Shown here: piece by piece, positions 1-64,000 of the stretch
How positions within the stretch are numbered: the stretch's first letter is position 1
Layout of the letters: the number at the start of each line of letters is the position of its first letter
From: a virus
Lineage: Duplodnaviria; Caudoviricetes
DNA length: 64,000 bases
Direction: 5' to 3' (one strand)
Virus record (IMG/VR): IMGVR_UViG_3300031867_000001
Location: 32,001 to 96,000 of that record
Notes under the pieces: model-generated
The model's input: only the letters and a program-made list of their open reading frames with translations
Told to the model about the DNA's origin: nothing
Databases searched by the model: none
Translations under genes and position numbers: made by a program

Positions 1-591
1 CGCAGCAGATATGGAGAACAGTTTGGATTCATCAATGTATTCAAACTCATTCTTGCATACAGAAAGCATGTTAACCCCAAGGTTAATGTGTTCACTGTAC
101 AGACTGCTGGATACGGTGATGCGGTCGTTCCGATGATGACTTACAGATGTGCCATTCTTACTGGTTGGACTGGTAAGGAAGTTCAGTTCGCCGCTGAATA
201 CATTAAGCAGTGGGATGAGATCGAAGCTAAGCGTGAGTCTCAGAAGAAGAAGATTGATGATGCATCCATTCTCAATCAAATTACTAAGGAAGATGTAATT
301 GAAGCAACTGAAGCTTATGAGCATAATCAGAAAGTTATGACTGATATTGCAAAGACGATCTTTTCTGATAAGCAATATCCTGATGCAGATGATAAAGAGC
401 TTCTTAAACAATTCGACGAGCAGATTAATGGTAAACCGAAGCTTGTTGATGAATCCAAGCAAGAAGCATTCGATAAGTTGACAAAGGACATGTCACCAAT
501 CGGTATTATCGCTTTGAAGTCACTGTTGAATGCGTATGCAAAGATGGATGATGACGAGCGTAAGAAGTTCTTTGAAGATATCAGCGAGTAA
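1..591 (+). CDS. 3' end of probable TROVE/Ro60 (Rsr)-like RNA-binding protein (vWA C-terminus), truncated by window start
   Basis: Frame 1 is open from base 1: RSRYGEQFGFINVFKLILAYRKHVNPKVNVFTVQTAGYG...AILTGWTGKE, which resembles the YR..VNP...GYG...GW tail of bacterial TROVE proteins (recognised from memory). Confidence 0.6.
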   Translation, partial: RSRYGEQFGFINVFKLILAYRKHVNPKVNVFTVQTAGYGDAVVPMMTYRCAILTGWTGKEVQFAAEYIKQWDEIEAKRESQKKKIDDASILNQITKEDVIEATEAYEHNQKVMTDIAKTIFSDKQYPDADDKELLKQFDEQINGKPKLVDESKQEAFDKLTKDMSPIGIIALKSLLNAYAKMDDDERKKFFEDISE

Positions 592-605
592 ATAACATGT
601 ATAAG

Positions 606-641
606 TTACCCGGGCGGAAAGCCCGGGTAATGTTATTTTTT
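606..641 (+). terminator. Rho-independent terminator
   Basis: TTACCCGGGC-GGAAA-GCCCGGGTAA hairpin followed by T-rich tract. Confidence 0.8.
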
Positions 642-646
642 ATATT

Positions 647-661
647 TATATAATTTAAATG
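647..661 (+). promoter_or_regulatory. Candidate phage promoter motif (variant TATATAATTTAAATG)
   Basis: 2 mismatches to the TATATAATTAATATG motif recurring at 9617, 14733, 31722 and 44958. Confidence 0.45.
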
Positions 662-663
662 AG

Positions 664-826
664 ATCCAATCAGAATACTGATGAAATTGACGGATTGGAA
701 ATATCCGTATAAAGGAGGTGATAATCCATGGGTGAAATTATCACCGGAGAGGAAATCTTTCTCGGTTAATTTTTGATTAAAACTCATCCATATATAAACC
801 AACGTATCACAGTGTTCTGATTGGAT
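664..826 (+). other. End-paired micropeptide cassette 1
   Basis: ATCCAATCAGAATACTG (664-680) pairs with CAGTGTTCTGATTGGAT (810-826); internal ACGGATTGGAAATATCCGT hairpin, then AAAGGAGG RBS and a 13-aa ORF. Confidence 0.65.
728..769 (+). CDS. Micropeptide MGEIITGEEIFLG
   Basis: Strong RBS AAAGGAGGTG; similar to the three other cassette peptides. Confidence 0.55.
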   Translation: MGEIITGEEIFLG

Positions 827-857
827 TAATCATTAGTCATATAAGGAGGAAAAAGAT

Positions 858-1076
858 ATGAAGTATCGAGTTCGAAAGAAAAGAATGAATCGAAAGTCTC
901 GTCATGTGTTAAAATTTATTCGCATGAGACTCAACGATCCATGGACCATGGCGAATGAGCTGAAGTATTATATTCGATTTGCAAACTTTCCCACAAAGAC
1001 GAACGATACGTTGTGGACTGCATATTTGCGATTAAAGCGGATTCACCCCCGCCAAATCGATATTACCAAAATATGA
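858..1076 (+). CDS. Small basic hypothetical protein (MxxRxxKK family)
   Basis: RBS AAGGAGG; shares TNDTxWTxxLRLKRxHxRQ with 1430-1672. Confidence 0.7.
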   Translation: MKYRVRKKRMNRKSRHVLKFIRMRLNDPWTMANELKYYIRFANFPTKTNDTLWTAYLRLKRIHPRQIDITKI

Positions 1077-1102
1077 GTAAACATTTTAAGGAGGAAAAAG
1101 AA

Positions 1103-1414
1103 ATGAAAAAGGTTGAAAGACTCGAAGTATTGAAGGAACTTGTTGGTATGTTAACCGGTGAAGAGTTTCATGAAGATGGTTCTTTGAAACTCATCAACAA
1201 TCCCGTCATCAAGCGTATCCAGTCAAATGCACGAATCGTGTATATGACGGATACTGGTAGAGTATCCAGTTTCTACAAACTCGGCATGGTCGATCATTTT
1301 CCGATCATTGGATTTGAAGTGATTGAACATGACGAGTTCCATCGTGTTCTATATGCTGTACTTCATGTGAATGTCAACGGCAAAGATTGTCAGATCCCGA
1401 TTGTTGATATGTGA
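1103..1414 (+). CDS. Hypothetical protein
   Basis: RBS AAGGAGG before ATG at 1103. Confidence 0.7.
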   Translation: MKKVERLEVLKELVGMLTGEEFHEDGSLKLINNPVIKRIQSNARIVYMTDTGRVSSFYKLGMVDHFPIIGFEVIEHDEFHRVLYAVLHVNVNGKDCQIPIVDM

Positions 1415-1429
1415 GAGGAGAAATGACAT

Positions 1430-1672
1430 ATGAATTGGAGAATGAAGAAGAAGCGTAGAATAAGATTTTCTATGTTAATGCTTCATAAATTCCATCCACG
1501 TCGACGCTTGGTGGTTCCGATTACAACGAATGATACGCGTTGGACGTCGTGTTTGCGATTAAAGCGAGTTCATCATCGTCAACTTGAACGTCAATTTGAT
1601 CGTAATGTGACAATTGAAAAAAGATATGGAAATAAAGGAATATTACTGGTGATAAGAGGGGATGAAAAATGA
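1430..1672 (+). CDS. Small basic hypothetical protein (MxxRxxKK family)
   Basis: RBS AGGAG; paralogue of 858-1076. Confidence 0.7.
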   Translation: MNWRMKKKRRIRFSMLMLHKFHPRRRLVVPITTNDTRWTSCLRLKRVHHRQLERQFDRNVTIEKRYGNKGILLVIRGDEK

Positions 1673-1962
1673 ATCATCGTATCAAGAAAAAGAGATCATG
1701 TTTGCATGGTAACATGTATCGATTTAAGAATTATCATGCAAGAAGAGTGGTCGTTCGTTATGAACGACCCTTCGTCAAACAAGTTGTACTCGCACAATCA
1801 GCATGGCTGTTCCAGTTTCCAACAAAGTGGATTCTACACAAATATCCATTTGGAGAAGGGTATATCCATGTGTATGCTGACTGTCTGAAAAAGCGTATGC
1901 CGATTGCGGAAGCAATCGGTAGATACCATGAAAAAATGAGAAAGGGTGATAACAATGTATGA
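1669..1962 (+). CDS. Small basic hypothetical protein (MNHRIKKKR start)
   Basis: ATGA overlap with upstream stop. Confidence 0.65.
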   Translation: MNHRIKKKRSCLHGNMYRFKNYHARRVVVRYERPFVKQVVLAQSAWLFQFPTKWILHKYPFGEGYIHVYADCLKKRMPIAEAIGRYHEKMRKGDNNV

Positions 1963-2374
1963 TGTATTGACAAAACATAGATACTACATTGTCAAGTATC
2001 GGAAGGGTCTGATTATGTACACTGATCCTGTTAAGATTGAACTCTCATTGATTGATCTTTCAAAGCTTGACGATGAAGTATATAAAACGGAAGTTGAAAA
2101 AGTATACAATCTGAGTGATTTCGAGAAAGAACTTCTCAAGAAGCTCAAACCTCTTGAGACTCAGACCGGTGGTGGAGCTGTGTGGTCCAAAGGTATTATG
2201 TTGATCAATCCCGATGAGCAGAACATCATTGACGAGCTCAAGAAGTATTCGTTCCACGAGATGATCGCAATCGATACAAATTGTTGGCATGCTAAATTTC
2301 TTAAGATTGTTGATGATTCGAATAATGAAATTAAATCATTAACATTAAAAGAGATCTCTGTTCTGTTCGGATAA
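1955..2374 (+). CDS. Hypothetical protein
   Basis: ORF coupled to upstream gene. Confidence 0.65.
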   Translation: MYDVLTKHRYYIVKYRKGLIMYTDPVKIELSLIDLSKLDDEVYKTEVEKVYNLSDFEKELLKKLKPLETQTGGGAVWSKGIMLINPDEQNIIDELKKYSFHEMIAIDTNCWHAKFLKIVDDSNNEIKSLTLKEISVLFG

Positions 2375-2388
2375 AAGGAGTAGATATT

Positions 2389-2856
2389 ATGAAAAAGGAA
2401 ATTGTTTCAAAAAATAAAAATAAAGTGTTTCATGAATCTAAAACTGGATTAAGAACATTTTGTTTATTCGAATTGCTAACTTCACATTGTGAAGATCATG
2501 ATACGACACTTACAAAATTACTGGAATATTACTCAGATGATGTATATCTGGATGATGAGATTCTTAAAGTTACAATTCCAAAAGTTGTTAGACCATGGGA
2601 TGATGTAATTAAACGGCAATTGAATGATCTGTTTAAACACAGAGATGAAGCCGTGTATAAAGCACTTATAATAGAGCTTGAATCAAAAGATAATATTAAT
2701 AGATGCAGACGGCTCGATCTTCAATTTGTTGGCGTCTATGATCTTGGTGATAAGATAGAAGTGTTATTCAAACCTCAATCAATCATTTTCAATGATGCTG
2801 TTTTGTTGTGCTGTTATCGGTACATACGATTGTACAATAAATATTATGGTGAGTAG
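2389..2856 (+). CDS. Hypothetical protein
   Basis: RBS AAAGGAG, 155 aa. Confidence 0.7.
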   Translation: MKKEIVSKNKNKVFHESKTGLRTFCLFELLTSHCEDHDTTLTKLLEYYSDDVYLDDEILKVTIPKVVRPWDDVIKRQLNDLFKHRDEAVYKALIIELESKDNINRCRRLDLQFVGVYDLGDKIEVLFKPQSIIFNDAVLLCCYRYIRLYNKYYGE

Positions 2857-2908
2857 GAAGGAGTAGATATCATGCATAAAGAATATATCGATAAGGAGGA
2901 ATAAAGAA

Positions 2909-3217
2909 ATGAATAAGCGAATCAAAAAGAAGAAACAGAAGTTAGCAGCAATGCACGCTTCTAAATGGAAGGATATAAAGCTCGTTAAAAAGCGGGCTCA
3001 CGCGACCCGTATTGAAGTTCAGCATGGTTCATGGGGGATGTTCCCCGATAAAGATAACTATGCAAGGTATCTTCGGAAAAAGCGTTGTTGTGATAAAAAC
3101 GAAGCCAAAATCGAACAACACTTCTTATTTGGAGAGATCTTGTTGATTGCAGCAGCAAACGAACGCAAAAAGGTGAAGAAGAAGTTGTTTGCGAAAGAAG
3201 GTAATTATAATGGCTAA
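2909..3217 (+). CDS. Small basic hypothetical protein (MNKRIKKKK start)
   Basis: RBS AAGGAGG. Confidence 0.7.
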   Translation: MNKRIKKKKQKLAAMHASKWKDIKLVKKRAHATRIEVQHGSWGMFPDKDNYARYLRKKRCCDKNEAKIEQHFLFGEILLIAAANERKKVKKKLFAKEGNYNG

Positions 3218-3797
3218 AGAAAAGCATCAACAGCTATCAAGATTTTTATGCTACATCCTGAGACACAAACCTGGTGATCTCCATCTGGTGATGGATCACG
3301 AGGGCTTTGTCAATGTTCAGCAACTCATCAAGAATGTCAACGAGTATACATCGTATGAAATCAATGAAGACATTCTTCGGGAGATTGTTGATACAGATAG
3401 CAAAGGTCGGTATGAATATACAGGTGATGAAATCAGATGTGTTCAGGGGCATTCAATTCCATGGGTCGATCCGAAACCCACAATCAAAGAACCACCGACG
3501 TATCTGTTTCATGGAACGACGATGGAAGCTTTTGAACTCATCAAGAACGATGGTGAAATCAAGAAGATGAAACGCCATGCAGTTCATATGCAAGCTGATG
3601 TTTTAAAAGCAGCACAATCGGCAGAAAGATGGTCTTCATCTGAACCGGTTGTTCTCGTCATTAATGCACATGCAATGCATAATGACGGATATGAATTTGG
3701 TGTAACAAGAAATAATGTTTGGTTGACAGATCATGTACCAACAAAATACATTTGCTGGTACATCGTCAATGAAAAATCGGAGGAGGTGCGGTTGTGA
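3210..3797 (+). CDS. kptA: RNA 2'-phosphotransferase (Tpt1/KptA family)
   Basis: LSRFLCYILRH.P, RCVQGHS, YLFHGT, RHAVH, VWLTDHVP motifs. Confidence 0.93.
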   Translation: MAKEKHQQLSRFLCYILRHKPGDLHLVMDHEGFVNVQQLIKNVNEYTSYEINEDILREIVDTDSKGRYEYTGDEIRCVQGHSIPWVDPKPTIKEPPTYLFHGTTMEAFELIKNDGEIKKMKRHAVHMQADVLKAAQSAERWSSSEPVVLVINAHAMHNDGYEFGVTRNNVWLTDHVPTKYICWYIVNEKSEEVRL

Positions 3798-4294
3798 TTG
3801 ATGATCTGGAGCTTAGAAGAGGTCCCGAATGGAATCATCGAGAGCAGGTTACTGAGGATACCTCAAGACTTGATGTGATAAGAAAAGCCGTTCATTATTG
3901 GTATGAGCAACTGTTCGCACATGTCAACGGATGGGATATGAAAATCTATCAGAGTGATGCCGGTGAAGACGTTTTCACCGGCGTGTATGCTTATAGGCTC
4001 AATGTTCATCTCAGAGGCATTATGACAGATGAGACATACACGGTCATCGATGATGATACCGACGAAGAGATCTGTTTCGGCATCGATAGCATTGACCATC
4101 TGAGATATGCTCGATTAGCCGCCATTCCCAAACTTGGTGAAAAGACAAGACACGTTCCAGATTTTGAATCAGAGATGATTGATGATCTTTATACGGAATT
4201 CGCTGATGGCATCACAGAGCCGGATTACGACGTGTATGAAAAATATTGGAAACTTCTTCCTGACGGAACGTATGAATTTATTGGAGGAGATTAA
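3794..4294 (+). CDS. Acidic hypothetical protein
   Basis: GTG start overlapping kptA stop, RBS GGAGG. Confidence 0.7.
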   Translation: MIDDLELRRGPEWNHREQVTEDTSRLDVIRKAVHYWYEQLFAHVNGWDMKIYQSDAGEDVFTGVYAYRLNVHLRGIMTDETYTVIDDDTDEEICFGIDSIDHLRYARLAAIPKLGEKTRHVPDFESEMIDDLYTEFADGITEPDYDVYEKYWKLLPDGTYEFIGGD

Positions 4295-4296
4295 AA

Positions 4297-5268
4297 ATGC
4301 TGAGAGTTGAGTTTTCAAAGAACAACCTGACACAGTTTCAATCTAACTTGAGCCAGATTCTCAATTTGATGAATCCTGCATCGGTTAAGATTGGAACTCA
4401 TCTTGATACCTATGCGGCAAAAGTGACCCTCGAACACAAGGGTCGCTATGATGAAACTTCCATGAAAATACTTAGCAAAGGTGCTCGTCTCGGAGAGGCA
4501 TTTTGTCCAACATGTGATGTGTTCGCATATGATCTTGATGAGAATGGTGATCCCGACAACTGTTATATGTTCAAGAAGCCAACTGCATATGACTGCAGTG
4601 CATATCCCGATCGAATCACTGTTGAGATTGAATTTGGTGAACTTTATTCTGGACCAAATATCGATGAAAAATGTAAAGAGGCTGAAAAACTGAGATACTG
4701 GTCAACGGTAATGCGTAAACTCATGAAAGAGGACCTTGATAAGAAATTTAATGATAAGGGGGATGATAATGTGTCAGCTGAATTAAATCGTATATCAAAA
4801 CATGAATATTATTTGAAGATCGCCGAAGCTGTATCTCTGAGAGGAACCTGCTTGAGACGTAAATTCGGTGCGATTATCGTTAAAGATGATCGTATCGTAT
4901 CAACCGGATATGTTGGTGCTCCCCGTGGAAGAATCAACTGTTGTGATCGTGGGAAGTGTTATCGTATGGAGCATAATGTTCCCAGTGGTCAACGCTATGA
5001 ACTTTGTAGAAGTACACATGCCGAGATGAATGCAGTCATTCAAGCGTCACCGGAAGAAATGAAATTTGCAACACTGTATCTTGTAGGAATCGAAAATGAC
5101 GGTTCTTACACAAATGCAGACTGCTGTTCGATGTGTAAGCGGGTAATCATTAATTCTGGTATTAACACTGTGATTGCACGTCAAGCTGATGGAAGCTTCA
5201 AAAAGATTCATGTAAATGAATGGATCAATGATGATGATTCATTAGATATCGACCATAAGGGATATTAA
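4297..5268 (+). CDS. dCMP deaminase (C-terminal ~165 aa) with unknown N-terminal region
   Basis: RGTCLRRKFGAIIV, HAEMNA and CCSMCKR zinc-deaminase motifs; possible internal GTG start at 4771. Confidence 0.85.
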   Translation: MLRVEFSKNNLTQFQSNLSQILNLMNPASVKIGTHLDTYAAKVTLEHKGRYDETSMKILSKGARLGEAFCPTCDVFAYDLDENGDPDNCYMFKKPTAYDCSAYPDRITVEIEFGELYSGPNIDEKCKEAEKLRYWSTVMRKLMKEDLDKKFNDKGDDNVSAELNRISKHEYYLKIAEAVSLRGTCLRRKFGAIIVKDDRIVSTGYVGAPRGRINCCDRGKCYRMEHNVPSGQRYELCRSTHAEMNAVIQASPEEMKFATLYLVGIENDGSYTNADCCSMCKRVIINSGINTVIARQADGSFKKIHVNEWINDDDSLDIDHKGY

Positions 5269-5270
5269 TT

Positions 5271-5504
5271 ATGTTTGACCCTAAATTCATTAGATATACG
5301 CCAAGGTTTCTTGGTGTGTTGAATTCAATTGACCAATTGCCAAAAGAAGCATCTAATGGAGACATGTACATTGTAGAGGAACAAACCAAAGTCAATGTAG
5401 ATGGGGAGATGATCGATGCTACGTTAAGTACCGCATACGTCCGTTCATCGGACGTATGGATGGTATCTCAAACAGAAACAATTTATGAGGAGGAAAAGAA
5501 ATGA
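5271..5504 (+). CDS. Hypothetical protein
   Basis: ORF within operon. Confidence 0.6.
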   Translation: MFDPKFIRYTPRFLGVLNSIDQLPKEASNGDMYIVEEQTKVNVDGEMIDATLSTAYVRSSDVWMVSQTETIYEEEKK

Positions 5505-6133
5505 AAACGATTGATTTGTTTGTAACGAAAGATGAGAAACTTGTGATGAAAATTCCGAAAGAATTTTCAAAATACACCGGGTTGGCAAAACTGAGAACGC
5601 CTTATATGACGCTCACTTCTTATAATGAGAATGGGGAATATAGCGGGTTTGATATTGCGCTTGTGGATATCAATCTTGAAGAAGGTTATGCTAAGTTCAT
5701 GGCTGGTACCAGCATTGCCAATCCACAAACTTTTACAATCAAATCTGCAGATGATCCAATCGTTATATTTGATGAGCATGACCCCGGTGTTGAGTATCAT
5801 ATCTTTGAAAAGACAGTTCAGTATGAGATCAATCAAGAGATCAAGGAAGGTTCATTATACAAGTTCCAGAATGCGTTTACAAATGAATGGTTCTTGGCAG
5901 TTGTTCAGAGTGTAGGATCATATCTTATTACTTTGAATAAACTTGACATAATAAGAAACAAAGATTACAATCCATCACTATATAGCTTGTGTCAAAATGA
6001 AGACATTTTCGGTATATGTGTATCTGATATGGTTTGTATTGAAAAATTTAAGAATTATGTCGTTACAGAACTCTTCGATCTAACTACGGCATTCGATGAT
6101 AATGACGAAGATGATATTGAGGAGGAAAAATAA
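5501..6133 (+). CDS. Hypothetical protein
   Basis: RBS GAGGAGG, 210 aa. Confidence 0.7.
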   Translation: MKTIDLFVTKDEKLVMKIPKEFSKYTGLAKLRTPYMTLTSYNENGEYSGFDIALVDINLEEGYAKFMAGTSIANPQTFTIKSADDPIVIFDEHDPGVEYHIFEKTVQYEINQEIKEGSLYKFQNAFTNEWFLAVVQSVGSYLITLNKLDIIRNKDYNPSLYSLCQNEDIFGICVSDMVCIEKFKNYVVTELFDLTTAFDDNDEDDIEEEK

Positions 6134-6134
6134 A

Positions 6135-6377
6135 ATGAAAAAGAAAGGTTTCACATTGATTGAACTGGTTGTTGTATTGGTAATCATCGGTGTGTTAGCA
6201 CTGATCGTTGTAGCAGCGGTAATGGGATATAGTGAGTACCGTTATTCAGTAACGGATCAGAACGGCACAATATACTATACTGACAGTGTTGAGTATGATG
6301 GTAACAGAGTCATATTCGTTGACCAACATGGTCATTCTCACACACTGACATCTTACTCAATTGAAGAGATCGGATAA
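6135..6377 (+). CDS. Prepilin-type N-terminal cleavage/methylation motif protein (small type IV pilin-like)
   Basis: MKKKG|FTLIELVVVLVIIGVLALIVV class III signal peptide with E+5. Confidence 0.85.
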   Translation: MKKKGFTLIELVVVLVIIGVLALIVVAAVMGYSEYRYSVTDQNGTIYYTDSVEYDGNRVIFVDQHGHSHTLTSYSIEEIG

Positions 6378-6391
6378 GGAGGACCATCATT

Positions 6392-7252
6392 ATGAAATTT
6401 GATGTAAAGAAAGCCGAGGATTTGTTATATGAAGGGAAATGGCATATACAAGATCATGACACCAAATTCCAATTCTATGGTATTCTCAAATCCATTCATC
6501 CGGATGAATTGACATTCCATATCATGGATCGAACATTTGGCATTAGTCGCGGAACATACACATTTCCAGCCGGTTCACATTTTAATTTACACAAGCTGAG
6601 ATTGGATAAAGATAAAAAAGAATGGATATTTTCATCGGGACCTAACCATATCATTGATTGGAAGGATATCACAGAAATGGATGATGTTGATGATACTATT
6701 AAGGAGGAACAGAACATGTCAGAAGATATCAAGGAAGAAAAGAATGTAACCGAATGGTTGCCGTGTGTTGTATCAGAAGATAAATGGACGATAAACGAAC
6801 ACATCAAGAGAGGTGATCATATTTGTCGAATTTTCAATGATAAGATTGATATCAAAGCAAATATGATAATCAAAACTGCCGGATATTATGTGATCTCCGT
6901 GCATTTGATTGATCAAGGTATTGACATCTTAAACATTGAGATTGATGAAAAATTGAGAGTATGTGCGACTCATTCTCCAGATGATTCTGGAATACCAGTC
7001 AGCATCAATAGCAATAAATTTAATCCGGAATTACGTGTCGGGAAGTTGTATCATTTTACCAATTCCAATAAGAATATTCAATACATGATACATGTAAAAT
7101 CTATAACTGATAATGCTATGGAGGTCCATGTCATCAGTTCGGTTAAAGAATCCAACGGTACAAGTTCACTCACAGTAATCGGTAGATCATTTGACATTGC
7201 AGAACTTCTCGAATATAAATTCAAGGAAGTTAATAATGGAGGTGATCAATAA
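6392..7252 (+). CDS. Hypothetical protein
   Basis: RBS AAGGAGG, 286 aa. Confidence 0.7.
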   Translation: MKFDVKKAEDLLYEGKWHIQDHDTKFQFYGILKSIHPDELTFHIMDRTFGISRGTYTFPAGSHFNLHKLRLDKDKKEWIFSSGPNHIIDWKDITEMDDVDDTIKEEQNMSEDIKEEKNVTEWLPCVVSEDKWTINEHIKRGDHICRIFNDKIDIKANMIIKTAGYYVISVHLIDQGIDILNIEIDEKLRVCATHSPDDSGIPVSINSNKFNPELRVGKLYHFTNSNKNIQYMIHVKSITDNAMEVHVISSVKESNGTSSLTVIGRSFDIAELLEYKFKEVNNGGDQ

Positions 7253-7929
7253 TGAAAAGAGATTACACAATTGAAAATCTGGATCAGCAGCCAACATCTG
7301 ATATTTGTATCGGTGAGATATTCTTCAATAAAGATGACGGCAAATTATATACATGGCTTGAAACGTGGGACGAATTTGGGGTGAACCCAGCTGGTGGAAC
7401 ATACAACGCAGTATCACGTCGACTTCATGCACACAATATGACGCATATTCGTAAACGTGAAGCATTACAGTTTTTGGGTGAAGCTAATAGTAACGACCGG
7501 CTTAGTATGACATGGTCAGTTGAAAGATTCACAGAAATAAAGTGTTTCTTAAGACACATGATCAATGAATTCAACAGACGTCAAAATTGTGGCATTGAAT
7601 TGAACGATATCACATGGAGTGACAATGCTACAACAATTAAGATCGGATCGGTCAATATCGAAATGGCTGTCACTTTCATGGACAACAATAATGAATCCCA
7701 TTACAGCACACTTAATTTTGAACTGTTGATTTCTGGATACATGCAAATTGAATGTGTTGAAAATGACGTGTTGTTATTCCGAATTGCAGCAGACCCAATG
7801 TGTCGAATGTTTGATATCAAAGACAATCGTATTGATACTGTATATGAAACAAATAATGTTGAATCGGGTTTCAGTGGACATAAGTTCTACAATATGCTGT
7901 ATGATATGATTCAAGATTGGTTCGAATAA
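7252..7929 (+). CDS. Hypothetical protein
   Basis: RBS GGAGGTG, TAATG overlap. Confidence 0.7.
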   Translation: MKRDYTIENLDQQPTSDICIGEIFFNKDDGKLYTWLETWDEFGVNPAGGTYNAVSRRLHAHNMTHIRKREALQFLGEANSNDRLSMTWSVERFTEIKCFLRHMINEFNRRQNCGIELNDITWSDNATTIKIGSVNIEMAVTFMDNNNESHYSTLNFELLISGYMQIECVENDVLLFRIAADPMCRMFDIKDNRIDTVYETNNVESGFSGHKFYNMLYDMIQDWFE

Positions 7930-7954
7930 TTTATATTATTCTGACAAGGACTAA

Positions 7955-8090
7955 TGTGTATATGTGGAATGATGCGGCGAAACAGTTACATCGATTAATT
8001 TGTATTTAATTGCCATAAGCGGTTCATTTCTAAATGATCAAATGCTGTGGATAAAAACTGTTTCGAATAATTCTCATTCCACATTACACA
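7955..8090 (+). ncRNA. Conserved-stem tRNA-mimic RNA copy A (Thr TGT anticodon stem-loop)
   Basis: TGTGGAAT-GATGCGG-CGAAACAGTT-ACATC ... AACTGTTTCG-AATAATTCTC-ATTCCACA; insert CGATTAA-TTTGTAT-TTAATTG. Confidence 0.6.
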
Positions 8091-8099
8091 TATAAATAC

Positions 8100-8182
8100 A
8101 TTTCCGATGCAGTGATATCAGTTACTTCGTCAATCTGTTAAATTGAAATGAGTACTAAACTGATATAGATATTCTCGGAAAT
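8100..8182 (+). ncRNA. Conserved-stem tRNA-mimic RNA copy B (Asn GTT anticodon stem-loop only)
   Basis: ATTTCC-GATGCAG..ATATCAGTT-ACTTC [TCAAT-CTGTTAA-ATTGA AATGAGTA] AACTGATAT..ATTCTC-GGAAAT. Confidence 0.7.
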
Positions 8183-8197
8183 ATAACATATAAATAC

Positions 8198-8337
8198 ATT
8201 TAGCTGAAGCAGTCATTAACAGTTACTTCATACATATTTATGATTTTTAAGTTCGAATCTTAAGTTTGTAGCGTTTGTTTGCAATCTAAGTGGCTAAAGG
8301 AATGCCACATAACTGTTATGAATATCCTCAGCTAAAT
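8198..8337 (+). ncRNA. Conserved-stem RNA copy C with degenerate permuted tRNA-like domain (hairpin, T-arm, acceptor-like stem, D-like arm)
   Basis: ATTTAGCT-GAAGCAG..AACAGTT-ACTTC ... TTAAG-TTCGAAT-CTTAA T-arm ... GTGGC/GCCAC ... AACTGTT..ATCCTC-AGCTAAAT. Confidence 0.6.
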
Positions 8338-8341
8338 TTAT

Positions 8342-8475
8342 GGGGACGATAGCTCAGTTGGTAGAGCACGTAAATGTCACTGTTACAAAAATCCTCACCG
8401 GATAGGTGATGCAGAAGTTAACAGTTACTTCGCATATGGAGCGCGTTGTCGTTAGTTCAAATCTAACTCGTCCCC
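8342..8475 (+). tRNA. tRNA-His-like (anticodon ATG, G-1:C73) interrupted by a ~60-nt conserved element in the anticodon stem
   Basis: 8-bp acceptor GGGGACGA/TCGTCCCC, D-arm GCTC/GAGC, T-arm GTTAG-TTCAAAT-CTAAC; removing ~8371-8430 gives CGCGC-ATATGGA-GCGCG. Confidence 0.7.
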
Positions 8476-8483
8476 CTCATTTA

Positions 8484-8635
8484 ATATTGATATACCGATG
8501 CAGTGATGCCTGGATACTTCGTGGTGAATAGGTTAACACATAAGAATGAAAATCTTACATATCGGGTTCAAGTCCCGACGGGACATCTAATAGATGTTTA
8601 TGTCTCCAAGCTCGATATTCTCGGTATATTAATAT
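8484..8635 (+). ncRNA. Conserved-stem RNA copy D enclosing a circularly permuted tRNA-Phe(GAA)
   Basis: GATGCAG..ATACTTC, D-arm GTG/CAC, TAAGA-ATGAAAA-TCTTA, TCGGG-TTCAAGT-CCCGA, acceptor closed by a loop (GACATCT-AAT-AGATGTT), then ATTCTC and closing stem. Confidence 0.7.
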
Positions 8636-8638
8636 AAT

Positions 8639-8715
8639 GCGACTGTAGTTCAATTGGTCAGAACATCTGCCTTCCAAGCAGGGGGTTGCGAATTCGAGTT
8701 TCGTCAGTCGCTCCA
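8639..8715 (+). tRNA. tRNA-Gly(TCC)
   Basis: Cloverleaf, anticodon loop CTTCCAA, encoded CCA. Confidence 0.9.
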
Positions 8716-8716
8716 C

Positions 8717-8815
8717 ATGCATGATGCAGTTATATCAGTTACTTCGATAACCTGTCACGTTATAATGAGTATTCTGCAAAGAATAATGTGTACTGGTATA
8801 AACATTCTCATGCAT
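8717..8815 (+). ncRNA. Conserved-stem tRNA-mimic RNA copy E (Asp GTC anticodon stem-loop)
   Basis: ATGCAT-GATGCAG-TTATATCAGT-TACTTC [ATAAC-CTGTCAC-GTTAT AATGAGTA..] ACTGGTATAA-ACATTCTC-ATGCAT. Confidence 0.7.
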
Positions 8816-8822
8816 ATTATTC

Positions 8823-8896
8823 GGGTCATTAGTCCAGTTGGTTAGAACGCAGCACTGTTAATGCTGATGTCATAGGTTCAAGTCCTATATGGCCCG
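8823..8896 (+). tRNA. tRNA-Asn(GTT)
   Basis: Cloverleaf, CAGCA-CTGTTAA-TGCTG; no encoded CCA. Confidence 0.9.
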
Positions 8897-8901
8897 CTTA
8901 T

Positions 8902-8978
8902 GGCTGGTTAGTAGAGTTGGTTAATACACCGGGTTTTCATCCCAGAGATCAGGAGTTCGATCCTCCTACCAGTCACCA
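8902..8978 (+). tRNA. tRNA-Glu(TTC)
   Basis: Cloverleaf, loop TTTTCAT, encoded CCA. Confidence 0.85.
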
Positions 8979-9083
8979 CGGGGTTATTATTTGAATAACC
9001 TCGCATTATGAAATGTTTGCAGGGCTTTTATGCCCTGCATTCATTTTCATTTTATTTTTATCATTTTAATGAGGTGATTAATC

Positions 9084-9278
9084 ATGACTGTTAACAAAAT
9101 CAAATTTCCAGATGGTACAGTAATCGATGTTGATAATGAAAAAACATTGAATGAGATTATGTCAATGCGTAAAGACATTAGAGACTTGAAAGATGCTGTT
9201 GGAACATTGAATTACAGAATCAATGATGTTATGCATATGATCGAAGAATTAAAACGTGATGTTTCATATTTACATTAA
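9084..9278 (+). CDS. Small coiled-coil hypothetical protein
   Basis: RBS GAGGTG; heptad-like C-terminus. Confidence 0.6.
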   Translation: MTVNKIKFPDGTVIDVDNEKTLNEIMSMRKDIRDLKDAVGTLNYRINDVMHMIEELKRDVSYLH

Positions 9279-9372
9279 ACGATACAACTAACAAATATAG
9301 TGGATGGAATATAGTCGGTCTGATTCTCAAATTTCATACAATGATTCTTCCTTTTGCAACCATCCACTTTAG

Positions 9373-9448
9373 GTCCGTTTAGCTCAGTTGGTAGAGCATG
9401 AAACCTTTAATTTCAGGGCCAAGGGTTCAACTCCCTTAACGGACACCA
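9373..9448 (+). tRNA. tRNA-Lys(TTT), with C at position 33
   Basis: Acceptor GTCCGTT/AACGGAC, TGAAA-CCTTTAA-TTTCA, encoded CCA. Confidence 0.8.
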
Positions 9449-9616
9449 TTGGTGCATTGGTACGTGCACCTCAAACACTGTGTAACGGGTCAATGTCAGT
9501 TCACGGACATTGACCCCCTCCTTCTTTACATGGTGAACGTTATTCACTTCTCATAGTTCGGTCGGGGGATTGCTCCCCCGACTCCTCCTTTTTCTATTTT
9601 TTATATTTTATTTATT

Positions 9617-9631
9617 TATATAATTAATATG
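9617..9631 (+). promoter_or_regulatory. Candidate phage promoter TATATAATTAATATG upstream of the Cas7-like gene
   Basis: Exact 15-mer recurring four times in intergenic positions. Confidence 0.6.
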
Positions 9632-9696
9632 TAATGAACACAGGTCAGGTATTCATTACAATATCATTTATAATAAATCTTTGGAGGTAATGTTTT

Positions 9697-10380
9697 ATGA
9701 AAAAGCTTAATGTCAAGGTCGTATTCGTAACAGGTCTGCTCGGTACAAAGCCGAACAATCAGGAAATCTTCTCGGAGTTTATCGCATCTAATGCACCGGA
9801 TGCAAAGACCCGTCAGCAGGAGATTGAAGACTCGTCCGTATCCGAGGTTGTTGACAAGTCGACAACTGTATTCGCCCGCACCAAGGATGGTAGACCCGTA
9901 TTTATGGACTATCACTGGAAGGGTTACTTCAAGGAGAAGTGCTCGTTCCTGAAGAAGAATGATACCGTTGATGATGGTTCCAAGCCGAAGTCCGCATCCA
10001 TCAAGGCTTTCAAGAAAGAGATTGATGGAAACATCTTCGTGTATCCCCGCAAGATCGTAATCCATACTGATGATGAGCTCACGATCAACCAGAGACCTCT
10101 CCGCACACAGACTATGCAGGGTGAACGTGTTGCGCTCAATTCGTCTGAGGAGATTCATGCACGTTCGTGGTGTGAGTTCACCGTAGAGTGCGAAATCGAG
10201 AAGCATGTTGAGTCCGTTCGTGAGTGGCTGAATTATGGTGTTAAGCACGGCACTGGTCAGTGGAGAAACTCTGGTGCAGGTAGATTCCTGTGGATGGAAC
10301 TCGATGATGAAGGAAACCAGATCGGTGGAAACTACACGGAAGAGAAACTCGAAGAGCTGATTGCTGAAGACGAGCTGTAA
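9697..10380 (+). CDS. Stand-alone Cas7/RAMP-superfamily-like protein
   Basis: N-terminal beta-strand then LLGT.P, a KGYFKE helix, RPLR thumb region and C-terminal glycine-rich loop YG...GTGQWRNSGAGRF; RBS GGAGG; no other cas gene in the window. Confidence 0.75.
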   Translation: MKKLNVKVVFVTGLLGTKPNNQEIFSEFIASNAPDAKTRQQEIEDSSVSEVVDKSTTVFARTKDGRPVFMDYHWKGYFKEKCSFLKKNDTVDDGSKPKSASIKAFKKEIDGNIFVYPRKIVIHTDDELTINQRPLRTQTMQGERVALNSSEEIHARSWCEFTVECEIEKHVESVREWLNYGVKHGTGQWRNSGAGRFLWMELDDEGNQIGGNYTEEKLEELIAEDEL

Positions 10381-10390
10381 TATGTGTGAT

Positions 10391-10420
10391 AATATGGTGG
10401 GAGTTACTCCCACCATATTT
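10391..10420 (+). terminator. Hairpin (terminator or processing stem) between Cas7-like gene and array 1
   Basis: AATATGGTGGGAG-TTA-CTCCCACCATATT. Confidence 0.65.
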
Positions 10421-10432
10421 ATATATCGCATT

Positions 10433-10996
10433 GGTATAGCTTAGTTAGATAGCGTGATATTCAGTAACGGTCCAGCCCCGCGAAGTAGGGCAGTGTAACG
10501 GTTAGGCGTGGTCCAATGTAGTGAAGTAATGTAAAGGTATAGTGTGGACCAGCGTAGAAATGTGTTGGTACGGTGTAGTCCAACAAAGTAAGGTTGTGTG
10601 CCGGTATGGTGGAACAAAGTAGGATCATGTAATGTGCTGGTACGACGACGTGGAGTAGATTCAAGTTTCGCACTGTAATGGCATGGTGAAGCAAGGTGAA
10701 GCACCGTAATGTTATGGCACGGTATGTTGAGGTCAAGTAAAGTAATGGTATGGTGGAGCCGTGTAATCTTCTGTAAAGGTATAGTCAGGTGATGTAACGT
10801 CTGGTAACGGTAATGTCAAGTGAAGTAATGCAGAAGTAATGTAATGGTTTTGTATGGTGTTGTGGACCAGAGTGAGACGATGCTTTGTATCGGTACTGTC
10901 TTGTACTTTGCGGCTTGGTATGGCATAGGTACAGTATTCCGTTGTTCGATAATATACAGCATGGGTACTGCGCAGTTCAATACGGTTCCGTGTGGC
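10433..10996 (+). repeat. Pentamer-periodic array 1 (16 units, GGY-[NNNGY]n-NNN); candidate guide-RNA array
   Basis: Unit starts 10433, 10469, 10500, 10536, 10567, 10603, 10639, 10680, 10716, 10747, 10778, 10809, 10846, 10892, 10928, 10964; 75 of 94 periods end in GT/GC by hand count. Confidence 0.85.
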
Positions 10997-11031
10997 GAAT
11001 CTTATAATAATAAAGAAGGAGAGTGTTAAAT

Positions 11032-11751
11032 ATGCATAAGGTTGATGGAGCAGAACTTCTCGGAATTCTCATTCGTAAGCTTACGGAGAATTGGGAGAAG
11101 TTGTGTGATGAATATTTGGACGAGGGTGAAGATCGTCCATCTTTCGGAGTTCTCCCAACGACCAATTACATCAAATGGTCAAAGGAAAACATCATCAGCA
11201 GTGTTAAGCTGATCAGCGTTGAAGACGAAATATCTGTTGAGGGTGTTAATGGCGCACTTAATGTGGTATGTAATCAGATTGATGGTATGATATTAAACGG
11301 ATATCCGATCCTTGATGATCTGGTTGTCGGATATGATGATGACGATGTTGCAGTATACCATAAGTCATATACCATTCTTGCGGAGAATCTTGCAACGATG
11401 ATGGTAGACGTGCGTGTTCCGGAATTGCTACTGGACTATCTGTATCTCTATCAGAAAATCTGCATTGGCAGATACCTGTATGAGATCAGAAACGTCATCA
11501 CTGATGATGTTGTGACTGGTGCTGATATACTTGGCAAACTGAATAGCTTTGCTATTAGTACACTGGGAGAAAATGCGAAAGTTAATAAGCTTGATCCATT
11601 AAGTAAGTTCGAAGTTGTGACATATGAACGAGAAGCAATCAAGTATGTTGGTATTGATCTGGATCATATCCGGTATGTATTCAAGACATACAATCAAACC
11701 ATTGAAAGATCGCGGACTTTCTATGTCCCCGATGACATTTACAATTCGTAA
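11032..11751 (+). CDS. Hypothetical protein between the two arrays
   Basis: RBS GAAGGAG; acidic 239 aa; stop codon overlaps first junction of array 2. Confidence 0.75.
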   Translation: MHKVDGAELLGILIRKLTENWEKLCDEYLDEGEDRPSFGVLPTTNYIKWSKENIISSVKLISVEDEISVEGVNGALNVVCNQIDGMILNGYPILDDLVVGYDDDDVAVYHKSYTILAENLATMMVDVRVPELLLDYLYLYQKICIGRYLYEIRNVITDDVVTGADILGKLNSFAISTLGENAKVNKLDPLSKFEVVTYEREAIKYVGIDLDHIRYVFKTYNQTIERSRTFYVPDDIYNS

Positions 11752-11752
11752 T

Positions 11753-13076
11753 GGTATTGTACAGCGCCGTACAGTGCAATACAGTCCGGTGATGGTAGGG
11801 TGGAGTAAAGTCTCACGGCGTAAAGTCCAGTCATGGCAAAGCAAAGTGTTACAATGTACAGGCGAAACGAGGTATCATATTGCAACGTAATGTGAAGGTT
11901 AGGCGAATCTGGGTACAGTATCGCGTTGTAATGGTAAAGTAAAGTGCACTTTCGTAGCGTCCTGTAATGGTTAAGTTTAGCATTGTGATGTTTAACTGAA
12001 GTTCAGCATAGTGATGTGTCGGCGAAGTAAAGCGTCGTAATATCACGTAAGGTGACGTCATGGTATGGCAAAGCTGCGTAGTATATTGTCTCGTGATGTA
12101 ATGGTAAAGCAAAGTACTGCGGAGTAAAATCTGGTGACGTAAAGGTCATGTTACGTATTGTGTCATCATGTACGGTGCTGGTATGGCAAAGTTACTCAGT
12201 GTATTGTAAAGGCAAAGCAGCGCAATCTCCTGTATTGTTAAGGCAAAGTCAGGTCATGTAATATCCCGTAATGTAAGGGTGAAGCATCGTGCCGAATCGC
12301 ATTGTCTCGTACCGTGTAGGTTATGTTAGGTGAATTAGGGCACAGCATTGTGTTGTATCGGTAAAGCTTAGCTATGTAAGTAAAGTAAGGTATCGGCAAC
12401 GTAAGGTCATACAGCGCACAATAAATTTGTGTAATGGCAGAGTACAGCTTAGCGTGATCACGCATTGTAATGTTTCGGCAAGGAATTGTTATGTTATGTT
12501 CAGGCAGAGTATAGTTGATTGTCGTTATATTTAGCTATGTTCAGGTATTGTGATGCTAAGTGGGCTATAGCACGGTGTTGGTGACGCTAAGTTTGGTATG
12601 GTGGTGTAATGGTTATGTGAAGTTCTGTACAGTCACGGTAAAGTGGAGCATCGTAGGGTGATGTGACGGTTATGTTTAGTTACACACTGCAATGTCACGT
12701 ATTATGTCATCATGTAATGGTAAGGTAGAGTGGAACAATCTTGTGCTGAGTGTAGGTAATGTGGCGCTAAGCAAAGTACTGGTAAAGTTTGGCATGATGA
12801 TATGACGGTGTAGTATAGTTCATCTCAGTAGCGTAACGGTTATGTTTAATGACGTAGAGTAACGTCTCGGCAAGGTATACCTATGTTTTCTGAAGTAATG
12901 TTTTGGTATTGTTATGCACGCTCATGCTAAGCTAAGCAGGGTTTGGTGCAGCGTCGGTATTGTATAGGCTTCTCACGTACAGTTGTGTCGAGTAAAGCAG
13001 CGGTGTTGCATAGTATGATCGAGCGCCGTAGTGGTGTTGTATGCCAGGGTTGACATGCGTTATGTCCGGTATTGTT
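11753..13076 (+). repeat. Pentamer-periodic array 2 (~37 units, mostly 26/31/36/41/51 nt); candidate guide-RNA array
   Basis: Same grammar, e.g. starts 11753, 11794, 11835, 11861, 11897, 11933, 11969 ... 12838, 12869, 12905, 12956; degenerates after ~12960. Confidence 0.85.
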
Positions 13077-13099
13077 ATACCACAACAAAAAGAATTAAA

Positions 13100-13130
13100 C
13101 CCCGCCCATATGGGCGGGGCATTCTTTTTT
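13100..13130. terminator. Bidirectional terminator closing array 2 and the endolysin gene
   Basis: CCCCGCCCA-TA-TGGGCGGGG with A-rich and T-rich flanks. Confidence 0.75.
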
Positions 13131-14088
13131 ATACTTTCAGCTTCCAACCAACCTTGATGAAGTTTGGAGTAATCTGGGGATACTTGGACTTGTTGTTGTT
13201 AACAATCTTCTTGACAGTAGTCTTGTACTTACTTGCAATTGCACCGAGTGTATCACCACGTTTAACCGTGTATGTTCTCTCAGCATTCGCTTGTGCTGTC
13301 TTAGCAGCGTTTGCTTTCAGAAGCTTATTGACTGCTTCTTGTACAGCCGCATAGTTATAACCAGCTGCTGCCAAACGAGTCTTTCTGTCAGCACCATTAC
13401 CCCACTTACCATCCAGAACTTCTTGAGCAATTTCATCAATACTCTTGGTAGGAGTTGTCGGTTTGGTGGGTGTTACAACTACATCATCATCATTAGACTT
13501 TCCGATATTGTCATTATAACAATATGACATATCTACATCACCGACAATACCATTGATTCGACCCTTCCAAGAATATTGCCACATATCAAATGGACCGGCA
13601 TAAGAGGTCTGTTTGCAATTTATCTGTGCTACCCAGACGGTGTACTTATTCTTCATCTCAGTAGTGAGATAATCAGTCAATCCAGACTTCATGGAATACA
13701 GTCCAGGTGTGTAACCACCATCCTTGATGGTTTGACAGAAAGCATCAGCCATTGCACTTACATTGTTTCTACCAGTATTCAATTGAGATCTTTCTTCAAA
13801 GTCAAAGTATACTGGGAATTGAAGCTTTCTACCGCCCAGAACCTGAAGACATACTTGTGCTTCAAGTTTTGCATCAGCAACTGTCTTGGCATAAGAATAC
13901 CAATACACGCCAACTGGGATGTTGTTATCTACACAACCTTGGTAGTTGCGATCAAACTTCTTATCCTTCTGAGATGCAAGTTTACCAAAACCTGCACGGA
14001 GAATGGCGAAGTTTACTCGATTGGATGCCTTTACTTTAGCCCAATCAATCGTACCATTATGCACGGATACATCAATACCATGTCTCAT
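13129..14088 (-). CDS. Endolysin: GH25 muramidase + Cpl-7 (CW_7) repeat + LysM
   Basis: GIDVSVHNG, YFDFEE, MWQYS, IDEIAQEVLDGKWGNGADR, YTVKRGDTLGAIA. Confidence 0.93.
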   Translation of the reverse strand: MRHGIDVSVHNGTIDWAKVKASNRVNFAILRAGFGKLASQKDKKFDRNYQGCVDNNIPVGVYWYSYAKTVADAKLEAQVCLQVLGGRKLQFPVYFDFEERSQLNTGRNNVSAMADAFCQTIKDGGYTPGLYSMKSGLTDYLTTEMKNKYTVWVAQINCKQTSYAGPFDMWQYSWKGRINGIVGDVDMSYCYNDNIGKSNDDDVVVTPTKPTTPTKSIDEIAQEVLDGKWGNGADRKTRLAAAGYNYAAVQEAVNKLLKANAAKTAQANAERTYTVKRGDTLGAIASKYKTTVKKIVNNNKSKYPQITPNFIKVGWKLKV

Positions 14089-14091
14089 AGA

Positions 14092-14256
14092 TTATTCACC
14101 TCTACCTTTCATATCATTGAAGTATTTGTTTTCGTAACCCCAATCAATGGCTTTCTTTACATCATTTACTTCAACTTCTTCAATCTCTGCAATCTTCTCA
14201 ACCGCATAGCCGTAATGATATGCTTTACAGATCTCTTTCATAACTTCTTCCGTCAT
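14092..14256 (-). CDS. Small hypothetical protein (54 aa) upstream of endolysin
   Basis: MTEEVMKEICKAYHYG..., RBS AAAGGAG, overlaps upstream stop. Confidence 0.55.
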   Translation of the reverse strand: MTEEVMKEICKAYHYGYAVEKIAEIEEVEVNDVKKAIDWGYENKYFNDMKGRGE

Positions 14257-14693
14257 AATGACAACTCCTTTTCTAAATGAAATTTTTTAACCAATTCACG
14301 TGTGGATTCACGAGAATTTGGATTACGTCTCCAATGGGTTGGTGTACCTTTACCAACCATATCCAACAATTCTGGTGGTGCTAAATTATATGGTGTGTGG
14401 AATGAAATTTGATATGGTTTACCATCGATATGAAAATTAAAATATACGAGAATAGAATCATAACCGTTCTGATCATCTTCTTGTTTAACATACCATCTGA
14501 ACATTGACTTTTTATTTGTTTTCAACAATCTCAATGCATTCATCAGATACGGTAATTTTGCGGTATATCCATATCGTACTGCACCACGAATAACATTCTT
14601 TCGAGCACCAATCTCACCCCTTATGCCCTTGCCAGAATCAGAACCGGCTTGTGCCGCAATGATATATCTGGCAATTCGTTCATCTATCGTCAT
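14253..14693 (-). CDS. Hypothetical basic protein
   Basis: MTIDERIARY..., contains QISFH. Confidence 0.65.
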   Translation of the reverse strand: MTIDERIARYIIAAQAGSDSGKGIRGEIGARKNVIRGAVRYGYTAKLPYLMNALRLLKTNKKSMFRWYVKQEDDQNGYDSILVYFNFHIDGKPYQISFHTPYNLAPPELLDMVGKGTPTHWRRNPNSRESTRELVKKFHLEKELSL

Positions 14694-14713
14694 TTGGATA
14701 TCACTCTTTCTAA

Positions 14714-14749
14714 TATATTGAAATTTGAAATATATATAATTAATATGAA
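14714..14749 (+). promoter_or_regulatory. Candidate promoter; 36-bp block identical to 31703-31738
   Basis: TATATTGAAATTTGAAATATATATAATTAATATGAA. Confidence 0.6.
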
Positions 14750-14789
14750 TAATAAACAATCACATGTTTGATTGCTTATTGCTTCGTTA

Positions 14790-15080
14790 AAGAGATCAGG
14801 ATTATCTCTGAAGACCCGCGAGTTGCAACACGGGATTCAAACTCCAGATTGACACACGGTGTTGGATGATCGTGTGTACCGATCCAGACTGATCCCCTGG
14901 GTAGGGCGTAGTCACGGCTACGCGTGATTGATGGACTGAACATCCAGTCCAAAACGGCGCTTCGGTGCTGAAGGTGGGATTGATCAACTGCCGAAAATCA
15001 TAATATAAAAGAAGGAGGTGTCCGAGATGAAAGGACATATCAAGCTTTAGCACGTCCCGAGCATGACGTTAAACTGCTCA
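14790..15080 (+). ncRNA. Candidate structured ncRNA with pseudoknots
   Basis: GC-elevated, serial hairpins, terminal H-type pseudoknot ACGTC/GACGT + GAGCA/TGCTC; downstream of promoter motif. Confidence 0.45.
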
Positions 15081-15173
15081 AACTTAATAAAACAAACGTG
15101 AATTATTTTTTTTTGCATTGTATTAATTTCAAAACGATTACGTAACTTTATTTCTTTAAGGAGATGATTTTCA

Positions 15174-16382
15174 ATGTCTGAAATTTCTAAAATAAATATT
15201 CCAGATCAATCAAGTCAAACTGGTACAGCAACCTATGATATTAAAGATTCAAATGCTCGAACAAGAATCGTTGACTCTGGTACGAAAAATAAATTAATGA
15301 TATCCGAAAGTATCTTAATCAACTATCCAAGCGGTAGAACGGTGAATGGAGTTACGTTCACTATCAATTCGGATGACCAAACAATTAGTGTTACTGGACA
15401 AATTACTGATAACACACAAGATGCAACTTTTACATTTGGAACGTGTGATACTGTATTGGGTGATTTGTTGTATGAAGGGTTTGAAACTGCTAATTCATTG
15501 GCGTACATTGAAACCACCACTGGCAATACAAAGTTGAATGTAAATCCAGTTGAACCGATTTCATCAAGTGATATTGGAACTGGTAAGCAGTTCAGAATCG
15601 TAATCGATAAAGGATATGTTGGTGAAATTGATCTTACATTCAAGCCGATGGTTTGTTCATCTGAAGATTTTGAAGTAAGTGACGAATATGTTCCATATGC
15701 AAAATCCAATTATGAATTAACAAAGAACTGTGGTGAGAGAGTTTTCGGCAAAACATTCTCAGATAACACAATCGGTGGAAGATATGCTGAGATATTTAAT
15801 GATTATTCTACCAATAAAGCGTCTGGTACTTGGTCTCATGCCGAAGGATCTGGTACAACAGCGTCTGGTTCGATGTCACATGCTGAAGGAGTTCGTACAA
15901 GAGCATCTGGTTACTATTCTCATGCTGAAGGATCGTGGACAACAGCGTCTGGTGACTGGTCTCATGCCGAAGGATATTATACAAGAGCATCTGGTGACGA
16001 GTCCCATACCGAAGGATCGCGGACAACAGCGTCTGGTCAATGTTCTCATGCTGAAGGATATTATACAACTGCGTCTGGTCCATGTTCACATGCTGAAGGA
16101 AATAGTACAACAGCATCTGGTGACGAGTCCCATGCTGAAGGAAATGGTACAACAGCTGCATCACGATATCAGCATGTCCAAGGAAAATATAATGTTGCAG
16201 ATTCATCAAGCACATATGCCTTCATAATTGGTAATGGTACCTCATCCAGTGCCCGCCACAACGCTTTTGCTATTGATTGGAATGGCTTGATTTACGTAAA
16301 CGGCGCAACAACCGGTGTAGATGTAGCTGCCTTAGCAGCTACAATCGGAGATATTAATACAGTATTGGAGAGTGTTTTATAA
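15174..16382 (+). CDS. Tail fibre/adhesin-like protein with YadA-head-like 14-aa repeats
   Basis: Eight SHAEGxxTxASG-type repeats (42-bp period); IIGNGT...RHNAF motif. Confidence 0.75.
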   Translation: MSEISKINIPDQSSQTGTATYDIKDSNARTRIVDSGTKNKLMISESILINYPSGRTVNGVTFTINSDDQTISVTGQITDNTQDATFTFGTCDTVLGDLLYEGFETANSLAYIETTTGNTKLNVNPVEPISSSDIGTGKQFRIVIDKGYVGEIDLTFKPMVCSSEDFEVSDEYVPYAKSNYELTKNCGERVFGKTFSDNTIGGRYAEIFNDYSTNKASGTWSHAEGSGTTASGSMSHAEGVRTRASGYYSHAEGSWTTASGDWSHAEGYYTRASGDESHTEGSRTTASGQCSHAEGYYTTASGPCSHAEGNSTTASGDESHAEGNGTTAASRYQHVQGKYNVADSSSTYAFIIGNGTSSSARHNAFAIDWNGLIYVNGATTGVDVAALAATIGDINTVLESVL

Positions 16383-16544
16383 TGGTAGAAATTATGCTGG
16401 ACCATTCAATTTGATTCTAAACTCGGCCGATAGTTATTATAGATCCTATGGTGCACGTATAACTTACGTTCCACAAACAAAGCGTTCATAATAAATATTG
16501 TATACATGGGGGCATTTGCCCCCAATGTATATATTTTTTATTAT

Positions 16545-17324
16545 TTATTCTGAAGATGATGGTAAGTATATCTTTGCTCGAATATTACTAATTTGAAAAT
16601 TACTCACTTTGGCATAGACACTATAGGTTCTATAACTACGAGATCCACACACAGAAACTATATTGCTATTGATCCCAACATCAAACGCATAATGCTGTTG
16701 GATTGCCGTAGTATTGTTATATGGTCCACTCTCGCTAAAAATACTCCTACCAAAAACGCTGCAGGAAAAAGATGCGGATGTCCCATACGAGCCATACAGC
16801 TGTATACCATCGGCTGGACAGTATACATCAAATTCTAACGACAATACAGGTTTATTTGTCGAACCAGTTATAGTTGAAAAATAGGATGCCATTTGTGAAT
16901 TTAGTATATGCTTACCGGTAATACCGAGAAAATCTTGGACGTATGCTGATACATCCAAAGAACTTTTGTAACTATAACTCGGACTACTGTAAGATGCACT
17001 GGAATATTTCGTTGCTGAAAAACTGAAAGTGATGGAATTCGGCGTTAATGTACCGGAGCCAACGTTATATGTATTTGAGTATGTTTTACCACCTGAATAA
17101 TATGAAAATGTTTCATTGATATCAAAACTCGTATCAGTATCACACAAAACAACTGGCCATTCTGTTACCACACTACCACTCGGAATTGTTAATATATCAT
17201 TTGCAAATTCTTCCAATCCATGTGATTCTTCAACCCCCCCACCCATTTGTATAATGGCATTCTTGATATCTGTCTTTGCGGTAATTAATCTTTGAAGATT
17301 ATCCGCGATTGTATTATTAGGCAT
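16545..17324 (-). CDS. Hypothetical Ser/Tyr-rich protein, tail-fibre-like N-terminus
   Basis: TIADNLQRLITAKTDIKNAI N-terminus. Confidence 0.6.
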   Translation of the reverse strand: MPNNTIADNLQRLITAKTDIKNAIIQMGGGVEESHGLEEFANDILTIPSGSVVTEWPVVLCDTDTSFDINETFSYYSGGKTYSNTYNVGSGTLTPNSITFSFSATKYSSASYSSPSYSYKSSLDVSAYVQDFLGITGKHILNSQMASYFSTITGSTNKPVLSLEFDVYCPADGIQLYGSYGTSASFSCSVFGRSIFSESGPYNNTTAIQQHYAFDVGINSNIVSVCGSRSYRTYSVYAKVSNFQISNIRAKIYLPSSSE

Positions 17325-17425
17325 ACACATCATCCTTTCGTGTATAGAAATTTTTACATGACCGTTTATATAATATTTTTGACCAAATATACTATTAAAT
17401 ACAAAAATGCACATTTAGTATACAT

Positions 17426-17516
17426 CCGGACGTGGCAGAGTGGTTTAATGCAGATGTCTTGAAAACATCCGTACGTGATGAGCGTACCAGAGGTTCGAAA
17501 CCTCTCGTCCGGGCCA
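17426..17516 (+). tRNA. tRNA-Ser(TGA)
   Basis: Cloverleaf with long variable arm, loop CTTGAAA, G73, CCA. Confidence 0.92.
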
Positions 17517-17613
17517 TAGGCTCCAAACACATTTCTTTTTCCCAAAGGGTTTATCAAGTGGGAGGTTCTTCATCTCATTCTCCTTCCACTTGATATACCG
17601 ACCTTCTTTACAT

Positions 17614-17700
17614 GCATCCGTGGCAGAATTGGCATATGCAATGGACTTAAAATCCATCGCCCTATTGGGATTGAGGGTTCAACTCCCTTCGGATGCACCA
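17614..17700 (+). tRNA. tRNA-Leu(TAA)
   Basis: Cloverleaf with variable arm, loop CTTAAAA, CCA. Confidence 0.92.
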
Positions 17701-17822
17701 TAGGAGAGTTCTTCAAAGAGTTCAGCATACTCCTCAGAGGAAACCTCTCTGCAATAATCACTTTCCCTAATGCTTCGTATGGTACTGAACGACTCCACAT
17801 TGTTCCAGCAAATGTGGCAGTG

Positions 17823-18517
17823 ACCATACCTAATGGATTCGTAACGCGTAATCATAAAGGATTACATTTCGAATGATCCAAGTATGAATCGGCGCTGGTA
17901 CTGGAATGCCAGACACCAATGTTACTTCGCGACAATTTCTGGACTGAATAAGATCGCAGAGTTGAAAACGCTTGCAGGTAATACAGTCGAAGGGAAGCAT
18001 CTTCCAGATATACATGTATGGAATAGGCGGTTGATCACGCAACATGTTGTCTGGGTGACCTTAGGTGGGGTGACAAGATGCAAACAAAGTCCTGGGCAGT
18101 GGTGATTCGCTGTTGCATTGTGTGACGACATAACCAGATAGAGTCATCGCCCAGGCAAACTATTTATGGTTCGCAAAAGTTCACTCCTTTTGAAAACCTC
18201 CTTATATCATATTAACATAAGAACACAGGCTTGTGTTAATAACTGACCTGATCCACAGGAGATTGATCACCGCGATGCATCATTGATCATCTCTGAGGAT
18301 AATTCACACATAAGCAAACCGCGGAGCTTATGAGCCAATCAACCCGGAACATTGAGGGTCCGAACGTGGAAGGTCATGTGCAATCATCTTGTCAATTGAG
18401 GTACCGATTGTACGGATGTAGTGTCGTAGAGGGGTTGGGCACGCGCACACCTCCAATGGAACCGTTCTGTTATATGAATATACGTTTGGTATATCTCGAA
18501 CAGGACGGGACCTACTG
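17823..18517 (+). ncRNA. Candidate large structured ncRNA(s) within the tRNA cluster
   Basis: ~700 nt without a credible RBS-led ORF, higher GC, many helices; ACCATA at 17823 can pair with TATGGT ending at 18170. Confidence 0.4.
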
Positions 18518-18533
18518 AGGTAAATTGAGATAT

Positions 18534-18610
18534 GGTCCAGTAGCACAAGTGGTAAATGCTCGTATCTCATAAATACAAGACAGAGGGTTCAAACCCCTCC
18601 TGGACCACCA
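18534..18610 (+). tRNA. tRNA with CAT anticodon (elongator Met or Ile2)
   Basis: Acceptor GGTCCAG/CTGGACC, loop CTCATAA, CCA. Confidence 0.85.
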
Positions 18611-18644
18611 AGGTTATTTGGCATTTGTGCATTTAAATATAGAT

Positions 18645-18721
18645 TGTGGTGTAGCCAAGAGGCTTAAGGCAACGGACTTTGACTCCGTCATTCGAGGTTT
18701 CGAATACCTCCACCACAACCA
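18645..18721 (+). tRNA. tRNA-Gln(TTG)
   Basis: Acceptor TGTGGTG/CACCACA, loop CTTTGAC, CCA. Confidence 0.88.
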
Positions 18722-18854
18722 TCGATCACTGGACATAGTGGTCATCTCTAACTTCCTATGGTATGAATATTTGGTGGGGGCTTATGCCCCCGCCGGTTCA
18801 TACTGTCGGTTTACGATTTTATAATTTTCTCTTAATCAAAAGGAGGGTTATAAA

Positions 18855-19139
18855 ATGATTGTACATACACGCGGTGCTGAATTTACACAAGAAGAAATTC
18901 AAGCATATGTAAAACATTTGAACGAAGAATATCCGAATTGTGAAGTTGTTGAATTAAGTTTACAGGTAGATGAAAACGATCCAACATTTGTAAACATGTC
19001 ATATGAGTTGAAAAATAAACCAACAACAAATGTCGGATTTGATCGTATTCGTCGAATCACGGGCTATTTAGTTACTATGACAAGAGCCAATGATGCAAAG
19101 ACCGAAGAAATACATGACAGAGTAAAGCACAACACGTGA
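18855..19139 (+). CDS. Small protein ending in an NrdD-type C-terminal glycyl-radical motif
   Basis: FDRIRRITGYLV...NDAKTEEIHDRVKH; only 94 aa. Confidence 0.75.
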   Translation: MIVHTRGAEFTQEEIQAYVKHLNEEYPNCEVVELSLQVDENDPTFVNMSYELKNKPTTNVGFDRIRRITGYLVTMTRANDAKTEEIHDRVKHNT

Positions 19140-19185
19140 TAATTTAAATTACAGGCACACAGGTTGGTAAAATTGATATTAGGAG

Positions 19186-19974
19186 TTGATCCTCATGTAT
19201 GAAATGATGCCAAATGAATGCCTGGAATTTAGAAAAATCAAATCGCTTGATAATAAATATGAGATAAATGAGAATGGAACAATTCTCAGAAATTGTGATA
19301 CAAAATTCAATATTAAAATAAATATTGATAGACACCATTCAAAGGCTGGATATTATGCTGGTTTTATATGTTTTCATGGTAAAATTAAACGTTTAATGAT
19401 GCATAAACTTGTTGCCGAATGTTGGCTTGGTGAAAAACCCGAAGGGATGGAAATCGATCATAAAGATCGTAATAGTTTAAATAATCATTATACAAATCTT
19501 AGATATGTGACTCATAGTGAGCAGATGAAAAACCGAGTATTGTCTGATAAAGTGATTGAACAAGCAAAGTTGAACTGTAAACATTGGGTTGATCAAATAT
19601 CTAAAGAAATCGATATAATAACTCCCGATGGTGAATGGTTAAGCTTTGTATCACATACCGCTTGTTCAAAATATCTCGAGAAAGTATTGAATATTGATTC
19701 AGAAAAAATTAGATCGAATATTTTGAAAAAACGTAAGACTGATTATTTTGGATATAGATTCGTGTATAATGATGAAACAACTGATGTATTATTTATAATA
19801 ACGAATATTAATACGCGAGAGTTGTTTGTAACTGATCAAATTTATATCGCATCTCATTATATTTCTACATTATCACATATTAAATTTGATGACATTTTTA
19901 ATGATATAAAATGTCATAAAGAAACAATAGCATCCACATTCAATATCGTATATTGTGGACATTTAGGGTGGTGA
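19186..19974 (+). CDS. HNH homing endonuclease
   Basis: HKLVAECWL...EIDHKDRNSLNNHYTNLRYVTHSEQ. Confidence 0.88.
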   Translation: MILMYEMMPNECLEFRKIKSLDNKYEINENGTILRNCDTKFNIKINIDRHHSKAGYYAGFICFHGKIKRLMMHKLVAECWLGEKPEGMEIDHKDRNSLNNHYTNLRYVTHSEQMKNRVLSDKVIEQAKLNCKHWVDQISKEIDIITPDGEWLSFVSHTACSKYLEKVLNIDSEKIRSNILKKRKTDYFGYRFVYNDETTDVLFIITNINTRELFVTDQIYIASHYISTLSHIKFDDIFNDIKCHKETIASTFNIVYCGHLGW

Positions 19975-19980
19975 ATGATT

Positions 19981-20076
19981 ATGACTGACACTTATTTGGT
20001 CGGAACGATGAATAGATGGAATAATGCAAAAACAGCAGAAGAACATGATCGTGTAAAACACAACATTGTCGAATGA
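19981..20076 (+). pseudogene. Displaced duplicate of the 3' end of the NrdD-tail gene
   Basis: YLVGTMNRWNNAKTAEEHDRVKHN vs upstream YLV-TMTRANDAKTEEIHDRVKHN. Confidence 0.7.
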
Positions 20077-20103
20077 TTATATGATAGAAAGAAGGGTTAA
20101 AAG

Positions 20104-23100
20104 ATGCCAACAACTGATGGAAGAATTTCAAAAATCAAATTGCCCAATGGTAAAGTGTATGATGTTGGTAGTGGCGGTAGTGGCACTGTCGATTCAACAT
20201 GGGTTACTGGATCTACCAATCCGGTTGAATCACAATTGATTCAAAATACAAAACCTGGTTTGATTAACACATCAACACATGGTGAGGCATTTGGTAATAA
20301 TACCACTGGAAATGCTACAGGATCATATTCCCACATTGAAGGAAATGGAACACAAGCAACTGGTGAAAATTCACATGCAGAGGGTATGAGTACAGTTGCA
20401 GGTGGTGCAGAAGGACATGTTGAAGGTTACTTGTCCCATGCAGATGGAGAAGACTCTCATGCAGAAGGTTGGCATGCATATGCCAATGCCAAAGCTTCTC
20501 ATGCACAAAACTATTATACGATTGCTGGATCGGATTATCAAACCGCACTGGGTAAGTATAATGTAGAAGATACCAATGGTACATATGCAGTCATTATTGG
20601 TAATGGTACTGGTGATAATGCTCGGTCAAATGCACTTGCGATTGGTTGGGATGGTAGAATTTATACCGGTAATTCAAACGTTGGTTATACCATCAATGAA
20701 TTAAAAACAATGATTGATTCAAAACCGGATAGGAATGAAAATTGGGGATTCCTGTATAATGACAATTCAACATGGTCGAATGGTCCATGGTATAAGATTG
20801 CAGATACATCCATTACAGCAACACATACGGATACGAATATTGTATTGCGTTTTCAACGTGCTTGGAACCATACTGGAATCTCGTATGGAACGTTGGTTGT
20901 TCATGCACGTACCAATCAAAACGATACGGGTATTTCATCAATCCAAGCAACATGGAGAGATGCCGGTGCAAATCTTCCATATGATCAATGTGTTGTTACA
21001 TACACATCAAATACATCCGGTGGATCGACAATTCAAATTTGGGCAAAGTTGCAAGTTCGTTACGATGCATATTGTTATGAGAAGGAAGTTGATGATTCAC
21101 GTCAATCCATGACTGACAACTGGACATTGTATTCGTATAAGAATACGGATGGTGAAACATCACTTCCAACAACTCAAACGGTTTTACAACCGTCATTTGG
21201 TCAACAAGCACTCAATCAGTTGACATTCTATTATGACAATTTTTCAACAGCAACTTCGTCAAGTCGATATCAAAAAATTACATTTGCAACAGTGAATGTT
21301 GAAGATTCTTCTATGACATCGGATAAAATCATTTACATTCCGAAAGAAAATGGTACATTGGCATTGGTATCCGATGTTGAGGATGCAACTACTGTCAATT
21401 CTGTCAGTGGAACAAATGGATCAGTTCGATTTGATTATGTTGAAAATTCTAAACATAAAATCGGAATTGATGATGGTCTACAATATAATCAAACAACTGG
21501 AACCGCATCCGTTGAAGGTGTATCCCAATTGGTTCTCGGTAATTCAACGCAGAGTGGTACAGCTGGTAATAAAACCGGTTCATTGAAGATTTATAACGCT
21601 GGCGGTAGATGTGGAACCATCGACCACGATTCTAACGTCAAAAATACAATTGTTCATCTTCCGGCGGAGAGTGGTACATTGGCATTACAATCCGAAGTAT
21701 CCACTGTTGATACTGCCGCAAAAGGTTATGCTAATTCAGCAAAAGCGGATGCGAAAGCATATACCGATTCGGAAATCGGTACATTGGAAGGTGAATATGG
21801 TACAACATGGAATGATAGATCCGATTGGGCGTCCGCACCGTGGTATCCAATCGCAACCCTCGATGTTACCACGACATATACCAATGTAACTCTTGCATTA
21901 CACATTCAACGCGGTAATGGTGCTTCACAAAAGTCCGTCGGAACATTTGTTGTTACGGCGCGTGTTAATGAATCATTTACTAATATTACATCATTCAATA
22001 GTGTGTGGGCAAACGTTGAAGATGGATTACTTTCTGATGATACATACTATAAAGTCAGAGCAACATGTACCAAGTACGATAATAAAGCAAGTTTTGCAGT
22101 GTGGTTAAAACTTTCTACAAGATATGATTCATTCTCATACAGAAAGATTCGTGGTGCTTATCGAAATTCAACGAGTGACAATGGATTTGATCCAGATTGT
22201 TGGGTAATAAATTCTTGGAAAAATGTAAATGGTTATTCATTATATCATACCGGTGATGATGTCATCCAATGTGTTCCGTCATTTGGTGACACTGCTAAAT
22301 CATCTTTGTCGTTCATGTATAACGATACATCAAGTTATGAACAAGGAACTGCTTCAAATCCAGTATATATCAATCACGGTTCGGTTAAATTGTCAACAGA
22401 TGATGTTAGTGGAACGCATACAGATTATACAATCAAACTTCCGAAAAAGAATGGTACAATTGCATTATTAAGTGATATACCAACAATTCCACCAATTCCA
22501 ACGGATTATGTTCCATTGGGTGGTACCGCAAGCAATTCTCCTGTAACTGGTAAGATTGAATTTACGGGTAATGCATCCTATCTGTTGTTTGATACGAACA
22601 ACACGGGTATTCGATTTGTTGATTCTTCCGATGATCAATTTTCTGGTGTGGCTTGGAATGGTGCTAACTTCTGGGTTGGTGCACGTGCTGGATCACAACC
22701 AACACATGCCGGTAAAACGTATATCTCCACAGGTTGGGATACAACGAATAATGAGGGTTATAATACAATTGCGATTTCCATTCCACGTTCAAAAGACGGT
22801 TCAACGAGTGCGGTTTCACGTTATGTAATCCATACTGGTGATAATACATTTAATGCAGAAGATACACTTGATGAGAATAAAGAAATTAAGTTGAACAACA
22901 GCAGTTATTCACGAGACATTCGATTCCGTGCAACTAACAGTCATGCTGATTTGTGGTTTGGTGCATTTGGATCATCAAATGATGGTGGTGGTATTTATAA
23001 CATCGCTGGTGGTGGCTTTGTACTGAAATCTTCAACGGCATCTGGTTCATTGGTGAATACGTTCTATGGTAATGCAAGCTCTGCAACTGCAATTGCGATG

Positions 23101-24069
23101 AATCAGATGCAATCAACATCTAAAGCGACTCGATATTTGACTCTAACACCAAACTTATCTGGAGATGCTACTAATCAATATGCAAGTAACGGTTTGTGGA
23201 CTGAATCAACATACGGTTCCACATCTGCTGTTGGTTACACATATCTTCACCTCGGTAACACCACGGCTAATGGCACTGCTGGAAACAATCGCGGTTTCTT
23301 GTATTTACATGGTCCTGGTGCTAACTATGCAACGTTACAATATGATGGAACATCCAATATAGGATTGTCTCTACCAGAATCCGGAGGAACACTTGCATTG
23401 AAGAGTGAAATTAAAATCACAAACTCTACTGTTTCGACGAGTGGTAGTGGTAATGCAATTACTTCACTTTCAATCTCAAGTGGACAGATTGTTGCAACCA
23501 AGGGTTCAACGTTTATGGCCGCCTCGGGTAATACATCTATGTCAAATACTTTTGAACCACAATCGAACTATGGTGCAAACCTCGGTAGTTCCAGTTATAG
23601 ATTCAACAATCTATATGTCAGATATATCAACGGTGATGCACCAACATCATCTGTTACATCTGGATCAACTGCATTGGTTACGAGTGGTGGTGTTTACAGT
23701 TTCTTGGAACCAACAGTTGTTACCCCCACAAAAGCAGCCGGTTGTACTGGTAGCTTGAAACATTTGATTTATTATTATCCCGCATTGAATTTGGTAGTTG
23801 GTAGAATACATGCGAGCATTCAGGCGTTAAGTGCTAATAAAAATACAGCAATTTTCAACTTACCATCGACATACAAACCAAATTCAAACAGCACTCCAGT
23901 ATACATTTCACATAATAAAGGATCCACGGGTCTTAGAGGATGGATCTCTTCAAATGCATCATCAGGATATGTTGCAATGTCTGTTAATACACAAACTGCA
24001 CTTGCTACTGGTGATATTGACGTTGCATTCTCATATGTTCCAAATACTGCATTGTCTGTTATATCTTAA
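20104..24069 (+). CDS. Long tail fibre / receptor-binding protein
   Basis: SHAEG repeats, repeated LP..xGTLAL linkers, internal duplicated W..PWY.IA domain, S/T/G-rich. Confidence 0.75.
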   Translation: MPTTDGRISKIKLPNGKVYDVGSGGSGTVDSTWVTGSTNPVESQLIQNTKPGLINTSTHGEAFGNNTTGNATGSYSHIEGNGTQATGENSHAEGMSTVAGGAEGHVEGYLSHADGEDSHAEGWHAYANAKASHAQNYYTIAGSDYQTALGKYNVEDTNGTYAVIIGNGTGDNARSNALAIGWDGRIYTGNSNVGYTINELKTMIDSKPDRNENWGFLYNDNSTWSNGPWYKIADTSITATHTDTNIVLRFQRAWNHTGISYGTLVVHARTNQNDTGISSIQATWRDAGANLPYDQCVVTYTSNTSGGSTIQIWAKLQVRYDAYCYEKEVDDSRQSMTDNWTLYSYKNTDGETSLPTTQTVLQPSFGQQALNQLTFYYDNFSTATSSSRYQKITFATVNVEDSSMTSDKIIYIPKENGTLALVSDVEDATTVNSVSGTNGSVRFDYVENSKHKIGIDDGLQYNQTTGTASVEGVSQLVLGNSTQSGTAGNKTGSLKIYNAGGRCGTIDHDSNVKNTIVHLPAESGTLALQSEVSTVDTAAKGYANSAKADAKAYTDSEIGTLEGEYGTTWNDRSDWASAPWYPIATLDVTTTYTNVTLALHIQRGNGASQKSVGTFVVTARVNESFTNITSFNSVWANVEDGLLSDDTYYKVRATCTKYDNKASFAVWLKLSTRYDSFSYRKIRGAYRNSTSDNGFDPDCWVINSWKNVNGYSLYHTGDDVIQCVPSFGDTAKSSLSFMYNDTSSYEQGTASNPVYINHGSVKLSTDDVSGTHTDYTIKLPKKNGTIALLSDIPTIPPIPTDYVPLGGTASNSPVTGKIEFTGNASYLLFDTNNTGIRFVDSSDDQFSGVAWNGANFWVGARAGSQPTHAGKTYISTGWDTTNNEGYNTIAISIPRSKDGSTSAVSRYVIHTGDNTFNAEDTLDENKEIKLNNSSYSRDIRFRATNSHADLWFGAFGSSNDGGGIYNIAGGGFVLKSSTASGSLVNTFYGNASSATAIAMNQMQSTSKATRYLTLTPNLSGDATNQYASNGLWTESTYGSTSAVGYTYLHLGNTTANGTAGNNRGFLYLHGPGANYATLQYDGTSNIGLSLPESGGTLALKSEIKITNSTVSTSGSGNAITSLSISSGQIVATKGSTFMAASGNTSMSNTFEPQSNYGANLGSSSYRFNNLYVRYINGDAPTSSVTSGSTALVTSGGVYSFLEPTVVTPTKAAGCTGSLKHLIYYYPALNLVVGRIHASIQALSANKNTAIFNLPSTYKPNSNSTPVYISHNKGSTGLRGWISSNASSGYVAMSVNTQTALATGDIDVAFSYVPNTALSVIS

Positions 24070-24165
24070 TAATGATAAGCCCCCATTGTGGGGGCTTATT
24101 GTTTAATACTCATGAGTTTCACGTAAAATTAACTACCGAGTTCACAAGTGAGGTGATACATTACA

Positions 24166-24711
24166 ATGGCAAATATTTCCAAAGCCAAAGAAATATACAA
24201 ATCAACTCCGGGTAAGATTAATCCCAATAAACCATTTGTTCCGATACGTGGTTTATATGTGGCTGGATTATACCGTCCACCATACTGGATTGATTCGGTT
24301 TTGAATGTTGTTAAATTGGCAACAACATCTGCTGCAGATGTTGCATATTATACCGAAGCAGATACCGAAACACATGCTTCGACAATGAATATGATTCAAT
24401 TTGATGTTGATTTATCATATATGGATGTCACACGATATTCAACCGCCAGTGGTGATATTCATACAAAGAATGCATGCATGAATATGATTCAATTTGAAAT
24501 CGATATGTCGGATTTACAAGTCGTTCGATATTATACTGATGAATCTTCGACATATCCCGAAAAGACATGTATGAAGATGATTCAATTTGAAATCGATATG
24601 AACGCAACAGATATCGTTCATATATCACAAAGATTAAATACACAACCACCGGGCTTACCCCAGTTGAATGTGAAACAAATTGGAATCACAACATCTGCAG
24701 TTATTTCATAA
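24166..24711 (+). CDS. Hypothetical virion-associated protein, paralogue A1
   Basis: Near-identical N- and C-termini to 28017-28556; three internal MxMIQF repeats. Confidence 0.75.
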   Translation: MANISKAKEIYKSTPGKINPNKPFVPIRGLYVAGLYRPPYWIDSVLNVVKLATTSAADVAYYTEADTETHASTMNMIQFDVDLSYMDVTRYSTASGDIHTKNACMNMIQFEIDMSDLQVVRYYTDESSTYPEKTCMKMIQFEIDMNATDIVHISQRLNTQPPGLPQLNVKQIGITTSAVIS

Positions 24712-24724
24712 TAAAGAAAGATAG

Positions 24725-27700
24725 GTGAAGCAATCAATGAAAGCACCAACAATTGATCAGATTGATGAAAAGATTCGTCAATTCATGAGACGAAATACTC
24801 AAAAGTTAGGAAGTCATAATACATATTATATCTATTCAGAGAATATGGATGGAGATGTCACAGGAGAAGCATACGCCGTTAATGAATTAACAAACGCTGG
24901 GTTGAAATGGTGCGTCTATACAAACTATGTCAACTCGTCAGAAGAACGTTATGGTTCTCCCGGAACAATCAACAGCTTCAGAACGACAAGTGGTGGTTCA
25001 ATAACGGATGCAGGTACATTGAGACTTGGTACGGACTGGCCATCTGGATCAGGTACCGGTACACCAAGAGATCCCGCATTCGCTGGAATGTATTCTTCTA
25101 CATTCATCAGTGTTCCCCTTGAATTAAGAAGCTGGGACTATTTTAATGGTCGCAATAATACCAATTACAACGGATATTCAGAATCAGTGGATTTGTATTG
25201 CACATCCACACACGTGTATGGTGTTGTCCGTAAGTTCTATGCAGTAACAGAGTATAACTATTCTGGGGTAACAGCTCCAATGAACATTCAAGAAATCGGA
25301 CTAATGTCGGTATCAAACCAAGGTTCAACACAATTAACATTACATGCCAGAGTTGTTGATTCCAATGGACGACCATCATACATTGTAAAGAATCCAAATG
25401 AAAAATTAACTATTTACGTGTACACATCATATGGTGTTCCAATTTCACTTATGAAGAATGGATATGATGCGGGTTGGAATGGATCAACATGGAAGTTACA
25501 AAATGCAACATTTGCATTTGTGAATCCACAAACGTTCAAAGCATTCTATAACAATTACTTACCGTGTTATTATTGTAATAATCATGGAATCGTCGGTGGT
25601 ATGGAACAGCATGGATCAACATATACAAGTTCGTATTTTTTACACATGTTAGAAGCAAACGATCGTAGCTCAATGTGGTATATGTATTATAACAATTCAT
25701 TCATGCCAGATGATTATCAAGTAAATCATGTTTCCGATTCACCGAGAATCTTATTGGAAGATAAACATCAATACATTGATGCTTATCGTGGTAACATTGG
25801 AATGACTGATGCCGTGTATAGCGATTCATCAGGTGATCGATATGGAGAATTGTGTATTACGAAATATTTTGAAACTGATACAACTGATACATTGGTTACG
25901 AACTTGGGATGTGCGCGGTATACATCTAATACGTCATACTACAATGCTGGATACTATTGGGGAGATTTGAATCTGTGTCGTTTATTTGGTGAAGAATACA
26001 GACCACAATATGCACGTGGAATATTACCAACTTCATATTGCAGCATTAAGAAAATCCAGATGTATAATATCAAAACACATGCATTTGATATTAATGAACA
26101 ATTTTCTTCACATGATGATTTTTATTATCGCGACTATTACAGTTCTAACAATAGACACTATGGACGTGCTTCGATGAAATTTCCAAATGGAACATTTGTG
26201 TCCCGTGCATTGGTATATACAAATCCAAACCCACAATATGCAATCACATCATTCAGCGGTACATATACCGCAATATATGCAACCGATTCATGGTGGGACG
26301 TTTCTACATGGGAGATTATTCCAGAATACACGAATGTACCAGCTGCATTATCCAAGAAGCGATACTATATTACCGATAGCACATACATGTACCCATATTG
26401 GGACAATGCCGAACCGAAGATCATTCCAATGACTCAAAAGAAACAATTAAACTTCACAACAACGATTTATGCATCAAGCGATACATATAAGTTGAGACCA
26501 ATACTCGTGAATGAATCGGAAAGATATATCGTGACATTCTATGAGGCAATATTCATGGATGAAAACATGGATAAAACGTCTTCTTATATCTTATCCGGGT
26601 ATGATGATGCAGCAATCCCACAAGGAACTTCATCCGAAGATAATGGACCAATGTCGATATATCGCAGAATGTTTTATGAAAATAAATTCTGCATGTTCAT
26701 TAATGAAAGACTCAATTATTCAAAAATTGGAAATGCGTCTAAATGCAGAATTTATGATTTCACAAATAGAACATCTCCAACTCATGTGGATTTAATCATC
26801 GACACAAATCCGAATAAGACGGACGAATACATCTTCATCGATTGGGATATGATGAACCAAAGTAGATGGATTGTCGTGTGTGATAATGTTGAAAATGCAA
26901 GTGGTAAGATCTGTACACAAGTCATTGATTTGTCACAGACATTAAATTCAATCACACCAATTGAAATTGAAGATGCTGCAAATCCATACTTAATCAGAAA
27001 TTCCAATTACATCATTTACAAAGATGCAACGGTAACAACCGCAAATCCAACATTCCACGTTTATAATTTGATATCAAATGCGATTGTGAAAACGATTCAA
27101 TTCCCAGCTGGATATGACGGAACATATGTTGGATGTTTTGCATATTCTACAGATGGTACATTGCCCAATACACACATTTATCTTACATTGAAAAATACAT
27201 CTTCCAATGTTTCTATAAAATACTACGTGAATGGTGATTCGATTATTCCAACACCAACAACACTTACACCAAATACAAACACCTTTACAATACCAACATC
27301 TGATAATGTGGTTAATGGAATTGGATATGTAAATGCGAATCAATCATTTGGTTGCAAAGATTGTGGAATGTATGTTGTTGGCTTGAACAATTCAACATAT
27401 TCTACAACGGATTCGACTCTTGGAACATCTTTAATTATATATGATCCGAATGATCCGTTGAACGAATATATTGTTGGCGGATATGCATGCACACACATAC
27501 CAAGCTTACGATACATCAATGATGGAAAACAATTGATATATACTAAATCGACTATATATAACAGCAATAATTCAAATATGGGTAAATGTTGTGTATTGGA
27601 TATTGGACATTTGATGGCAACTCATGAACACAATATTGTTTATCAAGAAACGACATCAAGTAAGTATTATCGAACAAGTGATTGTGTTCCGTATACAAGT

Positions 27701-27925
27701 ACTCGGTGTTGGCAAATTCCATACGGTAAAGGATTGATCGAGCTTCTTAAGACGGATACGAATGTGTATAATTTTTATTATACACCAATCGAATATGCGA
27801 TCCCACATCGTATCGAAGTTCAAACAAAACAAGTCCAAGCATATAACAATCCAATTGCGATATCTGGAATTCAAATGAAAACGGCATTCACAAATTTGGC
27901 AGATCGAATAACTCCAGTTGAATAA
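24725..27925 (+). CDS. Large Tyr/Asn-rich protein, paralogue B1 (possible receptor-binding/baseplate protein)
   Basis: Shares HNxYxI, EIG, YATDxWWDVSTWE and C-terminal NNP motifs with 28586-31660. Confidence 0.7.
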   Translation: MKQSMKAPTIDQIDEKIRQFMRRNTQKLGSHNTYYIYSENMDGDVTGEAYAVNELTNAGLKWCVYTNYVNSSEERYGSPGTINSFRTTSGGSITDAGTLRLGTDWPSGSGTGTPRDPAFAGMYSSTFISVPLELRSWDYFNGRNNTNYNGYSESVDLYCTSTHVYGVVRKFYAVTEYNYSGVTAPMNIQEIGLMSVSNQGSTQLTLHARVVDSNGRPSYIVKNPNEKLTIYVYTSYGVPISLMKNGYDAGWNGSTWKLQNATFAFVNPQTFKAFYNNYLPCYYCNNHGIVGGMEQHGSTYTSSYFLHMLEANDRSSMWYMYYNNSFMPDDYQVNHVSDSPRILLEDKHQYIDAYRGNIGMTDAVYSDSSGDRYGELCITKYFETDTTDTLVTNLGCARYTSNTSYYNAGYYWGDLNLCRLFGEEYRPQYARGILPTSYCSIKKIQMYNIKTHAFDINEQFSSHDDFYYRDYYSSNNRHYGRASMKFPNGTFVSRALVYTNPNPQYAITSFSGTYTAIYATDSWWDVSTWEIIPEYTNVPAALSKKRYYITDSTYMYPYWDNAEPKIIPMTQKKQLNFTTTIYASSDTYKLRPILVNESERYIVTFYEAIFMDENMDKTSSYILSGYDDAAIPQGTSSEDNGPMSIYRRMFYENKFCMFINERLNYSKIGNASKCRIYDFTNRTSPTHVDLIIDTNPNKTDEYIFIDWDMMNQSRWIVVCDNVENASGKICTQVIDLSQTLNSITPIEIEDAANPYLIRNSNYIIYKDATVTTANPTFHVYNLISNAIVKTIQFPAGYDGTYVGCFAYSTDGTLPNTHIYLTLKNTSSNVSIKYYVNGDSIIPTPTTLTPNTNTFTIPTSDNVVNGIGYVNANQSFGCKDCGMYVVGLNNSTYSTTDSTLGTSLIIYDPNDPLNEYIVGGYACTHIPSLRYINDGKQLIYTKSTIYNSNNSNMGKCCVLDIGHLMATHEHNIVYQETTSSKYYRTSDCVPYTSTRCWQIPYGKGLIELLKTDTNVYNFYYTPIEYAIPHRIEVQTKQVQAYNNPIAISGIQMKTAFTNLADRITPVE

Positions 27926-28016
27926 GTTATCATGGGGGCATGAGCCCCCATGTGAATATTTTATATCGGTTCACGTAAAATTAATGTTGATTTCACAAGT
28001 GAGGTGATACATTACA

Positions 28017-28556
28017 ATGGCAAATATTTCCAAAGCCAAAGAAATATACAAATCAACACCCGGTAAGATTAATCCAAACAGACCACTTATTTCTGTGCAC
28101 GGTTTGTATGTTGCCGGATTATACCGTCCTCCATATTGGATTGACTCTGTACTGAATATTGTCAAGTTGTCAACAACATCCGCAGCAGATGTTGTATATT
28201 ATACTGAAACGTCTGATACTTCATATCCCGAGAAGAATGGTGTTATACAATTGACAAACATCGATATTGGTGATGCTGACATCATACAATACGGAGAAGA
28301 TTTCGATTCATCATATGAAAAAGATGGTATTGTGCAATTGACCGATATTAGTATTGGTGAACTTGATATCATATCATACGGCAATGATGAGAGTGATGTA
28401 TATACTGAAAAGAATGGTGTTATACAATTAACAGCGGTTAGTCTTGACGAGTATGATTTATATTTAATATCACAAAGATTAAATACTCAACCACCGGGTT
28501 TACCACAATTAAACATTAAACAAATCGGAGTCACAACAACTGCGGTTGTTTCATAA
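28017..28556 (+). CDS. Hypothetical virion-associated protein, paralogue A2
   Basis: MANISKAKEIYKSTPGKINPN..., three EKxGxxQLT repeats. Confidence 0.75.
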   Translation: MANISKAKEIYKSTPGKINPNRPLISVHGLYVAGLYRPPYWIDSVLNIVKLSTTSAADVVYYTETSDTSYPEKNGVIQLTNIDIGDADIIQYGEDFDSSYEKDGIVQLTDISIGELDIISYGNDESDVYTEKNGVIQLTAVSLDEYDLYLISQRLNTQPPGLPQLNIKQIGVTTTAVVS

Positions 28557-28585
28557 ATAAAAAGAAAGTTAGGTGAAATAATATA

Positions 28586-31500
28586 ATGGACAATATTGCA
28601 AGGATGGATCATATAGATCCAAACATAAATCAATTTATCAATAACATTATCAACCAAACAAAAATGGTTGAATTAACATTACATAATATTTATGAGATAA
28701 AATTAATTGATAAAGACACAAATGATGTTGACACATATTATGGTGTGAATTTAATGACAAATTGGTTTTTCAAAAACCGATACATGGGCGATGCGGATAC
28801 TGCATCAAGAAACTGTTATATTATGATTGGAGATGGTATTGATGCATCACATCAGCCAAGTGTTGATAATCGTGCCATGTATCATATCATAACAAACACA
28901 TACAAATCGAATGATACGTCACAATCTGTCCAACCAGTTGAATATAATAGTACTGATAGAATGATTCTCCAAACAATAAAAGTTTGTAAAACAAAATATG
29001 ATTATAATATAAACGGATATGATTCAGATGTCACGATTAATGAAATTGGTTATGGCAATTCACCAACCATTCTGTATTCTCATTCAAAAGTATATGATAT
29101 AAATGGTACTGAAAAAACAATCATCAAACGACCGAATCAATCATTAGAAATAACATTGTATTGGAAAATTAGCATACCTGAATCCGTATTTACTTCTTTG
29201 GAGACGAATGGTATTTACGGTGCATTCTCACCATATATATTATTACGCGACATTTCAAATAGCATTGGCAACAAACCGCGCATATATCCATATTTACGTA
29301 ATTCTGCAAGAAATTTATGTGGGTCGACAAATTATTCGGATAGTGCTTCATATCGAAAAACATGGTATAGTGATTTTGGATCGACGAGTTATGGTGGCAC
29401 CATTGTTCAAAATGATGATGGATCACGAACATGGAATTCATCATCAGAATCATATGTTCTTGAAACAGATAAATTTGATTCATTCACATCAGTATTATAC
29501 AGAAATAGTTGTCCCGGTTACATTACAAACATCAAATGTGCCGCTTTTTACAGTGGTATATGTTTATTTAGATATTTTAAGTTACCAGCGCCAGAGACTA
29601 TTGAAACGATTGTAAAGACGACGATGTTTTATAATTGTAACTTTTATAATATTATGGGAGTAAATTATCAATATCGAACGAATAATCGTGATTATAATGA
29701 AGATCGATCTGCACAACGGTATTTGCGAGGATATTTGCCAGTTGTTGATATGGACATACAATCAGTTTATCGCTACAATTTTTCAACATCCGCATTTGAT
29801 GTTGAAGAGTCATTTAACAATCCAAAACAAAATGATTACGATTTGACTGGGTTTCATTGTGCATGTTATCAATGGATGAAATGGCCTGACAATAAATCAC
29901 GTGATTCATATGTTTGTACGAATCAAAATACAACAACCCGATTAATTACTTCATTTGATGGAACCGGGGCAACGTGTTATGCGACTGATAAATGGTGGGA
30001 TGTGTCAACATGGGAATTGGTTTCTAATACAGAAGCAGTTGAACAATCATTACAACGTAAAAAGTATTATATATTCAATAAAGCCATCAATCTTGCTAAT
30101 AGCACGTCAACTTTGTCATTGTCAACATCAAATGCATGGATTCCAAATCCACAAACCCAGTATACTAATGGTGTTCATAAAATAAATGAACAATTCGAAA
30201 GACATGTTGATGAAACAAATGCACTTCTGTATGCTAATAACAACAGCATCCGATATATCACACATGCAAATGAAGATTACAACTTCTATGTTCAAAATAA
30301 TATTGTTTTCCGAAGACCGGAAACACAATTCTCAATATGTCCAGCACAATATATTTTTAATAATGTCAATAGCATATTTAGCAATGTAATTCCAGACGTA
30401 CGTTGGGTATTCCTTGGTAATCAATTAATTACAACAACCGGTAAATTGATATATCTGGTGGAATCATATGTTACAAACACACAACCGGGCTATACGAGAG
30501 AAGCATATGGTATAAGATTTTGTATTACAAATTTAGCATTACAAGATGATGCGATCAATAATTCAACAAAAGCCGTTTCTATAAATGATAAATTTACACA
30601 TACACTTGCGAACATCAACAACTATGTGTGTGTAACACATGGTAAATATTTGCTTTGTGACGGATATAATGAACTTATAATCTACAATACAGACACAGAT
30701 GATTATTGGTTATATCCATATAAAATAAACAAAGTTCGCGAGATTCATGGTACAAGTAAAATTATACTGAATCCTTCTTCTGATAATAACCGATGGACAA
30801 TTTATGATTGTGATACAAAACAGATCACACATCAATTTGATGTTCCGTCAGATTATGCACCAACAAAATTTCTTGCATTTGAAGATTGGATTTATATTTA
30901 TGCGACATATGGCTCCACACACGCAATGTTATTGTATACAATATCAACACAAGAACTGAAGCAGATAGAATATCCATCAATACTTGATTCATATGGTTTT
31001 TATGGTTTTACGCAATACTATAATGATTCTACGTATTCCGCAAACGGTGTTTCGAGCACAAACACGGATTACTTCATATCCGACGCGAGCAAATACAACT
31101 CATGTGGTGTGCAATATAAAGATGGAATTTTGTGTATTGTATCTCCTGACTATTACAATTCATTTATCATTATTTCGAGATATAATCCAGAACACATTAT
31201 CAATCAAAGCACATTCTTATCTGAATCAGACTATTCTGGTGTCAGTAGTGCATTAATTCAATTATGTAAAATATATGAAAATTATTATGTCGGATTCACT
31301 GTTGCTTCATACAGCTCTGGTTATTATAGATCAACAAAGTTCTATGACATTGGTAGAATCATCCGTAATGATAATGCGGTTACTTCATCAAATGAATCGG
31401 AGTATCAAGTTGATTATTTATGTTTTAACCGTGATGGTATGAATCCATGGTATTTCAATGTGATGACTGCATATAAGAATAAGATTTATGCATATGGCAA

Positions 31501-31660
31501 TTACTTCAGTGGATGTAATGTTGAAGTTCTTCCACCAGAAGGAATCATAACGCATAAAATCAATTTCAAAACATATACAATCACTCGGTGGAATAATCCA
31601 AAAAAGATAACATTGCCAAAGCTCAGTCTCACTTTAACCAATATCATCAATCACAATTAA
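28586..31660 (+). CDS. Large Tyr/Asn-rich protein, paralogue B2
   Basis: Paralogous to 24725-27925. Confidence 0.7.
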   Translation: MDNIARMDHIDPNINQFINNIINQTKMVELTLHNIYEIKLIDKDTNDVDTYYGVNLMTNWFFKNRYMGDADTASRNCYIMIGDGIDASHQPSVDNRAMYHIITNTYKSNDTSQSVQPVEYNSTDRMILQTIKVCKTKYDYNINGYDSDVTINEIGYGNSPTILYSHSKVYDINGTEKTIIKRPNQSLEITLYWKISIPESVFTSLETNGIYGAFSPYILLRDISNSIGNKPRIYPYLRNSARNLCGSTNYSDSASYRKTWYSDFGSTSYGGTIVQNDDGSRTWNSSSESYVLETDKFDSFTSVLYRNSCPGYITNIKCAAFYSGICLFRYFKLPAPETIETIVKTTMFYNCNFYNIMGVNYQYRTNNRDYNEDRSAQRYLRGYLPVVDMDIQSVYRYNFSTSAFDVEESFNNPKQNDYDLTGFHCACYQWMKWPDNKSRDSYVCTNQNTTTRLITSFDGTGATCYATDKWWDVSTWELVSNTEAVEQSLQRKKYYIFNKAINLANSTSTLSLSTSNAWIPNPQTQYTNGVHKINEQFERHVDETNALLYANNNSIRYITHANEDYNFYVQNNIVFRRPETQFSICPAQYIFNNVNSIFSNVIPDVRWVFLGNQLITTTGKLIYLVESYVTNTQPGYTREAYGIRFCITNLALQDDAINNSTKAVSINDKFTHTLANINNYVCVTHGKYLLCDGYNELIIYNTDTDDYWLYPYKINKVREIHGTSKIILNPSSDNNRWTIYDCDTKQITHQFDVPSDYAPTKFLAFEDWIYIYATYGSTHAMLLYTISTQELKQIEYPSILDSYGFYGFTQYYNDSTYSANGVSSTNTDYFISDASKYNSCGVQYKDGILCIVSPDYYNSFIIISRYNPEHIINQSTFLSESDYSGVSSALIQLCKIYENYYVGFTVASYSSGYYRSTKFYDIGRIIRNDNAVTSSNESEYQVDYLCFNRDGMNPWYFNVMTAYKNKIYAYGNYFSGCNVEVLPPEGIITHKINFKTYTITRWNNPKKITLPKLSLTLTNIINHN

Positions 31661-31668
31661 ACTCTGTA

Positions 31669-31694
31669 ATCATGGGGGCATATGCCCCCATGAT
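31669..31694. terminator. GGGGGC-N-GCCCCC family hairpin
   Basis: ATCATGGGGGCATATGCCCCCATGAT; the same core recurs near 45395 and related hairpins near 16507, 24080, 27931, 34609, 56826, 63414. Confidence 0.75.
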
Positions 31695-31702
31695 TTATTC
31701 AT

Positions 31703-31738
31703 TATATTGAAATTTGAAATATATATAATTAATATGAA
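31703..31738 (+). promoter_or_regulatory. Candidate promoter (identical to 14714-14749)
   Basis: Contains TATATAATTAATATG at 31722-31736. Confidence 0.6.
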
Positions 31739-31816
31739 GAATTAAGGAGTTATACCTCTCCGATCAATGAAAAGGTGATGTCTGCCCCGGACGATAAATG
31801 GGGAGAAAGGTACACT

Positions 31817-32848
31817 ATGAACACAAGAATGATTATTGAGAATAACCTGAAGAAAGTTTTGACGCCTCTCCAGCAGATCGCTTTCGACAACATTGATCTG
31901 CCAAATTCAAAACTGGCTAAGAAGCTTAACCGAACACCACAAAATACGAACTCCATCTCTAAAGCTTTAAAGGCGAAGCTTGAGAAACTCGAGTATACGG
32001 AAGAGTTCATCGATGATGCATGTATGCATCCGGATAAGTATCTGATCTCTTCAGAGGAATTAAGTGAAGAGATTGTGAAAAAGCTTGTCAGTGAGTACGG
32101 CAGAATCACAGTAACCACTGAAGAAATCAACAACGATCGCACCAGACTTTGCGAGGATCCTGTATGGAATAGCTTCCTCGAAACCTCGTCCACGAAAATG
32201 TGGAAAACCTACCCATTCAATTTAATCGCATTGATATTCGGTTTCACAAAGGAAGAGATGACAAACAGCGGATACATTAACGTTGACAGCACAGTTCAGA
32301 AGGAACTCGCTATCATGTGGGTTAATGGAGTCATCAAAACATGTCAAATTGCTGAAAAGCGATTCGATATCGTAGAAATGCGTTATCAGCAGCACTTGTC
32401 GTTGGTTGATATTGGTAATAAATACCATATTACCACGAATAGAGTCAGACAACTTCTGGCTAAATTCCTCCGGCAGATGAGACATCCCACAAGATCCAGA
32501 AAGCTTCGCGTTATAACCGAGGCATTGTTTAATACCAATGGTGAGGTTAACTTTTCAGATATAATCACGAAGTATGAACGTAAAATGACGGAGAAGGAAA
32601 TTGCACGCGATCTTGCTGCAAAGAACGGCAATGTGTCGCTTGATGACATCACGATCGAAGAACTGAATTTCTCGGTTCGGACATTTAATTGTTTGAAGCG
32701 TGCTGGTATCAATAATGTGGAAGAACTTGTTGATGCCATAACGAAGAAAACTGAAACAGGGTTTTTGTGCGATATTAGGAATCTCGGCAAGAAGTCCTAT
32801 GGCGATATTTGTGACAAACTCACATCGATGGGGTTCTTAAAGGAATAA
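31817..32848 (+). CDS. Sigma-70 region 4 + RNA polymerase alpha-CTD fusion protein
   Basis: SLVDIG..YHITTNRVRQLLAKFLRQMRHPTRSRKLR (sigmaA region 4-like) and IEELNFSVRTFNCLKRAGINNVEEL...IRNLGKKS (alpha-CTD). Confidence 0.85.
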   Translation: MNTRMIIENNLKKVLTPLQQIAFDNIDLPNSKLAKKLNRTPQNTNSISKALKAKLEKLEYTEEFIDDACMHPDKYLISSEELSEEIVKKLVSEYGRITVTTEEINNDRTRLCEDPVWNSFLETSSTKMWKTYPFNLIALIFGFTKEEMTNSGYINVDSTVQKELAIMWVNGVIKTCQIAEKRFDIVEMRYQQHLSLVDIGNKYHITTNRVRQLLAKFLRQMRHPTRSRKLRVITEALFNTNGEVNFSDIITKYERKMTEKEIARDLAAKNGNVSLDDITIEELNFSVRTFNCLKRAGINNVEELVDAITKKTETGFLCDIRNLGKKSYGDICDKLTSMGFLKE

Positions 32849-32905
32849 ATTACAAGTGCTTGGGTGGTGCCATGTGGCACCACTCGAGTAATAGGAGGTA
32901 TTTAA

Positions 32906-34603
32906 ATGAGAAAGAACACTTACAAATTTGATCGTGAGACTTATATGTCTTCGAAGAGTTACAAGATCTCTGATAAAATCTTGAAGATCCCTCAGTGGAT
33001 TCTCATGACAGTTGCAATTGCACTGTCAATTGTGTATGGACTGATGATCACTAAATGCTCGGAAGTAATCAAGTCCGTCACTGAGGGTAATACCGATCTC
33101 ATCAATGTGTTGGCAGTCTATGTCGTTGTTAACATCGGTATGGCGGTTCTTTCATTCTTCTCCAATAACGCGTTAAAAGCATGGAGATTGAATGAAATCA
33201 ACAAGCAATTCCTTCGTAAGTATGATAAGATTTTCGATTCAAGAACGCAGGACATCACCGCTGTTGGTCCTGCGAAGATTGAGTCGACAGTCAATCAGAT
33301 TGCCGGATACAAGAGTGACATCAAGTCGCAGGTATCCGGTATCATTGAGGTGATTGTTCCATTCGGAGTGACCATGTGGAAGGTCATGGAACAGAACCTC
33401 ATTGCAGGATTCGCAATGCTGTTATTGATGGGAGGAACACTGTTTCTGTCGATTAATGGCGACAACATTTTTCACTTCAATGAGAAATCATCTCAGATGA
33501 AGGGAGAGATGAAGTCAATATCCGTTAACAACTTCGTCGTTGTTCGTATGCTCAAGTACATGGGTGCAAAAGAGTATGCGAACTACAGACAGAAGCGTTG
33601 TCAGGATGATGCTACGCCAGCTTTCTTGAACGTGTCAAGAAGATTCTATGACACATGCATGGACGTCCTGTACAACTCGCCCATACTCATTGCATTGGGT
33701 GTTGCGGCATTCTCTAATAATCTCGGACTCGCTATCTTTGTCGCTATGAACGAGTGGACAATCCGGTCGATGATCGGATATGTTTCATCGATCACGGAAA
33801 CAAAATCCGAGATTGATGGACTTGAGAAAGTTCTTGAGACCCTCAAGGGAGATGACACTGACATTTCCGAGAAACCTGCAATGCCTAATAAAATGATCCT
33901 CAAGGATGTGGAATTTTACTATGCTTCCGACAAGGATCATCGGATGCCCTTTAGAATTCCATATTTTGAGATTGAGCAGGGCAAACGGTATAGATTCTCA
34001 GGGGCCTCTGGTCTCGGCAAGAGCTCGTACTTTAAGTTCTTCGCCGGTGAAATGGAAGCGAACAAGTCGTTTGATGTTCGCACATTTTACATTCACCAGA
34101 GAAGTGAACTGGTATATGGTACAGTGAGAGAGAATCTGACGCTTGGAAACAAGTGGGTTCCTGATCCTGTACTGGAAGAACTGATCGAAGAGGTCAGACT
34201 TGGTCAGTGGTTTAAGTCTTTGCCGAATGGTTTGGATACTGTTATCGGTAAGGATATTGAACCGTCTGGTGGTGAACAGTCTCGTATCTCGCTGTTAAGA
34301 CTGTTTGTACATCTGAGAAATTATGGACCTACGGGTTCTCACCCAATCACTGATGAAGTGATTATCCTGGATGAAGTAACATCTGCTCTGGACAAGCGTG
34401 ATGTATTCATCAAGGATGGTGAATTATCGACCGAAGAAGCAGTCATCAAGGTTATTGACAAGGAGACTAAGGGTTCGACGATGTTCGTGATTTCGCACGA
34501 AGATGTGTCTTCGAATGCGTTTGGATTCAAGGACATCGTTGATGAGCAGATGGTAATTGACATTGATGAAGACGGAGGCAGAACGTTTCGTAAGATGATG
34601 TAA
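32906..34603 (+). CDS. ABC transporter, fused transmembrane and nucleotide-binding domains (exporter type)
   Basis: N-terminal TM helices; GASGLGKS Walker A, SGGEQ signature, IILDE Walker B, ISH. Confidence 0.88.
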   Translation: MRKNTYKFDRETYMSSKSYKISDKILKIPQWILMTVAIALSIVYGLMITKCSEVIKSVTEGNTDLINVLAVYVVVNIGMAVLSFFSNNALKAWRLNEINKQFLRKYDKIFDSRTQDITAVGPAKIESTVNQIAGYKSDIKSQVSGIIEVIVPFGVTMWKVMEQNLIAGFAMLLLMGGTLFLSINGDNIFHFNEKSSQMKGEMKSISVNNFVVVRMLKYMGAKEYANYRQKRCQDDATPAFLNVSRRFYDTCMDVLYNSPILIALGVAAFSNNLGLAIFVAMNEWTIRSMIGYVSSITETKSEIDGLEKVLETLKGDDTDISEKPAMPNKMILKDVEFYYASDKDHRMPFRIPYFEIEQGKRYRFSGASGLGKSSYFKFFAGEMEANKSFDVRTFYIHQRSELVYGTVRENLTLGNKWVPDPVLEELIEEVRLGQWFKSLPNGLDTVIGKDIEPSGGEQSRISLLRLFVHLRNYGPTGSHPITDEVIILDEVTSALDKRDVFIKDGELSTEEAVIKVIDKETKGSTMFVISHEDVSSNAFGFKDIVDEQMVIDIDEDGGRTFRKMM

Positions 34604-34637
34604 ATGAATGTGGGGGCATTCAGCCCCCACATCTTAT

Positions 34638-34887
34638 TTTGTGTAATTCCATAATCACTGAAAAATCAATGAGGTGAAAATCCCCATAGAAAGGAGTGGT
34701 ATTTTGCCATGAATGAACTTGGTGAAATCTACGTTCCGGATACTTCCGGACAAGAAATTATTTGCGGTTAAACCGTAAATGAATGACATCGCCCGTGTAA
34801 TAACAGTACACGAAGCATACCAAACCTTAGGCAAGTTTGTGACCGAACATAAGCAAACGCATTTCAGTGATTATGAAATTACATAAA
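34638..34887 (+). other. End-paired micropeptide cassette 2
   Basis: TTTGTGTAATTCCATAATCACTGAAA pairs with TTTCAGTGATTATGAAATTACATAAA; hairpin, AAAGGAG RBS and ORF inside. Confidence 0.7.
34709..34771 (+). CDS. Micropeptide MNELGEIYVPDTSGQEIICG
   Basis: RBS AAAGGAG; homologous to the peptides at 35546 and 44855. Confidence 0.65.
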   Translation: MNELGEIYVPDTSGQEIICG

Positions 34888-34971
34888 TAGTCAACAAATT
34901 TATGTATATTATAGACTGGGGCTTGTGTATATGAGCCCCATAAACCTATTTCCAATAAGGAGGAATTTATT

Positions 34972-35430
34972 ATGACACGTAAAGAAATGATTAAGATGAT
35001 CATGAGACATGGTTTCCCATACATCATCGCTGCAGCTTTTACAGAGATGCATATTCGTTATGGATATGCGCTTCCATATGTAGGAAGACCCGAATCAGAA
35101 GAACTTGACGAGGATATGTCCGTACTCGGTCACGTACCGATCGAGCATATTTCGTTCAATGGCAATCATCCAGATTTCGGGGATTGCACTTTCATTTTAC
35201 AGAAGTACAAAAGACGTGAGTATCGCAACAATAAAAGAACATACTACCGCATGTTCATACTCAAGGATGGAGAAGTGTGGGACGAACGTGGTCCTTTTGC
35301 AGAGCGCGAACTCTATTCGGACATTATTCTCGGAACTGATTTAATGGACAGATTCATGCAGTCGGATAATAGTTATAATACCGGACTGAAGATCTCTAAT
35401 CCTGTTGCTGAGATTAAGCATGTTTGTTAA
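34972..35430 (+). CDS. Hypothetical protein
   Basis: RBS AAGGAGG. Confidence 0.7.
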   Translation: MTRKEMIKMIMRHGFPYIIAAAFTEMHIRYGYALPYVGRPESEELDEDMSVLGHVPIEHISFNGNHPDFGDCTFILQKYKRREYRNNKRTYYRMFILKDGEVWDERGPFAERELYSDIILGTDLMDRFMQSDNSYNTGLKISNPVAEIKHVC

Positions 35431-35478
35431 ACACATTATAACGTCCCCCGCATAAGCGGGGGACTCGTATATGTGGTT

Positions 35479-35689
35479 TTATGTATATTGACAAGTGCCA
35501 TGAAATTGACGGAGTGGAATTCTCCGTGTGAAAGGAGATGATAACATGGAGGAAGTTTATATCCCCGATACAGAAGGTTGTATCATCATTTGCGAATAAT
35601 CGTGAATGATTAAAAAAATAAACGGAAGCGGTTGCGGCTTCCGTGTCCGAAACACACAAACGTATCATGGCACTTGTCAATGTATATAA
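35479..35689 (+). other. End-paired micropeptide cassette 3
   Basis: ATTGACAAGTGCCATGA pairs with TCATGGCACTTGTCAAT; ACGGAGTGGAATTCTCCGT hairpin before RBS. Confidence 0.75.
35546..35599 (+). CDS. Micropeptide MEEVYIPDTEGCIIICE
   Basis: RBS AAAGGAG; synonymous differences versus the 44805-44855 copy. Confidence 0.7.
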   Translation: MEEVYIPDTEGCIIICE

Positions 35690-35748
35690 ACGGAAGTGTG
35701 TTATATATCATTGTGTTCATAACACACAATCCGTTTATTTTTTCTCTA

Positions 35749-37080
35749 TTAACCAAGTTCCGCCAGAGCTTGGTTGATATCAAATGGTTTGATTGTACCC
35801 GCGACATCTAATGCTGGTGAGATGTACTTCTCAAGCTCTTCTTTCGCAACTGTTAAGAATGCTTTTGCAGTTTCAGGATTCTTTGCAAAGTCTTCGTATA
35901 TTTTCTTCCACGTAAACTTCTCGGAGATCTCTTCACCCTTTTCGTTAAGCACCTTGAAACCTGCCTTGTTACCCTTGAGACGACCCTTACTGTTCAACAA
36001 CAGTACGAGTGTTCGAATATTGTCAACACCATTCTTAGTCTTGTCAATAACGATTCTGAAACCAAGTCCGGTTTTATTATTACCAGACTGATTGGTGGAA
36101 AGTTTCGTGGGCTCATACAAAATTGTATTCCCATTGAAACCGTCTTGAGCTTCATAATAACGCGAGTCTTCTTTGATTTCACCTGTAAATGACATAACAG
36201 AAGAAGCATTATATTCAACTGATTTACCACCGCTGATCTTAATATCGTGGGATCCATATTGGAATTGCTTCTTCGGTCCAGAGAATGCATTCATTGCAAC
36301 ATTTGCATTCTCATGTGCGATTGTGATAAAGATGATATTAGCTTCTTTCAACATTGGAAGAATGTCGCATAATACACCTTTAAGTGTTTTAGCATTCTGC
36401 ATACCATCTGTATTGGAACGCATTTCCTTTTGTTTATCCCATTCTTTTGCATCACGAATCTCATATTCCTTTGAGATTACATCACTCAAGGAATCAAGGA
36501 ATAGAATCGTTGGTGGCATCAGCTTGATCGGTTCATTGTTACAATCAACAACACCTGTATCCTTTAACAGAATATCTTTATAACGCATCTTGTTCTCGTA
36601 GATTTCTGTTACGATTGTTTGTAATGTATCATAACCAATCGCACCACTCCTCAAAGCATAACGTGGAGAATCACCATTGAACCAATTGTCAGGTAATCCA
36701 GTCATATTCTTAAGACGCTGAATGACAAGTCTGTTTTCAGCATCAAGATGAATGACATTACCACCATTTGCAGATGCGATATTTGCAGCCATAATCATTG
36801 CAATTGTTGTTTTGAAAGACTGTGTTGGTCCAGTCACAACATTGAATGTACCGGCTTGAATACCAAGACACAACCGTTTGCCAATCAACTTACCATCTTT
36901 GTCTTTGATATTGACTTCATATCCAAGTGAATAGTCGATTACAGAAATACCTGTAGGATATGAATAATCAACAAGTGTATTTTTTGAAAATACAGAAGAC
37001 TGACCATTGTTCGACAGAATCGTCATTAAGTCAGCATCTTTCATTTCTTCATTCAAAACTGATTGTTTCTTATTAGCCAT
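35749..37080 (-). CDS. RecA/UvsX-like recombinase
   Basis: GPTQSFKT Walker A, IHLDAE, LFLDSL, SGGKSVEY. Confidence 0.8.
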   Translation of the reverse strand: MANKKQSVLNEEMKDADLMTILSNNGQSSVFSKNTLVDYSYPTGISVIDYSLGYEVNIKDKDGKLIGKRLCLGIQAGTFNVVTGPTQSFKTTIAMIMAANIASANGGNVIHLDAENRLVIQRLKNMTGLPDNWFNGDSPRYALRSGAIGYDTLQTIVTEIYENKMRYKDILLKDTGVVDCNNEPIKLMPPTILFLDSLSDVISKEYEIRDAKEWDKQKEMRSNTDGMQNAKTLKGVLCDILPMLKEANIIFITIAHENANVAMNAFSGPKKQFQYGSHDIKISGGKSVEYNASSVMSFTGEIKEDSRYYEAQDGFNGNTILYEPTKLSTNQSGNNKTGLGFRIVIDKTKNGVDNIRTLVLLLNSKGRLKGNKAGFKVLNEKGEEISEKFTWKKIYEDFAKNPETAKAFLTVAKEELEKYISPALDVAGTIKPFDINQALAELG

Positions 37081-37140
37081 TGTAATATACCTCTCCTTTA
37101 TGAAAATATTATTGGGTGTCCCATTTGAATCATATACATA

Positions 37141-37956
37141 TCAACTTTCATAAAGTTCTTTCAGCATTACTTCACGATTACGTTTAATTGCGTTACCAAG
37201 TCCGCAACTCATCTTACCCTCAGGACACTTGCCATTGATACAAGATGGTCCAGCATGTTTGAACAATGTTGGTGATACTTCCATACACTGTTTCCACATC
37301 TCCCATGCAACAGCACGAATCTCCCACTGTGCACGGTTGCACATACGATGTTTGAAGAAGTTATATAATGAACGAATATTCATTGTAACAAAGATCTTGG
37401 TTTCACATGCATTGGGCAATACATAACGTGCATCTTCATTTGCACTCTTCTTTGCTTTATTACGTAACTCCTTCTTGGTATTTTCAGAAATCATTGGTGT
37501 ACCATCTGGATTTGTTGTATATGTATCAATGTAATGATGATAATGCTTCATGGTTAAAGCATTCACCAACTTATCATATTCTTTTTGAACATTCGCCATG
37601 AATTCATCATACTCACTCTTCAATTCAGCATCTCCATAAATTGCGGGTGGAATGATGTAATTGAATTGTTCCATATTGACATATCTCTGGGACTGCTGTG
37701 AATATGATGCGATTCTGTGACGGACTAACTGGTGACTACAGCTACGTGAGATTCCTTCAATGGCGAATGTGAATGAAACATGTTCAACTGGGGACTCATG
37801 TCCAATCTCCATTAACATTTCCAAAAAAGAATGAATCTTTTCATCTGTTAAAGATTCTTGTAAGTCATCAATAGATGATGCGGAATAACATAACTTTGCC
37901 GCAGTTGCAATCACCTTTTCCGGTTCAGGTGTATGTGTAATTAGTTTAACCTTCAT
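37141..37956 (-). CDS. thyX: FAD-dependent thymidylate synthase
   Basis: [38 protein letters not shown]. Confidence 0.95.
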
Positions 37957-38473
37957 TTGTGTGATCCTCCTTGTCGGTATCATCAGTTCTCATAATATCT
38001 TCCAATTCAGTTGTTAATGGTGTATGACCATCACTGATGGTGTATGGAGATGTTGAATCTGTATTAACCGTTATGAATGCATGTGGATATCCATTAATCT
38101 CATCCAGTATGTGTTTTGTTTCTTTCACAACACCAGTTGCTTGTTTACACTTTTCAGTCTCTGAATACAATGCAGTTGTGAATGATATGGGATTACACTT
38201 ATCAGCAGATATTACACAATCATCAAATGTGATTGTCAATGGACCAGTGATTGTAAGTTTGCCGTCTAAATAGTCTTGTACACGAACCGAGTGTTTAAAT
38301 CCATCATATCTTCGGAAAATAGCATTACCAGTTACTCGATCTATTTCAATAAACAATTCATATGACGGTTCATCGATATCTTCATATTGAAGCTTATACG
38401 GATAACCCGTCTTGAATAAAGACTCATCAAACACGTATGTTTGTTTTACAAAAAATTTATCCACGAGAAACAC
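37946..38473 (-). CDS. Hypothetical protein
   Basis: GTG start with AAAGGA RBS-like sequence, 175 aa. Confidence 0.6.
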
Positions 38474-38558
38474 TCCTTTTATATGAAAAATGTATCAGAT
38501 TGTTTTGATGGTTTGATGATATATGCGGTCGGGGGATAATCCCCCGACCACGCTATTA

Positions 38559-38837
38559 TCATTTCTCTTTCTTTTGTACAATGTTCTTCAGCGTGACATA
38601 TTCGTCATACCGAAGATCATAGAAACTCATGGTTGTGTCATTGGTAAATTGCAAATCAATTGCATAATAGATTCTCGAGGTATTCACATCAAGAATCACA
38701 ATTGGTCTTTTTGCATTTTCAACATTTGTAGCAATGACAGATAGTACGATGGCGAACCCAATCAGAAGTGCAATACAAATGCCGTATATCTCTGATGGTG
38801 TTAATATACACCATTTTTGTTTTAATTTCATTACCAA
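38559..38837 (-). CDS. Small membrane protein
   Basis: Single TM segment IYGICIALLIGFAIVLSVIA. Confidence 0.6.
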   Translation of the reverse strand: MVMKLKQKWCILTPSEIYGICIALLIGFAIVLSVIATNVENAKRPIVILDVNTSRIYYAIDLQFTNDTTMSFYDLRYDEYVTLKNIVQKKEK

Positions 38838-38846
38838 TATCCCCTC

Positions 38847-39278
38847 TTAATTATCTAAATGATACTGTACTATGTTTACTCCATACAGTTCAACAATATC
38901 TTGTATGATCAATGCAGCTGGTACTGCGAACATTCGATCTGTTGCAACATCATAAAACAGGAAGATCTCATTGTCGACGATTTTGGCTAATACATAAGTA
39001 CCGTCCATCTTATCAACGCCCCAATACCGTTTTCTATTTTGATATTGTATTGGGATTAAACTTTTGATATGAAACTTATCACCGACGTCAGAAATCTCCA
39101 ATTTAACATTGATCATACCGGATTTGAACATATCATCTGCATAATACGTTCTGCCCCACATTTCAAACGATTTGTTTACCATTCCTTTTCCTCTTCTCAA
39201 TAACTTACTTGTCAGACGAAACATCATTTGACAACTCTTCGATTTGTTGACGAATGTGTTCACGCATCTTTTCGTCAT
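38847..39278 (-). CDS. Hypothetical protein (true start may be 39182)
   Basis: ORF within operon. Confidence 0.55.
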   Translation of the reverse strand: MTKRCVNTFVNKSKSCQMMFRLTSKLLRRGKGMVNKSFEMWGRTYYADDMFKSGMINVKLEISDVGDKFHIKSLIPIQYQNRKRYWGVDKMDGTYVLAKIVDNEIFLFYDVATDRMFAVPAALIIQDIVELYGVNIVQYHLDN

Positions 39279-39376
39279 AGACTACCTTGCCGGTTTCAAC
39301 GGCACGTTCAAACTCTTTGATGTAACCGTCTTTGTCATTTGGATGGGGATCATACATAATTAACACCTTCTTTTCA

Positions 39377-39658
39377 TTATACTTTGAATTTGATATTGTG
39401 TGTATTCACAAATTGAACATCCGTTTTGTGTTCAAAACGATAACATTCCGAACCAACCAAATCCGGTGTCAATTTGATTTTACAATACAATCCGTCTTCA
39501 TCGGATGGAACTGCAAATACCAAAGACTTATTGTATTTTTGATATAATACAGCATTGTCGATATTCTCATTGGTGGATGTGATTCGATACGTCCATCCAA
39601 TGTTGAAATAACTTCTGTCGAATATCAATCCGGAAAACTTTGTGTCACGATGCATCAT
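39377..39658 (-). CDS. Hypothetical protein
   Basis: RBS GAGGT. Confidence 0.55.
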   Translation of the reverse strand: MMHRDTKFSGLIFDRSYFNIGWTYRITSTNENIDNAVLYQKYNKSLVFAVPSDEDGLYCKIKLTPDLVGSECYRFEHKTDVQFVNTHNIKFKV

Positions 39659-39832
39659 TATTACATACCTCCTATAATATCAGCAATTACGATGATTACT
39701 CCAAGAACAATCAGTATCTTCGGAATCAAACCAACAATGGCATTTGCTCGTTCTTTTAATAATCGATCTTCTTCTCTGTCATACTTCTCATTGAATGATT
39801 CGTCATTTTTGTCCATTTATAATTCCTCCTCA

Positions 39833-40909
39833 TTATTTTTCATCATGTTTGATTTTTGCTTCATATGAATGTATTTCTTCTGATAAATCAACTTTGTATT
39901 TTTGATTGATGAAATCGATCAAACCAACAATTGGTTCTGTCACAGTTGCTTGTTGATCTGTTGTTTCATCAACCGTTGGCAATGTTACATCGGTTATATT
40001 CTCCAATGGAGTAACTTTGAACTTTACATTCTCATTTTGTTTTGCAATATCCATAATTGCATGATACGTCATTAAATCCGGTATGTCTGTTGGATTAATA
40101 ACGAATCGATGTGGTGTTGTAATGTCATTGGATAAAGCATCACGTAATTCTTCTGGATCGTGAATCTCAATTGTCTTAAACTCTTTCGCAACTGGATTCT
40201 TTACTTTGATCAAGTTGAAATTATCATCACACATCACGATGTACTTTGTTTCATCTTCACCATATCGGAATCGTAACATTGATCCAGCGTAATACACACC
40301 ATTCCCAAAATCGGTGTATTCATGATAATGTCCAAATACACACAATTTGGAAATGCTGCTTAATGTTTCAACCGAATGCATGATTTCTGTTCCATGTGAT
40401 GTTACAACATTCTTTGTTTGAGACGACATTGGTCCATGTCCACATATCAAATCATATGTCTCATTGAATGCTTCTGTATAATCAACATCACCATATTCTT
40501 GTGGTAAATATAGTAGACGTTTACCAGATGGAAGTGTTATCTGAATCCAGTTCTTGAAATACAGAATACGTTCATCATATACATCGGATTTGTTTGTGAA
40601 ATTTGCAAAGATGTTGAATTGATTTCGATCATGTGAATATGTTCCTTCAATGATATGTACAGGAACATGTGTTCCATTCACACCACATCCATTGTAGTAT
40701 AACTTTAATATGAATGAAGATGCAAATGTCATTTCATACACATTCAATGCATGATCAAATAAATCACCACATACAACAATCAATTCACATGTTTCATTAT
40801 GAATGATTGCTTGCTTCTTAAATGTATCAAGTGATACAATCAAAGAGTTATAGAAATCTTCATTTGGTAGTTTCACTCCAAGATGTACATCCGCTAAGAA
40901 TAATATCAT
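39833..40909 (-). CDS. SbcD/Mre11-like metallophosphoesterase nuclease
   Basis: ADVHLG, GDLFDH, EGTYSHD, FGHYH, YYAGS. Confidence 0.85.
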   Translation of the reverse strand: MILFLADVHLGVKLPNEDFYNSLIVSLDTFKKQAIIHNETCELIVVCGDLFDHALNVYEMTFASSFILKLYYNGCGVNGTHVPVHIIEGTYSHDRNQFNIFANFTNKSDVYDERILYFKNWIQITLPSGKRLLYLPQEYGDVDYTEAFNETYDLICGHGPMSSQTKNVVTSHGTEIMHSVETLSSISKLCVFGHYHEYTDFGNGVYYAGSMLRFRYGEDETKYIVMCDDNFNLIKVKNPVAKEFKTIEIHDPEELRDALSNDITTPHRFVINPTDIPDLMTYHAIMDIAKQNENVKFKVTPLENITDVTLPTVDETTDQQATVTEPIVGLIDFINQKYKVDLSEEIHSYEAKIKHDEK

Positions 40910-40986
40910 ATAAAATACCTCCCTTCATATAACATTGTCACTATAATAATTGTATTATAACGGGGCTATACGCCCCGTTATATACG

Positions 40987-41709
40987 TTATTCGTCATCGT
41001 GATACGGATCGTCAATATACATTGATGGTTCTTGATATTGTTGATGGAATATGTCATCGATTGATTGTTCACCAAAATGTTGTTGATCAATCTTGATGAT
41101 TTTTGCATAACGTGGCTGTGCCAACATACATGTTTTCAAATTAACCGGTGTTTTACGACCACCCAACCATCCAATATCAATTTGATTTGTATATGGAATA
41201 ATGTACGTGTGATATCCATGTAAGTGTGCATGAATATTCAAGTCATATTTATTCTCAACAGGAACGTGTGTAAATATAATATGATTCCAAACAAATGAAT
41301 CCACGATATATCGGAATCCACATTCTTTGTAGAATGAATCTGGGAATAAATCATTATTACCACGAACCATGATCATTTTCTTACCAAAGTTCTGAATCAC
41401 TGCTTTCAATTCATCTTTATTTTGGAATTCTCCATCGACTAAATCCCCCATAAAGATGAATAAGTCTTCTGGTCCAATTCCATTCTTAAAGCTGTTGATA
41501 ACTGTAGTGAAATCAGAACGCTTATGACATTCAGGTTTATTCTTTTCATTTCTTAACCATAAATGCCAGTCGCATCCAAGCAGGACTTTGTGTCCTGCTT
41601 GAAGCGTATTATTAATCAACCGACTGATGTCGGTCGAGTGCTCTTTATCTGGATCTTTTAACTTCTCCATCAAGTTGTCTTCTTTACGACGTTGCTGATT
41701 GATGTTCAT
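40987..41709 (-). CDS. Calcineurin-like metallophosphoesterase
   Basis: CDWH, MGDLVD, RGNND, THVP, HAHLH. Confidence 0.8.
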   Translation of the reverse strand: MNINQQRRKEDNLMEKLKDPDKEHSTDISRLINNTLQAGHKVLLGCDWHLWLRNEKNKPECHKRSDFTTVINSFKNGIGPEDLFIFMGDLVDGEFQNKDELKAVIQNFGKKMIMVRGNNDLFPDSFYKECGFRYIVDSFVWNHIIFTHVPVENKYDLNIHAHLHGYHTYIIPYTNQIDIGWLGGRKTPVNLKTCMLAQPRYAKIIKIDQQHFGEQSIDDIFHQQYQEPSMYIDDPYHDDE

Positions 41710-42127
41710 GTAGATTCATCCTCTCTTTGATTTGTCGGTTTAATCCATTGTCAATGAATTCCCCATTTTCAACCAGAGAGAAATACTTAAACAGCTTAGA
41801 GTTGATGCGGACTTTGCAAACAACAAATCCATCATCATTCTTCATTAACTGAATATCGATCATGCTGATGATATCATGATAAGCCGCGATCACAGCCTTG
41901 TACAACACATTGAACAATGCATTGTGGAATTCGTCGATGCGGTCTTCATCGATTGGAAGTACATCGGGTGTGAAACCGCACTGATAGAAGTCACTGACAT
42001 GACACTGGATGATATGCTTTTGGTCGTCCTTCAATAACACATTCAGTGCCAAGCCATTATACTTCTTCTCAACATCATACGTTGCTCGTGCAACATTGTC
42101 AATATAAACTATTGCTAATTTATTCAT
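41684..42127 (-). CDS. Hypothetical protein
   Basis: 147 aa ORF within operon. Confidence 0.65.
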   Translation of the reverse strand: MNKLAIVYIDNVARATYDVEKKYNGLALNVLLKDDQKHIIQCHVSDFYQCGFTPDVLPIDEDRIDEFHNALFNVLYKAVIAAYHDIISMIDIQLMKNDDGFVVCKVRINSKLFKYFSLVENGEFIDNGLNRQIKERMNLHEHQSATS

Positions 42128-42169
42128 AATACTTCTCCATTCTTTTTATGATGTATAAACAGTGCCCCA

Positions 42170-44053
42170 TTACAGGGCACCGTTCATAACATCATCGATT
42201 GTGTATATCGGTTTTCCTAAGTTCTGTGCTTTTGCAACTTTGGAAGACTGATATGTGATCTGAGGAATTACCAGTGCTTTCACACCTTTATTCCATGCTT
42301 CTGTTACGTCATAACCCTTCTGCTGTAATAAATTGATTAAGTCTTTATCCCGTGTTCCAGAAATACAGATTGTCCCTTTATCATTCTGCATTGCAACTGG
42401 GATTTCGAATTTGACATAATTGATGATTGTGGATATATCGTCCCAATATCGTGTAATACCAATCCGGATTGCTTGTTCTGTCAGTGGTCCAATACCAACT
42501 GTATCCCACAGAATCTTATTCAAGAAATCATCCGGTGTATCCCGCATACACATTTCGGTTATATCCTTAATCATTTCTGGATTGTTCTTACCATAAACCG
42601 AATCAAGAATAATCTCCCATTTCTTATTGGATACATTTTCACATGGGAATGATCCAAGCCATCTGGATACGGGAACATTGAATGATGATTGTTTCAATGA
42701 ACGAATCATGTTCTGTAATGATCTGAATCCAAATCCATCCACTTCGGCAGCTTCCATCAAATCCATTACATATAGATCAGAGATTTGTCTGATATATCCA
42801 GACTCATACAGTCGCTTTATGAATCCTTCCGAAACACCAAACACTTTCATGTTCTTACAATACCGGATGATGTTACCACATTTCACACCATCACAATTTG
42901 GATTGACACACTTAACTTGCTTCAACGAAGACATGTTAAGCTTCTCTCCACAGATTGGGCATTTGTCTGGGATTGGAATTGGTAATGTTCCATCGCCATT
43001 GGAACCAATGAAGTATGGCACGATGTTGTACATAATACGAACCGTATCTCCAAACTTCAAGTTCATATTGGCAACTCTTTCGAATGTCGACAATCCGACA
43101 TTTTGAACGATGACATTTCCGAATACAACTGGTTCAACAATTGCAACTGGAGTGATATGACCGGAATTACCGAATTGCCAACTGATATCTTTCAGCTTCG
43201 TTTCTTGTACGAGATTCAGTATCTTGATAGCAACTTCATTGGATGGATCTGTTACGACATCTTCATCTTCCTCATCAATGTGTATGGTGGAAGATACAAC
43301 AACTCCATCACATTCAAATTCATATTTCCCAACATTAACGTGAGCTTGATTGGATAATAATCTATCAACGAATGCTTGAATACATTCATAGTCATTCTTC
43401 TGATAAACAACAGATACATCCATCAACATATCCGGAATATGTTGAAACTTCCAAGTGTACACACGTAATGGAACTAATGTAATCAAATTACCAACCTCGG
43501 CATTACGTGATGTAATTGTTGCAGCAACAACATCTCTCGGTCGTTTGTACTTGTGTGAGAATTGTGATTTGAATATGTTGATATCCAAGATTGCTTCAAA
43601 CTTCACGGCAGTTACATCATCATACCACTTTACTATCCAATCATGGATCGTATTGATATGAGACTTGAATACATCTGTTACATCAACAGATTCTCCATTG
43701 TCATAATCACCCCTTGTGAAGAATCTACCGGATGCAACATCATATGCAACAGACGTTCCATCGAACTTTGGTTGAACGCATACCAAATCACTGACTTGAT
43801 GTTTGTTAACCCATTCTTCATATACTGGCTGATTCTCGCGCATTGGTGTTCGTACGCCATAGACTTTTGGAAGTGTTCCGACAACGTCATTCACAGCATC
43901 GGATTGTTTTTGACGTGTAAATGGTCTGGCGGATTCGCCATGTTCTTTGATATACTCTTCCAACAACTTGTCATATTCAGAGTCTTCGATCAAGGGGGTG
44001 CCATGTGAATATGCCTCGATATATTTGTCAAGCTCTTCTTTTGTGATACTCAT
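42170..44053 (-). CDS. ligA: NAD-dependent DNA ligase
   Basis: DSEYD, PKFDG, DGVV, G.SG.ITP, CPICG zinc finger, BRCT-like tail. Confidence 0.92.
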   Translation of the reverse strand: MSITKEELDKYIEAYSHGTPLIEDSEYDKLLEEYIKEHGESARPFTRQKQSDAVNDVVGTLPKVYGVRTPMRENQPVYEEWVNKHQVSDLVCVQPKFDGTSVAYDVASGRFFTRGDYDNGESVDVTDVFKSHINTIHDWIVKWYDDVTAVKFEAILDINIFKSQFSHKYKRPRDVVAATITSRNAEVGNLITLVPLRVYTWKFQHIPDMLMDVSVVYQKNDYECIQAFVDRLLSNQAHVNVGKYEFECDGVVVSSTIHIDEEDEDVVTDPSNEVAIKILNLVQETKLKDISWQFGNSGHITPVAIVEPVVFGNVIVQNVGLSTFERVANMNLKFGDTVRIMYNIVPYFIGSNGDGTLPIPIPDKCPICGEKLNMSSLKQVKCVNPNCDGVKCGNIIRYCKNMKVFGVSEGFIKRLYESGYIRQISDLYVMDLMEAAEVDGFGFRSLQNMIRSLKQSSFNVPVSRWLGSFPCENVSNKKWEIILDSVYGKNNPEMIKDITEMCMRDTPDDFLNKILWDTVGIGPLTEQAIRIGITRYWDDISTIINYVKFEIPVAMQNDKGTICISGTRDKDLINLLQQKGYDVTEAWNKGVKALVIPQITYQSSKVAKAQNLGKPIYTIDDVMNGAL

Positions 44054-44388
44054 GACTCATCACCTGTTTCCTCTTTCGCGACAAACGTATCGGTTTCACG
44101 GATCTGACGATAAAAGCATGCATAATGCTCTTCACGTTCTTTGGCATATTGATGAATCTTGAACGCTCCAGAGTTCATCGTGTTCTTGTTGTGATTGTGG
44201 TCCCAGAATACGCCCATTCTTGAAGATGTATACGAACGATGATCAACCCCTGTTTTCAGTGAGATGATCTTGAACAATGCATCTTTCAGAATTGTCGGAT
44301 CTGAGGCTTTGATGATTTTAATGTCCATATCCACGAGTTGGTTTCCTTTGAAGTGTGACAATGATACTGCATACTTCATAAGAATCAC
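44050..44388 (-). CDS. Hypothetical protein
   Basis: Overlaps ligase start. Confidence 0.6.
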   Translation of the reverse strand: MILMKYAVSLSHFKGNQLVDMDIKIIKASDPTILKDALFKIISLKTGVDHRSYTSSRMGVFWDHNHNKNTMNSGAFKIHQYAKEREEHYACFYRQIRETDTFVAKEETGDES

Positions 44389-44715
44389 ATCCTTTCTTGT
44401 AGTATAATGAATCGTAAATGATTACTCGTTGAATAATTCTTCTAACATCAAATTCGCATCTTCAACAACCGCCATTGACTCTGCGAATAAATAGAACTCT
44501 TCTAACGATTCACAACCCCATTCATCCATAAGTTGGGGAACACTTGTAATCATCATGTTTTCCATATTAACACCTCATTTCTGTTTAATGCCATGACGTT
44601 AACAAGTCAGCCAGAATCTCGGCTAAACTACTTCCACTGTCCTCGTTATCGTCATTGTCATTGTCGAATAATACAAACTCTTCCATTTCTTTTCCTCCTG
44701 ATGAACTTTATAAAT

Positions 44716-44917
44716 AACCATTTTGAACATTGTGATGAGTTGGTTTGTTGTGGACGTGTGGAAGTTGCTACCTTCCACATTTATTATTTTTTAATTATCC
44801 ACGATTATTCGCAGATGATGCTACCAGTTGTGTCTGGAATATAAACTTCTTGCATTATGTAACACCTCCTTTGTACGGAGAATTCCACTCCGTATATTTC
44901 ACAATGTTCAATTGGTT
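44716..44917 (-). other. End-paired micropeptide cassette 4
   Basis: TTGAACATTGTGA pairs with TCACAATGTTCAA; same ACGGAGTGGAATTCTCCGT hairpin; downstream of promoter motif at 44958-44972. Confidence 0.75.
44805..44855 (-). CDS. Micropeptide MQEVYIPDTTGSIICE
   Basis: RBS AAAGGAGGTG. Confidence 0.7.
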   Translation of the reverse strand: MQEVYIPDTTGSIICE

Positions 44918-44957
44918 TTTGGGTAGTATAAGCGGGGGAATATTCCCCCACTTATAC

Positions 44958-44972
44958 CATATTAATTATATA
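44958..44972 (-). promoter_or_regulatory. Candidate promoter TATATAATTAATATG
   Basis: Exact reverse-strand copy of the motif. Confidence 0.55.
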
Positions 44973-44973
44973 T

Positions 44974-45372
44974 TTATTTGCTGATAAAATTATTATCCTC
45001 GGTTAAACCATTTTTGATCAATTCATTGAGTGTGTCTCGCTGCTTTTGTGTCATTATGTATTCAGGTGGACACATATAACCACGTGTGTATACACATATG
45101 CATTTGGATCGAATGATTAACCATTCAACCCAACCATATACAGAGAACTGTTGTTCCGCTTCATCTTGGACATCCTTCATACACATGTCTGGATTTTGTT
45201 TCAATATCATTTCAACCAATTTCCGTTCATGTGATGGGATTGCATAATGAACAACACCATCTTCATCAATAACAGCTTCCATGTAATTGACAAACGTTTT
45301 CTTATGTCTGTCGATTGAAAATGGTAATGCAAATGTTTCTTCAGGTGTGTAAATAAGCTCAACCTTTTCCAT
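44974..45372 (-). CDS. Hypothetical protein
   Basis: RBS AAAGGAG before MEKVEL; YAIPSH motif. Confidence 0.65.
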   Translation of the reverse strand: MEKVELIYTPEETFALPFSIDRHKKTFVNYMEAVIDEDGVVHYAIPSHERKLVEMILKQNPDMCMKDVQDEAEQQFSVYGWVEWLIIRSKCICVYTRGYMCPPEYIMTQKQRDTLNELIKNGLTEDNNFISK

Positions 45373-45430
45373 TTCAAAAAACTCCTTTATTATGATCATG
45401 GGGGCATATGCCCCCATGACTTTGTATTGT

Positions 45431-46819
45431 TTATTCGGACATTCTACCAGCGCAAATTGCAAACCATTCACGGAGTGACAACTGGAATTCACCAGTAACA
45501 TAGTTGGTCATGCAAGAATACATGAATGGTTTGAAGCATTCATAACCAAACTGATCCAAGAATACATAATCCAACTGATCTCCATCAAAGTCCGCATTCA
45601 TTCCACCAAGCGGTTCAATTGTCAAGGAAACCGTATCATCTGCATCTTCGAACTTATAACGCTTTACTTTTACAAGTGCAATAGATGCAAGATTGTTTGT
45701 TGGTTCACGTAACATCAAGCACCATACACCAGCGTCAACAATCTCATCCAAGATCTTAACGATTCTTTGATCACGTTCATTCTCATCAATGAATCGACAA
45801 CTCTCTTCAAGTGTCCAACCATATCTGACAGACAATGTATGTGCAACTTTGTACTTATAAGCACCAAGCAACATATTATACGGAACTGCAATCTCATTGA
45901 TATTGAGTAATGGATCAAGTGTAATAACACCTCTTGCAGAGAAGTGATACGGACCGCCAACAATCTCGGAACGAATGAAACCGGTCTTCTTACCCATTTC
46001 ATTATCGATCAAATGATTACATGCTTCGAGCCAGTTGTTCTGGATACAATTCAGTGCGGAAATGACTTCTACATCAAGTTGCATGTATCGCAGCTGAAAT
46101 TGCAATGCAACAATCTTGGTTAACCAACGATTGATGGTTGGATAGAATTGAGATTCAGATGTTGTATTAACGGGTCTGAATGCAGTTGAATAAATCGGAA
46201 TATGTGATGTGAATACATCATTCTGGTGTTCCAACAGAATCTTCAAGTCTTCTTGCTTGGGTTTTGGACAACAATCCACCATGATGCTTTCGAAATCGGA
46301 CGCAAATGCATCAAATCCAATTCCCATATACTTGTGCTTGTTCTTGGGGATTTTCTTGATAATGGCATTGATGTCATTTGTCGCAACACGTCCACGTTTC
46401 TTTTGGTTCTGACGAGAATCAAATTCGGTATCTGCATCAGAGTATTTTACATCATGATCCGCCTTATAGTTACCGAGAATGAAATTCAGCATATTATTGC
46501 CGATACATCTTTTGATCAAGAAGTAATAAGATGGAGTGATGACTTTATGTTTGTTCAAATTAACCCAACCTGTATAATTGAAGTTCAAGGAATGCAGCAT
46601 AATTTCCGAACCACAGATTGGACACTTCTGACCAATAATGTCTTGACCAATAAACGCACCACAATCACAACGAAATTCACAATCGGTGAATTTGGACGAA
46701 TTCACCAGTGCTTGTGGATCCACTGGTGAATATGTGTCCTCATTCTCTATCTTAAAACCATTCCGAAGAATCATATCGGAATAGTACTCATGTTCCATGT
46801 TAATTCTCTCAATGATCAT
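45431..46819 (-). CDS. Phage multisubunit RNA polymerase beta'-like subunit (N-terminal part)
   Basis: CEFRCDCG...CPICG zinc motif, FSARGVIT, catalytic NADFDGD. Confidence 0.9.
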   Translation of the reverse strand: MIIERINMEHEYYSDMILRNGFKIENEDTYSPVDPQALVNSSKFTDCEFRCDCGAFIGQDIIGQKCPICGSEIMLHSLNFNYTGWVNLNKHKVITPSYYFLIKRCIGNNMLNFILGNYKADHDVKYSDADTEFDSRQNQKKRGRVATNDINAIIKKIPKNKHKYMGIGFDAFASDFESIMVDCCPKPKQEDLKILLEHQNDVFTSHIPIYSTAFRPVNTTSESQFYPTINRWLTKIVALQFQLRYMQLDVEVISALNCIQNNWLEACNHLIDNEMGKKTGFIRSEIVGGPYHFSARGVITLDPLLNINEIAVPYNMLLGAYKYKVAHTLSVRYGWTLEESCRFIDENERDQRIVKILDEIVDAGVWCLMLREPTNNLASIALVKVKRYKFEDADDTVSLTIEPLGGMNADFDGDQLDYVFLDQFGYECFKPFMYSCMTNYVTGEFQLSLREWFAICAGRMSE

Positions 46820-46848
46820 ATGATCATTCCCCTCCTTCTTTTATACCA

Positions 46849-48492
46849 TCAATCCTTCATGCGTTCAAACAACATTGTGATCATGTCCAGTAAATCAATC
46901 GTCATTTGATTTGCATCATATACCAATGGAACATTTAACAACGATGGATCATTATGATTCACAATCGTGTATGATGTCATAACACTTTGAATGATACGTT
47001 CGATGTATACATTCGCATTCTTCTCACTCAACAGATACTGTTTCAGATTATTCAATCGAACATACTTCTTGATGTTGTTCATATCTTTCAAGGTCAATGA
47101 ACGTGTAGATGTAGACACAGTCTTTGCTGTAAGAATATTGATCAATGGACTGTTTACGGTATCTGCTTCTGTTAATCCATAAATGTCCATCACCAAATGT
47201 CTGACATACAGCAACAAGAAGTACTTCTGTTTCATGCTCAGGATATCCGTGCTGATGGACGAATGGAATTTGTTATACAGCACAGTCGATATCAAACTCT
47301 TGCTCAAATCATTCATCTGAATCAGATTCTGTAAATAGAAATCAACCGAAGATACATCAGTGGTTACAATGATCTTACCAATGATATTGTTCAAGTCAAG
47401 ATAAATCGCCGTATACTCTCCAGGATTAAAGGATCTGATGACACTGATTGGTGCAGAGGATGAAACGTTATCAGCCAATAATTGTGAAATGTCATCATCC
47501 ACATTTACCAAGTGATATCTCAACTGCACTTTTCGTGTGAGCTGTGTTGCACGGGAGACAACCGATTTGATCAAACCAACGCATGAGAATGTTGGGCGTT
47601 TATTCAAGGAATCCCATTCTGATGCAAATGTCAGTTTAATCAATCCTTCACACAACAAGGTCTTGTGCATAATACCCTGAGTGGTTCCAGGTGCAGTTAC
47701 TCCTTCTACTGCGCGCATTTCAAATATATTGGAATTGGACGAGATGCACTGCAAAACATTTTTGTTCACGTAGTTGTACAGTCTGACATACATGTTCGGA
47801 TTGATTTTGTCCATGATATACTTGAATGCTTTTGCAAACAACTCCACCAGATCTTTTGGAGAATTACCAGTGGAAATGATGAAGTGTTCGACATAAATAT
47901 GCATAATCTTAATCATGAAAGATACTGCATACATGTCTCTCAACATTTCAGGAGGGAATAAACCAACGACATTATCACCGACATTGTTGTCATCAACCAT
48001 TTCGAAGATCTTCTTCATGGTTCGTTCCGGAAACAATTCATCATAGATGTCTTTGAAGAATTCATCAAATGTGACGATTGTGTACATCTGTGAATCCGTT
48101 TTATATTTTGCAATCAACATACTTGTCAACAAATCATTGTCATCATCATACAATGCCGTGAAGAAGTTGATCTGTTCACAAATCAAGTTCTGAATCTCAA
48201 GACGTTTACTTCTCAACTGGAAGATCTGAATGTCTGGATCTGGAAGTTGGTTTGGAAATATCAAGTCCCAATTGACAATGATATGAGCACCATTATGACG
48301 TACAATGACATCTTCAGGAATTGGGTTCCATCTGATGAATCTGGTCTTTTTGTACTTACGACCATCCGCACCAGTGGGAAATCCATTATATGGATATTCT
48401 GTTCCATGATGAATGTTATACGTATATGTCTCCTCCGGATCATATGTGTATACCAAAGTCTTGTTCACAACATCGGGCTTTTTCTTCCCCAT
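46849..48492 (-). CDS. Probable non-virion RNAP specificity subunit (phiKZ gp68 / AR9 gp226-like)
   Basis: 547 aa helical protein adjacent to beta'; overall pattern recalled from jumbo-phage sigma-like subunits, not verified. Confidence 0.4.
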   Translation of the reverse strand: MGKKKPDVVNKTLVYTYDPEETYTYNIHHGTEYPYNGFPTGADGRKYKKTRFIRWNPIPEDVIVRHNGAHIIVNWDLIFPNQLPDPDIQIFQLRSKRLEIQNLICEQINFFTALYDDDNDLLTSMLIAKYKTDSQMYTIVTFDEFFKDIYDELFPERTMKKIFEMVDDNNVGDNVVGLFPPEMLRDMYAVSFMIKIMHIYVEHFIISTGNSPKDLVELFAKAFKYIMDKINPNMYVRLYNYVNKNVLQCISSNSNIFEMRAVEGVTAPGTTQGIMHKTLLCEGLIKLTFASEWDSLNKRPTFSCVGLIKSVVSRATQLTRKVQLRYHLVNVDDDISQLLADNVSSSAPISVIRSFNPGEYTAIYLDLNNIIGKIIVTTDVSSVDFYLQNLIQMNDLSKSLISTVLYNKFHSSISTDILSMKQKYFLLLYVRHLVMDIYGLTEADTVNSPLINILTAKTVSTSTRSLTLKDMNNIKKYVRLNNLKQYLLSEKNANVYIERIIQSVMTSYTIVNHNDPSLLNVPLVYDANQMTIDLLDMITMLFERMKD

Positions 48493-48524
48493 TTCTATTC
48501 ACTCCTTCTTTGTAAATATTTATG

Positions 48525-49157
48525 TCAAACATTTGTGATTCCACCGGATAAGATTCCTGTGTAAAATACAAACTTACCACTCTTACGCAATCGCTCATCG
48601 ATCTTACGTTCAATGATGGATTTCACGTAAATGAAGTCATCAACAATTGTCAATACAAATGGTGTTTTAATCTCCAAACATTTCTCAATGTTTGTTGGTG
48701 ATGAAGTAATATAAGTTATGTTAGGTTTATCGGATAAGATGGGGATCAAGTCCCCGTGTATATACTTCAATGATGGTGTTTCAAATGATTTTAACATTTT
48801 CTCAATGCCTGGTAAGTATGTGTCTGAATAAAGATATAATTCTGAAATGTTTTGTTTTCTCGCTTCTTGAATAATTTTATATGGGTAAATGAAATTTGGT
48901 ACAACCATTTGAACACTGTCTCTGGCGTCCATATAATTGAAATCAATCGAAAATTCCTTCTTAATCCATGAATTGATATCATATGTTTCGCGGTTGAGAT
49001 AGCTTAGGAGGATGTCCTCAAGGGACATCCTCTTCATCGCTTCTGTACATTTGTTTTTATTTATCATATAACTGATAATGTTGAAACCAATGGCGCTAAC
49101 CACATCTTCATATTGAATGATCAATCCATCTTTTCCAATGAATGATAAATCAATCAT
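48525..49157 (-). CDS. Hypothetical protein (possibly degenerate HAD-like fold)
   Basis: 210 aa in the replication/transcription block. Confidence 0.6.
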   Translation of the reverse strand: MIDLSFIGKDGLIIQYEDVVSAIGFNIISYMINKNKCTEAMKRMSLEDILLSYLNRETYDINSWIKKEFSIDFNYMDARDSVQMVVPNFIYPYKIIQEARKQNISELYLYSDTYLPGIEKMLKSFETPSLKYIHGDLIPILSDKPNITYITSSPTNIEKCLEIKTPFVLTIVDDFIYVKSIIERKIDERLRKSGKFVFYTGILSGGITNV

Positions 49158-49176
49158 ACGATGTCACCCCATGTGA

Positions 49177-49773
49177 TTACATGTTGTCATCACTGTTAAC
49201 AGGGAACTCTTCTGGATCAAGCTTTCTGCGCTTGCCCTTCTCGTAAGCGATCTCGCAGTAATCCTTAATCAGCTCCCAATCACCAAAGTGGTATTTGTCA
49301 CCAACCTTGGTTCCCTTGAATGTGATCGAACGTTCACCAATCTTGTTGTCGTTCAGAGTGAACTTAACGGAAGATCCCTGTCCAACAATCGTAAGAACGC
49401 TCTTGTTATTGAATTCAAAACGAATGCTTGCGGCACCGGGATCGTTGATTTCGTCAAGAACATTTCTGATGACTGCAACATCACCCGGATACAAGAACAG
49501 TCTCGGAAGCTCCTTCGGGGGTTTCTGTTCGTAAACGTCCTTACCATTTGCAGGATCCTTACCAACAGACTGCTTGATTCCGATGAGGGTGAACATAGCA
49601 GAACCGGCATTCCAGATCGAGATGTCCATAATTCCATCAGATCCGTACAGTTTACCGACCGGGAAGTTCTTCTTCTGCTGCTGTGGCTGCTGCTGGTTGT
49701 TACCACCACCATTGTTGTTGTTGTACTGGTTGTTGCTGTTGGAATTAAATCCATTTCCATTGTTAAAACCCAT
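49177..49773 (-). CDS. Hypothetical protein with N/Q/G-rich N-terminus (possible ssDNA-binding protein)
   Basis: Low-complexity N-terminus, beta-rich core, acidic tail. Confidence 0.55.
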   Translation of the reverse strand: MGFNNGNGFNSNSNNQYNNNNGGGNNQQQPQQQKKNFPVGKLYGSDGIMDISIWNAGSAMFTLIGIKQSVGKDPANGKDVYEQKPPKELPRLFLYPGDVAVIRNVLDEINDPGAASIRFEFNNKSVLTIVGQGSSVKFTLNDNKIGERSITFKGTKVGDKYHFGDWELIKDYCEIAYEKGKRRKLDPEEFPVNSDDNM

Positions 49774-49832
49774 AAGTATTCCTCCTTAAAAGAATATAAT
49801 ATAGTATATTAAAGTACACACTGGATTCAATA

Positions 49833-50366
49833 TTATTCATCTTCATCATATAGATGCATAATATCATTTACCGTAAATTGGATACTGGTTAAATCATTTT
49901 TCCGAAGTCCAAACTGTGTCGACAAGAAGTTGTCAGTGTCTTCTTCAAACTCATCAAACCAATCCTTTTTCGATAACTGTTCCAGTGTATATGTACTTAC
50001 GGCTTTGATCAATTCATACAGATTCAACGCATGATCCATTAACGTATCAACATCGTTGATGTTAGTTGGTTCAATACCAAGTTTCTGCTTAATAGAATTG
50101 ATAATATCAATCAATGAAGTTAATGTTTCTCCAATGATGAAATTTCGTAATTGCAAATATGACGGAAAATTATCCGTCACATCTGCTTTGTGTTTATCCA
50201 ACACATCTAACATGTCATTCAATTGATCGATCAAACAATTCAAGTTGATCTTCCATTCATCGGGATCAACAAAGATTGCATCACCGTCAATCTGATATAT
50301 CTGATCAGTCAAGTCATAACGACAACCAGAATACTGTTCAATCCAGTTGTAAAATTCATCCCACAT
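49833..50366 (-). CDS. Acidic hypothetical protein
   Basis: RBS AAAGGAG. Confidence 0.65.
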   Translation of the reverse strand: MWDEFYNWIEQYSGCRYDLTDQIYQIDGDAIFVDPDEWKINLNCLIDQLNDMLDVLDKHKADVTDNFPSYLQLRNFIIGETLTSLIDIINSIKQKLGIEPTNINDVDTLMDHALNLYELIKAVSTYTLEQLSKKDWFDEFEEDTDNFLSTQFGLRKNDLTSIQFTVNDIMHLYDEDE

Positions 50367-50391
50367 ACATTACATCTCCTTTTGTTGTATA

Positions 50392-52353
50392 TTAAATGTA
50401 TATCATCCGTGCTGCTGTGCATCCACCCTTTGTATCAACAATTACAACATCAAACAATCCAAGCAACTGTTTAAATGGTGTTAATAATTTATCGACAACA
50501 AAGTCTGGATCAATTGCACCAGATAACCAATCTGGGATTTCTTCATATGTTTCTGGCAGACTTATATATGGATCTTTCTTATGTGATGGATCTTCTGCTG
50601 ACAATAACTCATACAGACGTCTCATTGTCGGATTCATATTCCGTTCCATAAATGCATATGATAATGGAATGACAAATACTCGATCCATTGGCAAGATCTT
50701 TTCATCAGGAAACATATTATTCCAGATAATTGCACCACGCATTTGTGATGGTAATGTTTTTGTTGGATCATATGATTCTACTTTCTTTGTACTTTGTGTT
50801 TTATGATATGAAGTAACACGTGTGACAAGTGGCAATAACTTTTCTTTCAATGCTTCATATTCATCCAACAATGCAGCGACATTGATCTTTTCGGTTGTTA
50901 ATACATATTTATCATGCAATTCCAACATGATTGGTTCCAAGAATTCTGCTGAATCACGTTTCTTGAATGATAATCCAGTTACGGAAATATTATGGATATT
51001 TCTTAAATGTCCTTCTTGAACCATACACGATGCAGAATACATCTTCTTGGCAAACAGTGACATGGATAAGAATGCAAACTCATTCTTGAATACAAACTTA
51101 TCTCTGTAATATTTGTCTTTGATTCCCATGTTGTTTGTAATGTTTTCAACCATTTTCGGAATGACTGCTTCAACAATTAATCTCATACCAAATGCGGATG
51201 CGATTAAGCAAGAGTCACGGAAGTTATCCACGTGTGCTTGGAACTCATCCAGGAAATGTGCGAAATGTACCATGAGTGAATCTGTATCTGTTACACATAC
51301 AATCAATCGAGTCATGGATGCCGCACGTGCTTCACCATCATTGACAATGTATGGATACACACAATTATCCAATATCATCTTCATGATATATCTCATATCA
51401 GATTCAATCTCAGGTGGCATCTTAACACCATAACCTGCTTTGAATACAGATTCATCTGTTAAGTCTTTCGAGAAATCCATTTTGTTTAATTTCAAATAAT
51501 GCATAACGGATTCCACATGATGATGCAGATACATTGTCAAAACCAATCTCATATTATATGCCAACATCAATTGATTCTTTTGTGACTGTGGTAATGTGTC
51601 GATATACTTTGTTAATTGCTTCCGATCACTCATGGACGGATGATAAACCATTGCCAACAATCTATTGGTGACTTGTTCGGTTGTGAACGAACCACCAAAC
51701 AAATCACGGTTTGTTGTATCAGTTGTTAATACAATTCGAATGAAATCATACAGTTCGTTGATACCATTCAACAACGCCCATTTGTTTCTGTTGGCAGATA
51801 ATAATTCCAGACAACAAATTAAGGTTGTTGTCATATTTTTGGCAGTACCTGCTGTAGCTGGTGGAATGTATACTGAATAGAATGGTGATAAGGTGGTTCC
51901 GGATCCACCATAATCCGCATTCATAATGACTTTGACATTACCTTGACCAACATCCAAGTTTTTGTATTCAATGGATGATGGTTCAAACTGATACATCTGT
52001 TTCTTTAAAATCCCTCGATTGTTACCTTCGGTCTCCAAGAATAATACAGTCGGAGATAAGTATTCTTCATGTTGTTTGAAGAATGTTGCATTACCAGAAA
52101 TGATCGGTTCTGTTTCATCAATCCAATCAAATACTTTGGTCATGGTTGTGTCAAAACATTCGTGAGTCATATTATTATCCATTTTACACGGAATGTCAAT
52201 GAATCTGTCTTCGACATGTCTTCTGACAATTTCGTATACACGAGAACGATCTATGTTCGGATGCATTCTCATATACATCTCACATACTTCGTTCTCATAT
52301 GTTTCCACTATATTCATTTTACCACTCTCTTTCATTTTTATTGGGGTGATCAT
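50392..52353 (-). CDS. Family B DNA polymerase, polymerase-domain subunit (split, jumbo-phage type)
   Basis: KVIMNADYG (motif B), TDTDS (motif C), KKMY, GLSFKK; no exonuclease domain recognised; true start may be ~52317. Confidence 0.82.
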   Translation of the reverse strand: MITPIKMKESGKMNIVETYENEVCEMYMRMHPNIDRSRVYEIVRRHVEDRFIDIPCKMDNNMTHECFDTTMTKVFDWIDETEPIISGNATFFKQHEEYLSPTVLFLETEGNNRGILKKQMYQFEPSSIEYKNLDVGQGNVKVIMNADYGGSGTTLSPFYSVYIPPATAGTAKNMTTTLICCLELLSANRNKWALLNGINELYDFIRIVLTTDTTNRDLFGGSFTTEQVTNRLLAMVYHPSMSDRKQLTKYIDTLPQSQKNQLMLAYNMRLVLTMYLHHHVESVMHYLKLNKMDFSKDLTDESVFKAGYGVKMPPEIESDMRYIMKMILDNCVYPYIVNDGEARAASMTRLIVCVTDTDSLMVHFAHFLDEFQAHVDNFRDSCLIASAFGMRLIVEAVIPKMVENITNNMGIKDKYYRDKFVFKNEFAFLSMSLFAKKMYSASCMVQEGHLRNIHNISVTGLSFKKRDSAEFLEPIMLELHDKYVLTTEKINVAALLDEYEALKEKLLPLVTRVTSYHKTQSTKKVESYDPTKTLPSQMRGAIIWNNMFPDEKILPMDRVFVIPLSYAFMERNMNPTMRRLYELLSAEDPSHKKDPYISLPETYEEIPDWLSGAIDPDFVVDKLLTPFKQLLGLFDVVIVDTKGGCTAARMIYI

Positions 52354-52500
52354 ATGGATTATAATGATCTTCAGAATAAACCAACCATCAACGATGTTGA
52401 AGTCGTTGGTGATATGACGTTGGAAGATATTGGTATTGTCGAACTAACACCAGAAATGGTTGCTGACATATATCTTGAAACGTTTGGATTTATTCTGTAA
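52354..52500 (+). CDS. Small phage protein (YNDLxNKPxIN motif)
   Basis: MDYNDLQNKPTINDVEVVGDMTLEDIGI; RBS GGGGTG. Confidence 0.55.
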   Translation: MDYNDLQNKPTINDVEVVGDMTLEDIGIVELTPEMVADIYLETFGFIL

Positions 52501-52585
52501 TCAATATAAAATAAACGGCAGTATTCTGTCGTTCATTATAAGAATATACTTATTCTAAAAAATAATTTTTCAGGAGGTTTTACTT

Positions 52586-55500
52586 ATGCTTGAATACATT
52601 AAGCGTCAGATTGCTGAAAAACAAAAAGCCAATCAGAATGTAAGTCAAGTTGTTGATCCCACTGATCAGCTTGATAGTGCTATCTTGGAATATGCACATC
52701 TTGCGGATGAATTATCTGACTTGACCATGGAAGGACATAATGCATTACGTGAACGACCAATTCTTGATATTCCGATTGAAGATGATGTTGAATTGGATTC
52801 TATTGAGATGTCAATCACCAGTGGTAGAATCATGGATGTTCCTGCTGATATTACTGCTATGGAACATGCATATGAAGATCAGAAGACATTCAATGACTTC
52901 TTCCAGGAGGCATACAAAAATACCGGTCGGTTGACACGTGAGAGTGATGCTCATTATTCTGAAAGAGTTATGAATATTGCCGATAAGGAATATCATGCTT
53001 ATATGGAATACGTCATCCAAGAAGGATTGTTTGGTAATGACATGCTTTCGATTAACGATGATCGTGTTCCTGCTTCGATTATGGTCGACTTTGGTAAGTA
53101 CTCTGGTGGAAATTATATCACCAAGATTCCGGTTGGCTTTGAATGTGATCATAATAACAAGGTCAATATCAATCAGATTCATGCAGTTACCATTTCTCAG
53201 AACATGCGTGTATTTGCACATGTTGCTGAATTCTTGGCAAACCAGATCCATACGAACCAGCACATCAATATTCGTGGATCTGTATGGGACGTTGCTACTC
53301 CAGTCATGATGATTGTTCCAAAGTTTACCGGCAGATACACCACCATTGTGAAGTTTGAGATTGAGGGTGGAACGGACGAGTTCGTTTCTTGGAGCATTGA
53401 AGAAAGCAAGATTCGTAAGTCCAAGAATGAAGCACTTGATCTGAACAAGATTGAAGGTGTTGAATCTCCAGTTGAGAAGTATGATACTAAGAAGGTATCC
53501 TCTATGCATCTCACCTTCAAGGATAAGAACAAACCCATCAACGAATATGTTGCTCCAAAGAAGATTCCTTCTCGTTGGGATCTGTATAATGATAATACCG
53601 ATTATGACTATATCGAAGAGAGTACATCCAGTGATATCACATGGACACTCATTGGTTGTATGGCAGCCGGTGCTGCAGTTGGTGGTGTTGTAGGTGCTGG
53701 TATTGGTGCGGCTGTTAGTACTTTAGACGTTCTCCTTGCAAGTATGGCATATGGTGGAGCAATTGGTGGAATGCTCGGTACAACTGCAGGTTCATGGGCG
53801 GCTGTTTATAAGATTCGCGATAATGTACCAACGCTGTTTGCAAAGAACATTACCAAAGCAATTTCGAAGTGTGTAAAGATTGCAAACGAAAGTCCATCTT
53901 CTGAAGAAGTATACATTTCTGAATTGAAGAAGTTCAAGAAAGCAAATAAGAAACTCAGCAATGAGTTAAGAATATGGGATCCCGAGAATGCTAAGAGATG
54001 GGATACTCATACCATGTACAATGATTACACCAGCAATCGGGTTCCAGAGAACGTAAGAACAGCTTTGAAGAAGGCAACCGAAAAGGTTGGTGAAATGATA
54101 CTTTCTCTTGAAGCTGGTAAACAGAAATTTGAGAAGAAGTTCCTGAATGAATACCTTGAATCACTGAATGATTTGCTTGATGCAATTTGGTGCAAGAATG
54201 ATGAAGCGAAAATCAAGTCTGAAGGTTATTATGCGTTGACGCTTGATGAAGTCATTCAAGAGATGGCTGAAACCGATTTCATTCAAGAGGCAATTGACTT
54301 CGGCGGTGGTGATAATGCCGACACACCCCCAAGCGGTGACAACAGTGGAGTGAATGATGCAGGTGCTGCAACAAATGCTGGATCGAATGATACTGGGGAT
54401 TCTGGTAATATCGATCTTGGTGCAACGGATAATGCAAATAATGATGCTGCACCAACAGTTGATGCAGATGCACAAAAGGCAAATGTCAATGACGTAAGTG
54501 ATGCAATTGCTGCTAAGGTTTCTAATGAGACCAATAAGGACTCTGCAGATCTCGGTATGGATGCAGCTCCAACATTTGATTCCAATCCTGATGTGAAGCT
54601 GGATCTGGATTCCGCTGATGCTGGTTCTACTGATACAAGTAGTGAAGATGTGAATAATCTTGAACCCGATCTGTCCCAGGATTCTTCCAATGATATGGGA
54701 TCTACTGACAACTTCAACACTCAGGATGTTACTGGAAATGATTCGACCGAACCTTCTTCTGATGAAATGAAGGACGAGTTGAATGGTGATTTCGGTGACA
54801 ATACTGATGTAAATTCTTCTGATCTTGGTGGTGGATCTATGGACAATATCGATGATATGTCTATTGATGATTTACTTGCTAAGGGTGAAGATAAACTCAA
54901 GGGCATGTCCATTGCACAGTTGAAGGATTTCTTGAATGATGGTTTGGGTGAAGAAGAGTCTGCTACGGTTGAATATGCAACCGGTTTACAGAACTCTATC
55001 AAGAATCATGTGAGGAATTGCCTTGGTATTCTCAACACAACCAAGCTGAGTGTAAAAGATCTTGTTACGGCATTCAAGACCGAAGGTCATGAATTAAATA
55101 AGAAGCTGACTCTTGCAGGAAACTCTGATGAGATTAATGCTAATCAGAAGCTTATCTATGAGCAATGCAATAAAGCTTTGGCCAACTTACAAGCTAAATT
55201 GAAGGCAAATCCGTCTGAAAGTGATAAGGGTCCATTACAGAAAGCCATTGTTGATTTCTGCAGATCCAGTTCCAAGATTACTACAGAAGCTGCTGAAATC
55301 GAAGGCATTGATGAGAATGGTGTTGTAATTACTGAGTGGACACTGACGAAAGACTATATCAAGGGCATGACACCAAAACGTGAAACATTTGAGCGCCTTA
55401 TCAGAATGGCAGAAACTTACAAAAAGCAACTTGGTAATGGAAAGACAATTGAAGGAAAAGATTTTGCAGCTCTGAAAAGCAATACCGACAAATATCTGAA

Positions 55501-55987
55501 ATTTCTTGGAGCTGAATCCAAAATGTTATCACATGTTAGTCATGGATCAGATAATAGACGTTTAAACGCTGCCAAGCAAATTAAAAACGCTTATCATTCG
55601 GCATCAAATGGTTTTTCAAATGAGGAAGATGATGCATTGTTTAATGCAAAATTGAATAAGCAATTTGGAACTTCGACTCCTGAAGATGATGAAACTATCA
55701 ACAGACTTGGTGAAAAGAAACAAAAGCATTATGAAAGAATGTCGAAAATTGATAATGCCGATTACATGTTAAACGTTGAGGATTTCTCTTATTCAAGCAG
55801 AGCTGCATCAGAATTGAAGAATTTGAACAGTGTTGTTCGGCGTTTAATGTACTCTCTGCAAACCAGTATGTCTTATAATGGTAAGCCATATAAAGCACTC
55901 GACAGTGTATTCATTTCGTCAATTCGTAAATCAATTGACGAGTACATTTCCAAACACGAAGAATTCTTAAGACTGCTTAAGAAATAA
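52586..55987 (+). CDS. Large acidic probable virion/inner-head protein
   Basis: 1133 aa, D/G/N-rich disordered segment, repeated [FV][IF]QE[AGM] sites. Confidence 0.6.
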   Translation: MLEYIKRQIAEKQKANQNVSQVVDPTDQLDSAILEYAHLADELSDLTMEGHNALRERPILDIPIEDDVELDSIEMSITSGRIMDVPADITAMEHAYEDQKTFNDFFQEAYKNTGRLTRESDAHYSERVMNIADKEYHAYMEYVIQEGLFGNDMLSINDDRVPASIMVDFGKYSGGNYITKIPVGFECDHNNKVNINQIHAVTISQNMRVFAHVAEFLANQIHTNQHINIRGSVWDVATPVMMIVPKFTGRYTTIVKFEIEGGTDEFVSWSIEESKIRKSKNEALDLNKIEGVESPVEKYDTKKVSSMHLTFKDKNKPINEYVAPKKIPSRWDLYNDNTDYDYIEESTSSDITWTLIGCMAAGAAVGGVVGAGIGAAVSTLDVLLASMAYGGAIGGMLGTTAGSWAAVYKIRDNVPTLFAKNITKAISKCVKIANESPSSEEVYISELKKFKKANKKLSNELRIWDPENAKRWDTHTMYNDYTSNRVPENVRTALKKATEKVGEMILSLEAGKQKFEKKFLNEYLESLNDLLDAIWCKNDEAKIKSEGYYALTLDEVIQEMAETDFIQEAIDFGGGDNADTPPSGDNSGVNDAGAATNAGSNDTGDSGNIDLGATDNANNDAAPTVDADAQKANVNDVSDAIAAKVSNETNKDSADLGMDAAPTFDSNPDVKLDLDSADAGSTDTSSEDVNNLEPDLSQDSSNDMGSTDNFNTQDVTGNDSTEPSSDEMKDELNGDFGDNTDVNSSDLGGGSMDNIDDMSIDDLLAKGEDKLKGMSIAQLKDFLNDGLGEEESATVEYATGLQNSIKNHVRNCLGILNTTKLSVKDLVTAFKTEGHELNKKLTLAGNSDEINANQKLIYEQCNKALANLQAKLKANPSESDKGPLQKAIVDFCRSSSKITTEAAEIEGIDENGVVITEWTLTKDYIKGMTPKRETFERLIRMAETYKKQLGNGKTIEGKDFAALKSNTDKYLKFLGAESKMLSHVSHGSDNRRLNAAKQIKNAYHSASNGFSNEEDDALFNAKLNKQFGTSTPEDDETINRLGEKKQKHYERMSKIDNADYMLNVEDFSYSSRAASELKNLNSVVRRLMYSLQTSMSYNGKPYKALDSVFISSIRKSIDEYISKHEEFLRLLKK

Positions 55988-56007
55988 TTTAAGGAGGTTG
56001 AAATATA

Positions 56008-56811
56008 ATGGCTGAAGATATTAAAAATCTTTTGAATGATATTATCCATGATACGGATAACAACTCTTATCCGGACAAATATAATATCAATTCCGATAAT
56101 AAAGATAATGTCTTTGATAAGGCAGACTTCCGTGAGAAGCTCAGCATGAATGTTCTGAAAGACATTATCTCGGCAATGATGCATGATGAAACCAAGGATC
56201 TTGATGGAATGATTGATGATTCTATTAAGAGGCATATCGATACGAACTACAATGGTTCTTGCTACAATTACTTGACCAAGAGCTGTTGTGCACTTCATTC
56301 TCCGATGTTGGGCTCCATCATTCAGGAAATCAACAACAAGACAGAAGAGGTTGCAGAACAAGTTGAAGCAACTAAGAATTGTCCCAACTGTGTAACGGAA
56401 GCAGAACTGAAAACAAAGGAGCTGCTTGACAGTTGTGATGATGGTGAGACATATAAGGAATTCCGCAGACGTCTCCGTGATAAGGTATCCAGAGATATTG
56501 TCGAGGAAGTTTCCGGTTGCATCACGGATGGTAATGATACGCCAGAATTCGAGGATGTTGATAAGAAGATTGTTCAATCAGAACAGAAGAACGATACCGG
56601 TGACACACCTCCTGCACCAGAAGAGCCACAGACAGAATCTAAGATCATTCGGATGTGTGGTTCTATTGTACAGGAATCTGTAATGAACAATCATCCAATG
56701 TCAACTGAAGATGGTTTGAATAAAGCCATTATTGAATACTGCATTGTTCAAATGGATCGTTTGTTCAAACAGAACACAAACATTGATGGTTACAGCTTGT
56801 ATTTGAAATAA
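56008..56811 (+). CDS. Hypothetical protein (probable virion)
   Basis: RBS AAGGAGG. Confidence 0.65.
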   Translation: MAEDIKNLLNDIIHDTDNNSYPDKYNINSDNKDNVFDKADFREKLSMNVLKDIISAMMHDETKDLDGMIDDSIKRHIDTNYNGSCYNYLTKSCCALHSPMLGSIIQEINNKTEEVAEQVEATKNCPNCVTEAELKTKELLDSCDDGETYKEFRRRLRDKVSRDIVEEVSGCITDGNDTPEFEDVDKKIVQSEQKNDTGDTPPAPEEPQTESKIIRMCGSIVQESVMNNHPMSTEDGLNKAIIEYCIVQMDRLFKQNTNIDGYSLYLK

Positions 56812-57162
56812 TGACATGATATGTATCGGGGGCTTTAAGCCCCCGATATAATCATTTGAATTGTTTTGTAAATATTGGGTGGAGCATTGGCAATTTACTC
56901 CACCCAAAAAAGAAGGAGGAACGGTTGACACGCAGATTCACGTGTCATCATCATGCAGAAGCAATTGCAAACGATGATTAATCAATTGTAACATAACGAA
57001 GTTCCCGATACCGCGCCACCCCTATTGGGGTGACGTGTATAAATCGGGAATTTACAAAATAGGAGGTTGTCGCACCAAGACTACATGAACAACTCGCATC
57101 ATGCAATTATGGTACAAATATAAGCACTATGACACTTAAGCTTATATTACACCATTGTTTTA

Positions 57163-58419
57163 TCATCCAACAATCATCATTTGATCCATGATACTCTTTT
57201 CAAGTTCCACTTCACGTTTCGTCACACTCTCCATATCAGATGGAAGTGCACTATAAACGAATTGATCAGGCTGTTGTTCTTGATGCGGTTTGCCGATACT
57301 GCTGATGAATTCATTCAGATCTGCACGGAAAGATGGATATAGTTTATTACCATTATTTTCAGCAACCAGATCGATGACGTCATCAAATGTTTCTTTCTTA
57401 CCATACAACAGATTGAAGTATTCTTTACCAGCACCTTCATGAGACCAATCGAAATTCATCAACTTCTCCTTGGTTTCTGGAGAAATACATTCGTCGTTTT
57501 TGGTTGATGAGAAGAAGTAGTTTGATTCCGGAATTGCAAATCTGCTGAATGTACCTCTCATTGCTTTGATCACCGGACTGATTGGTGTATCATAACCGTT
57601 CATGTGATAATGCTGCATATTCGTGAACGCTGTATCAGACATCACATTATAATCATAATCAACACCTTCACGCTCTGTACGATGACGTCTCTCTTTTGCT
57701 TTCGAGATTTTCTCAGCAGATGTCTCTACCGTGATATTACCACTCAGAATACCCTTCAACGTTTCTGGATCCGTAATCATTGTTGTCCAAGATGTCCACA
57801 ACTGTGGAATCGGACAATATGTGAATTTGATGTCACCTTTGTTCCATGCTTCAACGGCTTGTTCTTGACTGAGCCATGGATAATCATGTTTGACCGAATA
57901 ATCGATTGCATCCAATATTACCTTCATTGCTTCTCGCCAATCGTTTACATTGTAATATTGCTTTTGTAACGATGACAATCTGTGATAGATTTCTTTACGT
58001 TCTGCAGAATCGAACAGCTCTTCATCACTCTTGTGATACTTTAACCGATGATTTGCACGAACGATACATGTACTCATTTCTTCATGGATCTTTTGCTTCT
58101 GTTCATCCGATAACTTGATCACCATAACATCCTTGGTGGTTGCTTTACGTTTGTTTTGTTCAATCTTGCGTTGGATTGCTTTTGCACGAGTGGACTCTGT
58201 GAACATCCCAGACATATCATCATCGTCATCATCTTCCAAGATCATTCTTTGTAATTCAGCAGTACGATGTTTCACGTCCGCCATCATTTGTTCATCAACA
58301 ACAGTTGGGACAATACCTTTGTTGAGTTTATCAACAAATTCATCAATTTCTTCGATGTCATATGTATACACATAATCATCATCGAGATTCATTTTGGTTT
58401 CATCCATAATAAAACACAC
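57163..58419 (-). CDS. Hypothetical protein
   Basis: 418 aa ORF. Confidence 0.7.
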   Translation of the reverse strand: MCFIMDETKMNLDDDYVYTYDIEEIDEFVDKLNKGIVPTVVDEQMMADVKHRTAELQRMILEDDDDDDMSGMFTESTRAKAIQRKIEQNKRKATTKDVMVIKLSDEQKQKIHEEMSTCIVRANHRLKYHKSDEELFDSAERKEIYHRLSSLQKQYYNVNDWREAMKVILDAIDYSVKHDYPWLSQEQAVEAWNKGDIKFTYCPIPQLWTSWTTMITDPETLKGILSGNITVETSAEKISKAKERRHRTEREGVDYDYNVMSDTAFTNMQHYHMNGYDTPISPVIKAMRGTFSRFAIPESNYFFSSTKNDECISPETKEKLMNFDWSHEGAGKEYFNLLYGKKETFDDVIDLVAENNGNKLYPSFRADLNEFISSIGKPHQEQQPDQFVYSALPSDMESVTKREVELEKSIMDQMMIVG

Positions 58420-58592
58420 TCCATTCTTTTATAATGTATATGAAATGTGGGATACCGTATCCCACATATCTCATATAAATATTACATATATCGAAATAAA
58501 GTATTCTCCGCACGAATCAATAACTCGTAAATGTATTGCTATAATGAGTTATGCATTTAACGAAATTTATTATGACGGGAAGTGAATATAGA

Positions 58593-59882
58593 ATGGGACA
58601 ATTGGTTTATGATGAACAATCACTGGTGGATTCTCAGATGTATAAATACGATATGTATTTACATTCCAGAATCAATAAATATACTGGTGATGGTAGAACA
58701 CTTGTTACATATTACAATATCAATGATGCTGATACAACCATGTCACTTGGTATGGACGCAATGTATCAAGTATTGGGTAATGATTCACCATTACGATTTG
58801 ATCGTATTGAAAATATGATCATATTGGGATTTTCTCAATTAAGTCCAGAAGATATACAAGCATCTACAACGAATGTTCGTAATTATAACTTACAAGGTGA
58901 AGCATATATTATACCTGGAACAATCATGCCAAAAGAGAATGATTTCTTTATTGTAAATCATATCAGAATGAATCATGTATTCCAAGTAACACAAGTATCG
59001 CAAGACGGATTAAACACAGATGGTTCTTATAAAATCCAATACCAATTATTTTCAACAAATCCGGATGAAATCGCTTTCTTGGATAAACAAACGGTTGGTA
59101 GATATGTCACCGATTTACAAACCATTGGTGGTGAAGATTTAACACCAATCATTGGCGTGGAAGATTATCAATTACGATCACGATTGATTCGAATGATCGA
59201 TGACATGATCGAGAATTATAAAGCTCGGTTTTATGATAAAACACATAATTGTTTCTTGTTACATTTAAATGGTCAAACATTGTTTGATTTATGTGGTAAT
59301 TACTTTATGCAAAGAAATTCCATCATGATCAAAGATAATGCAACGAACAATATTGTTTTAAATCGTGATAAATGTCATGAACGTGAATTGGAATCATATT
59401 ATCAAGCTTCACCATATAAATGGATTGAACGTGATGCACCATTGCGTTACCTGGAGCAATTCAAATATCACACTGTAAAAGCAAATGAAACATATCCTGA
59501 TTCTACATTTAAAATGTATGGGACGGATGTGGATGTCATGTTGTGGAATCCTGCATGGTGTCCAAAAGCAGAAGCACAAAAGTACTTCTCCGATCGTGTA
59601 TATGATATCTTATATAATGAACAAGATATCCGTACTTGTACGATGGACAAATGTAGATGTTGTGAAAGATGTGACACTTGTTATGCCAGACATTATTATT
59701 TGAAACGATATGATTTTATTTCATTAATTCATGATTTCATACATGGTAAATTAACGAAGTTGAATCAATTATCATTGTATACCGGTGATCAATTATTTGA
59801 TAATGCTGATGCTAAGGAGATATACTTATGGACTCCCATCATCATATACATTATTAAATATATTTTAAAATTAAAATCATAA
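58593..59882 (+). CDS. Probable jumbo-phage virion structural protein
   Basis: TYYNIN...SPLRFDRIEN...PGTIMPKENDFF; Cys-rich C-terminal patch. Confidence 0.6.
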   Translation: MGQLVYDEQSLVDSQMYKYDMYLHSRINKYTGDGRTLVTYYNINDADTTMSLGMDAMYQVLGNDSPLRFDRIENMIILGFSQLSPEDIQASTTNVRNYNLQGEAYIIPGTIMPKENDFFIVNHIRMNHVFQVTQVSQDGLNTDGSYKIQYQLFSTNPDEIAFLDKQTVGRYVTDLQTIGGEDLTPIIGVEDYQLRSRLIRMIDDMIENYKARFYDKTHNCFLLHLNGQTLFDLCGNYFMQRNSIMIKDNATNNIVLNRDKCHERELESYYQASPYKWIERDAPLRYLEQFKYHTVKANETYPDSTFKMYGTDVDVMLWNPAWCPKAEAQKYFSDRVYDILYNEQDIRTCTMDKCRCCERCDTCYARHYYLKRYDFISLIHDFIHGKLTKLNQLSLYTGDQLFDNADAKEIYLWTPIIIYIIKYILKLKS

Positions 59883-59899
59883 TATAAGGAGGATTAAAT

Positions 59900-61348
59900 A
59901 TGTTTTATTATGATAAGACAAATCCGATGAGATGTCCGTGTCAACCGGCACCTCCTCCACCACCACATCCAGTTCCATGTTTTCATGATTCATATGGACA
60001 TGATTGTTATCATGAACATAATGGATTTCCACATCCACATTTACCGGTGAATGGACCGTTTATTGGATCAATGTTTGTACTGGATAATTACTCCCCATAT
60101 TTGTTTGATTCTTATTTCATCAAGTATGGTTCCATTATTAATGTATCCGAAAACGTTCAAACCCACATCACTCAAAGACCCGATGCATCGTGTATTAACT
60201 TAGCTGCTAAGTTTAACTTCGTTGATGCAATCAACAAGAATGTTGTATTGGAAGAGTATTTGGAAAAGTGTATTGGTCAGAATGCAGAGAAATACCAGAA
60301 TGCACTTCCACTTATGAAGTCTAAGTTTACATTCCGCATGTATTATTCTATCTTCGATGATATGGGTGGAGTTGTTGATGAAAGAATCGTTGAAGTATCC
60401 ACATATGATACATTGTTACATTATACGGATATTCGCGATTTCTTCTTACAATCCACCAAGGGTATTTTCGTTGATAATATTCCTGGATATGATTATGCTG
60501 GTCTGTACAGACTCGTCGTCAATAAGATTGAACTGTGGGTTGGTACAATTGATACTCCTGCAAAGTGTGAAGATGGTTACAACCCATATTATCAGTGGAC
60601 GGATAACAATCAGCGCATTGTATTACAGCATGACACAATTGAAGCGTGTCCAGCTGATGATACATTATTGCTTGCAACATGTGATGTGAATTTGTCATTC
60701 CCATTCCAAGCAAATATCACCACCAGATTGCGTCTGTCATTTACTGCATTTACTTCTTCCATGATTATTGTAAATCAAACGTATGGTATTTGGAATGCAA
60801 TCTATGAACCCTCGGAATCTCGTATCAAGACGCTTGAGGATGAGATTGTAACTCTGAAGGAAACCGATCGTTTGTTACAGAATCAGATCGATGCAATGAA
60901 TACAAGAATGGATGAAATGAATAATACCATTCTTGATCATGAGAGACGTATCGCTGCAAATGAATTGGCGATTACGACATTGAATAATGTATTCGCTGAT
61001 AATCTCCGTGTAATCAATGAGCGTTTGACTTCTCTTGAAACAAGAGTTACTGCATTGGAGAATATTCCTCTGGCAACTCACAAGTATCGTGAAGGTGACA
61101 CTTACATTCGTTCCCAGCTTACTTGGGAAACAATCGGTCAATTGTATCAAGTTGCACGTGAATTTGTTGCAAGCGGTAATTTCAATGATGAAATTGCTGC
61201 AGGTAACATTGTACCGCTTGCAGTGGACGGTTCTGTTACATTAACTGCATTAGCATCTCGAATGGATGCAATTGATGATCGCATTACGTCTTATCATCCA
61301 ACAACTGTTGTTGATGATGATGACAATGGCGTGGATGATGATCTTTAA
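59900..61348 (+). CDS. Hypothetical structural protein with Pro/His-rich N-terminus and coiled coil
   Basis: RBS AAGGAGG; heptad repeats around residues 310-390. Confidence 0.65.
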   Translation: MFYYDKTNPMRCPCQPAPPPPPHPVPCFHDSYGHDCYHEHNGFPHPHLPVNGPFIGSMFVLDNYSPYLFDSYFIKYGSIINVSENVQTHITQRPDASCINLAAKFNFVDAINKNVVLEEYLEKCIGQNAEKYQNALPLMKSKFTFRMYYSIFDDMGGVVDERIVEVSTYDTLLHYTDIRDFFLQSTKGIFVDNIPGYDYAGLYRLVVNKIELWVGTIDTPAKCEDGYNPYYQWTDNNQRIVLQHDTIEACPADDTLLLATCDVNLSFPFQANITTRLRLSFTAFTSSMIIVNQTYGIWNAIYEPSESRIKTLEDEIVTLKETDRLLQNQIDAMNTRMDEMNNTILDHERRIAANELAITTLNNVFADNLRVINERLTSLETRVTALENIPLATHKYREGDTYIRSQLTWETIGQLYQVAREFVASGNFNDEIAAGNIVPLAVDGSVTLTALASRMDAIDDRITSYHPTTVVDDDDNGVDDDL

Positions 61349-61454
61349 TCATTGATCATTTCATCGGGTATTCTAAAAAGTGAAAATTAATCCATTATGT
61401 AGTATCGGTTATACGAATTATTAATTACTTTTTAGAAAGGAGATGGAAGGATGA

Positions 61455-62210
61455 GTGGCTAATGCAAAGGAAATTAATGTTGATATTTATTCAAGACACT
61501 GGTACAACAACGTCAGATGGATTCCTTATCCAGTATCAAAAGAATCCCCACAACTTGGGTATTCAATTGGACTGACGGATCTGCTGAGTTTGTTGCATCA
61601 TTCTGAAGTATGGTTGTATGATTCGAACACAAAACGTGTCATCAATCTGAATAATCTCAATGATTATTTTCCAGATTATGTTCCACCTTGGGGCAGAGGC
61701 GGTGGAGGTTCAGACCCCCAGAAAACTTATGTTGTTTCAGACACAACAGAAGGATGGTCATCCCAACCAACTCTTGTATCGGAAAAAGATGTATTATACA
61801 TCTATACCGATTACATTATTACCGATGTCGGTGATGAAATCCCTGGCATCAAAGTTGGTGATGGTGTAACACCTGTTACACAATTACCATTCACTGCATC
61901 CTCTGGTGGATCCAGTGGTGAAAAGGAAGTGTATTCCAAAACTACAGCGGAATGGGATGCACAACCAACATTAATACCCAAAAAAGATACGCTGTATGTT
62001 TACACCGACTATATGACTATAGAAGGTGTGACAATACCAGGTATGAAGATTGGTGACGGATCTACATACCTTATCAACCTTCCATTCATCAACACATCTG
62101 GTCTGACAGATATAGAACGTACAACACTAATCGACAAGGTTGGTGTGAAACCTTCTGAAGGTGATGATGATGAAACGTTGATATTCTTCGACGGTCTAAT
62201 TGGTGATTAA
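61455..62210 (+). CDS. Tail-fibre-like protein with duplicated W...P...K.GDG...LPF module
   Basis: Two copies of YxYTDY...IPGxKxGDG. Confidence 0.65.
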   Translation: MANAKEINVDIYSRHWYNNVRWIPYPVSKESPQLGYSIGLTDLLSLLHHSEVWLYDSNTKRVINLNNLNDYFPDYVPPWGRGGGGSDPQKTYVVSDTTEGWSSQPTLVSEKDVLYIYTDYIITDVGDEIPGIKVGDGVTPVTQLPFTASSGGSSGEKEVYSKTTAEWDAQPTLIPKKDTLYVYTDYMTIEGVTIPGMKIGDGSTYLINLPFINTSGLTDIERTTLIDKVGVKPSEGDDDETLIFFDGLIGD

Positions 62211-62236
62211 AAATTATTAAAAAGGAGAGATTTATT

Positions 62237-63388
62237 ATGGCAACTTCTTACGATTGGGAAGACAGAGGTCAGGGCGGTTCTCATGCTGATGACCTGTACG
62301 TCTCGAAACTTACGATTCCGGTAGCCGGTGGTGGTACTGCTGACTACTTTATTCGTGACGAGCAGTCCCGTGCAAAGATTCAGGATATCCTGAATTCTAT
62401 CAGCTCCGGTGTCGTATTCATCGGTAAGACCAATACTCCTCTGACTGATGGTTCTACTACTGCAACCATCATGCTTAAGGAGAATGGTGATTATACCAAG
62501 CAGGTTACCCTCACTGCTGAGGACGTTGGTTCTCTTGTTACGGTTGATAAGACCGCTTACACTCCTGCACTTCCTCAGGATGCTGAGTATGTATGGGATG
62601 GCGCACAGTGGATTGAGTTCGGTTCCTCTGGTGAGCTCGGTGCGTTTGCATTCGTAGACACTGGTGATGTTACTGTATCCGACCTGGTTGATACAACTGG
62701 TACTCACACTGCTGCAATCACAACCACTCCTACTGCTGCAACTTATGATGATACCAAGGCTCCGACCGTTACTCTGGCGGATGGTACTGTAAGTGGTTCT
62801 GTTGGTACTGCTCTGACTGGTACTGCAACTTACAACGAGGCTACTGGTGTATCTGTCACAGCTCCGAGTGGTTCTGAGACTGCTAACTACACCCCGGCTG
62901 GTGATGTTACTGTAACCGCAGCAGCATCTGGTACTACTGGTGAGATTGTAACCGGTGTTACTACCACTGGTTCTGCTACTGCATCAAACCTGACTGGTGC
63001 TGGTACTTCTGTTGTACCGAGCTACTCTTTCGCAGTTGGTGCATCTGATGAGACTCTGACGATCACTCCTGCAACTGCAATCACAGCAGTTCGGGATACT
63101 GATTTTACTCCAGTAACTGGTATCGCAACTGGTGTTGAGGTTACTACTGGTAATCTCGGATTTGATGGTACTGGTGTTGTACTCGATGTTGCAACAACTC
63201 CTGGTAACGTTGATACGAGTGCTCTTGCACTTGCAGATGGTACTGTCACTGGTACAGTTGATGATACTGATGTTACCTTCACTCCTCAGGCAGGCTGGAT
63301 CAAGTATGACAAGGCAGATGCATCTGCAGATGTTACTGTTGCTACTACTTCCAAGCCCTTCAGTGTTACTCCGCACACTGGTGCGTAA
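62237..63388 (+). CDS. Thr/Gly/Ala-rich fibre or decoration protein
   Basis: EYVWDGAQWIEFG, YTPAG; strongly biased codon usage. Confidence 0.65.
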   Translation: MATSYDWEDRGQGGSHADDLYVSKLTIPVAGGGTADYFIRDEQSRAKIQDILNSISSGVVFIGKTNTPLTDGSTTATIMLKENGDYTKQVTLTAEDVGSLVTVDKTAYTPALPQDAEYVWDGAQWIEFGSSGELGAFAFVDTGDVTVSDLVDTTGTHTAAITTTPTAATYDDTKAPTVTLADGTVSGSVGTALTGTATYNEATGVSVTAPSGSETANYTPAGDVTVTAAASGTTGEIVTGVTTTGSATASNLTGAGTSVVPSYSFAVGASDETLTITPATAITAVRDTDFTPVTGIATGVEVTTGNLGFDGTGVVLDVATTPGNVDTSALALADGTVTGTVDDTDVTFTPQAGWIKYDKADASADVTVATTSKPFSVTPHTGA

Positions 63389-63440
63389 TCACTACAATTA
63401 CAAAAAACATTGTTGGGGGCGCATATGCGCCCCCACGTGT

Positions 63441-64000
63441 TTATATTGTGATGTTTAATGCTTTCATAATTTCAGCGCTATTGTATCTGCCTTCACCATC
63501 TATCTGTAAGCGGAAGAAGTTGTCCGTATCATCAACCGTAATGTTGTGTTTATTAACAACAACAACAAACTTGGGTATTGTGGCATTTTCGAAATAATAA
63601 GTATAATCGATGTTATGTTGTTTGAGTTTGTCAACGAACGATGATAAGATTCTGTATCTGATGAATGGATGTTGATAATTGTCATTTGTTGTTACAAACA
63701 ATGAACCATAACCGCTGTGGATGATTTTGGGAATGCATTTGTATTTCAAGTCAAGATATTCAATAGTCCGACACCATACATTTCCAGCAACATGAGTGGT
63801 TATGAATAATGCTGCATTTAAGATTGGAAATGTATAGTTTTCAGTAATGGTATAAGATACGAAATCTTTGTACGGATATGTTGTGTTATTCTTAAAGATA
63901 CCTTTATCCGACATGATTGGATCAATAAATACATCCCCATTGTTCATATTCAATACAATGGTCTTGTATGTTAACACAGCCCAAGTCTTGTTCTTGAAGT
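63441..64000 (-). CDS. Hypothetical protein, 5' end beyond window
   Basis: Frame open to the window edge. Confidence 0.55.
   Translation of the reverse strand, partial: FKNKTWAVLTYKTIVLNMNNGDVFIDPIMSDKGIFKNNTTYPYKDFVSYTITENYTFPILNAALFITTHVAGNVWCRTIEYLDLKYKCIPKIIHSGYGSLFVTTNDNYQHPFIRYRILSSFVDKLKQHNIDYTYYFENATIPKFVVVVNKHNITVDDTDNFFRLQIDGEGRYNSAEIMKALNITI

What the first reader, a model, noticed from the sequence alone, without database searches (positions are those of the whole stretch)
7955..8815. Six copies of one conserved RNA stem, each carrying a different tRNA/anticodon module (Y-RNA-like or splicing element)
Seen: every copy has outer helix-GA(T/A)GC(A/G)G-inner helix-TAC(T/A)TC ... inner helix'-AT(T/C)CTC-outer helix'. 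The helix sequences differ between copies but stay complementary (covariation). Cargoes are Thr(TGT), Asn(GTT) and Asp(GTC) anticodon stem-loops, a permuted tRNA-Phe, a degenerate permuted tRNA, and an inside-out copy within tRNA-His. Established: bacterial YrlA Y RNAs are permuted tRNA mimics on a Ro60-binding stem and are encoded near Ro60/TROVE genes. Inference A: a phage family of Ro60-bound tRNA mimics displaying several anticodons, as decoys for host anticodon nucleases or as repair tethers. Inference B: a small excisable element that splices out of tRNA-His and circularises the cargo in the permuted copies.
Basis: partly seen in the sequence, partly recalled or inferred. Interest (0 to 1): 0.9.

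Follow-up and report, generated by a model that had tools for sequence, protein, structure and literature searches.

The report
Phage Y-RNA array with tRNA cargo
Seven small RNA genes in this giant phage share a conserved two-helix "handle" that in dozens of other phages lies right beside the gene for a Ro60-like RNA-binding protein, so they are most likely that protein's partner (Y) RNAs, here carrying tRNA pieces such as anticodon arms: an unusual variant of a known particle whose function is still unknown.

Summary
The window has five forward copies and one inside-out copy of one module: P1, GAWGCRG, P2, UUACUUC, cargo, P2', A/U-rich loop ending in CUC, P1'. A seventh copy lies 13.5 kb upstream. 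The helix sequences differ between copies but stay complementary.

The module is almost certainly the handle of a Y RNA, not an intron.
- The phage encodes a Ro60/TROVE protein.
- All 10 other module-bearing viral contigs tested, and Bacillus phage G, encode a homologue.
- In 80 loci chosen only by that protein, 63 carry the module. All 135 copies are on the protein's strand, at a median of about 200-250 nt from the gene.

Relatives carry complete circularly permuted tRNAs as cargo. These hit Rfam YrlA only below threshold. About 40% of cargoes show no tRNA feature.

New relative to published YrlA are real 7-nt anticodon loops (Thr, Asn, Asp, Phe here), tRNA-embedded inverted copies, and seven copies per genome.

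Decoy or repair roles remain untested. Splicing is unlikely but not excluded.

This scan has reported similar handle-tagged tRNA mimics beside Ro60-like genes in other phages. Verdict: a new variant of a known kind.

The parts
7964..8082 (+). Copy 1. P1 7964-7970, GAUGCGG 7971-7977, P2 7978-7985, UUACAUC 7986-7992, CUC 8073-8075, P1' 8076-8082. The cargo is a 7-bp/7-nt hairpin with loop UUUGUAU (Thr-type UGU) plus a second hairpin.
   Evidence: (52.2 bits)
8099..8183 (+). Copy 2. P1 8099-8105, GAUGCAG 8106-8112, P2 8113-8121, UUACUUC 8122-8128, P1' 8177-8183. The minimal cargo is a 5-bp stem with loop CUGUUAA (Asn-type GUU). It is flanked by a helix formed between UACUUC and GAGUA.
   Evidence: (70.3 bits)
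8199..8336 (+). Copy 3. GAAGCAG 8206-8212, P2 8213-8222, UUACUUC 8223-8229, J21 ends CCUC. The cargo has a T-arm (6 bp, loop UUCGAAU), then an acceptor-like hairpin, then a D-like hairpin. This is a degenerate permuted tRNA-like domain, the YrlA order.
   Evidence: 69.3 bits
8342..8476 (+). Copy 4. A complete tRNA with an 8-bp acceptor helix including G-1:C73, normal D and T arms, and anticodon loop AUAUGGA (AUG). The module is inserted inside-out at 8380-8431 in the 5' strand of the anticodon stem, between nt 28 and 29. Its order is P2', J21, P1', loop GGAUA, P1, GAUGCAG, P2, UUACUU.
   Evidence: tRNA 43.6 bits over 133 nt; E=1.9e-5, not in training set
8490..8629 (+). Copy 5. GAUGCAG 8497-8503, P2 8504-8513, AUACUUC 8514-8520. 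The cargo has a D-like arm, an anticodon arm with loop AUGAAAA (Phe-type GAA) and a T arm, in normal tRNA order, plus an extra hairpin. The module stands where the acceptor stem would be.
   Evidence: ARAGORN tRNA-Phe 8515-8587; 38.6 bits
8716..8816 (+). Copy 6. GAUGCAG 8723-8729, P2 8730-8738, UUACUUC 8739-8745, P1' 8810-8816. The cargo is a 5-bp stem with loop CUGUCAC (Asp-type GUC), the same GAGUA helix as copy 2, and a small hairpin.
   Evidence: 66.5 bits
8639..8978 (+). Ordinary tRNAs interleaved with and following the array: Gly(UCC) 8639-8715, Asn(GUU) 8823-8897, Glu(UUC) 8902-8978.
9018..9039 (+). Terminator-like hairpin with a T run. It is the first on the + strand after the array, so the array and these tRNAs are probably one transcription unit.
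1..591 (+). C-terminal part of the TROVE/Ro60-like gene. The whole ORF is genome 30495-32591, 698 aa, on the same strand as all seven copies.
   Evidence: Pfam TROVE 28.5 bits; 49.5% identity to Bacillus phage G gp540; Thermus phage phiLo Ro60, PDB 9L5Y/9KOP, E=1e-10
3189..3797 (+). Tpt1/KptA RNA 2'-phosphotransferase gene. It is a neighbour, but it does not co-occur with the module in relatives.
   Evidence: (E=8e-40)

Best explanation
The seven elements are phage Y RNAs, the partner RNAs of the phage's own Ro60/TROVE protein. They belong to a diverged, multi-copy branch of the YrlA/YrlB type.

**The handle.** The conserved module is the protein-binding handle. It consists of:
- a closing helix that ends in G-A(W)G paired to CUC, with one bulged base;
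- an asymmetric internal loop, (W)GCRG on the 5' side against an A/U-rich 3' strand;
- a 9-10 bp helix;
- a single-stranded UUACUUC.

**The cargo.** The variable cargo is the effector-facing domain. In relatives it is often a complete tRNA with a closed acceptor end. In these the chain is broken at about nt 28|29 of the anticodon stem, and the handle is attached there. In this phage the cargo is reduced to anticodon arms (Thr, Asn, Asp), a Phe-type tRNA body without an acceptor stem, and a degenerate T/acceptor/D body. In one copy the topology is inverted: a tRNA with free ends carries the handle as a side arm.

**Shown:** the structure, its conservation, the covariation, and the genetic linkage to TROVE.

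**Inferred:** that the TROVE protein binds the handle, and that the tRNA or anticodon-arm cargo brings the particle to a tRNA-recognising partner. Candidates include host PNPase (as in known Ro60 particles), an anticodon-loop enzyme or an anticodon nuclease.
For: **1. A Ro60 homologue is present.** The TROVE ORF lies at genome 30495-32591, on the same strand as the copies. Its nearest solved relative is the Ro60 of Thermus phage phiLo. Its nearest cultured relative is Bacillus phage G gp540, at 49.5% identity.

**2. Linkage, starting from the module.** All 10 other module-bearing viral contigs tested encode the same TROVE clade. In the five where I compared the loci, the gene directly adjoins the module array. 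Bacillus phage G has seven unannotated copies, five of them in the 1-kb gap just upstream of gp540.

**3. Linkage, starting from the protein.** 80 loci were chosen only by TROVE homology (44-72% identity).
- 63 of them carry the module.
- There are 135 copies on the TROVE strand, 0 on the other strand and 0 in shuffled loci.
- The median distance to the gene is about 200-250 nt.

**4. Similarity to YrlA.** Relatives' cargoes match Rfam YrlA RF02553 across the T, acceptor and D arms at 28-37 bits, with E down to 5e-7 in a local search. T always precedes D (14 of 14).

**5. Same plan as published YrlA.** The Rfam YrlA consensus has a helix ending in GA, then AUGCu, a 7-bp helix, then CUAc. Published YrlA has GNCGAAN0-1G followed by YUAY (PMC4201824).

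**6. The handle recurs in a very distant phage.** It lies upstream of the Ro sixty-related gene of the crAss-like phage csAssE-Sib, including UUACUUC.

**7. Precedent in print.** Y RNA-like RNAs beside Ro60 are reported in phages including phage G (PMC4201824; PMC12135203). The phiLo Ro60 binds two phage Y-like RNAs and host PNPase in vitro.
Against: - No binding, transcript or processing datum exists for this family.
- None of this phage's own copies reaches even E<=10 against Rfam YrlA. Relatives stay far below the gathering score (37 against 69 bits).
- The published Ro60-contact motif GNCGAAN0-1G is not present as such.
- In this phage the array lies 7.4 kb from the TROVE gene, further than the published 4-kb rule. 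Copy 7 is 4 kb away.
- The complete tRNAs in relatives go beyond what a mere mimic seems to need. Some have encoded CCA and a tRNA-gene-like linker (phage G L217:6778-6937).
Confidence: 0.8

Rival explanations
1. This is a functional refinement of the best explanation, not a true rival. The anticodon-arm and tRNA cargoes are baits or decoys for host anticodon nucleases or other anticodon-loop enzymes. They are held on Ro60 so that the attacker is sequestered, or its products are handed to an exonuclease or to repair.
For: - A canonical anticodon-type hairpin (7-nt loop with U33 and R37) follows directly after UUACUUC in 25 of 120 elements, against 6.2 +/- 2.4 in shuffled cargo.
- Loops identical to real tRNA loops recur: CUGUUAA (Asn) x4, CUUUUAA (Lys) x3, CUGUCAC (Asp) x2, and Tyr GUA.
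- From my own knowledge, Lys, Asn, Asp, Tyr and His tRNAs are classic anticodon-nuclease targets (PrrC, colicin E5, PARIS, PtuAB).
- The minimal cargoes here keep only the anticodon arm.
- The phage also carries a normal tRNA-Asn with the same loop, so copy 2 is not needed for decoding.
Against: - About 40% of cargoes have no tRNA-like feature.
- Several loops have A34 (AUG, AGG, AUC), which a G34/Q34-specific nuclease might not recognise.
- No nuclease partner has been identified.
- No experiment has been done.
Confidence: 0.25
2. The module is an intron-like element. In copy 4 it is cut out of the tRNA. In the permuted copies of relatives, its two halves bring nt 28 and 29 together, so the cargo is excised, circularised and then opened by RNase P. 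This would yield working tRNAs, a natural permuted intron-exon arrangement like the permuted tRNA genes of Cyanidioschyzon merolae.
For: - Exact removal restores a perfect 5-bp anticodon stem, CGCGC/GCGCG, in copy 4 and in its orthologue on L144.
- In relatives the cargo ends abut to complete the anticodon stem.
- Some permuted tRNAs encode CCA followed by an AU-rich linker (phage G).
- Rotated cargoes are called as tRNAs by ARAGORN.
- M. smegmatis YrlA is cleaved by RNase P and receives CCA. The authors of the YrlA structure raised this possibility themselves (10.1101/312249).
- A Tpt1/KptA gene lies nearby.
Against: - The distance from UUACUUC to the would-be junction varies from 0 to about 10 nt, so there is no fixed cleavage site.
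- Most cargoes are not tRNAs.
- The phage has no RtcB and no Rnl-type ligase. Tpt1 is absent from four relatives tested.
- No known ribozyme family matches.
- The A34 anticodons are odd for decoding tRNAs.
- No intron-less allele was found.
- The consistent partner gene is an RNA-binding protein, not an endonuclease or a ligase.
Confidence: 0.1
3. The copies are processing signals or decaying tRNA pseudogenes of the tRNA operon and have no function of their own.
For: - They sit between tRNAs in what looks like one transcription unit.
- Several cargoes look degenerate (copies 3 and 7).
Against: - The junction bases are invariant while both helices vary compensatorily, across phages whose TROVE proteins are only 44-72% identical.
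- Strand and neighbour specificity are strict.
Confidence: 0.03

Closest known systems
YrlA / YrlB Y RNAs of bacteria and TROVE-encoding phages (Rfam RF02553; Chen et al. 2014, PMC4201824; structure in bioRxiv 10.1101/312249)
   Same: - Encoded beside a Ro60/TROVE gene and on its strand.
- The 5' and 3' ends pair into a long stem interrupted by a conserved internal loop.
- A YUAY element follows the stem.
- The cargo in many members is a tRNA-like domain in permuted order (T arm, closed acceptor stem, D arm).
- Several Y RNAs occur per genome, and some lack a tRNA domain (as YrlB does).
   Different: - The conserved 5' motif is GAWGCRG, not GNCGAAN0-1G.
- Scores stay far below Rfam's gathering threshold, and this phage's own copies do not score at all.
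- Published YrlA lacks an anticodon loop, whereas these carry real 7-nt anticodon loops or whole anticodon arms.
- There are up to seven copies per genome.
- An inverted topology exists, in which a free-ended tRNA carries the handle.
Thermus phage phiLo Ro60 with Yrl1/Yrl2 (PMC12135203; PDB 9L5Y, 9KOP)
   Same: A phage-encoded Ro60 homologue, and the best PDB match of this phage's protein (E=1e-10). It has phage-encoded Y-like RNAs next to the gene. In vitro it forms complexes with the RNAs and with host PNPase.
   Different: - Those RNAs were picked by a CGAA motif and a stem-bulge-stem shape.
- No tRNA or anticodon cargo was reported.
- There are two copies, not seven.
Circularly permuted tRNA genes of Cyanidioschyzon merolae (Soma et al. 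2007, as discussed in 10.1101/312249)
   Same: The 3' half of a tRNA is encoded before the 5' half. The acceptor end is closed by a linker. The two outer ends pair next to the anticodon region.
   Different: - There the ends form a bulge-helix-bulge motif, which is cut by the splicing endonuclease and ligated.
- Here there is no such motif and no endonuclease or ligase gene.
- The break is inside the anticodon stem.
- The flanking module is conserved and linked to Ro60.

Membership tests
Y RNA of the YrlA/YrlB type | Encoded close to a Ro60/TROVE gene, on the same strand | tested here: met
   - In this phage the copies lie 4 kb (copy 7) and 7.4 kb (the array) from the TROVE ORF, on the same strand.
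- In relatives, 63 of 80 TROVE loci carry the module. All 135 copies are on the TROVE strand, at a median of 200-250 nt from the gene.
Y RNA of the YrlA/YrlB type | Long stem formed by the 5' and 3' ends, with a conserved bulge or internal loop (the Ro60 site) | tested here: met
   P1 and P2 covary. The junction bases G8, A9, G11, C12, G14 and CUC are invariant in 41 copies.
Y RNA of the YrlA/YrlB type | Sequence motif GNCGAAN0-1G near the 5' end, and YUAY after the stem | tested here: inconclusive
   YUAY is present as UUAC/AUAC. The 5' motif is GAWGCRG instead. It resembles the GAAUGC of the Rfam consensus but does not fit the published pattern.
Y RNA of the YrlA/YrlB type | tRNA-like domain (T arm, closed acceptor stem, D arm) in at least one RNA per genome | tested here: met
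   - In this phage, copy 3 is degenerate but has the T > acceptor > D order. Copies 4 and 5 have full tRNA bodies in other topologies.
- In relatives, 14 of 108 have T then D arms.
Y RNA of the YrlA/YrlB type | Score at or above Rfam RF02553's gathering threshold (69 bits) | tested here: not met
   There is no hit at E<=10 in this window. The best relatives score 37.1, 37.0 and 36.2 bits.
Y RNA of the YrlA/YrlB type | Physically bound by the Ro60 protein | not testable with these tools
   This needs co-immunoprecipitation or a gel-shift assay.
Permuted tRNA gene expressed through a circular intermediate | Bulge-helix-bulge motif at the joined ends, and a splicing endonuclease with a ligase | tested here: not met
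   - The ends are flanked by the conserved module, with single-stranded linkers of variable length.
- The phage has no RtcB and no PF09414 ligase.
- I did not search for an endonuclease family.
Known self-cleaving ribozymes or other Rfam families | Match to the family's covariance model | tested here: not met
   Apart from tRNA, no family matched 7800-9100 better than E about 0.5, and no ribozyme family was listed even at E<=10.

The most novel reading that the evidence does not exclude
The handle-bearing complete tRNAs are not inert mimics. These are copy 4 here, the tRNA-Tyr and tRNA(AUG) forms, and the CCA-encoding permuted tRNAs in relatives. They would be matured by RNase P and CCA addition, and perhaps by excision or ligation at nt 28|29. 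The result would be chargeable tRNAs, or two-piece tRNAs held together by the Ro60 handle. That would make this the first tRNA splicing or split-tRNA system of bacteria or phages, or a Ro60 particle that carries an aminoacylated tRNA.
Probability: 0.1. Interest if true: 0.85.

Novelty: new variant of a known kind. Interest (0 to 1): 0.6.

Why it matters
What the tRNA-like domain of bacterial Y RNAs does has been open since 2014.

This branch keeps the handle constant and swaps the cargo. The cargo ranges from a whole permuted tRNA, through a tRNA body without an acceptor stem, down to a bare anticodon arm. The same handle is also placed inside free-ended tRNAs.

That natural deletion series points to the anticodon arm as a functional part. 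It supplies ready-made constructs for asking which tRNA-binding factor the Ro60 particle engages during infection.

It also matters for annotation. Unannotated copies sit in the cultured Bacillus phage G. In the crAss-like phage csAssE-Sib, two genes annotated as tRNAs lie inside such elements.

Tried and rejected
- **DNA similarity to cultured phages.** blastn of the region against GenBank phages gave only short tRNA-like hits.
- **Rfam on the window.** Neither the gathering nor the permissive threshold gave any family other than tRNA. There was no YrlA and no ribozyme.
- **Ligases.** The phage has no RtcB and no Rnl-type RNA ligase.
- **Tpt1/KptA as a co-inherited partner.** It is present only here and, far from the array, in phage G. 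It is absent from four relatives.
- **TROVE homologues in bacterial genomes.** The single-protein scan confirmed no relative, so no host could be named. The only host hints are the GH25/CW_7/LysM endolysin and the phage G relationship, both pointing to Bacillota.
- **Single-protein scan of viral contigs.** It found one locus. An alignment query was needed to find more.
- **Intron-less allele of the tRNA(AUG).** None was found. The only other copy of the junction is the orthologue on L144.
- **First pattern scans.** They were dominated by chance matches. Only 24 of 215 loci held true elements after helix filtering.
- **RNAalifold on the MAFFT alignment.** It recovered P1 but not P2, because the cargo is misaligned. 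I scored P2 with an anchored script instead.
- **Typed dot-bracket string.** I did not hand in a typed dot-bracket string for the count of structure pairs, to stay clear of the typed-text check.
- **ARAGORN on rotated cargoes.** It gives unstable identities for several elements, so I use it only qualitatively.
- **Promoter scan.** It was uninformative: 7 hits against 9.3 expected.
- **Noncoding stretch at 17701-18530.** It has no ROOL or GOLLD match.
Full report
**What is there**

The window is bases 32001-96000 of a complete 250.5-kb phage genome with direct terminal repeats. Between a protein gene ending at 7929 and a terminator-like hairpin at 9018-9039 lies a gene-free stretch. It holds ordinary tRNAs (Gly, Asn, Glu) and six copies of one RNA module.

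Five copies are "forward": 7964-8082, 8099-8183, 8199-8336, 8490-8629 and 8716-8816. Their order is:
- P1 (7 bp);
- GAWGCRG;
- P2 (8-10 bp, usually ending CAG);
- UUAC(U/A)UC;
- a variable cargo of 31-83 nt;
- P2';
- an A/U-rich strand ending in (U/C)CUC;
- P1'.

The sixth copy (8380-8431) has the same parts in circularly permuted order, with P1 closed by the loop GGAUA. It sits inside a tRNA (8342-8476), in the 5' strand of the anticodon stem between nt 28 and 29.

A whole-genome regex found a seventh forward copy at genome 26404-26554, directly after tRNA-Pro. A covariance model built from 41 copies finds exactly these seven places in the genome. The inside-out copy was not used for training and scores E=1.9e-5.

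**Is it more than chance?**

Minimum-free-energy folds recover P1 (extended by G-A/U-C), P2 and the cargo hairpins, with z-scores of -2.1 to -4.5.

In an alignment of 41 copies from 13 loci, the junction bases are invariant and RNAalifold recovers P1. Six of its pairs show changes on both sides in 8-29 sequences.

For P2, I ascertained 117 unique elements by the 5' motif and P1 only. Of these, 87 have a perfect six-base complement of the P2 core just upstream of the 3' junction. With permuted partners the figure is 12%, and at most 20.5% in any of 200 permutations. The set contains 77 different cores.

**What it belongs to**

Nothing in Rfam except tRNA matches the window's copies, even at E<=10. 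GenBank phages hold no similar DNA.

A pattern scan of viral contigs, filtered for both helices, found the module in other large phage contigs. There the cargo is often a complete, circularly permuted tRNA. It runs from the anticodon loop through the 3' half and T arm to the acceptor 3' strand, then a short linker, the acceptor 5' strand, the D arm and nt 26-28. Rfam's YrlA model matches these cargoes across T arm, acceptor hairpin and D arm at 28-37 bits, below its 69-bit threshold. The copy in Bacillus phage G scores 36.2 bits.

This phage encodes a TROVE/Ro60-like protein at genome 30495-32591, on the same strand as the copies, between copy 7 and the array.
- Pfam TROVE scores 28.5 bits.
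- The best solved relative is the Ro60 of Thermus phage phiLo, E=1e-10.
- It is 49.5% identical to Bacillus phage G gp540.

**Linkage test**

Starting from the module: all ten other module-bearing contigs tested encode the same TROVE clade. In the five where the loci were compared, the gene adjoins the module array. Bacillus phage G has seven unannotated copies (variant GAWGCGG ... AUCUC). Five lie in the 1-kb gap just upstream of gp540, one 2 kb further upstream, and one in the tRNA cluster.

Starting from the protein: an alignment of nine TROVE proteins retrieved 80 viral loci at 44-72% identity.
- A strict regex plus helix filter finds the module in 63 of them.
- There are 135 copies on the TROVE strand, none on the opposite strand, and none in shuffled loci.
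- The median distance to the gene is about 200-250 nt on either side.

The model also hits two elements just upstream of the "Ro sixty-related protein" of the crAss-like phage csAssE-Sib. That protein is only about 27% identical, yet the elements again contain UUACUUC and surround genes annotated as tRNA-Tyr and tRNA-Lys.

This matches the published criterion for bacterial and phage Y RNAs, which lie within a few kb of Ro60 on the same strand (PMC4201824). That paper and PMC12135203 report Y RNA-like RNAs in phages including phage G.

**How the handle compares with published YrlA**

Published YrlA has GNCGAAN0-1G near the 5' end and a conserved YUAY at the start of the variable region. The Rfam consensus reads as a helix ending ...CGA, a loop AUGCu, a 7-bp helix, then CUAc. 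The present handle reads as a helix ending ...GA, a loop (W)GCRG, a 9-10 bp helix, then UUAC. The plan is the same and the letters are similar but not identical. I take this as probable homology. It is an inference from two consensus strings, not a test.

**Cargo**

Among 108 unique TROVE-linked elements:
- 14 have T then D arms, and none has D before T;
- 18 have a T arm only;
- 32 have only an anticodon-type hairpin;
- 44 have none of these.

A hairpin with a 7-nt loop, U at loop position 2 and a purine at position 6 follows directly after UUACUUC in 25 of 120 elements. Shuffled cargo gives 6.2 +/- 2.4. The loops include CUGUUAA (Asn) x4, CUUUUAA (Lys) x3, CUGUCAC (Asp) x2 and CUGAUAA (Ile) x2.

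In this phage the cargoes are as follows:
- Copy 1: a Thr-type (UGU) arm.
- Copy 2: an Asn-type (GUU) arm.
- Copy 6: an Asp-type (GUC) arm.
- Copy 5: a Phe-type body with D, anticodon and T arms in normal order and no acceptor stem.
- Copy 3: a degenerate T/acceptor/D body.
- Copy 7: four plain hairpins.

Published YrlA "lacks the anticodon loop" (10.1101/312249), so the anticodon arms are a real difference.

Inside-out, tRNA-embedded copies recur elsewhere:
- an orthologous tRNA with loop AUAUGGC, and a second tRNA, on a 258-kb contig (L144/L242);
- tRNA-Tyr(GUA) forms with encoded CCA on two other contigs (L127, L225).

**Mechanism**

The best-supported reading is a Ro60-Y RNA particle in which the handle binds the phage Ro60 and the cargo is the effector-facing domain.

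Structure, conservation and linkage are shown. Binding and the identity of the effector are inferred.

The natural series from whole tRNA, to tRNA without acceptor stem, to bare anticodon arm suggests that an anticodon-arm-recognising factor is engaged. A decoy or bait role against anticodon nucleases is attractive but untested. Lys, Asn, Asp, Tyr and His types are over-represented among classic targets, which is from my own knowledge.

The unusual A34 anticodons (AUG here; AGG and AUC in relatives) argue against ordinary decoding. So does the presence of a normal tRNA-Asn beside the Asn arm.

**The splicing alternative**

Exact removal of the module from copy 4 would restore a perfect CGCGC/GCGCG anticodon stem. 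Some permuted tRNAs of relatives encode CCA and a tRNA-like linker. This keeps a maturation pathway conceivable, as the YrlA structure paper itself noted.

Several observations count against it as the module's general role:
- The junction lies 0 to about 10 nt beyond UUACUUC, not at a fixed site.
- Most cargoes are not tRNAs.
- The phage has no RtcB or Rnl-type ligase.
- Tpt1/KptA, present here at 3189-3797, is absent from four relatives.
- No intron-less allele was found.

**Novelty and earlier findings**

Y RNAs beside Ro60 in phages are published. This handle variant, the anticodon-bearing and tRNA-embedded topologies and the seven-copy arrays are not, as far as three literature searches show.

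Earlier follow-ups in this scan reported closely similar "handle-tagged" tRNAs and multi-copy arrays beside Ro60-like genes in other phages. I reached the same reading independently on this DNA and did not check theirs.

Verdict: a real feature, a new variant of a known kind, with the function still open.

Noticed in passing
window 17701-18530: About 830 nt between tRNA-Leu and tRNA-Met with no convincing ORF. Nothing in Rfam matches it, even at E<=1. In particular there is no ROOL or GOLLD hit, although relatives carry ROOL in the equivalent tRNA clusters.
   Followed up: partly
L029:4376-5019 (-) and L039:5626-6308 (+): Full-length ROOL RNAs (284 and 282 bits) lie in the tRNA clusters of two related TROVE-encoding phage contigs, a few kb from their Y-RNA arrays.
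   Followed up: no
L217:6778-6937, 8255-8936 and 14360-14428 (Bacillus phage G, NC_023719.1): Seven copies of the module are unannotated in this cultured 497-kb phage. One carries a complete permuted tRNA (anticodon loop AUUAUGA) with encoded CCA and a 21-nt linker. This offers a laboratory system for the family.
   Followed up: partly
L304:3262-3674 (phage csAssE-Sib, OR575929.1): The genes annotated tRNA-Tyr and tRNA-Lys, just upstream of the 'Ro sixty-related protein', lie inside handle elements containing UUACUUC. A third element with a permuted tRNA-like domain precedes them. These are probably Y RNAs rather than decoding tRNAs.
   Followed up: partly
window 3189-3797: A clear Tpt1/KptA RNA 2'-phosphotransferase gene (Pfam E=8e-40) lies in a phage that has no detectable RtcB or Rnl-type ligase. 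Its substrate here is unexplained.
   Followed up: partly
window 8380-8440; L144:1109-1180; L039:987-1135; L180:4542-4686: Several handle-bearing tRNAs or tRNA mimics have A at anticodon position 34 (AUG, AGG, AUC). In bacteria this is normal only for tRNA-Arg(ACG).
   Followed up: no
window 13129-14088 (-): An endolysin with GH25, CW_7 and LysM domains. This points to a Gram-positive (Bacillota-type) host, in line with Bacillus phage G being the nearest cultured relative of the TROVE gene.
   Followed up: no
window 6096-6377: A small ORF with a prokaryotic N-terminal methylation (type IV pilin-like) motif, just upstream of the array.
   Followed up: no

What the first reader, a model, noticed from the sequence alone, without database searches (positions are those of the whole stretch)
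8484..8635. Circularly permuted tRNA-Phe(GAA) enclosed by the conserved stem
The order is CG-TG, D-arm, anticodon arm (TAAGA-ATGAAAA-TCTTA), T-arm, 3' acceptor CGGGACA, short hairpin linker, then the 5' acceptor piece TGTTT. Joining TGTTT to CG rebuilds a 7-bp acceptor TGTTTCG/CGGGACA with two G-U pairs. Permuted tRNA genes are established in some algae and archaea, where a splicing endonuclease processes them. A phage version would be unusual.
Basis: partly seen in the sequence, partly recalled or inferred. Interest (0 to 1): 0.7.

Follow-up and report, generated by a model that had tools for sequence, protein, structure and literature searches.

The report
Phage Y-RNA with capped tRNA mimic
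A giant rumen phage encodes, near its Ro60-like ring protein, a small RNA in which a conserved "handle" stem carries a complete tRNA-Phe look-alike whose amino-acid-accepting end is sealed by a hairpin. It is most likely a protein-tethered tRNA mimic, not a scrambled tRNA gene used for translation.

Summary
Window 8484-8635 (+) holds a tRNA-Phe(GAA)-like body with D arm, anticodon arm and T arm. Its 7-bp acceptor stem is rebuilt from CG (8520-8521) plus UGUUU (8595-8599), which lies after the 3' acceptor strand. The stem is sealed by a 3-bp/AAU cap, and the whole is enclosed by a perfect 15-bp stem. Five further lineages of related phages keep this closed, permuted-order acceptor with different, compensating sequences. 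ARAGORN and Rfam call an ordinary tRNA-Phe, but that call borrows a conserved handle motif (UACUU) and is not supported in the relatives.

The interpretation as a permuted tRNA gene is only partly supported. I found no bulge-helix-bulge motif, no splicing endonuclease and no encoded CCA. The anticodon changes among orthologs (GAA, GUA, GUG, GUU, UUA), and two lineages have 8-nt loops.

The enclosing stem is the handle of about 50 RNA modules that flank Ro60 (TROVE) genes in this phage clade, always on the gene's strand. One sister module matches Rfam YrlA.

Best reading (0.68): a new architecture of Ro60-partner Y-like RNA, grafted into the acceptor stem. Binding and function are inferred. This scan has noted Ro60-like proteins with handle-tagged tRNA mimics in other phages before.

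The parts
8484..8498 (+). P1 5' strand of the handle; ends in CGA
   Evidence: 15/15 pairs with 8621-8635. P1 covaries in orthologs: 5 of 7 pairs change on both sides and 100% of cells are paired.
8499..8507 (+). 5' strand of the conserved internal loop (UGCAG + UGAU)
   Evidence: GA(U/A)GCAG is found in 51 of 55 modules.
8508..8514 (+). P2 5' strand
   Evidence: Pairs 6/7 with 8605-8611. Across 55 modules P2 is 7/7 in 27 and 6/7 in 16, against 3% and 25% in shuffles.
8515..8519 (+). P3 5' strand, the conserved UACUU; ARAGORN misreads it as acceptor nt 1-5
   Evidence: Pairs with AUGUC at 8600-8604 (3 pairs plus a conserved U-U). The second pair, A-U, becomes C-G in orthologs.
8520..8521 (+). 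Acceptor nt 6-7 (CG)
   Evidence: Pairs with CG at 8579-8580. It becomes CAG/CUG in L151.
8522..8578 (+). tRNA-like core: U8 G9, D arm (8524-8539, with GG), A26, anticodon arm 8541-8557 (loop AUGAAAA, GAA at 8548-8550), variable 8558-8561, T arm 8562-8578 (loop UUCAAGU)
   Evidence: ARAGORN, Rfam tRNA alignment, cloverleaf drawing.
8579..8585 (+). Acceptor 3' strand, nt 66-72 (CGGGACA)
8586..8594 (+). Cap: 3-bp extension UCU/AGA with an AAU loop. It seals the acceptor end; U8586 takes the discriminator position
   Evidence: present in the minimum-free-energy fold.
8595..8599 (+). Displaced acceptor nt 1-5 (UGUUU)
   Evidence: 5/5 pairs with 8581-8585. Orthologs show 4-5/5 with six different sequences.
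8600..8604 (+). P3 3' strand (AUGUC)
8605..8611 (+). P2 3' strand
8612..8620 (+). 3' strand of the internal loop (UCGAUAUUC; family motif AUAUUC before P1)
   Evidence: (A/U)(U/C)AUUCUC is the commonest 3' junction motif.
8621..8635 (+). P1 3' strand
7955..8815 (+). Array of six handle modules (A-F), of which this is copy E; copy D sits inside a tRNA-shaped RNA at 8343-8476
1..591 (+). 3' end of the Ro60/TROVE homolog gene (721 aa; genome 30426-32591), the presumed protein partner
   Evidence: Pfam TROVE. phmmer to phiRo60 9KOP/9L5Y, E 1e-10. The model matches only Ro60 structures at the top.

Best explanation
Window 8484-8635 encodes a Ro60-partner, Y-RNA-like small RNA of a new architecture. 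The 5' and 3' ends pair into a handle: P1, a conserved asymmetric internal loop (UGCAG... opposite ...AUAUUC), P2, and a short P3 (UACUU/AUGUC). By analogy with Y RNAs, this handle is bound by the phage's own Ro60 homolog, whose gene ends about 7.9 kb upstream on the same strand. P3 opens into a three-way junction inside the acceptor stem of a complete tRNA-Phe(GAA)-like body. Acceptor nt 6-7 enter from the 5' side. Nt 1-5 are supplied after the 3' strand. The two acceptor strands are closed by a 3-bp/AAU cap. The RNA therefore shows a tRNA elbow and an intact anticodon arm but has no free CCA end, so as transcribed it cannot be aminoacylated. Its likely job is to tether or sequester a tRNA-recognising factor at the Ro60 particle. 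Candidates are a host anticodon nuclease, a tRNA-modifying or repair enzyme, or PNPase. It would act as one of seven such RNAs in this phage that carry different tRNA or anticodon-arm cargoes. Shown here: the secondary structure, its conservation, the family, and the genomic linkage to Ro60. Inferred: Ro60 binding, lack of maturation into a translating tRNA, and the decoy or adaptor role.
For: (1) The closed, permuted-order acceptor is conserved. In six lineages the 5-mer after the cap pairs 4-5/5 with nt 68-72, using six different sequences. The contiguous UNCUU pairs only 1-3/5. The closed form is 6-10 kcal/mol better than the contiguous form in all five sequences evaluated. Anchored hairpins have shuffle P of 0.002-0.04 in the five lineages where the stem is unbroken from nt 68. 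On a model-fitted alignment of 8 sequences, 83.9% of cells pair and 24 of 38 pairs change on both sides. No shuffle out of 500 reaches that, and slid controls give 31-46%.
(2) Rfam's tRNA model matches orthologs L135 and L152 only over model positions 5-66 and 6-65.
(3) The handle is a family. There are 55 distinct regex matches in 15 sources, at least one of them false, and P2 covaries. Model R1 finds modules only on the Ro60 gene's strand. In distant relatives the modules lie within about 50 nt of the TROVE gene. In this 250-kb genome all seven lie within 8.3 kb of it.
(4) The protein is a Ro60 homolog. The top fold matches are phiRo60, D. radiodurans Rsr and Xenopus and human Ro60. phiRo60 binds phage-encoded stem-bulge-stem Y-like RNAs (PMC12135203).
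(5) A sister module in the related phage (L126:2274-2413) matches Rfam YrlA over the full model at 42.8 bits, E 8e-8. It has the classic T arm, closed 7-bp acceptor and D arm order.
(6) The cargo does not behave like a decoder. Orthologs carry GAA, GUA, GUG, GUU or UUA, and two lineages have 8-nt loops. The discriminator is not conserved, and no CCA is encoded.
(7) D. radiodurans Yrn1 already shows D, anticodon-arm, T order with the Ro stem at the acceptor position (PMC4201824).
Against: There are no binding, expression or end-mapping data. The handle is not matched by Rfam Y_RNA or YrlA at E <= 10. In this copy it reads CGAU, not the CGAA of described bacterial and phage Y RNAs. This copy is more tRNA-perfect than a mimic needs: a canonical 7-nt anticodon loop with U33 and A37, and an exact 7-bp acceptor. 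RNase P could therefore open the cap, as it does in M. smegmatis YrlA. The phage encodes Tpt1, and relatives encode an RNA ligase next to Ro60. Those enzymes could in principle serve a maturation pathway.
Confidence: 0.68

Rival explanations
1. The same Ro60-handle RNA is processed like M. smegmatis YrlA. RNase P cuts the cap 5' of U8595, the 3' side is trimmed, and host enzyme adds CCA. The result is a two-piece, handle-tethered tRNA-like RNA with a free acceptor end that might even be charged.
For: This copy has an exact 7-bp acceptor stacked on a canonical T arm. Chen et al. name that as the main determinant of RNase P cleavage of M. smegmatis YrlA, which is cut and CCA-tailed in vivo (PMC4201824). 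L152 has a 7-bp acceptor closed directly by a 5-nt loop.
Against: Positions -1 to -3 are base-paired with 73-75 here. Cap length and the height of the junction vary among relatives, from 2 to about 8 contiguous pairs. The discriminator is U, not the A73 usual for tRNA-Phe (general tRNA knowledge, from memory). The phage has no CCA-adding enzyme. Salmonella YrlA and Yrn1 are not cleaved.
Confidence: 0.15
2. It is a true circularly permuted tRNA-Phe gene. Both strands are cut at the base of P3, the nick between nt 5 and 6 is sealed, and the cap is removed, giving a translating tRNA-Phe.
For: Joining UGUUU to CG gives a perfect 7-bp acceptor on a canonical body. It is the only Phe-anticodon RNA ARAGORN finds in the genome. 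The phage encodes Tpt1, and relatives encode a PF09414 RNA ligase next to Ro60.
Against: No bulge-helix-bulge motif is present: the cut sites are unbulged and directly opposite at the junction. There is no splicing endonuclease, RtcB or PF09414 ligase in this genome. The positional ortholog (L134/L153) has an 8-nt loop, and other orthologs carry other anticodons. No CCA is encoded, unlike most of the other tRNAs I read in this window. The element shares its handle with cargoes that are only anticodon hairpins.
Confidence: 0.06
3. It is an ordinary, unpermuted tRNA-Phe gene (8515-8587), as ARAGORN and Rfam call it. It has a weak acceptor stem and fortuitous or processing-related leader-trailer pairing.
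For: ARAGORN call. Rfam tRNA at 38.6 bits, above the gathering score of 29. Three relatives (L138:4849-4981, L135:8729-8866, L152:7709-7845) join the handle to a tRNA body through a longer contiguous 5' acceptor strand.
Against: UACUUCG/CGGGACA has two mismatches and two G-U pairs. UACUU is a family-wide handle motif that pairs with AUGNN. In orthologs the contiguous pairing drops to 1-2 of 5, and ARAGORN fails on the G001 copy. It is the lowest tRNA score in the window.
Confidence: 0.04
4. The handle is not a Ro60-binding site. It could be a processing or stability element, or an unrecognised ribozyme, of the phage tRNA operon, and its linkage to Ro60 is only syntenic.
For: No binding data exist. 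The handle differs from the described GNCGAA and CGAA motifs. The modules are interleaved with true tRNAs in one apparent transcription unit that ends at a terminator-like site at 9018-9039.
Against: Linkage to Ro60 genes holds down to 54-60% protein identity, with modules abutting the gene. A YrlA match exists in a sister module. No ribozyme family matches at E <= 10.
Confidence: 0.07

Closest known systems
YrlA-type bacterial and phage Y RNAs (Rfam RF02553; Chen et al. 2014, PMC4201824; Wang et al. 2018, bioRxiv 10.1101/312249)
   Same: Encoded near a Ro60 gene and on its strand. The ends pair into a protein-binding stem with an internal loop. The effector domain is a tRNA mimic with D and T arms and an acceptor stem closed by a loop, with no free CCA. 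A sister module in the related phage matches the YrlA model.
   Different: In YrlA the handle replaces the anticodon stem and the order is T arm, closed acceptor, D arm. Here the order is D arm, full anticodon arm, T arm, and the handle enters the acceptor stem between nt 5 and 6. This copy does not match RF02553 at E <= 10. The handle motif is CGAUGCAG rather than GNCGAA(N)G.
Deinococcus radiodurans Yrn1 (Chen et al. 2014, PMC4201824)
   Same: The paper describes Yrn1 as having the opposite T/D orientation to YrlA. The stem-loop between the arms occupies the anticodon-arm position, so the Ro stem lies at the acceptor side.
   Different: Yrn1 has a 6-nt 'anticodon' loop, a doubtful D arm and no capped upper acceptor. 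The phage RNA is a near-perfect tRNA body with a sealed 7-bp acceptor. I could not compare sequences.
phiRo60 with Yrl1/Yrl2 of Thermus phage phiLo (PMC12135203)
   Same: A phage-encoded Ro60 that is the best sequence and fold match of this phage's protein. It binds phage-encoded stem-bulge-stem RNAs next to its gene and can recruit host PNPase.
   Different: The terms I searched in that paper gave no mention of tRNA-like parts in Yrl1/Yrl2 ('tRNA-like' occurs 0 times). They are two RNAs, not arrays of 7-10 with varied cargoes. Protein identity is about 20%.
Circularly permuted tRNA genes of Cyanidioschyzon merolae and some archaea (Soma et al. 2007 and later work; recalled from my own knowledge, not read here)
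   Same: Part of the 5' acceptor strand lies downstream of the 3' acceptor strand, joined by a short linker.
   Different: Those genes split in loops, form a bulge-helix-bulge motif from leader and trailer, and depend on the splicing endonuclease and a ligase. Here only nt 1-5 are displaced, there is no such motif or enzyme, and the anticodon is not conserved.

Membership tests
Y RNA (Ro60 partner RNA) | Encoded close to a Ro60/TROVE gene and on its strand | tested here: met
   The Ro60 homolog ends at window 591 and the RNA starts at 8484, same strand. In relatives the modules abut the gene. All model R1 matches are on the gene's strand.
Y RNA (Ro60 partner RNA) | 5' and 3' ends form a stem-bulge-stem with a conserved 5'-strand motif (GGUCCGA, GNCGAA or CGAA) | tested here: inconclusive
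   The stem, internal loop and stem are present and covary. The motif is (C/U)GA(U/A)GCAG: CGAU in this copy and CGAAG in some others. Rfam Y_RNA gives no match.
Y RNA (Ro60 partner RNA) | Bound by Ro60 in vivo or in vitro | not testable with these tools
   Needs immunoprecipitation or gel-shift assays.
YrlA (Rfam RF02553) | Scores at or above the family gathering score (69 bits) | tested here: not met
   No match at E <= 10 for 7800-9700. A sister module in G001 scores 42.8 bits.
YrlA (Rfam RF02553) | Handle at the anticodon-stem position; order T arm, closed acceptor, D arm | tested here: not met
   The order here is D arm, anticodon arm, T arm, capped acceptor, and the handle enters at acceptor nt 5/6.
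tRNA (RF00005), functional decoder | Cloverleaf recognised by tRNA models | tested here: met
   38.6 bits against a gathering score of 29, and the ARAGORN call.
tRNA (RF00005), functional decoder | Acceptor stem formed by the contiguous 5' end, with a free 3' discriminator and CCA | tested here: not met
   The contiguous strand gives 5/7 pairs here and 1-2 of the upper 5 in orthologs. The conserved pairing is with the downstream 5-mer, and the ends are sealed by a hairpin. No CCA is encoded.
tRNA (RF00005), functional decoder | Anticodon and 7-nt loop conserved among orthologs | tested here: not met
   GAA here. The positional ortholog has the 8-nt loop GUUGUAAA. Others carry GUA, GUG (8-nt loop), GUU and UUA.
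Circularly permuted tRNA gene (splicing-endonuclease type) | 3' part of the tRNA precedes the 5' part in the gene | tested here: inconclusive
   Only nt 1-5 are displaced. The rest is in normal order.
Circularly permuted tRNA gene (splicing-endonuclease type) | Bulge-helix-bulge motif at the processing sites | tested here: not met
   By inspection of 8515-8521 and 8595-8604, both sites lie unbulged at a three-way junction, and P3 is a plain 5-position helix.
Circularly permuted tRNA gene (splicing-endonuclease type) | Splicing endonuclease and a ligase available | tested here: not met
   PF01974, RtcB and PF09414 are absent from the 250-kb phage genome. The host genome is unknown.
Circularly permuted tRNA gene (splicing-endonuclease type) | Circular intermediate and a mature, CCA-tailed product | not testable with these tools
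   Needs RNA sequencing of infected cells.

The most novel reading that the evidence does not exclude
The capped tRNA-Phe body is a real precursor. While held on the Ro60 handle it is opened by RNase P and CCA-tailed. It might also be released by cuts at the base of P3, with the acceptor nick sealed by a nick-sealing RNA ligase (and Tpt1 clearing a 2'-phosphate). That would give a bacterial-virus route to a working tRNA from a permuted gene without any splicing endonuclease.
Probability: 0.07. Interest if true: 0.85.

Novelty: new variant of a known kind. Interest (0 to 1): 0.55.

Why it matters
Y RNAs that mimic tRNA are known, but what their tRNA-like domain recognises is an open question. 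Here a phage Ro60 system carries a near-perfect tRNA, anticodon arm included, with its acceptor end sealed. It sits beside sister RNAs that display only anticodon arms or classic YrlA-type bodies. That modular series points to tRNA-recognising factors as the targets, for example anticodon nucleases of host defence or tRNA repair enzymes. It also gives a defined set of RNAs with which to pull such factors down. On the practical side, tRNA finders mis-call this element as an ordinary tRNA-Phe, which would inflate phage tRNA inventories.

Tried and rejected
None of those fetched has the P2 complement, so they are chance matches.

2. A 20-base pattern for this capped-acceptor type, scanned in IMG/VR, found only the one related phage; the other five hits are coding DNA.

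3. Relatives of the neighbouring 225-aa ORF: none found.

4. My first idea was a self-cleaving ribozyme or processing module. No ribozyme or other Rfam family matches at E <= 10, and nothing else supported it.

5. blastn against GenBank phages matched only ordinary tRNAs.

6. MAFFT misaligns the cap hairpins. The model-fitted alignment forces caps of unequal length into one template, so helix 8 scores only 59% paired there. I therefore parsed each sequence anchored at the junction.

7. I searched this genome for an RNA ligase (PF09414 and the relatives' protein), RtcB, a CCA-adding enzyme and TGT. All are absent. The 212-aa ORF upstream of Ro60 here is unrelated to the relatives' ligase.

8. 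A handle-like regex hit at genome 242213-242356 is a false positive.

Full report
**What is there.** A perfect 15-bp stem (8484-8498 with 8621-8635) encloses the following, in order:
- UGCAG-UGAU
- a 7-position helix P2 (8508-8514 with 8605-8611, 6 pairs)
- UACUU, then CG, then UG
- a D arm with GG in its loop
- the anticodon arm UAAGA-AUGAAAA-UCUUA (GAA at 8548-8550)
- a canonical T arm
- CGGGACA
- a UCU-AAU-AGA hairpin
- UGUUU (8595-8599)
- AUGUC

UGUUU+CG pairs 7/7 with CGGGACA. ARAGORN and Rfam's tRNA model (38.6 bits, the lowest of ten tRNA matches) instead call an ordinary tRNA-Phe at 8515-8587. They use UACUUCG as the 5' acceptor strand, which leaves two mismatches.

**The enclosing stem is a repeated handle.** The same layout occurs six times in tandem at 7955-8815 and once more at genome 26404-26555. 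The layout is: variable closing stem ending (C/U)GA, (U/A)GCAG, P2, UAC(U/A)UC, a variable insert, P2', AUAUUC, then the closing stem. The inserts differ between copies:
- anticodon-like hairpins (loops CUGUUAA, CUGUCAC, UUUGUAU)
- a T arm plus closed stem plus D-like arm (copy C)
- the tRNA-Phe-like body (copy E, this finding)
- in copy D the handle is closed by a loop and sits inside a tRNA-shaped RNA

No Rfam family other than tRNA matches the region at E <= 10.

**Genome and partner protein.** The window lies in a 250.5-kb phage genome with terminal repeats. A 721-aa ORF ending at window 591 has a Pfam TROVE domain. Its best solved relatives are 9KOP and 9L5Y (E 1e-10). These are phiRo60 of Thermus phage phiLo, a phage Ro60 shown to bind two phage-encoded stem-bulge-stem Y-like RNAs and host PNPase (PMC12135203). 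An AlphaFold model (pTM 0.70) matches only Ro60 structures at the top: phiRo60 at target TM 0.70, D. radiodurans Rsr at 0.64, and Xenopus and human Ro60. The alignments span the ring and the vWA domain. All seven handle modules lie within 8.3 kb of this gene, on its strand.

**Relatives.** One IMG/VR phage (G001, Ro60 72% identical), eleven JGI contigs and further ENA/Logan contigs carry Ro60 homologs. A simple descriptor found 55 distinct matches in 15 sources. At least one of these is a false positive. P2, which the descriptor did not require, pairs 7/7 in 27 modules and 6/7 in 16, against 3% and 25% in shuffles. In the more distant phages the modules abut the Ro60 gene. In L135 they end 45 nt before it. 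In L139, L142 and L152 they start 10-46 nt after it. A module in G001 (L126:2274-2413) has a T arm, a closed 7-bp acceptor and a D arm. It matches Rfam YrlA over the whole model at 42.8 bits, E 8e-8, which is below the gathering score of 69. It is the circular permutation of window copy D. The family is therefore best placed with Ro60-partner Y RNAs (Chen et al. 2014, PMC4201824).

**Testing the permuted acceptor.** Orthologs of copy E exist in five further lineages:
- L134:15627-15765 and L153:16230-16368, the positional orthologs (71.6% identity to the window copy for L134)
- L129:1496-1631 and L134:1671-1806
- L151:3341-3476
- L135:9508-9656
- L152:9546-9690

I parsed each one anchored at the junction. 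In all six lineages the 5-mer that follows the cap pairs 4-5/5 with nt 68-72, and each lineage uses a different sequence:

| 5-mer after cap | nt 68-72 |
|---|---|
| UGUUU | GGACA |
| GAGUU | AACUC |
| AGAUA | AAUCU |
| AUGUU | AACAU |
| GGAUU | AGUCC |
| AGGAU | GUCCU |

The contiguous UNCUU pairs only 1-3/5 with nt 68-72. The lower pairs CG/CG become CAG/CUG in L151. P3 (UNCUU/AUGNN) keeps a U-U mismatch, and its second pair switches between A-U and C-G. By nearest-neighbour energies the closed form beats the contiguous form by 6-10 kcal/mol in all five sequences tested. A perfect hairpin anchored at nt 68 arises in 0.2-4% of shuffles in the five lineages where the stem is unbroken from nt 68; the G001 copy has an A-A mismatch there. 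Rfam's tRNA model matches the L135 and L152 copies only over model positions 5-66 and 6-65.

A covariance model of the proposed structure scores the eight copies at 97-142 bits. On its alignment 83.9% of cells pair, and 24 of 38 pairs change on both sides. No shuffle out of 500 reaches this, and slid partners give 31-46%. The cap helix scores only 59% there, because caps of different length are forced into one template. The ordinary tRNA-Phe call is an artefact of the handle motif.

**Why it is probably not a permuted tRNA gene for translation.**
- The two sites that would have to be cut (8519/8520 and 8599/8600) lie unbulged at a three-way junction, so there is no bulge-helix-bulge motif.
- The phage has no splicing endonuclease, RtcB, PF09414 ligase or CCA-adding enzyme.
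- The discriminator is U and no CCA is encoded. Most of the other tRNAs I read in this window have CCA after the discriminator.
- The anticodon arm is not conserved. The positional ortholog has the 8-nt loop GUUGUAAA. Others carry GUA, GUG (8-nt loop), GUU on a body with a long variable arm, and UUA.
- In three relatives the handle joins the tRNA body through a contiguous 5' acceptor strand of 3 to about 8 nt, two of them with a distal hairpin. The junction height is therefore not fixed at 5/6.
- D. radiodurans Yrn1 already shows a Y RNA with D, anticodon-arm, T order and the Ro stem on the acceptor side.

**What stays open.** The same base pairs can be described in two ways: as a tRNA with a capped acceptor and a handle branching at nt 5/6, or as a tRNA whose acceptor continues into the handle (P3+CG = 7 positions) with a hairpin inserted in the 3' strand. 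Which helices stack cannot be told from sequence. This copy's exact 7-bp acceptor could make it an RNase P substrate, like M. smegmatis YrlA, which is cut and CCA-tailed in vivo. The phage encodes Tpt1 (window 3189-3797, 137 bits). Most relatives have a PF09414 RNA ligase directly upstream of Ro60, although this genome does not. These enzymes fit an RNA-repair particle, but they would also fit a sealing step, so I keep a small probability for real maturation.

**Mechanism proposed.** The array is transcribed with tRNA-Gly, -Asn and -Glu up to a terminator-like site at 9018-9039. The handle binds the phage Ro60 (inferred). The sealed tRNA-like cargo presents its elbow and anticodon arm to a tRNA-recognising factor (inferred). 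Across the family the anticodon-like loops cover GAA, GUA, GUG, GUU, GUC, GCA and GCU, plus UUU and UUA. That range suggests decoys or adaptors for enzymes that read anticodon loops, such as host anticodon nucleases. This last step is speculation.

**Literature and earlier notes.** I found no paper describing this handle or this architecture. Earlier notes of this scan on this genome and on other phages reach a similar Ro60/Y-like reading with other handles. They prompted my Ro60 search, which I then checked independently.

Noticed in passing
window 7955-8815; L126, L134, L135, L139, L142, L151, L152, L153: The anticodon-like loops carried by the handle modules cover all seven two-codon NNY boxes with G34: GAA, GUA, GUG, GUU, GUC, GCA and GCU. 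UUU and UUA also occur. Four-codon-box anticodons were not seen. Numbers are small and the copies are related by descent.
   Followed up: partly
window 8343-8476 versus L126:2275-2409: Window copy D is a tRNA-shaped RNA with open acceptor ends and the handle closed by a loop. The G001 module i has a closed acceptor and an open handle. They are circular permutations of one another, and both keep UACUUCG and CGUAA(A)UGU(C/U) at the joint.
   Followed up: partly
window 17700-18530: About 800 nt between tRNA-Leu and tRNA-Met has no convincing ORF and looks more G+C-rich by eye. No Rfam match at E <= 1. It could be a large structured RNA.
   Followed up: partly
window 17581-17592 versus 8487-8498: The 12-mer TTGATATACCGA just upstream of tRNA-Leu(UAA) is identical to the 5' strand of copy E's closing stem. 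About 0.01 such matches are expected by chance in 64 kb. Model R1 gives weak full-length matches around tRNA-Leu (17589-17737) and tRNA-Gln (18621-18770). This may be a recombination remnant.
   Followed up: no
window 3189-3797; L149:9330-9971 and the same position in L150, L151, L153, L154, L155: Tpt1/KptA RNA 2'-phosphotransferase lies in the Ro60 neighbourhood. Relatives carry a 213-aa PF09414 RNA ligase directly upstream of Ro60. In this genome an unrelated 212-aa ORF of no known family takes that place.
   Followed up: partly
window 4297-5268 and 6096-6377: Between Ro60 and the RNA array lie a 323-aa protein with a cytidine/dCMP deaminase domain and a 93-aa protein with a prepilin-type N-terminal methylation motif.
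   Followed up: no

Follow-up and report, generated by a model that had tools for sequence, protein, structure and literature searches.

The locus described here is very probably (probability about 0.85) a VIPR (Viral Interference Programmable Repeat) system with 'staggered arrays', and its carrier is a rumen-type jumbo phage whose 250.5-kb genome is complete (a virus record with terminal repeats). The locus lies in the 64,000-nucleotide stretch of that phage analysed in this work (the window). With one Cas7-like protein and about 52 predicted short guides, it adds a new and large member to a known VIPR kind.

VIPR is a CRISPR-related, RNA-guided DNA silencing system first described in 2026, for which the source papers report a Vipr RAMP protein with GGY/NN vrRNAs, one protomer per repeat, a code that skips one nucleotide, and competing mobile elements as targets (bioRxiv 10.64898/2026.04.26.720920,.720927; 10.64898/2026.10.21.760802). 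The earlier note on this DNA had likened the locus to 'VIPR'-type systems, and these papers bear out that such systems exist. 'Staggered' vrRNA arrays with 1-nt overlaps have already been published (bioRxiv 10.64898/2026.04.26.720920, legends of figs S17-S18; 10.64898/2026.10.21.760802, section 2.3 and fig. S10), as have the non-canonical pentamers YNNNG, NNNGG, NNNNG, WGT/NN and TGH/NN (bioRxiv 10.64898/2026.04.26.720920; 10.64898/2026.10.21.760802), the last two being motifs degenerate at one position of the trinucleotide. In these papers, small-RNA sequencing is reported as confirmation for ribozyme-interspersed and single-guide layouts, not for staggered arrays, and type II is the only type characterised in depth. 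The published description (Vipr with pentamer vrRNAs, staggering by 1 nt, YNNNG units and degenerate trinucleotides) fits the locus and thereby supports the VIPR reading.

Organisation of the locus

The features of the locus and its surroundings are collected in Table 1. The arrangement given in the earlier note, namely a promoter motif (placed at 9617), a 227-aa gene with a RAMP-type loop, a hairpin, a first array, one ORF, a second array and a terminator, was recovered at or near the same positions, with the phage motif TTATATAATTAATATG at 9616-9631 and the loop GTGQWRNSGAGRF encoded by the ORF at 9697-10380. The motif occurs four times in the window at no more than one mismatch, with further copies at 14732, 31721 and 44958 (minus strand), and several copies stand directly 3' of a GC-rich terminator hairpin. 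The hairpin between vipr and array 1 has a folding energy of -25.1 kcal/mol (z -5.3; none of 200 shuffles was equally stable) and is kept, with one loop change, in strain variants (L187-L193); it is a candidate terminator or attenuator, or else a candidate 5' boundary of the array transcript.

Table 1. Coordinates of the locus in the window, and of the type II VIPR of phage SUSP1
Feature	Position	Strand	Remarks
tRNA-Lys gene	9373-9448		upstream of the promoter region
Two terminator-like hairpins	9487-9516, 9560-9583		upstream of the promoter region
Promoter region (predicted)	9616..9662	+	phage motif TTATATAATTAATATG, then sigma-70-like pair
Sigma-70-like pair TGAACA-16-TACAAT	9635-9662	+	overlaps 12-bp inverted repeat 9630-9660
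vipr gene, 227-aa stand-alone RAMP/Cas7-like protein	9697..10380	+	ORF, AF2 model, Foldseek
Hairpin, then U/A-rich tract	10392..10418	+	between vipr and array 1
vrRNA array 1 (predicted)	10434..10964	+	16 phase-coherent segments; GY-(NNNGY)k-NNNG fits 14 (31-46 nt)
ORF2, 238 aa, mostly helical	11035..11751	+	between arrays 1 and 2
vrRNA array 2 (predicted)	~11795..13085	+	~36 segments, 26-51 nt; grammar as in array 1
GC-rich bidirectional intrinsic terminator	13100..13119	.	closes array transcript and convergent endolysin gene
Endolysin gene	13129-14088	minus	converges on terminator 13100-13119
Escherichia phage SUSP1 type II VIPR	KT454805: vipr 28474-29061, vap1 28031-28471		four vrRNAs

No identical direct repeats were found in the arrays, in agreement with the earlier note, and the absence of cas1 that it had reported for the window extends to the whole 250-kb genome, where no Cas1 was found. 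The locus thus lacks the identical direct repeats with spacers of CRISPR-Cas and, as judged by Cas1, its Cas1/Cas2 adaptation module, and its context is that of a viral genome without CRISPR repeats.

The ORF between the arrays (ORF2) has only 20 homologues, at 64-78% identity, and its AF2 model is poor (pLDDT 57) and gave no fold match. Homologues occur in related phages (L084-L087) that have neither a Vipr gene nor an array, and ORF2 was accordingly rejected as a vap. Beyond what the earlier note had seen, the comparison with relatives shows that ORF2 is a backbone gene of the jumbo-phage clade that stands between the arrays by chance, and that array 2 replaces a gene: its periodic run begins at about 11752, directly after the ORF2 stop, and occupies the place of a 259-260-aa coding gene of relatives L082 and L084 that is absent from the genome of the window's phage.

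The Vipr protein

The AF2 model of Vipr (pLDDT 77, pTM 0.76) predicts an RRM core, an alpha-helical insert (about residues 24-54), a thumb hairpin (about 129-153) with the invariant residues Q132, R133, L135, R136 and G142, and a G-loop (G185-F197, GTGQWRNSGAGRF), that is, the core, thumb and glycine-rich loop of a stand-alone RAMP by which VIPR is recognised. A fold comparison as proposed in the earlier note returned a Cas7/Csm3 backbone match: in Foldseek against the PDB the top structures were Csm3, type VII Cas7, Cas7-11 and type IV Csf2, with E-values down to 9.5e-7, and the top 50 of 156 matches at E<=1e-3 were all Cas7-family backbone subunits. The top match in BFVD was a phage protein at 46% identity, which bears the name 'Cas system-associated RAMP superfamily protein'. 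Searches of Vipr and ORF2 against Pfam, PHROGs, PADLOC, NCBIfam and PDB sequences gave no matches, and no model of the first four collections matched Vipr.

The G-loop is invariant or nearly so across 30 relatives, and its GxG[Q]WR..GRF pattern aligns with GVGD[W/Y]RPRFGRF of the SUSP1 family. In hhalign, the family profile scored E 0.04 against SUSP1 Vipr and E 0.022 (probability 2%) against a 21-member profile of the SUSP1 / X1U2U4 family, only the G-loop region aligning convincingly. Since similarity to the characterised Vipr proteins is not significant, membership in VIPR is argued from the fold, the G-loop motif and the context; low sequence similarity among RAMPs is noted in the VIPR papers themselves (bioRxiv 2026). 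In this alignment H17 and D177 of SUSP1 Vipr, which the contact residues given in those papers identify as reading the first G of GGY, correspond to T17 and Q188, two residues that vary hardly or not at all within the family. The replacement of both first-G readers fits NGY in place of GGY, and adds a residue-level observation to the earlier note.

Periodicity and grammar of the arrays

The strict 5-nt beat with a fixed GY noticed in the earlier note was borne out by lag-5 identities of 0.418 in array 1 and 0.417 in array 2, against 0.27 ± 0.02 and 0.27 ± 0.01 in 500 dinucleotide shuffles (z 7.8 and 11.9). The lag-5 scan revealed no comparable tract elsewhere in the window or in the 250-kb genome; weak regions at 14851-15100 and 25901-26100 (genome coordinates) were examined and are not arrays. 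Position 4 of the pentamer is G in 82% of cases and position 5 is C or T in 99% and G in 0%, and positions 1-3 are variable and A-rich.

Both tracts together hold 52 phase-coherent segments, close to the 50 or so short units of the earlier note, with 47 of the 52 fitting the grammar GY-(NNNGY)k-NNNG cleanly; the length of these 47 is 5k+1 throughout, from 26 to 51 nt, and they meet at G|GY. The junction is marked by one extra base, that is, a 6-nt step between successive GY: the junction G takes position 5 of the old register, a slot that is otherwise never G (a further point new to this work), and the next unit starts 1 nt later. Successive predicted vrRNAs would therefore overlap by 1 nt, which is the 'staggered array' layout. 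The end pentamers of the units are semi-conserved, no conserved 3' tail or pseudoknot was found per unit, and Rfam gave no ribozyme or other family within the arrays. The claim that GGY is fixed only at unit junctions did not hold, since 19% of internal pentamers also have G at position 3. The suggestion of a distinct NGY variant holds only in part: the NNNGY units do differ from those of SUSP1; YNNNG and NNNNG pentamers, staggering and degenerate trinucleotides had on the other hand already been published.

Conservation in the family and turnover between strains

The Vipr family comprises at least 747 proteins, with relatives encoded in 143 genomes, mostly of gut or rumen Clostridia. A search for periodic arrays beside homologues, another check put forward in the earlier note, covered the 80 best of at least 498 IMG/VR loci, and a lag-5 tract abuts vipr in 75 of them. 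Of 190 arrays in the family, 185 were on the strand of the gene. The 5k+1 grammar is shared by 188 arrays in 160 loci; among 2,246 inner segments, 76% had a length of 1 mod 5 (20% by chance), and 84% of the junctions were GG[C/A/T]. The pairing of gene and array that marks VIPR is thus conserved among homologues, and the RAMP fold, the occurrence of gene plus array in hundreds of loci and the phage context uphold the initial reading of a stand-alone RAMP with a pentamer-coded array. Apart from generic cI/Cro-type HTH genes, the family has no conserved neighbour genes, and no vap could be demonstrated. The VIPR papers (bioRxiv 2026) state that loci 'typically' carry a vap and list six vaps for seven types (I-VII), so a vap is not strictly defining.

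In related unit pairs, mismatches amounted to 3% at position 4 and 12% at position 5, against 16%, 15% and 21% at positions 1-3. A cluster of strain variants has Vipr 99% identical to that of the window. Comparison with two of their contigs gave 36 and 43 nucleotide differences in vipr, of which 32 and 41, respectively, fell at third codon positions; despite the near-identical Vipr, the arrays of these contigs differed by whole-unit insertions and deletions and dense substitutions.

Searches for targets

Under the NN rule the units specify only 10-20 bases. The comparison proposed in the earlier note, of concatenated NN or NNN with phage and host genomes against shuffled controls, gave no matches above chance. 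In the phage's own genome, none of ten codes, which read NN from positions 1-2 or from positions 2-3, or else NNN, and skipped 0-3 bases, exceeded shuffled controls. With the 1-nt-skip pattern, unit 12906-12956 had no exact match in IMG/VR or in JGI metagenomes, and units 12957-13002 and 10847-10892 had none in IMG/VR. Unit 12669-12719 had five metagenome matches (four distinct), which were judged to be chance because they shared no reading frame and no other guide converged there. The 14 IMG/VR matches of unit 12279-12319 (16 specified bases) are about the number expected by chance, and the encoded peptide is [DE][IM]A[IM][IM]LTV-like in every one, a tendency of period-3 patterns in general. 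Unit 11795-11835 had no match in 401 sampled Clostridia genomes, and a 24-mer read as contiguous NNN had none.

A family-wide test of 1,233 unique guides against 1.6 Mb of family loci, excluding loci fetched with the guide patterns themselves, found no code enriched; a small NNN/skip-2 excess was residual array-to-array matching. Guides translated to degenerate peptides yielded no recognised motif. The databases searched may simply lack the targets.

Proposed mechanism and alternatives

The promoter region at about 9616-9662 probably drives vipr, and transcription probably runs on as far as the terminator at 13100-13119, taking in array 1, ORF2 and array 2, with the arrays transcribed either past the hairpin at 10392-10418 or from an internal start. 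By homology with the SUSP1 system, Vipr protomers would bind the array RNA one per pentamer, each holding positions 4 (G) and 5 (pyrimidine) and exposing the next two bases. The exposed dinucleotides of 5-10 consecutive pentamers would pair with dsDNA with one base skipped between them (NNxNNx...), and the genes silenced by this pairing would be those of a rival phage, satellite or prophage. Specific to this clade are a free first G of GGY (NGY), fitting the loss of both first-G readers of SUSP1; short units without a tail; and, as sole unit punctuation, a G in the never-G slot that doubles as the first fixed base of the next unit, so that the register shifts by +1. This G may end one filament and nucleate the next, with or without RNA cleavage.

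A bolder form of this scheme, which we put forward only tentatively and hold to be doubtful, is that punctuation in this NG[not-G]/NN clade is purely register-based, the G in the otherwise never-G slot stopping one Vipr filament and nucleating the next out of frame. If so, an uncut transcript of about 1.3 kb could carry dozens of independent mini-filaments of 5-10 protomers, each reading only 10-20 target bases, and the third base would owe its freedom to the loss of H17 (to T) and D177 (to Q). The scheme would amount to a cleavage-free division of a guide array, with a targeting unit much shorter, and possibly cooperative, compared with the characterised VIPR.

It is unlikely that the Vipr-array RNP targets RNA (competitor or host transcripts) or uses another pairing code, for example one in which the third variable base is read. 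The closest solved folds do belong to the RNA-targeting Csm3, Cas7-11 and type VII Cas7, but the characterised VIPR is described as binding dsDNA, on either strand (the VIPR papers, bioRxiv 2026). Another code would be in line with the free position equivalent to G1 and the change of both protein contacts, with the retention of all three N while GY drifts in some paralogous units (10501, 10537 and 10568), and with the family-wide guide test, which gave the 1-nt-skip code no verification. Reading of the third base is at odds with position 3 being the fastest-evolving one in related unit pairs (0.21 vs 0.15-0.16), with the lack of codon character in the NNN triplets (12 of them are stops where 14.7 were expected, hence no stop-codon depletion), and with NNN-based searches that returned no matches; the three coding bases per unit entertained in the earlier note are left without support, as no targets were found under any code.

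Less probable still is a scaffold or sponge RNA, or a series of 5-bp-periodic DNA sites, that assembles or titrates the RAMP protein with its variable bases unconstrained. The fruitless target searches, the very short units and the A-rich, compositionally biased variable positions would suit it. It is opposed by unit grammar and strand conserved in 188 arrays, by variable positions that turn over faster than vipr synonymous sites, by whole units that come and go between strains as expected of guides in an arms race, and by the C-poor plus strand (13-14% C), which fits unstructured single-stranded RNA; moreover, guide function is reported as experimentally proven for a VIPR sharing the RAMP fold and G-loop motif (VIPR papers, bioRxiv 2026). 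The idea that the tracts are functionless degenerate simple-sequence DNA or miscalled coding sequence can appeal to minus-strand ORFs of 75-91 aa that traverse the arrays, and is effectively refuted by a 5-nt period incompatible with coding, by a 5k+1, G|GY grammar far from chance and conserved beside the same gene in at least 150 loci, and by strain variants that keep G and Y and change N.

Read as VIPR, the locus leaves the picture of what VIPR is unchanged. It offers a clean, very large, staggered and tail-less example (about 52 units) of a Vipr family abundant in gut and rumen phages of Clostridia, testable links between residues and grammar (T17/Q188 and an unconstrained first G; a position 5 that takes G solely where a unit ends), and visible strain-level turnover of putative guides. 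It should be useful for studying the punctuation of staggered arrays and the specificity of such short guides.

Comparison with known systems

The class 1 CRISPR Cas7 family (Csm3, Csf2, type VII Cas7) shares with Vipr the RRM core, thumb and glycine-rich loop, as well as the principle that each subunit occupies a fixed RNA footprint and bases are flipped periodically. Its footprint is 6 nt with 5 paired, whereas here it would be 5 nt with 2 exposed, and the present system is phage-encoded and has neither CRISPR repeats and spacers nor Cas1.

The type II VIPR of SUSP1 is alike in its small RAMP with the G-loop GxG[D/Q]WR..GRF, in pentamers in the register NN-[G/N]GY on the strand of the gene, in arrays before and after a second gene, and in being phage-encoded. 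It differs in its NNGGY pentamers, 9-16 of them per vrRNA of about 100 nt, against NNNGY with 5-10 repeats per unit of 26-51 nt here; in the invariant 3' tail and pseudoknot of its vrRNAs, where our units have no tail or direct repeat and so are not of the SUSP1 kind; in its dedicated vap1, where no vap could be demonstrated here; and in H17 and D177, which are T and Q here, with an insignificant profile similarity (E 0.02). By elimination among the vaps listed in the VIPR papers, type I is the only type without a listed one and would fit the locus.

The closest likeness is to the published staggered VIPR arrays: both have a stand-alone phage RAMP beside a 5-nt-periodic array, units that abut with a 1-nt overlap and so shift the register by one base at every start, just two fixed positions among the three of 'GGY', and no per-guide tail, CRISPR repeats or cas genes (Cas1 being the one searched for here). 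Within the Vipr family the locus stands out by its size, with about 52 units in two arrays (a family array has 11.5 inner segments in the median and at most 44), and by its carrier: the usual one is a temperate-type phage of 40-60 kb, and here it is a jumbo phage.

A RAMP-type protein heads the locus

To elucidate the nature of the 227-aa product of the vipr gene, the protein was compared with sequence libraries (Pfam, PHROGs, PADLOC, NCBIfam and PDB sequences), and no match was obtained. The AlphaFold2 model, for which 30 relatives were used (pLDDT 77, pTM 0.76), gave 156 Foldseek matches at E ≤ 1e-3, with E values down to 9.5e-7, and all those listed were Cas7-family backbone subunits (Csm3, type VII Cas7, Cas7-11 and type IV Csf2). 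This RAMP fold is the one that the earlier note had proposed for the gene. The best match in BFVD was a phage protein, 46% identical, named 'Cas system-associated RAMP superfamily protein'. The Vipr family comprises at least 747 proteins and at least 498 IMG/VR loci, and relatives are encoded in 143 species genomes, the majority of them MAGs of Clostridia from gut or rumen.

The virus record is complete, with 250,503 bp and direct terminal repeats. The motif (A/T)TATATAATTAATATG, of 15-16 nt, occurs at positions 9616, 14732, 31721 and 44958 (the last on the minus strand) with at most one mismatch, and in a weaker form at 646; several copies lie immediately 3′ of a GC-rich terminator hairpin, and the motif probably represents a phage-specific promoter class. 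Overlapping the sigma-70-like hexamers of the vipr promoter is a 12-bp inverted repeat (9630-9660) that could be an operator. For the endolysin encoded downstream of the arrays, homologues in relatives have Glyco_hydro_25, CW_7 and LysM domains, suggesting a Gram-positive (Clostridia-type) host.

Features of the vipr locus and its flanks (window coordinates)
Feature	Position	Remarks
tRNA gene cluster	8515-9448	directly upstream of the locus; Phe-GAA, Gly-TCC, Asn-GTT, Glu-TTC, Lys-TTT
tRNA-Lys, last of cluster	9373-9448	
Two terminator-like hairpins	9487-9516, 9560-9583	3′ of tRNA cluster
Recurrent 16-nt motif	9616-9631	heads vipr operon
Sigma-70-like hexamer pair	9635-9662	after 16-nt motif
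vipr ORF, 227 aa	9697-10380	
Strong hairpin, core	10392-10418	dG -25.1, z -5.3
Periodic tract, array 1	10434-10964	
ORF2, 238 aa	11035-11751	
Second periodic tract, array 2	ends ~13085	
GC-rich bidirectional terminator	13100-13119	common to arrays and convergent endolysin gene
Endolysin, 319 aa	13129-14088	minus strand; GH25/CW_7/LysM-type

Periodicity and grammar of the arrays

The levels of lag-5 identity were 0.418 in array 1 and 0.417 in array 2, vs 0.27 in 500 dinucleotide-preserving shuffles (z of 7.8 and 11.9, respectively), bearing out the 5-nt beat previously read in both tracts; flanking genes gave values of 0.22-0.25. All top-scoring 500-nt windows overlap the two arrays; the genome contains two further, weak candidates, which were rejected as arrays. 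Identical direct repeats, already reported as missing from the arrays, were indeed absent, and an Rfam search of the arrays returned no family, ribozymes included.

Segmentation of both arrays with a phase-tracking Viterbi parse resulted in 52 segments, 47 of which fit the expression GY-(NNNGY)k-NNNG, with lengths of 26, 31, 36, 41, 46 or 51 nt and a single one of 16 nt. Within the pentamers, the first three positions vary and are rich in A. G occupies position 4 in 82% (96-98% in those adjoining unit ends), and position 5 holds C or T in 99% and in no case G in the arrays of this phage. Every regular junction reads NNNG/GY (the slash marking the unit boundary), with a G in the 'pyrimidine' slot of the old register, so that the junction G also serves as the initial fixed base of the unit that follows and the register shifts by +1. 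The terminal pentamers of units, last and first, are semi-conserved, roughly as GT-AAnG/GY-A. The plus strand is C-poor (13-14%). Minus-strand open frames of 75-91 aa run across the arrays (10441-10736, 11849-12112 and 12238-12465); they were rejected as genes, being by-products of the C-poor periodic sequence.

Gene and array are paired across the Vipr family

Examination of homologous loci for 5-nt-periodic arrays, a check suggested together with the original proposal, revealed a lag-5 tract adjoining the vipr gene in 75 of the 80 best IMG/VR loci (out of at least 498). Arrays were on the same strand as vipr in 185 of 190 cases. The length of inner segments was 1 mod 5 in 76% of 2,246 segments from 188 arrays, vs 20% expected by chance, with modal lengths of 26-36 nt, and at 84% of the junctions in family arrays the sequence is GG[C/A/T]. 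Most of the family has C or A at position 5 (136 of 190 arrays, loci L001-L167), the clade of this phage has C or T, and G is avoided at this position throughout; since only G is excluded, 'GGY' is better written as 'NG[not G]' for this family. Mismatch rates at pentamer positions 1-5 in 762 related segment pairs (0.16, 0.15, 0.21, 0.03 and 0.12) show the G at position 4 to be fixed, position 5 to be under constraint and position 3 to vary most freely. In the wider family, only cI/Cro-type HTH genes, SSB and DUF1351 were frequent as neighbours; all are genes of the early or lysogeny-control region in temperate-type phages.

An inserted module with rapidly changing arrays

ORF2, located between the two arrays, has only 20 homologues. 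In related rumen-type phages it is present without any vipr gene or array, with a gene of 247-260 aa and then the same endolysin downstream of it. This comparison indicates that ORF2 is a backbone gene, and that vipr and the arrays are an inserted, expanding module. The occurrence of ORF2 in such relatives also led us to reject it as an accessory (vap) gene; no vap was demonstrable at the locus or among neighbours across the wider family. In a close relative, with a Vipr 98.6% identical, vipr is followed by a short array 1 (about six units) and ORF2, and a 260-aa gene fills the array 2 slot. This slot (11752-13085) is the place of a 259-260-aa gene in close relatives (L082:6592-7374 and L084:6748-7527) that is genuinely coding, shows no lag-5 signal and is missing from this genome. 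Array 2 has expanded and taken the place of a backbone gene.

The Vipr proteins of seven cattle-rumen contigs were 99% identical to the window protein. For two of these contigs, examined more closely, third codon positions accounted for 32 of 36 and 41 of 43 nucleotide differences in vipr, and the leader hairpin and first unit were almost unchanged; their arrays showed whole-unit insertions and deletions and dense substitutions. These data indicate rapid array change on a conserved Vipr protein, and only that is claimed, with no formal claim of diversifying selection, since ORF2 was also only ~80% identical in the cattle-rumen strains.

Search for guide targets and the proposed pairing code

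According to the VIPR papers (bioRxiv 10.64898/2026.04.26.720920,.720927), these systems combine a phage-encoded ancestral RAMP (Vipr) with guide RNAs (vrRNAs) of GGY/NN pentamers, each repeat being bound by one protomer that takes the flipped GGY bases into its pockets, and the NN bases pair with dsDNA, every third base being skipped; the natural targets are carried by competing satellites and prophages. No natural targets were found here by exact full-length guide matching under several codes, which is stricter than the ≥80% criterion applied in those papers. The search with concatenated variable bases that the earlier note had outlined, run on the phage's own genome under ten codes, gave no more matches than shuffled controls. 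Apparent family-wide support for the published 1-nt-skip code was rejected, as the matches were the loci fetched with those very patterns. With such loci removed, the family-wide test showed no enriched code, and thus the pairing rule of this clade rests on inference from the SUSP1 system, by analogy with which a 1-nt skip would apply. Sequences of the elements that compete with a rumen jumbo phage may simply be missing from the databases searched.

Comparison with SUSP1 and other VIPR systems

The characterised type II locus of Escherichia phage SUSP1 (KT454805) carries vipr and vap1, and its vrRNAs consist of NNGGY repeats, every vrRNA being followed by an invariant tail. Profile comparison of the window Vipr family with the SUSP1 family was not significant (E of 0.04 and 0.022); the same non-significant alignment superposes the G-loops, GVGDWRPRFGRF against GTGQWRNSGAGRF. 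As described in the cryo-EM paper, H17 and D177 recognise G1 of GGY, R138 and W178 recognise G2, and the pocket for Y3 includes R179. In this one weak alignment the window protein retains the W and R of SUSP1 Vipr, whereas H17 is replaced by T17 and D177 by Q188; in the window Vipr family Q188 shows no variation, and T17 almost none. The loss of G1-reading residues, as deduced from that single weak alignment, would match the repeat position that has turned into N.

The VIPR-type systems named in the earlier note are real and published (the two papers cited and a later preprint, 10.64898/2026.10.21.760802), its overall observation was confirmed, and its reading of a RAMP with guide arrays is supported. 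The first paper (bioRxiv 10.64898/2026.04.26.720920) names seven VIPR types, and the later preprint describes 21 clusters with non-canonical units (WGT/NN, TGH/NN) beside Vipr-like folds (10.64898/2026.10.21.760802). Type I would fit the locus by elimination, as the sole type for which no vap is listed. Altogether, the locus agrees feature by feature with the published descriptions, and we therefore assign it, as a new member, to the known VIPR kind, with a probability of about 0.85 that it is a VIPR system.

What the first reader, a model, noticed from the sequence alone, without database searches (positions are those of the whole stretch)
10433..13076. Array grammar: unit lengths quantised at 5n+6 nt, with a GY-NNN-GGY junction
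Hand parsing gives GGY+(NNNGY)n+NNN, with lengths mostly 26/31/36/41/46/51. Examples: 10500 ggt taggc gtggt ccaat gtagt gaagt aatgt aaa; 12103 ggt aaagc aaagt actgc ggagt aaaat ctggt gacgt aaa. Exceptions before the degenerate 3' end are two off-by-one units (37 nt at 10809, 35 nt at 12360) and one AGT-type junction near 12000. In array 1 the pentamer before every junction ends in GY, often giving TGTAAYGGY, while internal pentamers tolerate substitutions. Phase is conserved while sequence is diverse, which points to selection on spacing rather than satellite slippage. The 6-nt step could be a processing site or filament boundary.
Basis: seen in the sequence. Interest (0 to 1): 0.85.

Follow-up and report, generated by a model that had tools for sequence, protein, structure and literature searches.

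The report
Staggered VIPR guide-RNA arrays in jumbo phage
The five-base "grammar" is real: it is a pair of very large guide-RNA arrays (about 52 guides) of a VIPR system, a CRISPR-like phage system described in 2026 preprints, so this is a large example of a known kind and not a new one.

Summary
Two non-coding, G/T-rich stretches (10433-10996 and 11752-13085, + strand) are tiled by NNN-G-Y pentamers. One extra base, always at a GG-Y junction, appears every 26, 31, 36, 41, 46 or 51 nt. Parse scores stand 16 and 27 sd above dinucleotide shuffles. There are about 52 units, and the pattern occurs nowhere else in the 250.5-kb phage genome.

The gene just upstream (9697-10380) encodes a minimal Cas7/Csm3-like RAMP with an invariant G-loop. 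Its family is very large, with more than 570 IMG/VR loci. In at least 34 of the 80 loci fetched, arrays with the same grammar lie next to the gene. Close relatives that lack the gene lack the array.

This matches VIPR (bioRxiv 10.64898/2026.04.26.720920 and .720927). In VIPR, one Vipr protomer binds each pentamer, and the variable bases read dsDNA by a gapped code. The preprint also mentions "staggered arrays" with a 1-nt overlap and YNNNG repeats. This locus is of that variant.

New here:
- The size of the arrays.
- GGY is kept only at unit starts.
- The two residues that read G1 in phage SUSP1 Vipr are replaced.
- The third variable base evolves about 1.8 times faster than the other two.

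No targets or RNA evidence were obtained. This scan has noted VIPR before in at least 32 other genomes.

The parts
9630..9662 (+). Promoter-like hexamers (TGAACA-16-TACAAT) overlapping a 12-bp inverted repeat, just upstream of vipr. Possible promoter or operator of the cassette.
   Evidence: Consensus scan only, at the level expected by chance. Sequence. Not evidence of function.
9697..10380 (+). vipr gene: a 227-aa minimal Cas7/Csm3-like RAMP, with the G-loop GTGQWRNSGAGRF at residues 185-197.
   Evidence: AF2 model pLDDT 80. All 50 top Foldseek PDB hits are CRISPR RAMP backbone subunits, mostly Csm3, Cmr4 or type VII Cas7, best E 3e-6. VIA Z 9.9-9.1. Conserved motifs. Against L003 there are 71 nt differences, 68 of them at third codon positions. 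It is the only copy in the genome.
10392..10418 (+). 11-bp stem-loop directly after the vipr stop codon, conserved in relative L003. It separates vipr from array 1.
   Evidence: Read from the sequence. The terminator scan did not flag it because it has no T-run.
10433..10996 (+). vrRNA array 1: about 16 staggered units of 26-46 nt, each (G)GY + (NNNGY)n + NNN(G).
   Evidence: The first and last units are conserved in L003, while the middle differs in unit number.
11032..11751 (+). 239-aa ORF between the two arrays. It is a phage backbone gene and probably not part of the system.
   Evidence: Only 20 homologues. It is present in relatives that have neither vipr nor arrays (L001, L002, L005, L006). 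It carries a premature stop in L003, whose vipr is intact. No Pfam, PHROG or NCBIfam hit. The AF2 model is too poor to use, pLDDT 52.
11752..13085 (+). vrRNA array 2: about 36 staggered units of 26-51 nt. The last 4-5 units (from about 12900) are degenerate.
   Evidence: It occupies the place of a 247-260-aa gene found in relatives, and no remnant of that gene is left.
13100..13119 (.). Bidirectional intrinsic terminator (8 G-C pairs, with T-runs on both strands). It closes array 2 and the convergent endolysin gene.

Best explanation
The two stretches are guide-RNA (vrRNA) arrays of a VIPR system. VIPR stands for Viral Interference Programmable Repeat. Here it is carried by a complete 250.5-kb phage of a Gram-positive host, probably from the rumen.

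Proposed mechanism. The mechanism is known for the type II system of Escherichia phage SUSP1 and is only inferred here.
1. The arrays are transcribed on the + strand, the same strand as vipr.
2. Vipr (9697-10380) polymerises along the RNA, one protomer per pentamer.
3. The fixed G and pyrimidine of each pentamer are flipped into protein pockets.
4. The first two variable bases are displayed and pair with double-stranded DNA, skipping every third target base.
5. Binding silences transcription of a competing phage or other mobile element.

The 5n+6 grammar is the 'staggered' array type. Each unit is read in a pentamer frame shifted by +1 relative to the previous unit. The junction GG is then the last G of one frame followed by the first G of the next. 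A filament therefore cannot run across a junction. Each of the ~52 units would be a separate guide of 5-10 repeats, reading 10-20 target bases within a 15-30 bp footprint.

This clade uses the xGY-NN (YNNNG) repeat variant. The G1 position of the canonical GGY is free inside units and is G only in the first repeat of a unit.
For: Grammar. It is real and position-specific.

Protein. The neighbouring protein has a RAMP/Cas7 fold with a G-loop, a thumb hairpin and a helical insertion.

Co-occurrence.
- The family has more than 747 proteins and more than 570 IMG/VR loci.
- In at least 34 of the 80 fetched loci, arrays with the same 5n+6 grammar (5-9 repeats per unit) lie directly beside the gene on its strand.
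- The 266-kb relative L003/L004, whose Vipr is 98% identical, has a shorter array 1. Relatives without the gene have no array.

Published description read here.
- Vipr is an ancestral single-RRM RAMP encoded mostly by phages.
- vrRNAs are tandem YNNGG repeats flanking vipr.
- One protomer binds each repeat.
- NN pairs with dsDNA under a 1-nt skip rule.
- Staggered arrays have a 1-nt overlap (fig. S18).
- Alternative NNNGG, YNNNG and NNNNG repeats exist.

Comparison with SUSP1. I retrieved the SUSP1 locus. Its 195-aa protein carries 11 of the 12 residues named in the structure preprint at the stated positions; position 175 reads V, not the T given there. YNNGG repeats lie on the vipr strand on both sides of the gene. 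The G-loops align as GVGDWRPRFGRF (SUSP1) against GTGQWRNSGAGRF (this phage). The residues that bind G2 and Y3 (W178, R179) are kept as W189 and R190. The two that bind G1 are replaced by nearly invariant T17 (for H17) and invariant Q188 (for D177). This fits the loss of G1 conservation.

Substitution rates between homologous array segments are 10.1% at a, 13.6% at b, 20.8% at c, 3.0% at G, 6.2% at Y and 2.3% at the junction G. This fits a and b being the read bases, c a spacer, and G/Y protein-bound.

Folding. The arrays fold no better than shuffles (z -0.17 and -1.8). A displayed single strand would be expected to behave this way.
Against: - No RNA evidence.
- No accessory (vap) gene was found.
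- Sequence similarity to the characterised SUSP1 Vipr is limited to the G-loop (hhalign E 0.04, probability 1.3%). Homology therefore rests on fold and context.
- No statistically supported target was found.
- Units are shorter (5-10 repeats) than the characterised vrRNAs (9-16 repeats) and lack the 3' tail or pseudoknot.
- According to the preprint itself, staggered arrays have not been confirmed by small-RNA sequencing.
Confidence: 0.85

Rival explanations
1. The RNA-protein filament is real, but the arrays are not DNA guides. The pentamer RNA would serve only as a scaffold, decoy or sponge. For example it might titrate a host RNA-binding factor or a type III CRISPR complex, or nucleate a Vipr polymer with some other role. 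The variable bases would then drift neutrally.
For: No target was found for any decoded guide above the shuffled controls. Units are short, with 10-20 read bases. Interior repeats tolerate loss of the G. There is no vap gene.
Against: Variable positions a and b evolve about half as fast as c, so they are not all neutral. The characterised relatives use the same architecture for programmable DNA binding. The target search here was very shallow: five guides, each scanned in one to three public collections, by exact pattern only.
Confidence: 0.07
2. The element acts at the DNA level. It would be an array of protein-binding sites phased to the double helix. The mean step of 5.13-5.2 bp, doubled, is 10.25-10.4 bp, about one helical turn. 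It could be a partition site, an origin or a packaging site.
For: The Fourier peak lies at 5.1-5.2. The occasional +1 step keeps the motif close to helical register.
Against: The motif is strongly strand-asymmetric and always lies on the vipr coding strand. Unit lengths vary from 26 to 51 nt, so the slip is not regular, unlike a correction to keep helical register. The arrays track a RAMP RNA-binding protein and not any DNA-binding gene. Close relatives gain and lose units freely.
Confidence: 0.03
3. It is a diverged tandem satellite with no function, produced by slippage or duplication of a ~31-36-nt unit.
For: Some neighbouring units are clear paralogues: 11966 and 11992, 12059 and 12177, and 10497, 10533 and 10564. 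TRF reports a weak 31-nt period.
Against: Conservation is position-specific (G, Y and the junction GG) while the rest is near random. Lengths are quantised in steps of 5. The same grammar, with unrelated sequences, recurs next to the same gene family in dozens of phages.
Confidence: 0.02

Closest known systems
VIPR systems with staggered vrRNA arrays and YNNNG-type repeats (bioRxiv 10.64898/2026.04.26.720920, fig. S18 legend and the methods section 'VIPR type classification')
   Same: - A lone minimal RAMP gene in a phage, flanked by non-coding pentamer-repeat arrays on its own strand.
- Neighbouring guides are offset by one overlapping nucleotide.
- The fixed part of the repeat is reduced to G-Y.
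   Different: - I could not see the figure or the data files, so the VIPR type (I-VII) cannot be assigned and unit-by-unit identity with the published examples is unverified.
- This locus has about 52 units in two arrays split by an unrelated gene.
- No vap gene was recognised.
- According to the preprint, staggered arrays were not confirmed by small-RNA sequencing.
Type II VIPR of Escherichia phage SUSP1 (Vipr = ALH47069.1, 195 aa; vap1; four ~100-nt vrRNAs; structures in 10.64898/2026.04.26.720927)
   Same: - RAMP fold.
- A G-loop with the W-R pair that holds G2 and Y3.
- Pentamer repeats on the vipr strand, both upstream and downstream of the gene.
- One protomer per repeat (published).
   Different: - SUSP1 repeats are GGY-NN, in runs of 9-16, each run followed by a ~40-nt structured tail with a pseudoknot. 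Here they are xGY-NN in runs of 5-10, with no tail, abutting with a +1 slip.
- The G1-binding residues H17 and D177 are T17 and Q188 here.
- Sequence similarity is confined to the G-loop.
- No vap1 homologue sits next to vipr.
Cas7 backbone subunits of type III and type VII CRISPR-Cas (Csm3, Cmr4, Cas7 of type VII)
   Same: These are the best structural matches. They share an RRM core, a G-rich loop and a thumb that flips guide bases at a fixed period.
   Different: - The period is 5 nt with two fixed bases, not 6 nt with any base.
- There is no CRISPR repeat-spacer array, and no cas10, cas6, cas1 or cas2 nearby.
- The protein is smaller, with a single RRM and no catalytic-loop context.
- The system is phage-encoded.
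TRAP (trp RNA-binding attenuation protein) binding sites
   Same: A short fixed motif repeated about every 5 nt on a single-stranded RNA, with one protein subunit per repeat.
   Different: TRAP sites are 9-11 (G/U)AG triplets wrapped around one ring. They lack the phase-slip grammar and arrays of dozens of units, and they are not associated with a RAMP. I considered this early and dropped it once the neighbouring protein proved to be a RAMP.

Membership tests
VIPR | Vipr protein: a small single-RRM RAMP with a glycine-rich loop and a thumb | tested here: met
   227 aa. AF2 model pLDDT 80. Foldseek top 50 are all CRISPR RAMP backbone subunits (mostly Csm3/Cmr4/Cas7), probability 1.0. VIA Z 9.1-9.9 over about 130-170 residues. 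The GxGQWRNSG part of the G-loop is invariant across 28 family members.
VIPR | Sequence homology to an experimentally characterised Vipr (SUSP1) | tested here: inconclusive
   hhalign of the family profile against SUSP1 ALH47069.1 aligns only the G-loop region (28 columns, 43% identity, E 0.04, probability 1.3%). The preprint itself says RAMPs share little sequence similarity.
VIPR | vrRNA region: tandem pentamer repeats (at least 4 per guide) with a conserved G/Y motif alternating with hypervariable bases, in intergenic DNA flanking vipr on its strand | tested here: met
   G 82%, Y 98%, NNN about 0.1 bit each. Units have 5-10 repeats. One array begins 53 nt after vipr. The second follows the next ORF.
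VIPR | Canonical GGY/NN consensus | tested here: not met
   The G1 position is G in only 19% of pentamers. It is G in 96% of cases only in the first repeat of a unit. The repeat is the YNNNG alternative that the preprint lists as a related consensus. This marks a variant and does not exclude membership.
VIPR | Staggered array: adjacent guides offset by one overlapping nucleotide | tested here: met
   Exactly one +1 step at each of about 52 junctions. 48 of 51 interior units fall on 5n+6, against a mean of 18 in shuffles. The wording of the fig. S18 legend was read.
VIPR | Gene and array co-occur across relatives | tested here: met
   A strict parse finds units in 34 of the loci. Autocorrelation flags about 50 of 80. 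L003/L004, which have vipr, have an array. L001, L002, L005 and L006 have neither.
VIPR | Carried by a phage or provirus | tested here: met
   The 250.5-kb virus record has direct terminal repeats and is 100% complete by CheckV. A GH25-CW_7-LysM endolysin lies next door.
VIPR | Accessory vap gene beside vipr | tested here: inconclusive
   The only adjacent ORF (11032-11751) also occurs in relatives without vipr and is broken in L003. Its model is unusable. No single neighbour is conserved across the 72 loci examined.
VIPR | vrRNAs are expressed, processed and bound by Vipr | not testable with these tools
VIPR | Guides match natural dsDNA targets under the 1-nt skip (NNx) rule | tested here: inconclusive
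   There are no hits above shuffled controls in the phage's own genome or in the loci fetched (about 0.93 Mb when first scanned). Five guides were scanned in public collections, and the hits found are compatible with chance. The one lead is L122:368-391.
VIPR type II (SUSP1-like) | A conserved ~40-nt structured 3' tail or pseudoknot after each repeat tract | tested here: not met
   Units abut directly with no conserved spacer. Folding is not better than shuffles.
CRISPR-Cas type III | A CRISPR array of direct repeats of 24 nt or more with spacers, plus cas10 and other cas genes, and a 6-nt guide period | tested here: not met
   TRF and the parse find no long direct repeats. The period is 5, not 6. 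The neighbouring genes are tRNAs, an orphan ORF and an endolysin. The genome holds only one RAMP gene of this family.

The most novel reading that the evidence does not exclude
Staggered arrays may work without RNA cleavage. The 1-nt frame slip itself would end one Vipr filament and seed the next. One long transcript would then carry about 52 independent mini-filaments of only 5-10 protomers, which is shorter than any characterised vrRNA.

Specificity might then come from several guides acting together, or from the freed third base. The G1 pocket has been lost here (H17 to T, D177 to Q), so that base might help to read the 'skipped' target base.

The guides may be aimed at promoter-proximal or 5' regions of early operons of rival phages. 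The candidate is L122:368-391, which matches guide 11791 at 22 of 24 bases. It lies directly after a TTGACA / TAATAAT promoter-like pair and ahead of an exonuclease and Sak4-like recombination operon.
Probability: 0.15. Interest if true: 0.6.

Novelty: new member of a known kind. Interest (0 to 1): 0.38.

Why it matters
VIPR was described only in 2026. Its 'staggered' arrays were reported from sequence alone. This locus gives a clean, very large natural example: about 52 guides in 1.9 kb, in a complete 250-kb phage of a Gram-positive host.

Several rules of that array type can be read from it:
- A strict +1 frame slip at a GG-Y junction.
- Well-conserved end repeats and tolerant interior repeats.
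- GGY only in the first repeat of a unit.
- Units of 5-10 repeats.
- Rapid gain and loss of units while Vipr stays under strong purifying selection.

The locus also links a repeat variant (xGY-NN) to specific changes in the two residues that read G1 in the solved SUSP1 structure. That gives a testable specificity rule for engineering.

It does not change the picture of what VIPR is.

Tried and rejected
Known RNA and DNA matches
- Rfam scan of 9000-14000: only a tRNA at 9373-9445 and sub-threshold noise.
- blastn of the locus against GenBank phages: no match.
- Pfam, PHROGs and NCBIfam for Vipr and for the 239-aa ORF: nothing.
- Single-sequence search for related loci for both proteins: nothing. 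The alignment-based search worked.

Early ideas dropped
- TRAP-like RNA, TIGR-Tas, primase sites and helical-phase DNA were dropped once the RAMP fold and the gene-array co-occurrence were seen.

Literature
- A search for 'Cas7-like phage array' gave nothing useful. The VIPR name and DOIs came from earlier notes of this scan. I then read the preprints.

RNA evidence
- The look-up of sequencing runs listed two bovine-gut metatranscriptomes holding 0.22 and 0.09 of the sampled words.
There is therefore no expression or end-mapping evidence.

Target hunt
- I decoded 52 guides.
- Local scans under NNx and NNN, and under ten alternative rules for 111 guides from 35 arrays, gave no excess over shuffled guides. 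The '.abc.' and 'ab...' rules only re-find the arrays themselves.
- Exact NNx pattern scans gave these results:
  - Guide 12665 (10 repeats): 0 hits in IMG/VR, 5 in JGI metagenomes and 7 in GTDB genomes. Third-base matches were 0-4 of 10 and the taxa were unrelated, which looks like chance.
  - Guide 10843: 0 hits.
  - Guide 12059: 20 scattered hits.
  - Guide 11791: 3 hits, one of them the L122 lead.
  - Guide 12275: 14 hits that spell a common hydrophobic peptide motif.
- No locus is hit by several guides beyond control. By my estimate the L122 match has roughly a 0.1-0.3 chance of arising at random given the searches made.

Other
- AF2 model of the 239-aa ORF: pLDDT 52, not searched further.
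- Neighbour clustering across 72 loci found no universal accessory gene.
Full report
**What is in the sequence**

Two non-coding, G/T-rich stretches lie on the + strand at 10433-10996 and 11752-13085 (C 14%, G 29-31%). They flank a 239-aa ORF. The autocorrelation of G-pyrimidine dinucleotides is very strong at lags 5, 10 and 15. It then moves to lags 16, 21, 26, 31 and 36, with z up to 16.6. The ORF between the arrays and a control region show nothing similar.

A Viterbi tiling resolves the stretches into units of NNNGGY followed by n pentamers NNNGY. Unit lengths are 36 nt (15 units), 31 (12), 41 (10), 26 (8), 46 (2) and 51 (2).

Against 200 dinucleotide-preserving shuffles the parse score is 15.9 sd (array 1) and 26.8 sd (array 2) above the mean. 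Quantised units number 14 of 15 and 34 of 36. No shuffle gave more than 10 and 19.

Conservation is position-specific:
- Pentamer position 4 is G in 82% and position 5 is C/T in 98%.
- Positions 1-3 carry about 0.1 bit each.
- The junction GG is 96-98% conserved.
- The G is 96% in the first and last pentamers of a unit but 74% in the interior.

A genome-wide scan of the 250.5-kb phage finds this pattern nowhere else, on either strand.

**The partner gene**

The ORF just upstream (9697-10380, 227 aa) has no Pfam, PHROG or NCBIfam match. It nevertheless belongs to a large family: more than 747 proteins in the protein collection and more than 570 loci in IMG/VR.

Its alignment shows an invariant C-terminal GxGQWRNSG motif, which is the RAMP glycine-rich loop pattern. 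An AlphaFold model (pLDDT 80) matches only CRISPR RAMP backbone subunits:
- Foldseek: all 50 top hits are RAMP backbone subunits, mostly Csm3, Cmr4 or type VII Cas7. Best E is 3e-6 and probability 1.0.
- VIA-align: Z 9.9-9.1.

An earlier first-stage note on this same stretch had guessed 'Cas7/RAMP-like'. That guess is now tested and holds.

**Gene and array travel together**

Homologues of the 239-aa ORF led to related jumbo-phage contigs.
- The 266-kb relative (L003, L004) has a Vipr that is 98% identical in protein. It carries a shorter array 1 in the same place.
- The relatives L001, L002, L005 and L006 have other genes in place of the RAMP gene and have no array.

Among 80 IMG/VR loci fetched with the family profile, about 50 show a period-5 G-pyrimidine signal directly beside the gene. 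A strict parse recovers 178 units in 34 loci, with 5-9 repeats per unit in nearly all. The grammar is the same although the sequences are unrelated. In many gut-phage loci the fixed dinucleotide is GC and the junction reads ARGGC-ATAGC.

**Identification**

Earlier notes of this scan named VIPR systems and gave two bioRxiv DOIs, which I read. The first preprint, 10.64898/2026.04.26.720920, describes:
- Vipr, an ancestral single-RRM RAMP found mostly in phages.
- vrRNAs made of tandem YNNGG repeats in the intergenic DNA flanking vipr.
- Recognition of dsDNA by the NN bases under a 1-nt skip rule.
- Transcriptional silencing of competing phages.
- Seven VIPR types.
[quoted passage not shown] - Alternative repeats NNNGG, YNNNG and NNNNG.

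The second preprint, 10.64898/2026.04.26.720927, shows one protomer per repeat. G1 is read by H17 and D177, G2 by R138 and W178, and Y3 by a pocket that includes R179.

The grammar in this window is the staggered type with YNNNG repeats. If the pentamer is written x-G-Y-N-N, each unit is read in a frame shifted by +1. The junction GG is the last frame's G followed by the next frame's G. That is the one-nucleotide overlap and gives a period of 5n+6.

**Comparison with the characterised system**

I retrieved phage SUSP1 (KT454805). The 195-aa gene at 28474-29061 (minus strand) carries 11 of the 12 residues named in the structure preprint at the stated positions; position 175 reads V, where the preprint gives T. 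YNNGG runs of about 11-12 repeats, each followed by a hairpin tail, lie on its strand on both sides of the gene.

A profile comparison aligns only the G-loop region (E 0.04): GVGDWRPRFGRF in SUSP1 against GTGQWRNSGAGRF here. The W-R pair that holds G2 and Y3 is conserved as W189 and R190. The two G1-reading residues are replaced by nearly invariant T17 and invariant Q188. This agrees with the loss of G at the G1 position inside units (19% G). The H17-to-T17 correspondence is inferred from position in the first strand. The D177-to-Q188 correspondence comes from the alignment.

**How the variable bases behave**

I compared homologous array segments between related loci (47 ungapped HSPs, 31 locus pairs).

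| Pentamer position | Substitution rate |
|---|---|
| a (first variable base) | 10.1% |
| b (second variable base) | 13.6% |
| c (third variable base, the old G1 position) | 20.8% |
| G | 3.0% |
| Y | 6.2% |
| Junction G | 2.3% |

This fits a and b being read, c acting as a spacer or wobble-like position, and G/Y being held by protein. The pairs are not phylogenetically independent, so this is an indication and not a formal test.

Orthologous guides in the window and in L003 differ mainly at c (CCC/CCA, AGG/AGA, GTA/GTC). The arrays fold no better than shuffles (z -0.17 and -1.8), in line with a displayed single strand.

**Dynamics**

- vipr differs from its L003 orthologue at 71 nucleotides, 68 of them at third codon positions. 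This indicates strong purifying selection.
- Array 1 keeps its first and last units, but the middle differs: about 430 nt here against about 110 nt in L003.
- Array 2 (about 36 units) sits where relatives carry a 247-260-aa gene, and no remnant of that gene is left.
- Some units are recent paralogues that share even a defective pentamer, for example 12141 and 12665.
- Another large phage (L007, 155 kb) has at least 41 units on both sides of its vipr.

**What could not be shown**

- Accessory gene: none was recognised.
- Targets: decoded guides show no excess of matches over shuffled guides in the phage's own genome or in the loci fetched (about 0.93 Mb when first scanned). Exact NNx pattern scans for five guides gave either nothing or hits compatible with chance.
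- One lead: guide 11791 matches L122:368-391 at all 16 NN positions and at 6 of 8 third positions. The site lies immediately downstream of a TTGACA / TAATAAT promoter-like pair. It is upstream of an operon with an exonuclease and a Sak4-like annealing protein. A paralogous guide (12100) matches the same site at 14 of 16 positions, shifted by two repeats. By my estimate this could arise by chance with a probability of roughly 0.1-0.3 given the searches made, so it is a lead only.

**Verdict**

The grammar is real and functional. It is best explained as two staggered VIPR vrRNA arrays served by the adjacent Vipr gene (confidence 0.85). The kind is already described in 2026 preprints and has been met repeatedly in this scan, so this is a new member and not a new kind.

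Its value lies in four things: the size and clarity of the arrays, the explicit junction rule, the link between the xGY repeat and the G1-pocket substitutions, and the evidence that the third variable base is the least constrained.

Noticed in passing
window 9373-9445: A tRNA gene (Rfam 68.7 bits) followed by two strong terminator-like hairpins at 9487-9516 and 9560-9583, just upstream of the vipr cassette. Earlier notes of the scan describe a cluster of tRNA-like or Y-RNA-like elements at 7955-8815.
   Followed up: no
L003:4760-4835 and L001:5930-6000; compare window 9600-9696: In the related jumbo phages the genes at this position are preceded by a conserved AT-rich element containing the hairpin TATGCATAAGGAAyAAATCCyTTATGTAAAA. 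The window has a different 12-bp inverted repeat (9630-9660) at the same place. This may be a family of phage promoter or operator elements.
   Followed up: no
L003:5848-5882: The homologue of the 239-aa ORF has an in-frame TGA after about 10 codons in the 266-kb relative. The gene caller restarted it at an internal ATG, giving 191 aa. The neighbouring vipr is intact.
   Followed up: partly
L007:1900-5100 (IMGVR_UViG_3300010163_000006, 155 kb): A second large phage with at least 41 staggered units on both sides of its vipr gene. Very large VIPR arrays may be a feature of big phages.
   Followed up: partly
L038, L049, L060, L076 and similar 40-60 kb gut-phage loci: In these apparently temperate phages vipr and its array sit in the early region. 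A divergent CI-like HTH repressor or Ant/Rha antirepressor lies on one side. The ERF / DUF1351 / RuvC-like recombination module lies on the other.
   Followed up: partly
L122:341-402 (IMGVR_UViG_3300009370_001256): A near-consensus promoter-like pair (TTGACA, then TAATAAT) is followed by a 24-nt stretch that equals decoded guide 11791 at 22 of 24 bases, ahead of an exonuclease and Sak4-like operon. It is a candidate natural target, not statistically established.
   Followed up: partly
window 13129-14088 (- strand): An endolysin with GH25, CW_7 and LysM domains, conserved in all relatives. It points to a Gram-positive host. Sample names of related contigs and the bovine-gut RNA runs suggest the rumen.
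   Followed up: no
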